Part shown: one piece after another, positions 1-4,746 of the stretch
How positions within the stretch are numbered: position 1 is the stretch's first letter
Layout: each line of letters opens with the position of its first letter
Source: a virus
Taxonomy: Duplodnaviria > Heunggongvirae > Uroviricota > Caudoviricetes
Length of the DNA: 4,746 nt
Virus record (IMG/VR): IMGVR_UViG_2690316028_000005
Direction: 5' to 3' (one strand)
The notes under the pieces: generated by a model
Seen by the model: the letters and a program-made list of their open reading frames with translations, nothing else
Databases searched by the model: none
What the model was told of the DNA's origin: nothing
Translations under genes and position numbers: made by a program

Positions 1-3
1 CAC

Positions 4-170
4 AAATATGCCAACGTTGGCACATTTCAAGTAGCTCAATCATTCCCAGCGCTGGGAATCATCCTCAAAACCGCAAACGTCTGCGGTTTCAGTACAATCA
101 GGTAATATAGATTGGGGAGCTTTACTGGTAGAAATATAACGTTTCAAAAGCGCCAGCGTTGGCGCTTTTG
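4..170. repeat. Cluster of four palindromes/hairpins: 4-27 (24 bp, one mismatched pair), 42-59 (18 bp perfect), 68-89 (8-bp arms, 6-nt centre), 145-170 (10-bp arms, 6-nt centre)
   Basis: Hand reverse-complement checks. Three of the four share a CCA(A/G)CG(T/C)TGG core: CCAACGTTGG 11-20, CCAGCGCTGG 46-55, CCAGCGTTGG 153-162. No ORF of 60 aa or more in the region. Confidence 0.6.
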
Positions 171-201
171 AAGGCTGGCAATATCAATAAGCTAATGATG
201 A

Positions 202-230
202 TTGCATCATCTGTTCCAAGTTAGTACACT
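202..230 (+). promoter_or_regulatory. Putative sigma70 promoter for a small RNA (-35 TTGCAT 202-207, 17-bp spacer, -10 TACACT 225-230)
   Basis: Hexamer spacing read from sequence; predicted start near 237, the first base of the left inverted-repeat arm. Match to consensus is only moderate. Confidence 0.3.
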
Positions 231-236
231 TATCCC

Positions 237-270
237 TGTTAGTGGATGCGTGACGCGCTCAGGTTGAGGC
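237..270. repeat. Left arm of a 34-bp inverted repeat (partner 488-521)
   Basis: Reverse complement of 237-270 equals 488-521 at 33 of 34 positions; the one difference would be a G-U pair if both arms are transcribed from the + strand. Confidence 0.9.
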
Positions 271-311
271 TCATTACCTTGAACAGAGATTCATCACCTT
301 AAGCCCCAAAG

Positions 312-346
312 AAAAAAGCCTGACCTCACCAGTTGGGCTTTTTTTT
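312..346. terminator. Bidirectional rho-independent terminator
   Basis: A-tract 312-317, 7-bp stem 318-324 with 332-338 (GCC/GGC base, two wobbles), 7-nt loop, then T8 at 339-346. The reverse complement also ends in a T-run. Confidence 0.55.
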
Positions 347-368
347 GTCCGTTATTTACTCCAGTCCT

Positions 369-396
369 TTGATTACATTGCTGATACCCTTATAAT
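369..396 (+). promoter_or_regulatory. Putative sigma70 promoter for the toxin mRNA (-35 TTGATT 369-374, 16-bp spacer, -10 TATAAT 391-396)
   Basis: Perfect consensus -10 and TTGA-type -35; predicted start near 403, giving a leader of about 190 nt before the ORF at 593. No LexA box (CTGT-N8-ACAG) seen. Confidence 0.5.
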
Positions 397-487
397 CACG
401 GCGTTAGTGGGTGTCGCGTTCTGACACAACGCAGGCATGTGAAACGTGTTCAAGCCCTGGCTGGATTACGGGTGGTGCCGCTCCAGT

Positions 488-521
488 GCCTCAACCTGAG
501 CGCGTCATGCATCCACTAACA
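488..521. repeat. Right arm of the 34-bp inverted repeat; proposed sRNA target site in the toxin mRNA leader
   Basis: Partner of 237-270. Lies 61-94 nt upstream of the GGAG at 582-585 and overlaps an AUG at 507 that heads a 9-codon upstream ORF. Confidence 0.9.
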
Positions 522-592
522 ATGCAACACCGTTAACCAGGCAGTGGAAGGGCTTTAACGATGATGCCGCGCTCCTGTAGTGGAGCAAACGG

Positions 593-676
593 ATGAAGGG
601 ATTTCTTCAAATCGCTGTCATCGCTCTTAAGGCGATTGTTGCCTTTATTGAGTTGATTCTGGCCTGCTTACCGTAA
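593..676 (+). CDS. 27-aa hydrophobic single-helix peptide, candidate TisB-like type I toxin (MKGFLQIAVIALKAIVAFIELILACLP)
   Basis: Hand translation; below the ORF-track size cutoff. GGAG 582-585 sits 7 nt before the ATG; in-frame TAG at 578-580 rules out an upstream extension. Resembles E. coli TisB as I recall it (MNLVDIAILILKLIVAALQLLDAVLKYLK): about half of the 20 core positions identical, including the helix-embedded Lys. Confidence 0.5.
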   Translation: MKGFLQIAVIALKAIVAFIELILACLP

Positions 677-695
677 GCGGTCAGGAAACGTAAGT

Positions 696-733
696 AAGGC
701 CACCGGCTCACCCCCGGTGGCCTTTAACATTTC
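696..733 (+). terminator. GC-rich hairpin (11-bp stem 696-706 with 714-724, 7-nt loop) followed by TTTAACATTT; possible 3' end of the toxin transcript
   Basis: Perfect 11-bp stem verified by hand, 20 nt after the toxin stop. The U-tract is interrupted, so termination efficiency is uncertain. Confidence 0.4.
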
Positions 734-928
734 TGAGTCTGCGTCGTCGCCGAACTGCCATTCATTTAAAGCAGGCTGTGGCGGTAACGCTGGATTTAAG
801 GTAGCACTGACGGCTTCAATTCCTGCGATATCTTGGCGTGTCGTTTTGATTAAAGCGCATTAGAAACAAATTTCACCGTTCTGATTAATCATGTTTACCG
901 GACTATTCAAAGCAAGGTAAATCTCAAT

Positions 929-1273
929 ATGGCACGACCTCAGACGGTTAATCAGTTACCCGACCCGATCAAGAAAGAACTTAATAAAAAGCTGACCGAA
1001 AGTTCATTCAGCGGTTACGTTCAGCTTACTGAGTGGTTAAACTCGTTGGGATACCCGGTTTCAAAATCATCATTGCATCGCTATGCTGAACGCCGCCGCC
1101 TGTCGCTTATTGCAGGGAGCGATGCTCCTGGTGCAACAGCTAATATTGTGGATATTAAACTTCGCTGTCTGGAGATTGCCTCGCTCTGTTTAAAAACCGA
1201 CGAAAAGCTGCCAACAGATGAAGTAACAAAACACGCTGAAAATTTGATGGGGTGGCTTTACGACCAGAAATAA
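929..1273 (+). CDS. Hypothetical small protein (114 aa), possibly a helix-turn-helix DNA-binding or terminase small-subunit-like protein
   Basis: ORF-track ORF with ATG start and AAGG 11 nt upstream. The N-terminal pattern (QLPDPIKKEL...SLHRYAERRR) recalls small phage DNA-binding proteins; family assignment is from memory and unverified. Confidence 0.65.
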   Translation: MARPQTVNQLPDPIKKELNKKLTESSFSGYVQLTEWLNSLGYPVSKSSLHRYAERRRLSLIAGSDAPGATANIVDIKLRCLEIASLCLKTDEKLPTDEVTKHAENLMGWLYDQK

Positions 1274-1282
1274 TTGACTGCG

Positions 1283-1301
1283 CGGGAGGCTTGCCCTCCC
1301 G
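1283..1301 (+). terminator. Hairpin just after the 929-1273 stop (7-bp stem CGGGAGG/CCTCCCG, 5-nt loop); possible attenuator
   Basis: Stem verified by hand; no clean U-tract follows. Sits ahead of a C-rich, G-poor tract at 1321-1380. Confidence 0.25.
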
Positions 1302-1402
1302 TTACGTATACGGAAACTCTTTTACAAACCCCCATCCAACCTTTTCCAACATCTTCCCCCATAGTCCCACAATTATCTCACGGGAAACCCTGTATTTATC
1401 TC

Positions 1403-1537
1403 ATGTCTAATCACGTTGGTGGTGTTCGCCATCACCTCGGCTTATTCACTACCGAAGCGGCGGCGCGTGCTGCGTACCTGAAAGCTAAAGCCAGATACCA
1501 TCCGTCAACGCCAGCCGATTTATTGCAGGCTGCCTAA
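1403..1537 (+). CDS. Possible 44-aa ORF with a degenerate AP2-like motif (GGVRHHLGLFTTEAAARAAY); may be a gene remnant or non-coding
   Basis: ATG-initiated sub-ORF of the track ORF 1274-1537, whose TTG-started N-terminus is low-complexity and Pro-rich. Weak ribosome-binding site. Confidence 0.2.
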   Translation: MSNHVGGVRHHLGLFTTEAAARAAYLKAKARYHPSTPADLLQAA

Positions 1538-1555
1538 TCCTCGGAGGTTCCATTA

Positions 1556-1981
1556 ATGGCTGATGAAAAGCCGATTAGAGCGCTGGCAGATGATGACCCG
1601 CGCCGCCAGCGGTACGCTGAACTGTTGGCGCAGGCTGGCCGCATGACTATTCCACGGCTGCATCCGGGCGATGCTAACAGTGTTATGAGTCAGCTTGCGA
1701 CAATGCTCGGAGCACCTGTCCCGATAGTAGGTGCTATGACTGAGCACGCCGCTGCATGGCGTGCCTGTCTTCTGGAGCAAGGGCTTGGTGATCTTCTGGA
1801 TGGCTTGAGTAAGCAGGTGCTGACCATCTTCTTTCTGCTCTGCTGGAGAGACAGCGCCTTGCGATTGGCGGGTAAGCAAAAGGAACGGTTTGCAGCGGCC
1901 AGCGAGGGTTTGACCATTGAGCAATACCGGGCAATGCACCCGGCTTACAGAGAGGATAAAGAAAATGATAACCACGATTAA
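1556..1981 (+). CDS. Hypothetical protein (141 aa)
   Basis: GGAGG 1543-1547 is 8 nt before the ATG; GC-rich; overlaps the next ORF by 17 nt. Confidence 0.75.
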   Translation: MADEKPIRALADDDPRRQRYAELLAQAGRMTIPRLHPGDANSVMSQLATMLGAPVPIVGAMTEHAAAWRACLLEQGLGDLLDGLSKQVLTIFFLLCWRDSALRLAGKQKERFAAASEGLTIEQYRAMHPAYREDKENDNHD

Positions 1982-2264
1982 ATTAAGGTGGCGGTACATC
2001 GAGCCGCCACCAATGACTGGCGCACTCGCTGACCTGAAACAGTGGGTAATGGATACCGGAGAGCCTGAGCTTGAAGCTAAATTTCGTAAGCTGCTGGGGC
2101 TGATGCGCCGCAATGGTATCAGTGACGAACGTGTTAATGCGATGGCCGCCGAGCTTTATGCTCTGGTATGCCAACGCCAGCGCGAAGAATACGAAGCCTG
2201 CAAACGGGCTGCATCTGACAGTGGAGGCTTTGAATCATGGTTACACGGACAGACCAACTACTAA
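1965..2264 (+). CDS. Hypothetical protein (about 99 aa; start trimmed from the track TTG at 1917 to the ATG at 1965)
   Basis: AGAGG 1951-1955 is 9 nt before the ATG at 1965; overlaps the upstream ORF stop at 1979-1981. Confidence 0.6.
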   Translation: MITTIKLRWRYIEPPPMTGALADLKQWVMDTGEPELEAKFRKLLGLMRRNGISDERVNAMAAELYALVCQRQREEYEACKRAASDSGGFESWLHGQTNY

Positions 2265-2674
2265 GAAAAGCGATGCGAGGCTATCTGGAATATCTCGGCA
2301 ACATGCCGCTAGCGGAACGCATTAAAAATTCTGCTGCGTTCGATGATGTGTATCACTTCCTGTTGAATGGTTCAGGACGGCTGGAGTTGCGCCGCGCTGA
2401 TGTGGCCGCTGTCCGTGTCTTCCTGTGGAATTATCAATACCGACGCTGCGCGGTGACAGCTAAGCCGCTACGCCTCGCGTCTGCTGTATTGGATCACTGT
2501 CACCGAACTGGACGTGTGCGCGCTGTGGTTCATCGTTCGGCCAATGCAGCGGAAGGTGGTTATTATGTGGGAAATTTGTGCGGACTCTCACGAGGTAGCA
2601 TGTTAAGCATGCTACCTGCCTACCGCCGACAATACAAGGGGTTGGGCGTTATTTATCCAAGACAACATGCGTGA
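2237..2674 (+). CDS. Hypothetical Arg-rich protein (145 aa)
   Basis: GGAGG 2223-2227 is 9 nt before the ATG; overlaps the upstream ORF by 28 nt. Confidence 0.65.
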   Translation: MVTRTDQLLRKAMRGYLEYLGNMPLAERIKNSAAFDDVYHFLLNGSGRLELRRADVAAVRVFLWNYQYRRCAVTAKPLRLASAVLDHCHRTGRVRAVVHRSANAAEGGYYVGNLCGLSRGSMLSMLPAYRRQYKGLGVIYPRQHA

Positions 2675-2712
2675 TGAGATTATTTCTTTTATTTTCATTC
2701 GGTTATGTGTTG

Positions 2713-2790
2713 TTGTGGCTGCCTTGTTACTTGCCTATATTTAAAACAATTCTTGACGGATTGACGTAGATTGCGTAGGCTGAGCATAAA
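2713..2790 (+). promoter_or_regulatory. AT-rich upstream region of the cargo operon with tandem TTGACG/TTGCGT repeats and candidate promoter hexamers (TTGTGG 2713-2718 with TATATT 2736-2741)
   Basis: Imperfect tandem repeats cTTGACGga 2752-2760, TTGACGta 2761-2768, TTGCGTag 2771-2778. Several -35-like hexamers but no single unambiguous -35/-10 pair. Confidence 0.3.
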
Positions 2791-2875
2791 ACAGTTTCCT
2801 AATATGTCTCCAAACTGAGCTTCAACTTGAGAATACTTCGTTCCTACATCTCCCTTGAAGGGGTAGGAGGATAAT

Positions 2876-3085
2876 ATGAACTTTGATATGCGTACAAACC
2901 AAAATTGTGCATCGTTTTTTAACCCAGCAACCAAGGCGTTTGTCGTCGTTGATTCGTTTGACAACTACGAATTCGATGTGCGTGCTGGTACTTTATCACG
3001 CACTGAATTTGTAGGCACCATCACAGCTTCAAACGATGAAGAGTTGAACAAGAAATTAGCTGAGATCACGGCTGCACACATATGA
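2876..3085 (+). CDS. Small acidic hypothetical protein (69 aa); first gene of the AT-rich cargo operon
   Basis: AGGAGG 2865-2870 is 5 nt before the ATG. About 37-40% GC by hand count against about 55-60% in the upstream genes. I count 10 Asp/Glu and 6 Lys/Arg; no hydrophobic segment. Confidence 0.7.
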   Translation: MNFDMRTNQNCASFFNPATKAFVVVDSFDNYEFDVRAGTLSRTEFVGTITASNDEELNKKLAEITAAHI

Positions 3086-3456
3086 TAACTCAACAGCAGA
3101 TTGATGATTTAGTTGCAGATATTAACGATATCTTGGAAGAAGATAGAGCCAAGCTAAAGATGTCATTTCATTTTGCTGTTGATAGACTTAATGATCCGCG
3201 TAATAAACCTCCAATCACGTTAGCTGAGTTGAGAGTGATTTTTACAAATTTCATTGGACAACACTTGCAGACAATTCTAGGCAAAGATGAGGGATTTTCC
3301 TTCACTATCAAGTGTCAGAAATCTGGTATTGCTATACCGTGCGCTATAGAGCATGAACTTGATATCGGTGCAAAGTGGGTAGTTCAGCAAGTGATCACCA
3401 TCATGCGGAATCCGCAGTTTAACGCGTATCATGGTGATGTCATCTTTGATGTTTAA
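3082..3456 (+). CDS. Hypothetical protein (124 aa); second gene of the cargo operon, translationally coupled
   Basis: Its ATG overlaps the upstream stop in ATGA at 3082-3085. Acidic by my count (17 Asp/Glu, 12 Lys/Arg). An H-x4-R-x4-R motif (HFAVDRLNDPR) is present but I cannot assign a family. Confidence 0.7.
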   Translation: MITQQQIDDLVADINDILEEDRAKLKMSFHFAVDRLNDPRNKPPITLAELRVIFTNFIGQHLQTILGKDEGFSFTIKCQKSGIAIPCAIEHELDIGAKWVVQQVITIMRNPQFNAYHGDVIFDV

Positions 3457-3483
3457 AAGAAAGGCGCTATAGCGCCTTTTTTA
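3455..3483. terminator. Bidirectional rho-independent terminator shared by the cargo operon and the convergent integrase
   Basis: A-rich run, perfect palindrome GGCGCTATAGCGCC at 3463-3476, then TTTTTT at 3477-3482. The integrase stop codon (complement of 3481-3483) lies in the T-tract. Confidence 0.7.
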
Positions 3484-4704
3484 TAAACACGGATAACTGA
3501 CCAACTCCACATACTCCCATAGTTCTTTCATCCCTGCTCCCTTGCTATATGTCCTGAAAGCTTCCGTTTTAGCTTTTTGTTCGGTATGCCCGGTTATTGC
3601 CCCTATGCGCTGTTCTGGTACTCCTGCTCTGTCTAAGCAAGTAATAAAGTGACCACGCAGGGAGTGGAAGCATTGGCGATCTGTAGCCGCTGACAGCACG
3701 CGACGGCGTAGCCGTGTAAATGCCTGCGAGTACCACGGGCCACGCTTACCGTCGGCACGTTTAATCTTGTTCGATTGGGGGAGCAGGTATTCACCGTTGT
3801 TCTGCGCAAGGTATTTATCAACGATGCTGATTAACAGCGAGTGTATGGGGACGTGCCTTACACCCGCTTTAGTTTTAGATTTGCTGACGTAGAAGCAGCG
3901 TACCCCTTCAACTTTGATAATCTCAACTCGTTTGATGCTGGCGATTTCGTCGAGACGCATACCGGAATACAAACCGATTATGATTACGTCTCGTATCTCG
4001 CTACCTGCCTCTTTTATTAATGCCTGTAGCTGGTGTAGTTCAAAAGGTTGATAACTTTCGTTCGTCTGGCGGGCTTCCAGATTGTGGCCGTGAAAGGGAT
4101 TATCAGGGGCGATATTGTCATATTTACGCCGGGCGAAGTCATACAGCGTCCCTAAGCAGGTTAACCAGTTTTGCAGCGTCTGGCGGGAAAACTTATCTTG
4201 GTTCGCTTCCAGAAAGTCAGAGACGAGCCGCCGCCCGATTCCATTTATTGTAATGGTTGGGCGTTTTATTGAATTAGTAAATGCCGATACAGCGCGAACT
4301 GATTTACTCAGCGTGGAATAAGAGCGCCGATCTTTGTATTGCTCTGCATATTCTTTACTGACATCTGTCAATTTTGGTGATGCTGGTTTTCCCCGCTCTG
4401 CTGGAATAGTTGCGGGTGTGGTAATGCTGCTGGATACCCCCGCCAGCAAGTGAAGATCTGTTACAGCGGAATGAATCCGGGTAATGGGGTTATCCGGTTT
4501 CATCATGAGCTGTAGCTTACGGAACTCTAATAAATATTGGTCACGGAAAATGCGAGCTTGCATGATGTCCCGTGTGCCTGTCGATTTCTTGAGCGAGCGC
4601 CGCCCGTTCCAGAGGTGGCGCATGTAGACCGGAATATAGATTTGAAAGATGAATATCCCATCTTTGTTTGCATAAAGATAAGAAGTCTTCGGTAATGACT
4701 CCAA
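3481..4704 (-). CDS. int: Tyrosine site-specific recombinase (phage-type integrase, 407 aa as tracked)
   Basis: C-terminal catalytic signature: Arg in YSGMRLDEI, HSLRGHF (H-x-x-R), then GH and Tyr in FRTYSKG. The N-terminus (LPKTSYLYANKDG...NGRRSLKKSTGTRD) resembles lambda/P22-type arm-binding domains as I recall them. The tracked start is TTG at 4704 with a weak ribosome-binding site; the next ATG is at 4623. Confidence 0.85.
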   Translation of the reverse strand: MESLPKTSYLYANKDGIFIFQIYIPVYMRHLWNGRRSLKKSTGTRDIMQARIFRDQYLLEFRKLQLMMKPDNPITRIHSAVTDLHLLAGVSSSITTPATIPAERGKPASPKLTDVSKEYAEQYKDRRSYSTLSKSVRAVSAFTNSIKRPTITINGIGRRLVSDFLEANQDKFSRQTLQNWLTCLGTLYDFARRKYDNIAPDNPFHGHNLEARQTNESYQPFELHQLQALIKEAGSEIRDVIIIGLYSGMRLDEIASIKRVEIIKVEGVRCFYVSKSKTKAGVRHVPIHSLLISIVDKYLAQNNGEYLLPQSNKIKRADGKRGPWYSQAFTRLRRRVLSAATDRQCFHSLRGHFITCLDRAGVPEQRIGAITGHTEQKAKTEAFRTYSKGAGMKELWEYVELVSYPCL

Positions 4705-4746
4705 CTTACTGATAGTGTTTTATGTTCAGATAATGCCCGATGACTT

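Follow-up and report, generated by a model that had tools for sequence, protein, structure and literature searches.

The window (the whole stretch of DNA that was analysed, 4,746 bp in length) opens with a crowded group of related palindromes, and the question raised by this locus is which protein or nucleic acid might recognise them, and to what end. The preliminary description had drawn attention to a dense cluster of palindromes built on the motif CCARCGYTGG, and such a cluster is real: the motif occurs at 11-20, 46-55 and 153-162, i.e. three times against 0.01 expected, three or more occurrences were reached in none of 200 shuffles, and four dyads are packed into positions 4-172. The accompanying suggestion that these are repeated, related sites and not a product of chance also stands, their sequence having the look of protein-binding sites rather than of ordinary terminators. 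A test of the background frequency did not refute it, the array sequence being confined to one element family, found in 31 of 5426 E. coli genomes.

The palindrome array and the element that carries it

The four dyads of the window are units of a larger array and can be listed as follows.

4..27, no strand assigned: array unit aaatatgccAACGTTggcacattt, with 12-nt arms containing one mismatch; arm class T(A/G)TGCC (TATGCC in this unit), centre AACGTT
39..62 (perfect over 42..59), no strand assigned: array unit attcccAGCGCTgggaat; arm class ATTCCC, centre AGCGCT
68..89, no strand assigned: degenerate array unit aaaccgcaAACGTCtgcggttt, with 11-nt arms containing one mismatch and an asymmetric centre
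143..172, no strand assigned: last array unit ttcaaaagcgccAGCGTTggcgcttttgaa, with a 13-bp stem and a 4-nt centre; arm class AGCGCC

As in an array of binding sites, all units fit one design, in which an A-run, an arm, ARCGYT, the mirrored arm and a T-run follow one another. Written out over its 26 bp, the design is C-AAAA-N5-A(A/G)CG(T/C)T-N5-TTTT-G, where the GC-rich arms are 5-6 nt long and differ from unit to unit. The core that is conserved throughout the family is thus shorter than the 10-bp motif given above, and consists of the 6-bp centre A(A/G)CG(T/C)T flanked by the A-run and the T-run; the 10-bp core common to three of the window units is partly a coincidence, three of the four having arms that end in CC. 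In several window units the centre is asymmetric (AACGTC, AGCGTT), possibly a sign of decay. Apart from the four units, a single palindrome with arms of at least 8 nt is found in the whole 4746-bp window, namely aagaaaggcgCTATAGcgcctttttt at 3457-3482, which is situated between the end of an ORF at 3456 and the end of an integrase gene at 3481. Its appearance is that of a common bidirectional terminator, and it has no kinship with the array family.

The cluster had been suspected to continue beyond the start of the window, and this is indeed the case. In the closest relative (L001, from E. coli AW1.7, 95% identical) the array starts 16 bp after the gene for a ribbon-helix-helix repressor and comprises 14 palindromes, of which the window dyads correspond to units 11-14, with ten further units to their left. 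The number of clear units per copy ranges from 3 to about 14. Spacings between unit centres in AW1.7 vary from 28 to 79 bp, with no fixed period or helical phasing. Orthologous units are palindromic even across copies that are only ~73% identical, by way of changes on both arms (cttcaaaag/cttttgaag versus ctccaaaag/cttttggag, and ccgca/tgcgg versus cggca/tgccg), and the degenerate unit at 68-89 has aaacggcaAACGTCtgccgttt as its orthologue in L011, with a compensatory arm change. A search of the phage collection with the DNA of the array region returned no match.

Individual copies show a number of further peculiarities. In MS 115-1 (L002, 8005-8030) units 11 and 12 are fused through a common core. 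A satellite copy of ~73% identity, truncated by IS5, lies between tRNA-Ser and infA in E. coli ST131 (L009/L010), and possesses one extra unit (L009, 9234-9257); the remnant has become fixed at this single locus in 23 E. coli genomes, of which many are ST131 and some have a BcepMu-like prophage as well (SaT040, for example). The 14 unit centres of AW1.7 (L001, 7556-8171) strictly alternate between AACGTT and AGCGCT, a pattern that is absent from L009 and L099, and alternation was dropped as evidence since other copies do not keep it. An annotated 79-aa reading frame (ORF79) spanning units 2-6 of AW1.7 was rejected as a gene, as it has no family match and is absent from the 73%-identical L009; because this frame is not conserved and the units are read in inconsistent frames, the array is treated as non-coding. 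A CRISPR array was likewise discarded as a candidate, given that the units differ, are palindromic and are 28-79 bp apart without a fixed period.

The element that carries the array occupies the first part of the window, with the following features.

1..1413, plus strand: right-hand part of a non-autonomous element of ~7.8 kb, 95% identical to E. coli AW1.7
237..520, plus strand: structured non-coding region adjoining the array, closed by a 34-bp inverted repeat (237-270 with 487-520)
929..1273, plus strand: truncated small-terminase-like gene, corresponding to the N-terminal part of Mu gp27 (114 aa versus 181 aa in PhiKM)
1360..1413, no strand assigned: right terminus of the element (...CTCATGTCTAATCA), with GAGATAA(A/T)T repeats; the junction was placed by comparing three insertions

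Positions 3-1400 of the window share 95% identity with a chromosomal segment of E. coli AW1.7 and 93% with segments of eight further complete genomes of this species, and these segments lie at different loci (within ynbC in AW1.7, between dacD and sbmC in MS 115-1). Comparison of the junctions gives a size of 7.6-8.0 kb for the element, and one IMG/VR contig of 7799 bp is the element exactly, end to end; a scan of the genome collection for the element added four further loci only. The ends of the element, TGATCCACCGCGCG... and ...CTCATGTCTAATCA, have TG...CA termini (TGATCC...TAATCA), and a perfect 6-bp target duplication accompanies eight independent insertions, including those in a Citrobacter IncF plasmid, Erwinia tracheiphila and Intestinirhabdus. 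In the window, the target sequence CGTTGG follows directly after the element end, at 1414-1419. The TG...CA termini, the repeated subterminal sites and the fixed 6-bp target duplication are Mu-type traits, and the GAGATAA(A/T)T repeats are presumed to be transposase sites. More specifically, the right terminus matches the end of the phage PhiKM (L015, 20577) with the pattern TGATTAGAC(A/T)TGAGATAAAT...GTGAGATA, and the tape-measure protein of the element is 71% identical to that of the same phage (Escherichia phage PhiKM, Bcepmuvirus).

Besides the tail tape-measure protein, the predicted products of the element are a protein similar to the N-terminal part of a head protease/scaffold, a late activator of the Mor/C type, a DUF3102-like protein of 252 aa, a small repressor of the ribbon-helix-helix type and a truncated small terminase, the last of which (929-1273) matches Pfam PF11985 with E = 2.4e-14 over profile positions 1-50 of 173 and the PHROG small terminase subunit. 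None of its nine ORFs is a gene for a transposase, a transposition ATPase or an integrase, and Pfam, PHROGs, NCBIfam and PADLOC identified no integrase, primase or replication genes in the element. Models of defence systems had no significant match to the element, and Rfam gave only sub-threshold chance matches over the whole window. Since a DDE transposase and ATPase of its own are absent, the element is considered non-autonomous, and since its terminus and tape-measure protein match those of PhiKM in the absence of a transposase, it is considered a satellite-like derivative of BcepMu-type phages. The shared ends and the missing gene suggest that it would depend on the transposase of a helper phage. 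Neither of the two proteins that the preliminary description had put forward as possible binders of the palindromes is supported: the integrase is encoded beyond the element end at 1413 and therefore belongs to a different island, and the small protein of 929-1273 is a truncated small-terminase N-terminus without a tie to the palindromes.

A palindrome inside the DUF3102 gene of helper phages

In the BcepMu-like phages examined, the putative helpers, a palindrome of the same family occurs singly. It interrupts the DUF3102 gene (gp10 in BcepMu) always at the same codon position, one to two genes upstream of the transposase gene. This arrangement is found in PhiKM, KP12, Phi06_2974B and BcepMu, at 75 of 80 IMG/VR loci, as well as in prophages of Ralstonia and other betaproteobacteria. 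A literature search on the function of DUF3102 or on the BcepMu palindrome returned nothing relevant. Of 5426 complete E. coli genomes, 634 (ST131 included) carry BcepMu-like DUF3102 genes, versus 9 that are matched by window positions 1-1400, so that helpers are about 70 times commoner than satellites.

The helper palindromes comprise 27 distinct 26-mers with 14 arm types. PhiKM, for instance, combines the arm ACGCTC with the centre AGCGCT, KP12 the arm AGCGCA with AGCGCT, and L041 the arm TGTGCC with AACGTT. Over a set of 28 distinct palindromes, 92.9% of cells are paired and changes on both sides are seen in 9 of 12 pairs, a covariation score that was reached in none of 500 shuffles. The central pair (12:15) covaries as well, with AGCGCT, AACGTT and GTTAAC all found, and because this pair would close an impossible 2-nt hairpin loop, the symmetry belongs to duplex DNA. 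The palindrome diverges faster than its flanks: two loci that are 93% identical over the 150-nt flank differ at 8 of the 26 palindrome positions. Such changes alter the encoded peptide (PKRSALSVL, PKAQALALL, PNVPALAHL and others), which forms a low-confidence linker in the structure model of DUF3102. As the peptide changes and is a low-confidence linker in the model, the constraint therefore acts on the nucleic acid.

The arm type maps one-to-one onto a helix-turn-helix-like segment encoded about 60-100 nt upstream: AGCGCA is associated with SKRTAQVMMQ, ACGGCA with AERTARLVMQ, T(G/A)TGCC with PYRTSVRMMQ, ACGCTC with APQVARRMMQ and ACGGAC with EPRVARRMMQ. In a sliding-window analysis, computed on the well-aligned part of the upstream region, the partial correlation with arm type is highest (r = 0.72-0.75) between 74 and 119 nt upstream of the palindrome centre, which is also the most variable part of the DUF3102 gene; for the upstream IclR-like gene and for the downstream 105-aa and transposase genes it lies close to zero or below. 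The type of centre, in turn, tracks one residue in G[KR]xKL, a few codons after the palindrome, at 58 of 58 loci. A GCGCT centre is accompanied by Thr (40/40 distinct loci) and an ACGTT centre by Ala or Ser (18/18), and both centre states are present within four different arm classes. The main caveat is linkage in a recombining cassette, which could explain part of the covariation, the segments in question lying within about 120 nt of the palindrome. Read at the level of sequence, the covariation points to the helix-turn-helix-like DUF3102 proteins of helper phages, encoded elsewhere, as the putative binders of the array.

The units of the satellite array reproduce helper variants. Among 21 distinct unit arms from ten satellite copies, 9 are the same as a helper arm and 19 deviate from one at no more than one position, whereas shuffled arms gave means of 0.25 and 2.0 respectively (maxima 3 and 9 in 20,000 trials). 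Imperfect units have the same orientation as in helper genes. As for the window itself, the arms of unit 4-27 are those of the single palindrome in the helper phages L084, L092, L093 and L034-L045, the palindrome at 42-59 is identical to the site of helper locus L075, and the arm ACCGCA of unit 68-89 is one mismatch away from the helper classes AGCGCA and ACGGCA. The arms of unit 143-172 are those of helper loci L085 and L086, and over its outer 10 bp it agrees fully with the palindrome of BcepMu, ttcaaaagcggcGTTAACgccgcttttgaa. Satellite (L004/L006) and helper prophage (L054) were seen together in IMG genome 2713896776, the one genome in which this was observed.

What the array may be for

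Judging from these sequence comparisons, the array is probably a collection of candidate binding sites of several specificities for the DUF3102 proteins of helper phages. In such a mechanism, a dimer of the helper DUF3102 protein would bind its own palindrome through the helix-turn-helix-like segment, and the arm sequence and the recognition helix would have co-diversified into about a dozen specificity classes. The satellite array would gather the sites of many of these classes, and it could therefore, in this proposal, engage the DUF3102 protein made by whatever helper variant happens to be active in the same cell. The outcome of such binding might be that (i) the helper transposition machinery is drawn to the satellite in an enhancer-like manner, (ii) the helper protein is titrated from its own site, where it would form an autoregulatory roadblock, or (iii) the satellite senses the helper. 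Recruitment of the transposition machinery is the outcome that we favour, by analogy with the Mu enhancer and with mini-Mu elements. Shown by the sequences are the design of the sites, the single site per helper, the covariations, the correspondence of array units with helper classes, and the mobility of the element and its lack of a transposase gene; the binding, the dimer and the functional outcome are what we infer.

It is conceivable, if rather doubtful, that the array goes further and works as a ‘master key’, i.e. a library of the mutually exclusive, class-specific cis sites that the various helper lineages would each use with a ParB/KorB-like DUF3102 protein of their own. Its bearer would be a satellite of BcepMu-like phages, of a kind so far undescribed, that has lost its transposase; any helper class could then replicate or activate the satellite, and the rapid co-diversification of helix and site in the helpers would reflect an arms race with satellites of this sort. 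Besides the possible linkage and the possible decay of units noted above, two observations count against the multi-specificity reading itself. The arm of the co-resident helper L054 (TGTGCC) has no exact match among the three units of the array that shares its genome, the nearest being TCTGCC, one base off; and the Tenebrionibacter copy (L012), a deletion derivative of 4.4 kb, is without the array and nevertheless has a 6-bp target duplication. If the multi-specificity reading is true, it would (i) assign a role and a target in DNA to DUF3102, whose early gene is conserved next to the transposase gene of BcepMu-like phages, (ii) offer a natural series of matched classes of protein helix and DNA site for the study of how specificity diversifies and (iii) be the first sign that transposable phages have dedicated satellites, and that a satellite is able to broaden its range of helpers by gathering helper-specific cis sites, and not by encoding proteins.

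Other explanations start from the satellite itself. The palindromes are unlikely to be operator, packaging or partition sites for its own proteins (the ribbon-helix-helix repressor, the small terminase of 929-1273 or the 252-aa DUF3102-like protein), even though the array begins so close (16 bp) to the repressor gene and the satellite encodes a DUF3102 homologue that is 34% identical to that of PhiKM. About 12 arm classes are too many for one protein, the helix of the satellite homologue (KKREAYNAMRVAL) is unlike every helper class, and the repressor gene varies between copies (HicB-like, YlcI-like) whereas the design of the array is constant. Moreover, a separate dyad at about 7305-7345 of L001, TACGTACCATTG-N15-CAATGGTACGTA, is a more obvious repressor operator: situated between the 252-aa gene and the ribbon-helix-helix gene, in their divergent promoter region, it is likely to be the operator for the satellite's own repressor. 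Two kinds of unit, CCGCTC-AGCGCT and GCGGAC-AGCGCT, have no exact helper class yet are present in most copies, and these could be the satellite's own. Alternatively, the palindromes might act as hairpins in RNA or single-stranded DNA, the array being a stack of bidirectional intrinsic terminators that insulates the repressor operon from the right-hand module, and the helper copy an attenuator upstream of the transposase gene. The succession of A-run, GC-rich stem and T-run does have the shape of a bidirectional terminator, the hairpins are stable (-6.9 to -20.6 kcal/mol) and the stems covary; all the same, this is quite improbable. The covariation includes the central pair of positions, between which a hairpin allows no pairing, the types of mismatch show no strand bias (three types for G.T, two for A.C), and terminators leave unexplained both the tracking of helix by arm and of residue by centre, and the up to about 14 differing copies that reproduce helper variants. 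In a scan for Rho-independent terminators (GC-rich stem, loop of 3-8 nt, T-rich tail) only unit 143-172 passed, on the minus strand, and the class was rejected for the array. Of the earlier suggestion of weak terminators at 68-89 and 145-170, this leaves the latter, which may double as a minus-strand terminator; the other three units failed the scan, and a terminator role of the palindromes is at most secondary.

Transcribed hairpins could also serve as an antisense library, pairing through their self-complementary loops with the identical palindrome in the early mRNA of a helper, and so lowering or sensing the transposase operon. Units identical to helper palindromes, the self-complementary centres AGCGCU and AACGUU and a diversification of helper stems that is fast, as in an arms race, would all be in keeping with it. 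This is very unlikely nonetheless, given that the covariations between protein and site are left unexplained, that four-nucleotide loops make poor kissing partners according to established knowledge of RNA structure, that no promoter was found for the array, and that there would be no reason for the palindrome to persist in those helper clades in which satellites were not observed. The gain, loss and fusion of units between copies (the fused units 11/12 of L002, the extra unit of L009) would suit selfish palindromes, or palindromes made by mutation (REP-, BIME- or MITE-like, or arising by template switching) that have no function in the element, an explanation that is extremely improbable here. 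The array is restricted to this element family (31/5426 E. coli genomes) with none in the phage collection, its units remain perfect across copies ~73% identical, and their agreement with helper classes greatly exceeds the chance level; REP/BIME or MITE repeats were discarded on this restriction and on the units being unlike one another.

Known systems and neighbouring features

The arrangement that would be recognised by helper DUF3102 proteins works most like ParB-parS and KorB-OB, where a palindrome is located in or beside the gene of its binding protein (here a putative one) and specificity classes exist; the palindrome inside its own gene is a trait that the helper DUF3102 loci share with systems of this type. 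However, this is not a ParB system, because a CTPase domain, a ParA partner and a relation in sequence are all missing: the helper proteins match DUF3102 only in Pfam, with no ParB-type CTPase domain or sequence kinship, and the helper gene maps contain no gene for a ParA partner. The match of DUF3102 to the helix-turn-helix fold of ParB/KorB is weak, and the surroundings are those of an early transposition operon in a transposable phage rather than of a partition locus.

A second comparison is with phage Mu. Elements of the mini-Mu type, which have phage ends, are mobilised in trans and transpose poorly without a compatible enhancer; the Mu enhancer is the operator region, which is bound by the N-terminal domain of the transposase itself. 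What recalls the Mu internal activation sequence and mini-Mu is a candidate cis-acting site that lies internally, close to the gene for the transposase in a transposable phage, together with a non-autonomous element that has phage ends and would be mobilised in trans. The differences are that the transposase is here of the Tn552/rve type and that the candidate binder is a separate protein.

With phage satellites (P4-like, PICI, cfPICI, PLE and PICMI) the element shares its small size, a handful of morphogenesis and packaging genes of phage origin (tape measure, protease/scaffold-like, small-terminase fragment, late activator) and a presumed dependence on a helper. Unlike these it has no integrase, primase or replication genes, and its mobility is that of a transposing element, which has ends of the helper type and duplicates 6 bp of its target. 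Because integrase and replication genes are absent, it falls outside the known families (P4-like, PICI, PLE), and a literature search found no description of satellites of transposable phages. Finally, many clustered sites able to sequester or recruit a DNA-binding protein are also known from datA (DnaA) and from plasmid iterons, but those repeat one specificity, whereas the units here differ and match distinct helper classes.

The structured region that adjoins the array (237-520, 284 nt) folds at -130.5 kcal/mol (z = -9.7) and is 96-98% conserved in all satellite copies, i.e. above the conservation of the array, in constant orientation; its long stem shows one compensatory change, in L004. 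Within it are sites resembling a terminator (312-351) and a promoter (369-396), and the region may represent a structured RNA with a regulatory role.

The remainder of the window (1414-4746) is an island unrelated to the satellite, with several small ORFs. Positions 1414-2559 match one E. coli record at 87%, the tyrosine-integrase-like gene is located at 3481-4704 on the minus strand, and the end of an IS1 copy is found at about 4690-4746.

What the first reader, a model, noticed from the sequence alone, without database searches (positions are those of the whole stretch)
237..521. 34-bp inverted repeat placed as an sRNA-target pair: a tandem, same-strand antisense RNA
Bases 237-270 and 488-521 are reverse complements at 33 of 34 positions, and the single difference becomes a G-U pair if both are transcribed from the + strand. 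The left arm begins where a candidate promoter (202-230) would start transcription and is followed by a terminator (312-346). The right arm lies in the leader of the toxin mRNA, 61-94 nt upstream of its ribosome-binding site. That predicts a roughly 110-nt sRNA whose 5' end forms a 34-bp duplex with the leader, as IstR-1 does with tisAB. As I recall, istR and tisAB are divergent so their complementarity is a direct repeat in DNA; here the two would be co-oriented and the complementarity is an inverted repeat, which would be an unusual arrangement.
Basis: partly seen in the sequence, partly recalled or inferred. Interest (0 to 1): 0.85.

Follow-up and report, generated by a model that had tools for sequence, protein, structure and literature searches.

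The report
Same-strand antitoxin RNA beside toxin gene
This is a small toxin gene silenced by a short RNA, a relative of E. coli's dinQ/agrB and tisB/istR systems, but the silencing RNA gene points the same way as the toxin gene rather than away from it, and neither gene is annotated anywhere.

Summary
The 34-nt inverted repeat is real: 237-270 and 488-521 match at 33/34, the one difference being a G·U pair. It is far beyond chance.

It belongs to a ~550-bp type I toxin-antitoxin cassette:
- weak promoter P1 (202-230)
- ~110-nt sRNA (237-346)
- strong promoter P2 (369-396)
- long leader
- 27-aa hydrophobic toxin (593-676)

The leader carries the motif CCTGG…GGGTGGTGCCG…CAGGCAG, which I also found in tisB, dinQ and zorO leaders. 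The 34-nt target sits where AgrB pairs with dinQ mRNA.

The + strand sRNA is supported three ways:
- A covariance model built only from divergent-family sRNAs hits 263-343 on + (42 bits, E 4e-9) against 13 bits on −.
- Across 12 distinct tandem loci the arms stay 96.8% paired, and 14 of 34 pairs change on both sides.
- Nearly all single changes give G·U pairs that work only for + strand RNAs.

Of 82 related loci, 50 are clearly divergent and 9 weakly so. Eighteen, in three lineages, are tandem.

It is an orientation variant of a known kind, closest to DinQ/AgrB. It has no LexA box, and no DinQ, DqlB or TisB protein model recognises the toxin.

The parts
202..230 (+). P1, candidate sigma-70 promoter of the sRNA (-35 TTGCAT 202-207, 17-nt spacer, -10 TACACT 225-230)
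   Evidence: Read from sequence. It matches 7/12, below the threshold of the scan. Both hexamers are conserved while the spacer and discriminator vary in L008, L010 and L087. Equivalent + strand promoters sit in front of the arm in L101 (TTGAAA-17-TAAACT) and L042 (TTGAGT-16-TATAGT).
237..346 (+). Predicted ~110-nt antitoxin sRNA (AgrB/OrzO/IstR-1-like)
   Evidence: Model R1, built from divergent-family sRNAs, hits 263-343 on + at 42.3 bits, E 4e-9. Rfam gives sub-threshold hits for OrzO-P at 272-343 (23.9 bits) and AgrB at 239-346 (19.2 bits), both on +. No transcript data.
237..270 (+). sRNA 5' arm, the 34-nt antisense element
310..347 (+). sRNA intrinsic terminator (stem 310-324/332-346, loop CUCACCA, 8-U tail)
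   Evidence: Fold. The loop motif CUCACCAG is shared, on the RNA strand, with OrzO, pOXA-48 agrB and many relatives.
369..396 (+). P2, toxin promoter TTGATT-16-TATAAT
   Evidence: 10/12, the only promoter-like site found in 1-1000. Conserved in all window-type loci.
403..730 (+). Predicted toxin mRNA (190-nt leader, ORF, terminator)
   Evidence: Start inferred from P2. The fold is more stable than shuffles (z = -3.4).
403..413 (+). mRNA 5' end GUUAGUGGGUG, a degenerate copy of the sRNA 5' end that pairs in cis with 510-520
   Evidence: MFE and centroid folds. It covaries in L042 (GUUAGUUGA / UCAACUAAC). It corresponds to the a/a' duplex described for dinQ (PMC5066626).
456..480 (+). Conserved leader motif CCTGG-N9-GGGTGGTGCCG
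   Evidence: Shared with K-12 tisAB and dinQ leaders and with about 60 enterobacterial loci.
488..521 (+). Target arm in the leader, 61-94 nt upstream of the SD
   Evidence: It lies in the same register as the AgrB target in dinQ, directly after GGGTGGTGCCG and ending in CTAACAATG.
498..504 (+). GAGCGCG inside the target, complementary to 568-574 (the dinQ-type 'element 2')
   Evidence: Read from sequence. The complementarity is kept in L042 (GAGUGUG/CGCGCUC, with G·U pairs) and L101. In K-12 dinQ other letters fill the same places (GGAGUGAG/CUCACUCC). Thermodynamic folding does not predict this pairing.
571..586 (+). Hairpin closing the Shine-Dalgarno sequence (stem 571-575/582-586; GGAG at 582-585)
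   Evidence: Base-pair probabilities of at least 0.92 in all isoforms starting at 403-470, falling to 0.56 for a start at 485.
593..676 (+). Toxin ORF, 27 aa, MKGFLQIAVIALKAIVAFIELILACLP
   Evidence: Between window and L010, 8 of 10 internal codon changes are synonymous and the other 2 are I->L and F->L; the start codon is ATG->GTG. No match in NCBIfam or Pfam. The exact sequence is absent from the 15-billion-protein collection.
696..724 (+). Stem-loop ending the toxin mRNA (GGCCACCGG-CUCACCC-CCGGUGGCC, then UUUAACAUUU)
   Evidence: The tail CCTTTAACATTT is also found after dinQ.

Best explanation
The region is a mobile type I toxin-antitoxin cassette of about 550 bp (roughly 185-735). It belongs to the tisB/istR-1, dinQ/agrB and zorO/orzO superfamily and is closest to dinQ/agrB. 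P2 (369-396) drives an mRNA with a 190-nt leader encoding a 27-aa hydrophobic, presumably membrane-damaging peptide (593-676). P1 (202-230) drives a ~110-nt sRNA (237-346) from the SAME strand, ending at its own terminator 23 bp before the -35 hexamer of P2. The first 34 nt of the sRNA pair with leader positions 488-521. By homology with DinQ/AgrB and TisB/IstR-1, this duplex keeps the leader in the form whose Shine-Dalgarno hairpin (571-586) stays closed, or blocks a ribosome standby site. It also creates an RNase III substrate, so no toxin is made while the sRNA is present. The primary mRNA is probably self-repressed as well: its 5' end is a degenerate copy of the sRNA 5' end and pairs with 510-520, so it would need 5' processing to become translatable. 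There is no LexA box and the cassette rides on mobile DNA, so it most likely acts as an addiction or stabilisation module rather than an SOS-induced toxin. Shown here: the repeat, homology of leader and sRNA, the sRNA strand, covariation, and the orientation contrast with relatives. Inferred: transcription starts, toxicity, RNase III cleavage, 5' processing and biological role.
For: - Repeat: 34 nt, 33/34 complementary, against at most 21 nt in shuffles.
- Leader homology: CCTGG…ACGGGTGGTGCCG and CTAACAATG…CAGGCAGTGGA are shared with K-12 dinQ and tisAB, and the target is in the same register as the 34-nt AgrB site.
- sRNA strand: an independent covariance model gives 42.3 bits (E 4e-9) on + and 13.2 bits on -. 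Sub-threshold Rfam OrzO-P and AgrB hits are also on +.
- Covariation: 96.8% of cells are paired, 14/34 pairs change on both sides, 0/500 shuffles reach this, and slid registers give 28-45% pairing. L101 even has a matching 1-nt deletion in both arms.
- Strand asymmetry: in the window clade I count 8 transitions giving G·U against 1 giving A·C. Duplex energies are better for + strand RNAs than for their - strand complements, for example -67.8 vs -48.2 kcal/mol in L087 and -46.0 vs -33.8 in L042.
- Specificity: cognate sRNA/target pairs are the most stable across the three lineages, and sRNAs within the window clade cross-pair about as well as cognates.
- Promoters: + strand promoters sit 6-7 nt upstream of the arm in all three tandem lineages.
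- ORF: the toxin ORF shows a purifying-selection pattern.
- Mechanistic precedent: the dinQ +1/+44 isoforms, the 34-bp AgrB duplex and RNase III (PMC5066626); compensatory mutations proving base-pairing for pOXA-48 dqlB/agrB (PMC12365149).
Against: - No RNA-seq, Northern or 5'-end data were available, so neither RNA is shown to exist.
- P1 is weak by consensus (7/12) and was not called by the scan.
- The toxin matches no DinQ, DqlB or TisB profile, and its toxicity is untested.
- Thermodynamic folding predicts the SD hairpin closed in every isoform tested. It gives no computational support for a dinQ-type opening switch after 5' processing.
- L002/L102 carry an uncompensated U·U mismatch and L010 an A·C mismatch.
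- The arms of L042 and L101 were located by searching for complementarity, which inflates the pairing count for those two rows.
Confidence: 0.8

Rival explanations
1. The two arms act mainly in cis. Transcription from P1 reads through the 310-347 stem-loop, which would be an attenuator rather than a full terminator. The resulting long RNA folds the 34-bp helix around the 217-nt insert. This silences or destroys toxin messages that begin upstream. There would be no free, trans-acting sRNA of consequence.
For: A hypothetical 237-724 RNA is predicted to pair 237-270 with 488-521 position for position (MFE -208 kcal/mol). Only a co-oriented arrangement makes this possible.
Against: The terminator has a 15-bp stem and an 8-U tail and is homologous to the terminators of free sRNAs in relatives. 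P2 is the strongest promoter-like site in the region and would make mRNAs lacking the left arm, which would then go unrepressed. In L042 an inserted element of about 125 bp separates the sRNA terminator from the toxin promoter, yet arm complementarity is kept.
Confidence: 0.1
2. The inverted repeat is a DNA-level feature, such as the terminal inverted repeats of a miniature transposable element or a recombination site, and has no RNA function.
For: Two 34-bp inverted repeats flanking about 217 bp resemble a small non-autonomous transposon in outline. The cassette also sits in mobile DNA.
Against: There is one copy per genome; the extra BLAST 'places' are just the arms hitting each other. No target-site duplication is visible at 232-236 versus 522-526. 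The right arm is homologous to the sRNA target of dinQ-type leaders that have no inverted repeat. Substitutions favour G·U, an RNA-specific and strand-specific signature. Conserved homology extends well outside the arms, to about 185 and 735.
Confidence: 0.02
3. The cassette is a decaying remnant. The sRNA gene was inverted by accident and one or both partners are no longer expressed.
For: P1 is weak (7/12). The locus is rare (9 of 5426 E. coli genomes) and some copies lie in degraded prophages. The copy in Ca. Erwinia dacicola carries five G·U pairs.
Against: The tandem layout is kept in three lineages whose leader-plus-ORF DNA is only 64-69% identical, with co-varying arms. The ORF changes mostly synonymously. 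Both promoters and both terminators are conserved.
Confidence: 0.06

Closest known systems
dinQ/agrB of E. coli K-12 and the plasmid dqlB/agrB systems (DinQ-like, Dql)
   Same: Small hydrophobic toxin of 26-31 aa. Long leader with the motif CCTGG…GGGTGGTGCCG, followed directly by a ~34-nt sRNA target ending in CTAAC, then CAGGCAGTGGA. A hairpin sequesters the SD. The mRNA 5' end starts GUUAG and pairs with the end of the target. The sRNA starts (G)UUAG, and many family members have the terminator loop CUCACCAG. The tail after the ORF is GAAACGTAA-TAAGG…CCTTTAACATTT.
   Different: agrB is transcribed divergently, so its complement is a direct repeat in DNA (K-12, pOXA-48, 13 further loci). Here it is co-oriented. 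dinQ has a LexA box; here there is none near either promoter. The window toxin fails the NCBIfam DinQ and DqlB models. The sRNA is about 25 nt longer and fails Rfam AgrB (19.2 vs 40 bits).
tisB/istR-1
   Same: Same leader motif. The toxin core is similar (window IAVIALKAIVAFIELI vs TisB IAILILKLIVAALQLL). The sRNA 5' end pairs far upstream of a structured ribosome-binding site. The predicted SD hairpin stays closed in all isoforms, as reported for tisB (PMC5066626, PMC7708055).
   Different: istR-1 is divergent, as in 35 clear and 9 weak TisB-like loci. The IstR-1 duplex is about 21 nt, and in K-12 the target lies further from the motif. tisB is LexA-regulated. The Pfam and NCBIfam TisB models do not match the window toxin.
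zorO/orzO
   Same: Best Rfam hit for the sRNA 3' half (OrzO-P, shared UUAAGCC…AAAG…CCUCACCAG). ZorO-like loci carry the same leader motif (L011, L041, L061).
   Different: It is divergent with shorter complementarity. The ZorO peptide is unrelated in detail. The Rfam score of 23.9 is below the gathering score of 60.
hok/sok-type fold-back control
   Same: The mRNA 5' end pairs with an internal segment to keep the primary transcript inert.
   Different: In hok/sok the antisense RNA overlaps its target gene, and the fold-back joins the 5' and 3' ends (from my own knowledge). There is no sequence relationship.

Membership tests
Type I toxin-antitoxin, tisB/dinQ/zorO superfamily (non-overlapping sRNA) | Long 5' leader carrying the conserved motif CCTGG-N-GGGTGGTGCCG … CAGGCAG upstream of a small hydrophobic ORF | tested here: met
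   Window 456-544. The same pattern retrieves TisB-like, DinQ-like and ZorO-like loci in about 60 Enterobacterales genomes. The motif as a superfamily marker is my own observation, not a published definition.
Type I toxin-antitoxin, tisB/dinQ/zorO superfamily (non-overlapping sRNA) | sRNA gene next to the toxin gene, whose 5' end is complementary to the leader well upstream of the ribosome-binding site | tested here: met
   34-nt complementarity at 237-270/488-521. Covariation; sRNA homology.
Type I toxin-antitoxin, tisB/dinQ/zorO superfamily (non-overlapping sRNA) | sRNA gene upstream of and divergent from the toxin gene. This is my reading of the fixed gene organisation that T1TAdb (PMC8594479) requires when pairing mRNA and asRNA; the passages I read state only that the asRNA lies 5' of the mRNA without overlap. 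| tested here: not met
   The complement is an inverted repeat, not a direct one. 18 loci are tandem against 50 clearly divergent.
Type I toxin-antitoxin, tisB/dinQ/zorO superfamily (non-overlapping sRNA) | The peptide is toxic when over-produced, and the sRNA relieves the toxicity by base-pairing | not testable with these tools
   Needs expression assays. Shown for relatives only (PMC12365149, PMC12317039).
DinQ/AgrB proper | Toxin matches NCBIfam NF041472 (toxin_DinQ) or NF041473 (DqlB) | tested here: not met
   No hit for the window toxin even at E<=10. The L042 toxin scores 34.6 bits against a cutoff of 30.
DinQ/AgrB proper | sRNA reaches the Rfam AgrB (RF02891) gathering score | tested here: not met
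   19.2 bits against 40.
DinQ/AgrB proper | LexA box at the toxin promoter (SOS induction) | tested here: not met
   With at most 1 mismatch, CTGT-N8-ACAG matches only at 1100, 2360, 2484 and 3681, none near 190-410.
DinQ/AgrB proper | Mutually exclusive leader pairings 1:2, 2:3 and 3:4 that open the SD after 5' processing | tested here: inconclusive
   The complementary segments exist (444-452/496-504; 498-504/568-574; 571-575/582-586). Folding nevertheless keeps the SD hairpin closed in all truncations.
TisB/IstR-1 | Toxin matches Pfam PF13939 or NCBIfam TisB models; sRNA matches Rfam IstR | tested here: not met
   No hits.
ZorO/OrzO | sRNA reaches the Rfam OrzO-P (RF02083) gathering score | tested here: not met
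   23.9 bits against 60.
Miniature inverted-repeat transposable element | Multiple dispersed copies bounded by the repeats and flanked by target-site duplications | tested here: not met
   One copy per genome. No flanking duplication. Conservation extends beyond the arms.

The most novel reading that the evidence does not exclude
The co-orientation may be functional rather than neutral. Because the antitoxin sequence lies upstream on the same strand, any transcript entering from P1 or from neighbouring mobile-element genes and reading through the terminator carries its own antidote in cis. It would fold into a 34-bp RNase III substrate. This would insulate the toxin from outside transcription and couple toxin output to terminator efficiency. 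P1 traffic could also occlude P2. That would be a built-in fail-safe that divergent relatives lack, and could explain why this layout persists in cassettes that hop between prophages and plasmids.
Probability: 0.25. Interest if true: 0.65.

Novelty: new variant of a known kind. Interest (0 to 1): 0.5.

Why it matters
1. For this superfamily, the divergent layout of toxin and sRNA genes is a habit rather than a rule. Three lineages keep a tandem, same-strand layout with co-varying arms.

2. Detection pipelines that require a fixed orientation (T1TAdb, PMC8594479) or known toxin profiles will miss such loci. This toxin is absent from NCBIfam, Pfam and a 15-billion-protein collection, and nothing is annotated under the locus in nine RefSeq E. 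coli genomes or a Citrobacter plasmid.

3. One leader motif retrieves tisB-, dinQ- and zorO-type loci together. This argues for common ancestry of families that a 2024 paper says had not been linked (PMC11264685).

4. The tandem layout allows a simple test of whether cis read-through self-silencing adds a safety layer.

5. The cassette travels on prophage remnants and a conjugative plasmid, so it is a candidate stabilisation module. Plasmid dqlB/agrB relatives were shown to be such modules in 2025.

Tried and rejected
- blastn of the cassette against phage records found nothing. Against plasmids it found only one Citrobacter IncFIC plasmid.
- A second viral scan with a looser motif returned only the four known loci plus chance hits in GC-rich DNA.
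- I tried to show a dinQ-type structural switch by folding 5'-truncated and sRNA-blocked leaders. The SD hairpin stayed closed in every case, so the test does not discriminate between the dinQ and tisB (standby) mechanisms.
- There is no LexA regulation: no box near either promoter.
- The transposon reading was rejected (see rivals).
- Literature searches for a described same-strand type I system found none. The library lacks most subscription journals, so absence is not proof.
- The supplement of Kristiansen et al. 2016 is not held. I therefore could not check whether their unlisted 'dql' genes include this clade.
- Script caveat: alignment files overwrote some locus ids. Counts and the tree were recomputed correctly.
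- The NJ tree is unbootstrapped and rests on about 240 nt. It cannot decide whether the inversion happened once or twice.

Full report
**Observation.** The repeat exists exactly as described.
- Arms 237-270 and 488-521 are 34 nt long, 33/34 complementary and 217 nt apart. This is the longest inverted repeat in the window.
- The one exception is G250 opposite T508, a G·U pair if both arms are + strand RNA.
- In 200 composition-preserving shuffles the longest repeat with at most one mismatch was 21 nt.
- The surrounding signals are also present:
  - TTGCAT-17-TACACT at 202-230. It matches only 7/12 and is therefore absent from the scan.
  - A long stem with an 8-U tail at about 310-347.
  - TTGATT-16-TATAAT at 369-396, the only promoter-like site reported in the first kilobase.
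  - GGAG at 582-585, seven bases before the ATG of a 27-codon ORF at 593-676.

**What family it belongs to.**
- The ORF encodes MKGFLQIAVIALKAIVAFIELILACLP, a single hydrophobic helix.
- Comparison with the K-12 tisB/istR and dinQ/agrAB loci showed shared leader blocks. The window leader has CCTGG-N-ACGGGTGGTGCCG (456-480) and, further on, CTAACAATG…CAGGCAGTGGA.
- The right arm sits immediately after GGGTGGTGCCG and ends in CTAACA. This is the position and length of the 34-nt AgrB target in dinQ mRNA (PMC5066626).
- A pattern built from these blocks retrieved 4 viral and 84 genomic loci. A narrower pattern retrieved 13 metagenomic loci.
- About 60 of the genomic loci are from Enterobacterales. 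They encode TisB-like, DinQ/Dql-like, ZorO-like or window-type peptides just downstream.
- The remaining roughly 20 are chance hits in GC-rich genomes and serve as a noise control.
- The locus is therefore a member of one superfamily of type I toxin-antitoxin systems.
- Its toxin is an unrecognised branch:
  - No NCBIfam or Pfam model matches it.
  - The exact peptide is absent from a 15-billion-protein collection.
  - Nothing is annotated under the locus in nine RefSeq E. coli genomes or in a Citrobacter plasmid.

**Is the left arm really the 5' end of a + strand sRNA?** Three independent lines say yes.

1. Homology.
   - I extracted the sRNAs of divergently arranged relatives.
   - I aligned 22 of them, with no tandem locus included, and built a covariance model.
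   - The model hits the window at 263-343 on the + strand with 42.3 bits (E 4e-9). The same hairpin read on the - strand scores 13.2 bits.
   - The asymmetry comes largely from the terminator loop CUCACCAG. On the RNA strand this loop is shared with OrzO, pOXA-48 agrB and many others.
   - Rfam's OrzO-P and AgrB models give sub-threshold hits at the same place and strand.
2. Promoters.
   - The two P1 hexamers are conserved while the spacer and the bases after the -10 vary.
   - The two other tandem lineages have their own + strand promoters ending 6-7 nt before the arm. L101 has TTGAAA-17-TAAACT and L042 has TTGAGT-16-TATAGT.
3. Covariation.
   - I counted 12 distinct arm pairs from window-type loci, Serratia marcescens L042 and metagenomic L101.
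   - 96.8% of cells form standard pairs, and 14 of 34 pairs change on both sides.
   - No shuffle in 500 reaches any of the measures. Sliding the register drops pairing to 28-45%.
   - Clear examples:

     | Change | Loci |
     |---|---|
     | A-U to U-A at arm position 25 | L005, L007, L008, L010, L087, L104 |
     | G-C to G·U to A-U at position 32 | L008/L087, then L010 |
     | Many double changes | L042, L101 |

   - L101 has a matching one-base deletion in both arms.
   - Single changes are strongly biased. Within the window clade I count eight transitions that give G·U and one that gives A·C, where chance would give equal numbers.
   - Duplexes are correspondingly more stable for + strand RNAs than for their complements (L087 -67.8 vs -48.2 kcal/mol; L042 -46.0 vs -33.8).
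   - Across the three lineages cognate sRNA/target pairs are the most stable. Within the window clade the sRNAs cross-pair about as well as cognates.
   - Caveat: the arms of L042 and L101 were found by looking for complementarity, so those rows are not fully independent.

**Is the orientation unusual?** I searched the 600 nt upstream of each leader for the best ungapped match to the target or to its reverse complement.

| Toxin type | Tandem (inverted repeat, score ≥15) | Divergent (direct repeat, score ≥15) | Weak direct repeat (11-14) | Unresolved or at a contig edge |
|---|---|---|---|---|
| Window-type | 16 | 0 | 0 | 1 |
| DinQ/Dql-like | 2 (L042, L101) | 13 | 0 | 1 |
| TisB-like | 0 | 35 | 9 | 2 |
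| ZorO-like | 0 | 2 | 0 | 1 |

- The best score in either orientation among the 21 chance loci was 11.
- I also checked the experimentally validated dqlB/agrB of pOXA-48 (PMC12365149). Its agrB is divergent.
- Full-text searches found no described same-strand system. The library is incomplete.
- An unbootstrapped NJ tree of leader plus ORF places L101 next to the window clade and L042 at the base of the divergent DinQ clade. One or two inversion events are equally possible.

**How it most likely works.** The steps below are inferred from homology, not shown.
- In the MFE fold the mRNA 5' end (403-413, GUUAGUGGGUG) pairs with 510-520, and 444-452 pairs with 496-504. This encloses the target (z = -3.4).
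- That 5' end is a degenerate copy of the sRNA 5' end. Compare GTTAGTGGGTG--TCGCGTTCTGAC with GTTAGTGGATGCGTGACGCGCTCAGG.
- This corresponds to the a/a' and 1:2 duplexes that make the primary dinQ transcript inert until about 44 nt are removed (PMC5066626).
- The target contains GAGCGCG (498-504), which is complementary to CGCGCUC (568-574). The latter overlaps the 5' half of the SD hairpin (571-575/582-586).
- The same complementarity is kept with other letters in dinQ, and with G·U pairs in L042.
- In the dinQ model, sRNA binding removes this competitor so that the SD hairpin closes, and RNase III cuts the 34-bp duplex.
- My folding runs do not reproduce an open state. The hairpin stays closed with probability at least 0.92 in every isoform starting at 403-470, and 0.56 for a start at 485. 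This is what was reported for tisB, where a standby ribosome is needed (PMC5066626, PMC7708055). I cannot decide between the two variants.
- There is no LexA box near either promoter.
- The conserved cassette runs from about 185 to 735 and travels with mobile DNA:
  - a Mu Gp27-like gene and a tyrosine integrase in the window
  - a Mu-like prophage remnant in E. coli AW1.7
  - an IncFIC conjugative plasmid in Citrobacter
- A stabilisation or addiction role, as shown for plasmid dqlB/agrB, is therefore the likeliest function.

**Rivals.**
- A purely cis mechanism through terminator read-through is possible only in this layout. A 237-724 RNA is predicted to form the full 34-bp helix. However, the strong terminator and the strong independent P2 argue that trans action is the main mode. 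I keep cis self-silencing as an added possibility.
- A transposon-end reading is rejected. There is a single copy, no flanking duplication, conservation beyond the arms, and RNA-specific substitution bias.
- A decayed remnant is unlikely, given three lineages with conserved promoters, terminators, ORF and co-varying arms.

**Verdict.**
- It works like DinQ/AgrB and TisB/IstR-1 and shares ancestry with them.
- It fails several membership criteria of each named family: toxin profiles, Rfam thresholds, LexA control and divergent orientation.
- It is best called a new orientation variant, with a new toxin branch, of a known kind.
- Interest is moderate. A trans-acting RNA does not need a particular gene orientation, so the mechanism is not overturned.
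- The finding still exposes a blind spot in annotation, links families not previously tied together, and offers a testable idea about cis fail-safe silencing.

Noticed in passing
window 456-548; L003 (K-12 tis locus), L004 (K-12 dinQ locus), L011/L041/L061 (ZorO-like): One leader motif (CCTGG-N5-12-GGGTGGTGCCG … CAGGCAG) retrieves TisB-like, DinQ-like and ZorO-like loci alike. Their sRNAs share a GUU(A/G) start, and many share a CUCACCAG terminator loop. This points to common ancestry of families that a 2024 paper says had not been linked (PMC11264685).
   Followed up: partly
window 403-427 versus 238-263: The toxin mRNA's 5' end is a degenerate copy of the sRNA's 5' end, as if the promoter-plus-start region had been duplicated. 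Both are predicted to pair with 510-521, so the primary mRNA carries a weak built-in antitoxin mimic. The same holds in L042, with co-varying letters.
   Followed up: partly
window 652-725: The toxin mRNA terminator (loop CUCACCC) is hit at 22.4 bits by the model built from sRNAs. The sRNA and mRNA terminators therefore resemble each other. The reason is unknown.
   Followed up: no
L042 about 10240-10430 (Serratia marcescens): A segment of about 125 bp is inserted between the sRNA terminator and the toxin promoter. From memory it looks like an ERIC/IRU repeat (…ATCCCCAGGAGCTTAC…AAGTGACTGGGGTGAG…). The arms remain complementary despite the larger spacing.
   Followed up: no
L042 10150-10164: A short GC hairpin followed by seven T lies directly after the 23-nt pairing region. 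It could give a second, much shorter sRNA isoform in the Serratia lineage.
   Followed up: no
L087 (Candidatus Erwinia dacicola): This symbiont copy differs from the others at five duplex positions, and all five changes give G·U pairs. This is a striking case of drift constrained by pairing.
   Followed up: partly
L101 (metagenome contig JAAIGF010222908.1), A2 columns 11 and 66: A one-base deletion in the sRNA arm is matched by a one-base deletion at the paired position of the target arm.
   Followed up: partly
window 929-1273, 2237-2674, 2876-3456, 3481-4704: Context genes include a truncated Mu Gp27 / small-terminase-like protein, an endonuclease VII-like protein, two conserved phage proteins of unknown function (PHROG 14630 and 14518) and a tyrosine integrase on the - strand. 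The window looks like part of a small integrative element. The toxin cassette plus the Gp27-like gene recur together in a prophage remnant and on a plasmid.
   Followed up: partly
window 143-172 and 3450-3489: Two perfect or near-perfect palindromic, bidirectional terminator-like hairpins. One lies just left of the cassette and one between the last + strand ORF and the integrase gene.
   Followed up: no
L002 and L102: These copies carry the sRNA-side change (A to T at arm position 25) without the compensating target change, leaving a U·U mismatch. They may be an intermediate on the way to the U-A state seen in L005, L007, L008 and L104.
   Followed up: no

Follow-up and report, generated by a model that had tools for sequence, protein, structure and literature searches.

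Introduction

How is a small hydrophobic toxin kept silent when its start codon lies behind a long leader, and what does an antisense sRNA act upon when it pairs with that leader far upstream of the ribosome-binding site? Between positions 190 and 735 of the window (the whole 4,746-nt stretch of viral DNA analysed here, IMG/VR record IMGVR_UViG_2690316028_000005), two units on the same strand, an sRNA gene and then a toxin gene, raise this question. The original prediction, made from the sequence alone, described a type I toxin unit with a long, translationally inert leader, which our analysis supports, and took tisB as its reference system, with the pairing site possibly serving as a ribosome standby site or as the entry site of an upstream ORF (uORF). 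The reference system proves to be a different one: the locus is homologous to dinQ/agrB, whose shown mechanism is a four-element RNA switch. The feature probably represents the toxin half of a prophage-borne type I toxin-antitoxin module of the dinQ/agrB (dql) family, and its control is most likely exerted by a four-element RNA switch in the leader.

The dinQ switch was established experimentally, through SHAPE probing, the use of compensatory mutants, translation in vitro and RNase III assays (PMC5066626). Specifically, the dinQ +1 RNA is inert, with element 1 paired to element 2 and element 3 (the anti-SD) closing the Shine-Dalgarno sequence (SD, element 4); loss of 43 nt leads to 2:3 pairing and an open SD, and AgrB lying over element 2 re-closes the SD (PMC5066626). 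Experiments on the dqlB/agrB modules of pOXA-48 and the IncX3 plasmid pOXA-484 have demonstrated a toxic peptide, an sRNA that rescues from it by base pairing, pairing mutants that compensate each other, and addiction (PMC12365149; PMC12317039).

Results

A conserved promoter without a LexA box precedes a predicted 328-nt toxin mRNA

The sigma-70 promoter that had been predicted, TTGATT and TATAAT separated by 16 nt, is present at 369..396 on the + strand, the strand of all features described below. It is the sole sigma-70-like site in 1-1300, and shuffled sequences give a mean of 1.8, so the number of matches is unremarkable; we regard the promoter as real because it is conserved and not because of the scan count. 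In 8 diverged homologues, the TTG of the -35 element and the TATAAT are invariant, and the spacer of 16-17 nt is variable. The predicted start, G403, lies 7 nt past the -10 element and corresponds to dinQ +1, the G of GUUAG, in agreement with the start near 403 and the leader of about 190 nt proposed originally. We reconstructed the dinQ numbering of Kristiansen et al. on the K-12 sequence, where every published element falls at its stated coordinates. Thus numbered, the predicted primary transcript (403..730, 328 nt) is homologous throughout to dinQ +1..331, and its leader (403-592) measures 190 nt.

No CTG-N10-CAG motif occurs near the promoter (340-420), the nearest being at 1100; the K-12 dinQ LexA box is TACTGTATGATTATCCAGTT. 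The absence of a LexA box, and with it of SOS control, is therefore confirmed as predicted. Because there is no LexA box, transcription of the toxin gene is probably constitutive.

The ORF encodes a 27-residue probable relative of DinQ

The predicted hydrophobic toxin ORF at 593..676 encodes 27 residues (MKGFLQIAVIALKAIVAFIELILACLP). Among 21 distinct window-type sequences, its variable sites are distributed 7/1/19 over the first, second and third codon positions, and the alternative codons comprise 23 synonymous and 8 non-synonymous ones, all 8 of them conservative, a pattern that indicates purifying selection on the ORF. The peptide has no match in Pfam, NCBIfam or PHROGs, and the NCBIfam models toxin_DinQ and DqlB give none even at E<=10. 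A profile comparison by hhalign against a DinQ/Dql profile yields 86% probability (E 4.9e-6) with 44% identity over 18 columns, and the ORF is in frame and co-linear with that of the Erwinia DinQ-type locus in the mRNA alignment described below.

Downstream of the ORF, the GC-rich 11-bp hairpin of the original prediction is found at 696-706/714-724 with 100% complementarity. This 3' stem-loop or terminator (696..724, repeat I12), equivalent to SL9 of dinQ and followed by UUUAACAU, forms helix 17 of the covariation structure, in which 94% of cells are paired and 6 pairs have changed on both sides. Ahead of it, the near-invariant motif GGAAACGUAA (684..693) recurs in the 3' UTR of dinQ, dqlB, window-type and shoB-like loci.

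The mRNA aligns end to end with dinQ and dqlB mRNAs

Relatives of the toxin locus were gathered by DNA patterns. The key to its identity is a distant blastn match on the Erwinia tasmaniensis plasmid pET35, where the locus encodes MKALIDKVLIVLKALVALLELIRQFID, called DinQ by NCBIfam at 42.6 bits (cut-off 30), and where the upstream sRNA matches Rfam AgrB above threshold at 54 bits. A second homologue, L017, has a 31-aa toxin identified as DqlB by NCBIfam (67 bits) and an sRNA identified as AgrB (58 bits), and annotated dqlB stands at the homologous place on thousands of plasmids. Kinship with TisB or ShoB had been suspected from the look of the peptide and was dropped after Rfam AgrB and NCBIfam DinQ/DqlB identified these divergent homologues.

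An alignment of 26 mRNAs (A4), including those of the window, K-12 dinQ, Erwinia and the dqlB loci L017 and L022, shows the window mRNA (403-730) aligned over all 328 nt with the K-12 dinQ mRNA and the plasmid dqlB mRNAs. This end-to-end alignment therefore places the locus in the dinQ/agrB (dql) family and not with tisB. In particular, the window has a 5' UTR homologous to that of dinQ, equivalents of SL2 and SL4, and four elements that can form the 1:2, 2:3 and 3:4 pairings. With tisB/istR-1 it has in common a long inert primary transcript, an sRNA site far upstream of the ribosome-binding site and an SD in a stable hairpin and, as proposed for this mRNA, activation by 5' processing; unlike here, tisB is LexA-controlled and uses a standby site, whereas here the target is complementary to the anti-SD. 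The toxin has no Pfam match, and cmscan detects no IstR at E<=1 over the window or at E<=10 over 190-360.

The 3'-UTR pattern also retrieved shoB-like loci, which is why we regard dinQ, dql and shoB as sharing UTR modules. At the RNA level, shoB/ohsC and zorO/orzO belong to the same superfamily: shoB-like loci have in common with the window the GGUGGUG block, GGAAACGUAA and the AAGG...CCUU UAAC hairpin, and the terminator loop CUCACCAG of the window sRNA recurs in OrzO-P and OhsC, whose cmscan matches are weak. They differ in their toxin peptides and in having divergent sRNA genes. The window peptide is unrelated to ShoB, the OhsC model (RF02495) scores 17.8 bits against a threshold of 50, and only UTR motifs are held in common. 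As a separate observation, GGAAACGUAA (684-693) and the GGUGGUG block (470-477) are near-invariant across dinQ, dqlB, window-type and shoB-like loci (K-12-type shoB, L010 and L021) despite their differing toxins; the switch model does not account for what these two motifs do.

Mutually exclusive leader pairings are preserved by covariation

Three inverted repeats of the region, I1, I3 and I18, correspond to the sRNA:2, 2:3 and 5' lock pairings, respectively. The 5' lock (403..452, equivalent to element 1) pairs 403-414 with 509-520 and 444-452 with 497-505 in the minimum-energy fold, and its helices 1 and 5 are 98% and 81% paired across the alignment. In the predicted fold of the full-length RNA, the lock hides both the sRNA seed site and element 2. 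It is followed by a conserved stem-loop equivalent to dinQ SL2 (459..490), which carries the invariant GGUGGUG loop region; its helices 6 and 7 are 98-100% paired and covarying, and the block is conserved even in shoB-like loci. Element 2, with its core at 498-504, and the seed partner CCACUAAC (513-520) both lie within the sRNA target (488..521). In the equivalent of dinQ SL4 (524..567, helix 8), pairing amounts to 86%, and two-sided changes affect 8 pairs. Element 3, the anti-SD (564..575), has two alternative partners, element 2 (498-508) and the SD arm. In the latter case it forms the SD-sequestering hairpin (571..586), in which GCUCC (571-575) pairs with GGAGC (582-586) and buries the SD, GGAG at 582-585. 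This hairpin (helix 9) is 91.5% paired; its sequence differs by lineage and always pairs, appearing as GCUCC/GGAGC, CUCCUCU/AGAGGAG, CUCCAU/AUGGAG or CUCCC/GGGAG.

Across the 26 sequences, the full-length fold as a whole is 88.9% paired, versus at most 45% in slid controls. The 2:3 duplex (498-508 with 564-574) is 91% paired, with 9 of its 15 pairs changed on both sides, and slid controls reach 31-63%. The structure tested for covariation was derived from the window sequence, and since window-type sequences are for the most part close relatives of one another, much of the signal stems from comparison with the dinQ/dqlB outgroups.

Given its composition, the leader has no exceptional stability (z = -0.61 versus shuffled sequences), so the description of it as structured holds by covariation and not by energy. 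Neither the scan count nor the stability statistic is remarkable, and we argue function from comparison. The small hairpin at 411..427 of the original prediction can form, with 80% of cells paired and some two-sided changes, yet the full-length minimum-energy fold does not include it, and it shows up in folds only with the target blocked.

The individual states have energies similar to those of dinQ. The 2:3 pairing amounts to -24.2 kcal/mol here versus -24.9 in dinQ, the 1:2 pairing to -33.2 versus -31.1, and the 3:4 hairpin, which is stronger here, to -9.4 versus -6.2; forcing the 2:3 state costs +2.7 kcal/mol here versus +3.1 in dinQ.

Folding leaves the SD closed and bears on a standby alternative

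Truncation of the 5' end opens the target in the folding model: positions 488-521 go from 37% to 55% unpaired, and the seed partner 513-520, 23% unpaired in the full-length RNA, becomes 93-100% unpaired. A seed site that is masked and then opened by truncation would fit a "double lock". The SD, in turn, has a probability of being unpaired of about 0 for 5' ends at 403, 420, 435, 448 and 460, and the equilibrium probability of the 2:3 state is 0.005; folds of the sRNA-blocked RNA did not show an open SD either. ViennaRNA also reproduces the published +44 fold of dinQ itself only partly, so the folding evidence on the SD is weak either way. Since thermodynamic folding failed to reproduce SD opening, we rely on covariation.

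These predictions bear directly on a standby mechanism of the tisB type, by which the SD hairpin would always stay closed and the processed, single-stranded region 488-521 would load a 30S subunit that slides into the transiently open SD, with the sRNA occupying the loading site. Both the near-zero SD accessibility in every 5' form and the opening of the target upon truncation speak for such a mechanism, and the dinQ authors state that standby is not excludable for dinQ (PMC5066626). It is a live rival because folding keeps the SD closed and the software only partly reproduces the dinQ +44 fold. A pure standby site, however, needs no complementarity to the anti-SD, yet the 2:3 pairing is kept here through two-sided changes in 9 of 15 pairs; moreover, the locus has no homology to tisB or IstR, and the compensatory mutants of dinQ support the switch. 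On balance we judge the standby reading rather unlikely and retain the four-element switch.

The upstream ORFs are not conserved entry sites

The 9-codon uORF at 507..536 (ATG at 507, TAA ending at 536) had been put forward as a possible entry site within the sRNA-pairing region, its U being the G-U position of the sRNA duplex. The second part stands: G250/U508 is the one G-U pair. The uORF itself was rejected as non-functional. Its AUG is present in only 3 of 21 distinct close relatives (the window, L008 and L036), has no Shine-Dalgarno sequence, and is absent in dinQ and dqlB. In the other 18, the position mostly reads ACG, which turns the G-U into a G-C and makes the sRNA pairing perfect, or else ACA, CCA or TCT. 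AUG 507 is a by-product of a C-to-U transition, the same transition adding a U508-A564 pair to the 2:3 duplex, and by its distribution the uORF is not a conserved entry site.

A second uORF was observed at 561-596, with 11 codons (AUGAUGCCG...GGAUGA) and an SD-like GGAAGGG (546-552) 8 nt upstream. The frame spans the hairpin of anti-SD and SD and stops at a UGA that overlaps the AUG of the toxin, which recalls mok/hok; this overlap is automatic because the second codon of the toxin starts with A. The AUG is found in most window-type sequences and is missing in six (L012, L013, L018, L027, L032 and L033, several of which have GUG); the frame is another one in L016 and Erwinia, and the ORF is absent in K-12 dinQ.

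Either uORF could in principle admit ribosomes that open the toxin SD by translating, as in mok/hok. Both are present in the window, and the second has its SD-like sequence, crosses the hairpin, ends in AUGA and keeps its AUG in most window-type sequences. Set against this, neither is a conserved leader ORF of the mok/hok kind, given the 3 of 21 relatives and the missing SD for AUG 507 and, for 561-596, a start and frame that are unconserved beyond the closest relatives. Entry through a uORF is accordingly very unlikely, and the switch is again the preferred reading.

The predicted antitoxin sRNA is encoded on the same strand as the toxin

The sRNA promoter (202..230), TTGCAT and TACACT separated by 17 nt, is too weak for the consensus scan and is conserved in homologues: in 8 diverged ones, TTG and TA.ACT are invariant at fixed spacing, and the spacer sequence varies. 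The AgrB-like antitoxin sRNA of about 110 nt (238..347) is indicated by its inverted repeat with the leader, its fold and a sub-threshold Rfam match. It is predicted to start at about G238 with the 5' end GUUAGUGG. Its 5' GUUAG and antisense segment (237-270) are largely unstructured in the fold, and it ends in a Rho-independent terminator (310-347) with a 15-bp stem. The Rfam AgrB model (RF02891) scores 19.2 bits, below the gathering score of 40, with a full-length match (239-346) that agrees with the prediction in coordinates and strand; other sub-threshold cmscan scores are 23.9 bits for OrzO-P and 17.8 bits for OhsC, and a cmscan of the whole window gives chance-level matches only. In the terminator, the stem covaries and the loop CUCACCAG is invariant. 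The same loop (window 318-340; L003 2790-2822) is common to AgrB-like sRNAs and the OrzO-P model, which hints at a shared origin or a functional loop.

The sRNA segment 237-270 is complementary to 488-521 over 34 nt at 97% (inverted repeat I1), which confirms the sRNA-pairing region of the original prediction. The dinQ family has about 30 nt of sRNA complementarity near +88 to +119, and the target here occupies mRNA positions 86-119. sRNA and target covary between loci, including the compensatory change A261T/T497A (A-U to U-A) in L005 and L007. In one metagenome contig (L027), sRNA and target were seen to differ at five positions, all of them transitions giving G-U wobbles; because all five changes are of this kind, pairing is kept there without exact complementarity.

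In all 20 window-type loci that have upstream sequence (19 by exact match, L027 by inspection), the sRNA gene is upstream of the toxin gene and transcribed in the same direction, giving an inverted repeat. In all five dinQ/dqlB loci (K-12 dinQ, Erwinia, L019 and two dqlB loci) it is divergent, giving a direct repeat, so that the window locus lacks the divergent sRNA of the dinQ family. The T1TAdb account of the ShoB, TisB, Zor and DinQ families presumes a fixed organisation and a "correct orientation" (PMC8594479), and no mention of a same-strand sRNA/toxin arrangement was found in the literature searched. Additionally, L018 combines a window-like sRNA body with an sRNA promoter region that it has in common with the much more divergent L016 (alignment A7, columns 25-70), a mosaic that points to the exchange of modules among variants by recombination.

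Four palindromes, perfect or nearly so, were noted upstream of the sRNA gene at 3-30, 39-62, 68-89 and 143-172; the copies at 3-31 and 145-173 are 76% identical, and 143-172 resembles a bidirectional terminator.

The locus is rare, unannotated and prophage-borne

Of 5426 complete E. coli genomes, 9 carry the locus, in a gene-free gap of about 1 kb in a prophage that carries tape-measure, Mor-family and Gp27-family genes. These 9 genomes contain 19 matching places for the toxin-antitoxin query (median 2, up to 3 per genome); some strains thus seem to carry several or partial copies, the best place per genome being the one inspected. E. coli AW1.7 is one carrier strain. Searches elsewhere recovered the locus from 4 species-representative genomes out of about 185,000, from 11 metagenome contigs and from several IMG/VR viral contigs. 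Among plasmids, tblastn of the toxin detects the Citrobacter IncF plasmid pRHBSTW-01013_2 only, and blastn against a phage collection gives no match. Genes for a small-terminase-like protein, endonuclease VII and an integrase accompany the locus in the window prophage. In RefSeq the locus is unannotated.

Two members of the collection stand apart. In Dryocola boscaweniae (L025, about 4960-5230), a deletion joins the sRNA -10 region GAGTACAC to the leader at ...ACATCCACTAAC, removing the sRNA body, the toxin promoter and half of the leader, element 2 included; the toxin ORF and the SD hairpin remain. L025 is probably an inert remnant made via GTACAC microhomology. In L023, a MAG labelled Advenella kashmirensis (betaproteobacterial), the locus is nearly identical to enterobacterial ones, and the 606 bases extracted are identical to the metagenome contig L028, which likely reflects mis-binning or contamination and not true host range. 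On the viral contig L010, the shoB-like locus (609-807) lies about 0.6 kb downstream of matches to C4 antisense RNA, to its a1/b1 targets and to isrK, which mark an immunity region of the P1/P7 type.

The rarity of the locus, the loss of the sRNA and half of the leader in Dryocola and the G-U in the window duplex could be read as signs of decay, with the window locus a prophage relic whose toxin and sRNA no longer function. Such a reading is at odds with the strong third-position bias in the ORF, the conservation of both promoters, the compensatory changes between sRNA and target and the preservation of the SD hairpin and the 2:3 pairing, and we consider it highly improbable. A functional module of the dinQ/agrB family is the reading that we carry forward.

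Discussion

Compared with K-12 dinQ/agrB (PMC3567139, PMC5066626), the window mRNA is alignable from +1 to the 3' hairpin, with the same GUUAG start, SL2, SL4, four mutually exclusive elements of similar energies and an sRNA site at 86-119 (88-119 in dinQ). Both modules combine a 27-aa single-helix toxin with an sRNA made of a 5' GUUAG, about 30 nt of antisense and a terminator. Unlike dinQ/agrB, the window has no LexA box and no agrA paralogue, its sRNA is same-strand and not divergent, its toxin is about 44% identical over 18 aligned residues and outside the NCBIfam models, and its sRNA has the longer linker of the two and stays under the Rfam threshold; it lies in a prophage, whereas dinQ occupies the gor-arsR chromosomal site. 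With dqlB/agrB (pOXA-48, IncX3 pOXA-484; PMC12365149, PMC12317039), it shares a dinQ-like module on a mobile element and the same leader architecture (L017, L022). DqlB, however, has 31 aa with an extra internal segment and a divergent sRNA that Rfam recognises as AgrB, and dqlB is found on thousands of plasmids, the window type on one.

We infer the steps of the mechanism from homology to the dinQ mRNA, and covariation supports them here. About 50 nt at the 5' end of the primary transcript would pair with the target region and act as a lock against both translation and sRNA binding; such an RNA would be inert because a hairpin between the anti-SD (571-575) and the SD (582-586) keeps the SD closed. 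5' processing near 446/447, homologous to dinQ +44, would free element 2 (498-508), which would pair with element 3 (564-574), draw the anti-SD off and expose the SD for toxin synthesis. The sRNA 5' end GUUAGUGG would seed on CCACUAAC (513-520) and zip up 34 bp over element 2; with the sRNA bound, element 3 would return to the SD, and the duplex would be an RNase III substrate. The sRNA would act indirectly, because its site lies about 70-105 nt upstream of the start codon. A constitutively transcribed module would serve prophage maintenance or addiction, as shown for plasmid dqlB/agrB.

The same-strand arrangement may add a further layer. Upon read-through of the sRNA terminator, an sRNA-toxin co-transcript could fold on its own target into a 34-bp intramolecular duplex cleavable by RNase III. 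We tentatively raise the possibility, itself rather unlikely, that the window type forms a third, separate clade of DinQ-like modules, borne by phages, where the antitoxin gene is inverted to the same strand upstream, the read-through co-transcript silences itself, and the module is tuned for prophage maintenance or exclusion and not for DNA damage. The window type is set apart here by comparison with dinQ and dqlB, and it may or may not equal the "dqlA" group named in 2016. Taken together, the unrecognised toxin and sRNA, the missing LexA box, the prophage context and the same-strand sRNA describe a variant of dinQ/agrB that is not new in principle.

With this locus, the DinQ-like type I toxin-antitoxin systems gain a clade associated with prophages. 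Recent work has shown these systems to be major determinants, though under-annotated ones, of the stability of resistance plasmids. The clade is missed by current tools (RefSeq, NCBIfam and Rfam), and pipelines presuming a divergent sRNA would skip it. It also provides an independent comparative test of the dinQ switch, as the target:anti-SD pairing is kept by compensatory changes in a sequence-diverged lineage. The practical gain is modest, consisting of better annotation models and a natural variant for the effect of orientation on antitoxin control. If the same-strand, self-silencing reading is true, the module would be robust to upstream phage transcription.

What the first reader, a model, noticed from the sequence alone, without database searches (positions are those of the whole stretch)
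593..676. Unannotated 27-codon ORF encoding a TisB-like hydrophobic peptide
Inside the 928-bp stretch with no tracked ORF there is a short reading frame with a well-spaced GGAG. It encodes MKGFLQIAVIALKAIVAFIELILACLP, a single predicted transmembrane helix with a Lys in the middle and an acidic residue near the C-terminal end. This is the architecture of type I toxins, and by my hand alignment it matches E. coli TisB at about half of the 20 core positions (IA-I-LK-IVA--L--A-L pattern). Such peptides are usually missed by gene callers.
Basis: partly seen in the sequence, partly recalled or inferred. Interest (0 to 1): 0.8.

Follow-up and report, generated by a model that had tools for sequence, protein, structure and literature searches.

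The report
Unannotated DinQ/TisB-like toxin with RNA antitoxin

Summary
ORF 593-676 exists, with GGAG 7 nt upstream. It is under purifying selection: across 8 alleles the variable sites fall 14/6/0 at codon positions 3/1/2, and pN/pS is 0.07-0.27.

It is a type I toxin, but no TisB model (Pfam, NCBIfam) matches it. The closest family is DinQ/Dql-AgrB:
- The whole mRNA aligns with E. coli dinQ (nhmmer E 6e-14).
- An intermediate homologue on Erwinia plasmid pET35 passes NCBIfam's DinQ model and Rfam's AgrB model.

A ~110-nt sRNA (238-347, with its own promoter and terminator) has a 5' end complementary to mRNA 488-521, 60-105 nt upstream of the start. Across 12 distinct loci this duplex keeps 32-33 of 33 pairs, with compensatory changes at 25 positions.

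Unlike the dinQ, dqlB, Erwinia and Pantoea relatives checked, the sRNA gene lies on the same strand as the toxin, and there is no LexA box.

The locus sits at the end of a ~7.8-kb Mu-like element without a transposase. It is annotated in none of the homologous RefSeq or PLSDB records examined.

Verdict: a new variant of a known kind, of moderate interest. As a by-product, tisB and dinQ mRNAs appear homologous.

The parts
202..230 (+). Promoter of the antitoxin sRNA: -35 TTGCAT (202-207), 17-nt spacer, -10 TACACT (225-230)
   Evidence: Read from the sequence. Both hexamers are kept in the viral-contig homologues. Pluralibacter has TTGACA-17-TAGACT at the same place. The scan did not list it, because it scores 8 of 12 and falls below that scan's threshold.
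238..347 (+). Candidate antitoxin sRNA (AgrB-like), about 110 nt, starting at GTTAG
   Evidence: The 5' part is predicted single-stranded, followed by a 15-bp terminator hairpin at 310-346 and a U8 tract. It starts with GTTAG like E. coli AgrB. Its terminator loop CCUCACCAG is shared with the Erwinia sRNA, which Rfam calls AgrB at 54 bits. The window's own sRNA is not matched by Rfam AgrB.
237..270 (+). sRNA pairing segment, complementary to 488-521
   Evidence: 34-nt inverted repeat, 97% complementary. Predicted duplex energy is -72.7 kcal/mol. It covaries with its target in 12 distinct loci.
369..396 (+). Toxin promoter: TTGATT, 16-nt spacer, TATAAT
   Evidence: The only sigma-70-like site the scan found in bases 1-1000, scoring 10 of 12. 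It aligns with the dinQ -10 element. No LexA box is present.
403..730 (+). Toxin mRNA: inferred +1 at G403 of GTTAG, 190-nt 5' UTR, ORF, 3' UTR and terminator
   Evidence: It aligns end to end with the E. coli dinQ, Erwinia and dqlB mRNAs. The +1 is inferred by homology with dinQ +1 (PMC5066626). The ends were not mapped.
403..414 (+). 5' lock: the mRNA 5' end mimics the sRNA 5' end and pairs with 509-520
   Evidence: Predicted in the MFE of the full-length mRNA. The same 5'-end:CUAAC pairing is predicted in 6 of 7 lineages, including dinQ. It corresponds to the S1 double lock of dinQ (PMC5066626).
459..490 (+). Conserved structured box: outer helix 459-465 / 482-490 enclosing hairpin 469-471 / 478-480 (CGG-GUGGUG-CCG)
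   Evidence: This is the most conserved block of the family. Both helices covary across 12 distinct loci. The outer helix is positionally the same as stem 2 (G54-G57:C74-C77) of the tisB 5' element needed for S1/30S standby binding (PMC7708055).
488..521 (+). sRNA target site in the 5' UTR, 60 nt upstream of the SD and 71-105 nt upstream of the ATG
   Evidence: The position is equivalent to the AgrB site G88-A119 of dinQ (PMC5066626) and to the IstR-1 site of tisB.
571..586 (+). SD hairpin: anti-SD GCUCC (571-575) paired with GGAGC (582-586)
   Evidence: Predicted closed (P unpaired 0.00-0.02) in the full-length, 5'-truncated and sRNA-bound forms. CUCC...GGAG is kept in all relatives and in tisB.
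593..676 (+). Toxin ORF, 27 codons: MKGFLQIAVIALKAIVAFIELILACLP
684..725 (+). 3' UTR box GGAAACGTAAGTAAGG (684-699) and terminator hairpin (696-725) followed by UUUAACAUUU
   Evidence: The box is invariant or nearly so in window-type, Erwinia, dinQ, Pantoea and dqlB mRNAs. The hairpin is predicted. The + strand U-tract is weak, so the scan listed the hairpin only on the - strand.

Best explanation
Bases 202-730 hold a complete type I toxin-antitoxin module. It belongs to the DinQ/Dql-AgrB lineage, inside a wider TisB/DinQ group.

**Proposed mechanism**
1. A strong constitutive promoter (369-396) makes a ~330-nt mRNA from G403.
2. In this primary transcript, the 5' end (403-414) pairs with 509-520 and the SD is locked in a hairpin (571-575/582-586). 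It is therefore stable but not translated.
3. 5' trimming, as at +44 in dinQ and +42 in tisB, would free the region 488-521 next to a conserved structured box (459-490). That would allow 30S loading and translation of the 27-residue peptide.
4. The peptide would insert into the inner membrane as one helix with a polar stripe (Q6-K13-E20) and dissipate membrane potential.
5. A separately transcribed ~110-nt sRNA (238-347), on the same strand and just upstream, pairs through its unstructured 5' 33-34 nt with 488-521. This would block translation at a distance and create an RNase III substrate.

**Shown here.** The ORF is under protein-level selection. The sRNA-target complementarity is maintained by compensatory change. 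The mRNA is homologous to dinQ/dql. Promoter and terminator signals are present.

**Inferred from the studied homologues.** 5' processing, RNase III cleavage, toxicity and membrane targeting.

**Biological role (inference).** Since the module rides a mobile element and lacks LexA control, the likeliest role is stabilisation of the element, or killing of cells in which transcription stops (loss of the element or phage attack), as shown for plasmid DqlB-AgrB.
For: **Coding selection.**
- Among 8 alleles, variable sites fall 14/6/0 at codon positions 3/1/2.
- pN/pS is 0.07-0.27.
- The start codon switches between ATG and GTG at the same position.

**sRNA-target pairing.**
- A 34-nt complement joins 237-270 and 488-521.
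- Duplex energies are -53 to -78 kcal/mol in 16 loci.
- In 12 distinct loci, cognate pairs form 32-33 of 33 standard pairs, against 13-29 for non-cognate lineages.
- 25 of 33 positions show double-sided changes, including a compensated 1-nt deletion in L018.
- The repeat is inverted in window-type loci but direct in Erwinia, Pantoea, dinQ and dqlB. The sRNA strand is always the complementary one, which only makes sense at the RNA level.

**Family placement.**
- nhmmer of the window locus gives Erwinia 1e-25, dinQ 6e-14 and dqlB 1e-13.
- The alignment shares blocks from +1 GTTAG through to the terminator.
- The Erwinia peptide, which scores z = 7.1 against the window peptide, passes NCBIfam toxin_DinQ at 42.6 bits against a cut-off of 30.
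- The Erwinia sRNA passes Rfam AgrB at 54 bits against a cut-off of 40.

**Structure.** The 5' lock and the SD hairpin are predicted in the window and its relatives. The sRNA 5' end is predicted unstructured, with a strong terminator.

**Conserved helix.** A helix and hairpin box covaries. It coincides with the tisB element proven necessary for standby translation (PMC7708055).

**Precedent.**
- dinQ/agrB mechanism: PMC3567139, PMC5066626.
- DqlB-AgrB of pOXA-48 is toxic, is rescued by agrB and acts as an addiction module through a 35-nt complementarity (PMC12365149).
Against: - There are no expression data: transcript ends, processing, translation and toxicity are all inferred.
- The window peptide matches no curated model: Pfam TisB, NCBIfam TisB, DinQ and DqlB. 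The sRNA is not matched by Rfam AgrB or istR.
- Thermodynamic folding does not reproduce an opening of the SD after 5' truncation. P(unpaired) stays near 0 in every form. If the dinQ-type 2:3 pairing is forced (2.7 kcal/mol above the MFE), the SD simply pairs with a second anti-SD at 479-484. The dinQ 'SD switch' is therefore not supported here and the activation step is uncertain. The same method gives only a weak signal for dinQ itself (0.1 to 0.29 to 0.02), so it is not very sensitive.
- The terminator after the ORF has a poor U-tract on the + strand.
- Complementarity between two copies of a repeat could also be kept by gene conversion rather than by selection on pairing.
Confidence: 0.85

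Rival explanations
1. It is a member of the TisB/IstR-1 family proper: an SOS-induced persistence toxin controlled by an IstR-like sRNA that competes with standby ribosomes.
For: - The peptide is 40% identical to TisB over 25 residues, z = 4.9.
- The polar heptad stripe Q6-K13-E20 lines up with D5-K12-Q19 of TisB.
- The tisAB mRNA is detectably homologous to this family: E 1.2e-8, with a shared box and shared SD hairpin.
- The SD stays closed in all predicted forms, as reported for tisB (PMC5066626 discussion).
Against: - No hit to Pfam PF13939, to NCBIfam TisB or to Rfam istR. TisB itself scores 37-70 bits in the protein models and istR scores 150 bits.
- No LexA box is present; the tisB control scores 18 of 20.
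- Single-sequence nhmmer finds dinQ, dqlB and Erwinia but not tisB.
- The sRNA starts with GTTAG and has an AgrB-type terminator. tisB also carries a 24-nt insertion that the others lack.
Confidence: 0.07
2. There is no separate sRNA. Bases 238-730 are one transcript whose long-range hairpin (238-270 with 488-521) silences the toxin gene in cis.
For: Both arms lie on the same strand, 217 nt apart. A read-through transcript would therefore fold back on itself. This can happen only in the tandem arrangement.
Against: - A 15-bp terminator hairpin with U8 lies at 310-347, between the arms.
- The best sigma-70 promoter of the region (369-396) lies downstream of it and aligns with the dinQ promoter and +1.
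- In Erwinia, Pantoea, dinQ and dqlB the homologous sRNA cassette is on the opposite strand and must act in trans.

Read-through may exist as a minor extra safety layer.
Confidence: 0.05
3. The ORF is a chance reading frame in a structured non-coding region, and the region acts only as RNA or DNA (for example as binding sites of the mobile element).
For: Many ORFs of similar length occur by chance in this stretch. No protein model matches. The RNA is highly structured.
Against: - The substitution pattern is that of a protein: 0 of 20 variable sites fall at codon position 2, and pN/pS is 0.07-0.27.
- The frame, SD and start are conserved from the window to Pluralibacter, Erwinia, DinQ, DqlB and TisB.
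- The module also occurs outside the mobile element, between gltA and nei in Pluralibacter.
Confidence: 0.03

Closest known systems
DinQ/AgrB of E. coli K-12 (Weel-Sneve 2013, PMC3567139; Kristiansen 2016, PMC5066626)
   Same: - Both encode a 27-aa single-helix peptide.
- The mRNA is homologous over its whole length: +1 GTTAG, the CCTGG..ACGGGTGGTGCCG box, CTAACAAT, CAGGCAGTGGA, the SD hairpin, the 3' box GGAAACGTAA.TAAGG and the terminator.
- The sRNA starts with GTTAG and pairs over about 34 nt with the same part of the 5' UTR.
- The 5' end locks onto the target site.
   Different: - Only 9 of 24 residues are identical, and the peptide fails NCBIfam toxin_DinQ.
- It has 3 extra N-terminal residues, lacks the C-terminal LLN tail, and has Lys where DinQ has Gly10.
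- The sRNA gene is on the same strand as the toxin, not divergent. There is a single sRNA copy and no agrA.
- The sRNA is about 110 nt rather than 82 and is not recognised by Rfam AgrB.
- There is no LexA box.
- The SD switch is not reproduced in silico.
- It sits on a mobile element rather than in the arsR-gor spacer.
DqlB/AgrB of enterobacterial plasmids (dql family, PMC5066626; pOXA-48, PMC12365149)
   Same: - It is a mobile-element-borne, constitutively promoted relative of dinQ.
- It has a ~35-nt sRNA complementarity in the 5' UTR.
- mRNA homology scores nhmmer E 1e-13.
- The likely role is stabilisation or addiction.
   Different: - DqlB is 31 aa with a 4-residue insert (MINLLIVVLRAVVAVSNAVIAVLELIRQYFD). 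PGAP annotates it in thousands of plasmids.
- The window-type peptide is annotated in none of the records examined and is rare: 9 of 5426 complete E. coli genomes, 1 of 72,556 plasmids by tblastn.
- agrB is divergent in the dqlB loci.
Homologue on Erwinia tasmaniensis plasmid pET35 (unannotated; L003 about 2789-3300)
   Same: This is the closest distinct relative found.
- The mRNA is 67% identical over 311 nt, nhmmer E 1e-25.
- The peptide MKALIDKVLIVLKALVALLELIRQFID shares the N-terminus MK...., K13 and E20 (z = 7.1).
- The terminator loop of the sRNA is the same.
   Different: - Its C-terminus is DinQ/DqlB-like (ELIRQFID).
- It passes the NCBIfam DinQ and Rfam AgrB models.
- Its sRNA is divergent.

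It therefore links the window-type to the curated families.
TisB/IstR-1 of E. coli (Darfeuille 2007, cited in PMC5066626; Romilly 2019/2020, PMC6690012 and PMC7708055)
   Same: - The peptide is 40% identical and has the same polar heptad stripe.
- The 5' structural box and the SD hairpin are shared.
- The sRNA site lies about 100 nt upstream of a permanently closed SD, the hallmark of standby control.
   Different: - It fails the TisB and istR models.
- There is no LexA box.
- The mRNA is much closer to dinQ.
- The sRNA sequence and its orientation differ.

Membership tests
Type I toxin-antitoxin system (general) | Small hydrophobic peptide ORF with its own SD, under protein-level selection | tested here: met
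   27 aa, GRAVY 1.93, pN/pS 0.07-0.27.
Type I toxin-antitoxin system (general) | Antisense RNA with extended complementarity to the toxin mRNA, maintained in evolution | tested here: met
   A 34-nt complement. 25 of 33 positions have compensatory change across 12 loci, and cognate pairs exceed non-cognate pairs.
Type I toxin-antitoxin system (general) | Toxicity of the peptide and rescue by the RNA | not testable with these tools
   Needs expression experiments. It has been shown for the homologues DinQ (PMC3567139) and DqlB (PMC12365149).
DinQ/Dql toxins (NCBIfam NF041472 toxin_DinQ, NF041473 DqlB) | Peptide scores above the curated cut-off of the family model | tested here: not met
   The window peptide hits no family at E up to 10. 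The Erwinia intermediate scores 42.6 bits against a cut-off of 30. Window versus DinQ gives z = 4.4 and window versus Erwinia z = 7.1.
dinQ/dql genes as defined by Kristiansen 2016 (PMC5066626) | Striking similarity of the mRNA 5' UTR to dinQ, plus promoter, SD and terminator | tested here: met
   nhmmer E 6e-14 to dinQ and 1e-13 to dqlB. Conserved blocks appear in alignments A2 and A4.
dinQ/dql genes as defined by Kristiansen 2016 (PMC5066626) | Four sequence elements giving mutually exclusive pairings 1:2, 2:3 and 3:4, so that the SD opens after 5' processing | tested here: inconclusive
   Pairings 1:2 (403-414:509-520) and 3:4 (571-575:582-586) are predicted. Pairing 2:3 (498-504:568-574) is possible at +2.7 kcal/mol, but the SD stays paired in every form.
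AgrB sRNA (Rfam RF02891) | Match to the covariance model at or above 40 bits | tested here: not met
   No AgrB match at E up to 1 in the window, L007 or L018. Positive controls: E. coli agrA/agrB 106-108 bits, Erwinia 54, IncX4 59, Pantoea 34.
[quoted passage not shown] | sRNA gene upstream of the toxin gene, non-overlapping and transcribed divergently | tested here: not met
   The sRNA is upstream and non-overlapping but on the same strand in all 12 window-type loci. It is divergent in Erwinia, Pantoea, dinQ and dqlB.
SOS-regulated toxins (dinQ, tisB) | LexA box at the toxin promoter | tested here: not met
   No CTG-N10-CAG in bases 1-1000, and the best 20-mer scores 10 of 20. Controls: dinQ 15 of 20, tisB 18 of 20.
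TisB toxin (Pfam PF13939; NCBIfam TIGR04459, NF011340) | Peptide scores above the family cut-off | tested here: not met
   No hit at E up to 10. E. coli TisB scores 37.4, 59.9 and 69.6 bits.
IstR sRNA (Rfam RF01400) | Match to the covariance model | tested here: not met
   No match in the window. The control scores 150 bits.
tisB-type standby translation (PMC6690012, PMC7708055) | Structured 5' element followed by a single-stranded sRNA-target region about 100 nt upstream of a closed SD | tested here: met
   A homologous, covarying helix and hairpin lie at 459-490, directly before target 488-521. The SD is closed in all predicted forms. S1 and 30S binding itself is not testable here.

The most novel reading that the evidence does not exclude
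[quoted passage not shown] Zor/Orz may belong too, given the zor-dinQ UTR similarity noted in PMC11264685. The literature treats tisB, zor and shoB as non-homologous.

The shared core would be a nested helix plus CGG-GUGGUG-CCG hairpin immediately 5' of the sRNA site. Its outer helix is the 'stem 2' that was shown by compensatory mutagenesis to be needed for S1-dependent standby in tisB.

If so, standby loading rather than an SD switch would be the common translational mechanism of the whole group. The antitoxin gene could also flip strand freely. Search pipelines that assume a divergent arrangement, such as T1TAdb's, would then miss such loci.
Probability: 0.45. Interest if true: 0.65.

Novelty: new variant of a known kind. 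Interest (0 to 1): 0.5.

Why it matters
**Annotation gap.** Type I toxins are routinely missed by annotation. This one escapes every curated model that should catch it (Pfam, NCBIfam, Rfam), although it is clearly related to two of the best-studied systems. The model space for this family is therefore too narrow.

**Orientation.** It shows that the antitoxin gene can sit on the same strand as the toxin. Family-specific search rules exclude that arrangement.

**A bridge between two models.** It gives an intermediate between DinQ and TisB. That makes a direct test possible of whether the two published translation-control models, the SD switch and ribosome standby, are really one.

**Practical note.** The module is cargo of a small transposable Mu-like element. 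That element has landed in chromosomes, in a conjugative plasmid and in a prophage, where the module could stabilise the element or act against phage.

Tried and rejected
- **Curated models.** Pfam and NCBIfam scans of the window peptide gave no hit. Rfam on the window gave only sub-threshold chance matches to Thr_leader, STnc40 and others.
- **Protein database search.** The search for homologous proteins refuses queries under 40 aa, so no such search of the peptide was possible.
- **tblastn of the peptide.** It found only the Citrobacter plasmid and nothing in the phage collection.
- **Nucleotide search of the phage collection.** No match.
- **Family-level DNA pattern in genome contigs.** Only 8 loci came back, so the pattern was too strict to sample the family widely.
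- **Folding test of the dinQ 'SD opens after truncation' model.** It was not reproduced for the window and only weakly for dinQ itself. I therefore do not claim that mechanism.
- **LexA control.** Considered and rejected.
- **Full Mu prophage as carrier.** Rejected. The element is only ~7.8 kb and lacks transposase genes.
- **DqlA.** I could not establish whether the window-type equals the 'DqlA' group of Kristiansen 2016. The figure and supplements are not held as text, and 'dqlA' appears in no other relevant paper.
- **Not used.** The metagenome scan, structure prediction (the peptide is under 30 aa) and covariance-model building.
Full report
**1. The observation**

The window has an ORF at 593-676 (+) that encodes MKGFLQIAVIALKAIVAFIELILACLP. 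GGAG lies at 582-585, seven bases before the ATG.

The peptide is the most hydrophobic of the 15 ORFs of at least 20 codons in the first 930 bases (GRAVY 1.93; best 19-residue window 2.59). Its only polar residues (K2, Q6, K13, E20) fall within a 40-degree arc of a helical wheel.

The stated similarity to E. coli TisB is correct. BLASTP gives 10 of 25 identities and 16 of 25 positives. Against composition-preserving shuffles z = 4.9, p about 4e-4.

An ORF of this size is not remarkable here, so the real test is conservation. I collected 12 related loci:
- E. coli chromosomes;
- a Citrobacter IncFIC plasmid;
- Intestinirhabdus and Pluralibacter genomes;
- six IMG/VR viral contigs.

All keep the frame, the SD and a start codon at the same position (ATG, or GTG in L018). 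Among 8 distinct alleles, 14 variable sites are at codon position 3, six at position 1 and none at position 2. pN/pS is 0.07-0.27, and window versus Pluralibacter shows 12 synonymous and 3 non-synonymous differences. The other forward frames contain stops. The ORF is a gene.

**2. What surrounds it**

Bases 237-270 are the reverse complement of 488-521: 34 nt, with one G:U. Each arm sits in its own transcription unit on the + strand.

The upstream arm:
- It follows TTGCAT-17-TACACT (202-230).
- It begins with GTTAG at 238.
- It is followed by about 70 nt predicted to be unstructured, then a 15-bp terminator hairpin with eight U (310-347).

The downstream arm:
- It lies in the 190-nt leader of the ORF.
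- The leader starts, by homology, at G403, six bases after the best sigma-70 promoter of the region (TTGATT-16-TATAAT, 369-396).

This is the anatomy of a trans-encoded type I antitoxin. A ~110-nt RNA would pair through its 5' end with the toxin mRNA, 60 nt upstream of the SD.

**3. Is the pairing selected?**

For 16 loci I located the best duplex between the leader and either strand of the upstream DNA. Energies are -53 to -78 kcal/mol.

I then anchored the duplex at its GTTAG/CTAAC end for 12 distinct loci. Cognate pairs form 32-33 of 33 standard pairs. sRNAs tested against the targets of other lineages form only 13-29. Compensatory double changes occur at 25 of 33 positions. One lineage (L018) carries a one-base deletion in both partners.

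The geometry is also informative. In all 12 window-type loci the two copies are inverted, so the sRNA is on the toxin strand. In the Erwinia plasmid, Pantoea, E. coli dinQ and the dqlB plasmids they are direct, so the sRNA is on the opposite strand. The sRNA cassette, with its promoter and terminator, has flipped. What is conserved is that the RNA made is complementary to the leader. A DNA-level explanation, such as a protein-binding or recombination repeat, does not account for this.

**4. Which family?**

*Curated models.* No curated model matches the window's peptide or sRNA. I tried Pfam (including TisB_toxin), NCBIfam (TisB, DinQ, DqlB) and Rfam (istR, AgrB). All of these models score their own E. 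coli members well.

*The link through a distant homologue.* Homology was established through Erwinia tasmaniensis plasmid pET35.
- Its mRNA is 67% identical over 311 nt.
- Its 27-aa peptide, MKALIDKVLIVLKALVALLELIRQFID, is the best match to the window peptide (z = 7.1). It passes NCBIfam toxin_DinQ at 42.6 bits against a cut-off of 30, E 5e-11.
- Its sRNA passes Rfam AgrB at 54 bits against a cut-off of 40.

*Direct comparison with dinQ.* The window's mRNA aligns with E. coli K-12 dinQ from +1 to the terminator. Shared blocks are GTTAG at +1, TTCAA..CCTGG..TACGGGTGGTGCCG, CTAACAAT at the end of the sRNA site, CAGGCAGTGGA, the CUCC/GGAG hairpin, GGAAACGTAA.TAAGG after the stop, and CCTTTAACATT. 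Single-sequence nhmmer gives E 1e-25 for Erwinia, 6e-14 for dinQ, 1e-13 for dqlB and nothing for tisB.

*Literature.*
- The dinQ-like (dql) family was defined on exactly this kind of leader similarity (Kristiansen 2016, PMC5066626).
- DqlB-AgrB of pOXA-48 has since been shown to be toxic, rescued by agrB and an addiction module (PMC12365149).
- DqlB is now annotated by PGAP on thousands of plasmids.

The locus therefore belongs to the DinQ/Dql-AgrB lineage by mRNA homology and architecture. It is a divergent branch that fails the family's protein and sRNA models.

**5. How far the TisB idea holds**

At the peptide level the window is as close to TisB (z = 4.9) as to DinQ (z = 4.4). DinQ and TisB also resemble each other (z = 4.3).

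I built a profile from six dinQ/dql/window-type mRNAs, leaving tisB out. In 108 kb of E. coli sequence it finds the tisAB mRNA at E 1.2e-8. The hit is anchored on AAGTCCTGGCTG..ACGGGTGGTGCCG and ACAGGCAG.GGAA.

That box folds as an outer helix around a CGG-GUGGUG-CCG hairpin, and both helices covary across 12 distinct loci. I mapped tisB positions onto L024, taking +1 as 1338, which is consistent with the mutated bases G54, C55, U56, G57 and C74-C77. On that mapping the outer helix is the 'stem 2' whose disruption abolishes, and whose compensation restores, S1/30S binding and toxicity of tisB mRNA (PMC7708055). That paper calls the tisB, zor and shoB systems non-homologous. Another paper notes an unexplained zor-dinQ leader similarity (PMC11264685).

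'TisB-like' is therefore right in a superfamily sense and wrong as a family assignment.

**6. Mechanism**

*Shown by computation.*
- In the full-length mRNA the first 12 nt pair with 509-520. This occupies the sRNA site, as in the dinQ 'S1 double lock'. The same pairing is predicted in 6 of 7 lineages.
- The SD is in a 5-bp hairpin (571-575/582-586).

*Not reproduced.* The SD does not open after 5' truncation.
- P(unpaired) stays at or below 0.02 in the +1, truncated and sRNA-bound forms.
- Forcing the dinQ-type 2:3 pairing (498-504:568-574, +2.7 kcal/mol) only moves the SD onto a second anti-SD at 479-484.
- The same computation gives a weak but correct trend for dinQ (0.1, 0.29, 0.02).

The SD is permanently closed, the tisB-type 5' element is conserved directly before the sRNA site, and the distance to the SD is 60-105 nt. 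I therefore favour standby-type loading that the sRNA blocks, followed by RNase III cleavage of the 34-bp duplex. The SD switch ranks second. Processing, cleavage, membrane insertion and depolarisation are inferred from DinQ, DqlB and TisB.

*Regulation.* There is no LexA box: no CTG-N10-CAG in 1-1000, against 15 of 20 for dinQ and 18 of 20 for tisB. Expression is probably constitutive, as on plasmids.

**7. Context and role**

Window 1-1413 is the right end of a discrete ~7.8-kb element. Window 1411-4746 matches a different prophage at 100%.

The element recurs with the same genes at several sites:
- between dacD and sbmC in E. coli CX21;
- inside a PTS gene in VREC0864, where it is flanked by a TTCGGC duplication;
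- on a Citrobacter plasmid.

It has TG...CA ends with repeated GAGATAAAT motifs. It carries Mor, a tape-measure-like gene, a protease fragment and a Gp27 N-terminal fragment, but no transposase.

In Pluralibacter the same module, also tandem, sits alone between gltA and nei. The module is therefore mobile cargo in its own right. The likeliest role is stabilisation of the carrier, or killing when transcription stops. This is an inference.

**8. Novelty**

- The kind is known.
- The window-type peptide is in no paper searched, and the exact sequence is absent from a 15-billion-protein collection.
- The locus is unannotated in all records seen.
- It is rare: 9 of 5426 complete E. coli genomes.
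- It differs from described members in sRNA orientation, regulation and carrier.

I rate it a new variant of a known kind, of moderate interest. The main wider lead is the TisB-DinQ homology and the shared standby element.

Noticed in passing
window 1-1413 (right end at 1413/1414); L025 about 33990-41960; L026 about 1469-9250; L004: The toxin-antitoxin module is cargo of a discrete ~7.8-kb element found at unrelated sites: dacD-sbmC, inside a PTS gene, an IncFIC plasmid, and here inside a prophage. The element has TG..CA termini, repeated GAGATAAAT / CGTGAGATAA end motifs and a 5-6 bp flanking duplication (TTCGGC). It carries Mor, a tape-measure-like gene, a head-protease fragment, an Arc/HicB-like gene and a Gp27 N-terminal fragment, but no transposase or integrase. 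It looks like a natural non-autonomous mini-Mu, possibly a satellite of a transposable phage.
   Followed up: partly
window 452-490 and 538-552; L024 1383-1414 and 1498-1513 (tisAB mRNA): tisB and dinQ/dql leaders appear homologous: profile nhmmer gives E 1.2e-8 with tisB left out of the profile. The shared box folds as a covarying outer helix plus a CGG-GUGGUG-CCG hairpin. The outer helix equals 'stem 2' of the published tisB pseudoknot. The covariation fits a nested two-helix element present in all these families, which the literature calls non-homologous (PMC7708055).
   Followed up: partly
window 1411-4746: The rest of the window is a different prophage region, 100% identical to E. coli VREC0864 at 980525-983860. 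It holds small ORFs, HNH/endonuclease-domain genes and a tyrosine integrase on the - strand (about 3480-4700). No complete E. coli genome in the collection holds the junction itself.
   Followed up: no
L007 (Pluralibacter gergoviae), about 1330-1800, - strand: A window-type module (peptide MKGFLEITVIALKALVAFIELILACLP, sRNA in tandem) sits alone in the core chromosome between citrate synthase (gltA) and endonuclease VIII (nei), outside any mini-Mu. All three sRNA:target mismatches there are G:U.
   Followed up: partly
L003 2791-2861 (-): The Erwinia AgrB-type sRNA also gives a weak match to Rfam OrzO-P (30.6 bits, below the gathering score). Together with the zor-dinQ leader similarity reported in PMC11264685, this hints that Zor/Orz belongs to the same group.
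   Followed up: no
window 479-484: A second anti-SD (GCUCCA) lies inside the 3' arm of the conserved helix, just before the sRNA site. When the dinQ-type 2:3 pairing is forced, the SD pairs with it instead of opening.
   Followed up: partly
window 4-27, 39-62, 143-172: Three palindromes lie upstream of the module. The third (13-bp arms, GC-rich, flanked by T/A runs) looks like a bidirectional terminator that closes the preceding gene of the element.
   Followed up: no
L022 235-318 and 879-974: An IncN/IncF multireplicon plasmid carries two dqlB genes 560 bp apart. One encodes a shorter 27-aa variant, MMNLLIIVLRAVLAIANALIAIQKLIE.
   Followed up: no

Follow-up and report, generated by a model that had tools for sequence, protein, structure and literature searches.

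An AT-rich gene pair in the cargo slot of an Escherichia coli integrative island encodes the KreTA toxin-antitoxin system

Background

What does a pair of small, AT-rich genes do when it is found wedged between a block of GC-richer genes and a phage-type integrase? The window analyzed here (the whole stretch of 4,746 nucleotides, taken from IMG/VR record IMGVR_UViG_2690316028_000005 and assigned to the Caudoviricetes) contains such a pair. The original prediction, made from the letters of the sequence, considered it a candidate for a new toxin-antitoxin, abortive infection or anti-restriction module, recently acquired at an accessory position. We have followed up this proposal by comparing the two genes, their predicted products and the DNA around them with bacterial genomes, viral collections, profile databases and solved structures.

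Organization of the gene pair

The features of the pair and its immediate surroundings are the following.

2778..2875, + strand: cassette-specific region upstream of kreA (homology to the island of strain LR-33 ends at window position 2777)
2876..3085, + strand: kreA, antitoxin gene, 69 aa, ATG start, pI 4.64 (ORF and DNA identity to WP_001008346.1)
3082..3456, + strand: kreT, toxin gene, 124 aa, ATG start, pI 5.22 (putative endoribonuclease of RegB/RelE fold)
3457..3482, both strands: hairpin at the junction where kreT and the convergent integrase gene end (RNAfold)

Both reading frames were recovered as described, coupled by an ATGA overlap that occupies positions 3082-3085. The strong AGGAGG ribosome-binding site is found at 2865-2870, 5 nt ahead of the ATG of kreA, and direct reading gave no Shine-Dalgarno of its own for kreT, which together with the ATGA overlap is consistent with translational coupling. 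The stop codon of kreT (3454-3456) and that of the integrase (3481-3483) are separated by 24 nt. The hairpin at 3457-3482 has the arrangement A-tract/GC-stem/T-tract and folds on both strands (RNAfold energies of -14.8 kcal/mol for the + strand and -12.0 for the - strand), so that the shared terminator anticipated at this point is likely a bidirectional intrinsic one; a simple terminator scanner missed it. A scan for consensus promoters gave no sigma-70 consensus on the + strand of the 200-nt spacer upstream of kreA, and hence the independent transcription of the pair is something that we infer, the promoter of kreA being presumed to lie within 2778..2875 or slightly upstream. No convincing operator-like palindrome was found upstream of kreA, and scanning the window for Rfam families and tRNAs gave no match.

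The drop in GC content is real as far as the pair is concerned, with 37.8% in the spacer (2675-2875), 41.9% in kreA and 38.7% in kreT. The value of 55-60% attributed to the preceding block was slightly high, since the genes before the pair have 52-55% (200-nt windows of that block reach 56-59.5%); the integrase gene has 47.9%. Both products are small and acidic, and the lack of membrane segments held as well, the maximum Kyte-Doolittle mean over 19 residues being 0.71 in KreA and 0.93 in KreT, with no hydrophobic segment in either. That these ORFs are more than chance is indicated by their matches to PHROG families (KreA to phrog_14630 at 3.6e-39 and KreT at 4.1e-65, both families of unknown function) and by the recurrence of the adjacent pair in dozens of phage contigs.

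The pair is identical to the published KreTA system

Positions 2700-3500 of the window are 100% identical to the E. coli genome NZ_LR536431.1, and the identity is 99.97% over 1411-4746. No other genome among the 5,426 complete E. coli genomes contains this DNA. The two genes are annotated there as coding for hypothetical proteins, WP_001008346.1 and WP_000632671.1, and exactly these two proteins were cloned as kreA (WP_001008346.1) and kreT (WP_000632671.1) for neutralisation assays in a recent study (Sci Adv 2025;11(40):eadz8560, PMC12487901, preprint 10.1101/2025.05.14.653371). KreT was toxic in E. coli BW25113, the toxicity was rescued by KreA given in trans, and 3H-methionine incorporation was selectively lost under KreT, indicating a block of translation (PMC12487901). 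The same authors predicted with confidence a KreA-KreT dimer in which KreA buries the putative RNase site, and presented RNA cleavage by KreT as an inference only (PMC12487901). They reported KreTA in Gammaproteobacteria, placed it in "prophage-like regions" and claimed no sequence-level relatives in their viral database (PMC12487901). No further mention of KreTA was found in our literature search.

The pair is therefore already known as the toxin-antitoxin system KreTA, which received its name and its experimental validation in 2025. The proposal of a toxin-antitoxin module is borne out by experiments on identical proteins, and the claim that the pair is new does not stand. As a discovery it adds little, the exact proteins having been published; its value is rather as a check, in that a toxin-antitoxin pair with an RNase-like toxin was called from raw sequence. 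What differs with respect to the published description is the context, the same sequence occupying here the cargo slot of an integrative island of small size, and the viral relatives, of which the paper reports none and this analysis found examples among the phage records of GenBank as well as 341 stretches of IMG/VR.

With a probability of about 0.9, we consider kreA-kreT a type II toxin-antitoxin cassette, carried as AT-rich cargo, in which the RegB-like KreT stops translation and KreA neutralises it. KreA would be made first and from the same transcript, with KreT translationally coupled through the ATGA overlap, and according to the published dimer prediction KreA would bind KreT and cover its putative RNase site. 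Free KreT would arrest translation, most probably via mRNA cutting. The biological role may be phage defence by abortive infection or the stabilisation of the element.

KreT is similar to RegB by fold

The AlphaFold2 model of KreT is of moderate confidence (pLDDT 76.9, with residues 93-95 below 50) and contains, in this order, a helix, a strand, a short helix, a long helix and four strands. All that characterizes the RegB fold is present in this model, namely the additional helix at the N-terminus, the two helices after it and the sheet of four strands. Comparison by Foldseek with viral models gave a RegB-family "site-specific RNA endonuclease" (E 3.6e-5), and the closest solved structure is also RegB. 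KreT thus appears to have the fold of this endoribonuclease of phage T4, common to RelE and YoeB. RegB is a cyclizing RNase with H48 and H68 as catalytic residues and a RelE/YoeB-like fold plus one N-terminal helix (PMC3014915).

An alignment of 19 KreT sequences, spanning 28-80% identity, contains ten invariant residues (H30, R35, N37, D38, R40, N41, E49, T106, R109 and F113). The H-x4-R-x4-R motif that had been noticed in the larger protein, and loosely compared to small RNase-type toxin folds, is a real one; it corresponds to H30, R35 and R40 and is invariant throughout the family alignment. Furthermore, the invariant His/Arg/Asn-Asp pattern reappears in fusion proteins of unrelated phages. 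The active site would be formed by the invariant loop S-x-H30-x4-R35-x-N-D-x-R40-N together with the C-terminal strand T106-I-M-R109. Aligned to RegB by hhalign, in a weak alignment (probability 6.8%, P 0.005), S28, H30 and D34-R35 of KreT fall on S46, H48 and D51-R52. RegB H68 has no invariant counterpart in KreT; H68 itself varies among RegB homologues.

At the level of sequence families the similarity disappears. KreT had no match in Pfam up to an E value of 1, including the REGB_T4 and RelE/ParE models. The REGB_T4 model (PF10715) recognized T4 RegB at 8.1e-69 and did not score KreT, which is therefore RegB-like by fold and outside that sequence family. Neither KreA nor KreT was matched in the NCBIfam scan, in Pfam or in PADLOC-DB 2.0.0 (a database of 2023, older than KreTA), and profile searches against the PDB sequences with both proteins gave only noise.

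Several properties set KreT apart from T4 RegB (PDB 2hx6; PF10715). The spacing of the motif is H-x3-R-x3-R in RegB and H-x4-R-x4-R in KreT, RegB is basic whereas KreT is acidic, and the second catalytic histidine of RegB, H68, has no invariant equivalent in KreT. T4 RegB cuts at GGAG and depends on ribosomal protein S1. Unlike T4 RegB, KreT has a dedicated protein inhibitor; to our knowledge no anti-RegB protein has been described. On the other hand, KreT is outside the sequence families of the mRNA interferases RelE, YoeB, HigB and YafQ, and has an additional N-terminal helix in comparison with them. Their antitoxins typically contain an RHH, Phd or HTH DNA-binding domain, whereas none was found in KreA, which resembles a compact immunity protein. 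The AlphaFold2 model of KreA (pLDDT 92.7) consists of four beta-strands and a C-terminal helix, with weak fold matches that include AcrIF24, T7 Gp1.2 and phiKZ Dip. As KreA showed no domain for DNA binding, the autoregulation usual in type II systems is not evident.

A variable cargo slot in a family of integrative islands

The location of kreTA within the island is defined by the following features.

2237..2674, + strand: Endonuclease VII-like gene, last backbone gene before the slot (Pfam Endonuclease_7 3e-06; phrog_423 2.9e-15)
2560..3519, no strand: variable cargo slot, from the 3' part of the Endonuclease VII-like gene to the 3' end of the integrase gene
3481..4690, - strand: tyrosine integrase, convergent with kreTA (Pfam Phage_integrase 5.6e-10; DUF6538 at residues 9-56 of the ORF; phrog_1 1.6e-35)

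The backbone to the left of the pair (HNH, two hypothetical genes and the Endonuclease VII-like gene) recurs in several dozen of the 67 matching E. coli genomes, with an identity of 86-92%. Homology to the sibling islands stops at window position 2559, 2562 or 2777 and restarts at 3520, already inside the integrase gene. The islands of this family are of about 14 kb (L001 8260-21900; also L090, L091, L092 and L140-L144), are inserted at tRNA-Gly or beside hsdR, and carry a resolvase, a DEAD-box helicase, a 331-aa "capsid protein", HNH, the Endonuclease VII-like endonuclease and the integrase. Such a gene content resembles that of a phage satellite. The slot contents in the nine islands inspected were as follows.

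This window / NZ_LR536431.1: KreTA
E2348/69: AbiTii (direct scan: Pfam 4e-44, PADLOC 2e-48)
USDA-50748: AbiTii (from annotation)
LR-33: YafO-family toxin and an upstream overlapping 64-aa ORF
A16: YafO-family toxin
N9 and 22AR0118: hypothetical protein and DNA cytosine methyltransferase (Dcm-methyltransferase pair)
NCTC11023: DUF3606 protein and hypothetical protein
WP8-S17: 214-aa hypothetical protein

The comparison of gene content across related elements, which had been suggested as a check, thus shows this position to be a hotspot where the defence and toxin-antitoxin cargo varies. As different sibling islands hold different cargo in the exact slot, the description of the pair as recently acquired cargo at an accessory position is supported, and kreTA is a self-contained AT-rich cassette in the variable slot beside the integrase of an integrative island of about 14 kb. 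The slot has a GC content of ~40-44% in the four cases measured (this window, LR-33, NCTC11023 and E2348/69). The YafO toxin and AbiTii share with kreTA the position between the Endonuclease VII-like gene and the integrase, as well as the GC content of ~40%. YafO is moreover a translation-blocking toxin like KreT. However, YafO and AbiTii belong to protein families unrelated to KreTA, and AbiTii, unlike kreTA, consists of one gene, placed on the other strand. In the LR-33 island, the unannotated 64-aa ORF (L092 6391-6585) overlaps the start of the YafO-family toxin by 17 nt and is likely its unannotated antitoxin.

Both ends of the window contain traces of other mobile elements. The last 56 bases (4691-4746) are the terminal inverted repeat of an IS1, into which the integrase ORF (3481-4704) runs, so that the native start codon is missing and the TTG start listed for it falls within IS1. 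The integrase is followed in NZ_LR536431.1 by an IS1A transposase and a truncated transporter gene, and the island is probably immobilised. At the other end, positions 1-1413 are not contiguous with the rest in NZ_LR536431.1 and match, at 93-95.5% identity, the terminal part of a Mu-like element located directly next to ynbC in E. coli AW1.7. This element codes for a Mor activator and a tape measure protein and has, at window 929-1273, a Gp27-family gene. The Mu-like segment ends in ...CA at 1413, inserted in the HNH gene of the island, of which the C-terminal 44 codons remain (1403-1537). Within the Mu-like segment, a 34-nt inverted repeat (237-270 and 488-521, 97% complementary) surrounds a 217-nt segment holding a strong promoter-like site (TTGATT-16 nt-TATAAT, 369-396). 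This layout resembles that of an invertible promoter switch; the nine E. coli genomes carrying the segment all have it in the same orientation.

Distribution of the pair and of KreT-like domains in phages

An HMM search among 1.84 billion representative proteins retrieved 364 relatives of KreT at E values up to 1e-3. In IMG/VR, 341 stretches encode a KreT relative, of which 80 loci were kept. This search was carried out with an intermediate KreT alignment, since the close-family alignment found none and the broad 19-sequence alignment has no conserved stretch for a locus search in IMG/VR. Word-indexed homologue searches with the pair gave only 6 and 12 close relatives. Wherever KreT is a stand-alone protein (125-126 aa), kreA is found directly upstream, overlapping or within ~10 nt (35/35 IMG/VR loci). 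Reciprocally, 41 of the 44 kreA loci in IMG/VR have kreT immediately downstream, a count obtained with a wider alignment because the first patterns were too narrow. The pair was also found in two GenBank Uetakevirus records, unannotated in both. Altogether, at least four unrelated phage backbones carry it.

Uetakevirus-like prophages: an antirepressor-like gene on one side and variable small genes on the other, with tailspike and injection-protein genes flanking in the opposite orientation
Myovirus: between tail genes and a presumed tape measure gene (flanking genes read from sequence alone)
Siphovirus-like phage: in the tail region (flanking genes likewise)
Fourth backbone: beside baseplate-like genes (flanking genes likewise)

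The pair behaves, then, as an autonomous moron cassette.

The remaining 45 of the 80 loci contain a more distant KreT-like domain without kreA, mostly within proteins of ~200 to 1,300 aa. Among cultured lytic phages, this domain is present in Sinorhizobium phiM12, phiM7, phiM19 and phiN3, Methylophilales phage Melnitz (QZI94764.1), a Paraglaciecola virus and Flavobacterium phage immuto. In the Sinorhizobium phages it forms the C-terminus of the 602-aa protein gp159 (phiM12: L138 1040-2848, YP_009143269.1), and in phiM12 and Melnitz the gene is located near a primase gene. A synteny of these genes with the T4-type regB was considered and dropped, the position of regB in T4 not being established. 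In metagenomic sequences the domain is fused to cytidylyltransferase-like, DUF5824, zeta-toxin/AAA_33 kinase, DUF3008, DUF5754 or HNH domains. There is no Pfam model for the KreT-like domain itself. The fusion proteins (P0049, P0075, P0085, P0117 and others) are lysine-rich and measure 200 to ~1,300 aa, like the polyvalent proteins of phages.

Alternative explanations

The presence of KreT-like domains without KreA in large lytic phages, and in 45 of the 80 IMG/VR loci kept, could also suggest that KreT is a developmental RNase of phages, an analogue of T4 RegB that reshapes the mRNA population during lytic growth, with KreA as a timing inhibitor and the toxicity seen from plasmids as a by-product. 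RegB is after all the closest solved structure, and a review on T4 had raised the possibility of an anti-RegB partner (PMC3014915). The genomic context makes this explanation unlikely, though. The pair is carried by temperate phages in moron positions among tail and tailspike genes, its position differs between backbones, and in the Uetakevirus-like prophages it runs in the opposite direction to the tailspike and injection-protein genes that flank it. Besides, the island slot is otherwise filled by Abi, toxin-antitoxin or restriction-modification-like cargo, and kreTA is intact here although the integrase has been clipped and the HNH gene disrupted.

The mode of action of the toxin could be a different one as well. 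KreT might block translation without cutting RNA, by stoichiometric binding or modification of the ribosome or of a translation factor, the fold being just a scaffold. Only by its fold can KreT be related to RegB and RelE, and the ParE members of the RelE/ParE superfamily are not known to act as RNases. In addition, the inhibition of methionine incorporation is the only activity measured (PMC12487901). Against such a mechanism, which we regard as quite improbable, speaks the conservation of a histidine, three arginines and an Asn-Asp pair over a range from 28% to 80% identity, which is typical of a catalytic site, and the weak hhalign alignment, in which the KreT histidine coincides with the catalytic H48 of RegB.

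Finally, the acidic character of both proteins (pI 4.64 and 5.22) and the weak fold matches of KreA to phage inhibitors (AcrIF24, T7 Gp1.2 and phiKZ Dip) are all that would speak for an anti-defence or DNA-mimic anti-restriction module, an idea of the original prediction that found no support and that we consider extremely improbable and reject, given that KreT has an RNase fold and that toxicity and rescue have been published.

Solitary kreA homologues of jumbo phages and the possible role of KreTA

Homologues of kreA standing alone were found only in four jumbo-phage sequences, Erwinia phage Kaldavass (366 kb; L004 4001-4213) and three contigs (L126 2965-3207, L129 2965-3207 and L134 2899-3201), whose lengths in ascending order are 355, 358 and 524 kb. 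Kaldavass had no match to either KreT query. In L126, an ORF of 139 aa immediately follows kreA; it was examined as a diverged KreT and rejected, having neither the motif nor a Pfam match. In Kaldavass and L126 the neighbours of kreA code for an RNA ligase, Sir2, a Nudix/cyclic-phosphate-processing receiver-domain protein, PIN-PhoH and a nucleotidyltransferase, which makes an anti-RNase, RNA-repair setting plausible. A lone kreA among genes of RNA-repair type suggests an antitoxin stolen to act against an RNase toxin. There is a known case of a phage-encoded antitoxin, Dmd of phage T4, which acts against RnlA and LsoA. By analogy, the lone kreA genes of jumbo phages are what would be expected of a phage-borne inhibitor of a host toxin. 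Dmd, however, is unrelated to the cognate antitoxin, whereas the lone jumbo-phage genes are true homologues of KreA.

Putting these observations together, we tentatively propose a broader scenario, possible but somewhat doubtful, in which KreTA would be an abortive-infection module against phages, the kreA genes of jumbo phages would be stolen counter-defence genes and KreT would represent a widespread RNase domain of the RegB class, present in large lytic phages either by itself or as part of multi-domain proteins. The RegB lineage is known so far only from T4-like phages (1138 phage records) and, if the scenario were true, the KreT-like domains would extend it far beyond them. With the pair itself already described, a modest residual interest lies in the defence hotspot, in the jumbo-phage copies of kreA and in the wider RegB-class domain. 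The genomic context sharpens the question of defence, because the slot of KreTA is common to AbiTii, a YafO toxin and a methyltransferase pair. It also sharpens the questions of whether jumbo phages neutralise KreT by captured copies of KreA and whether T4 RegB has its long-missing relatives among the KreT-like domains of lytic phages.
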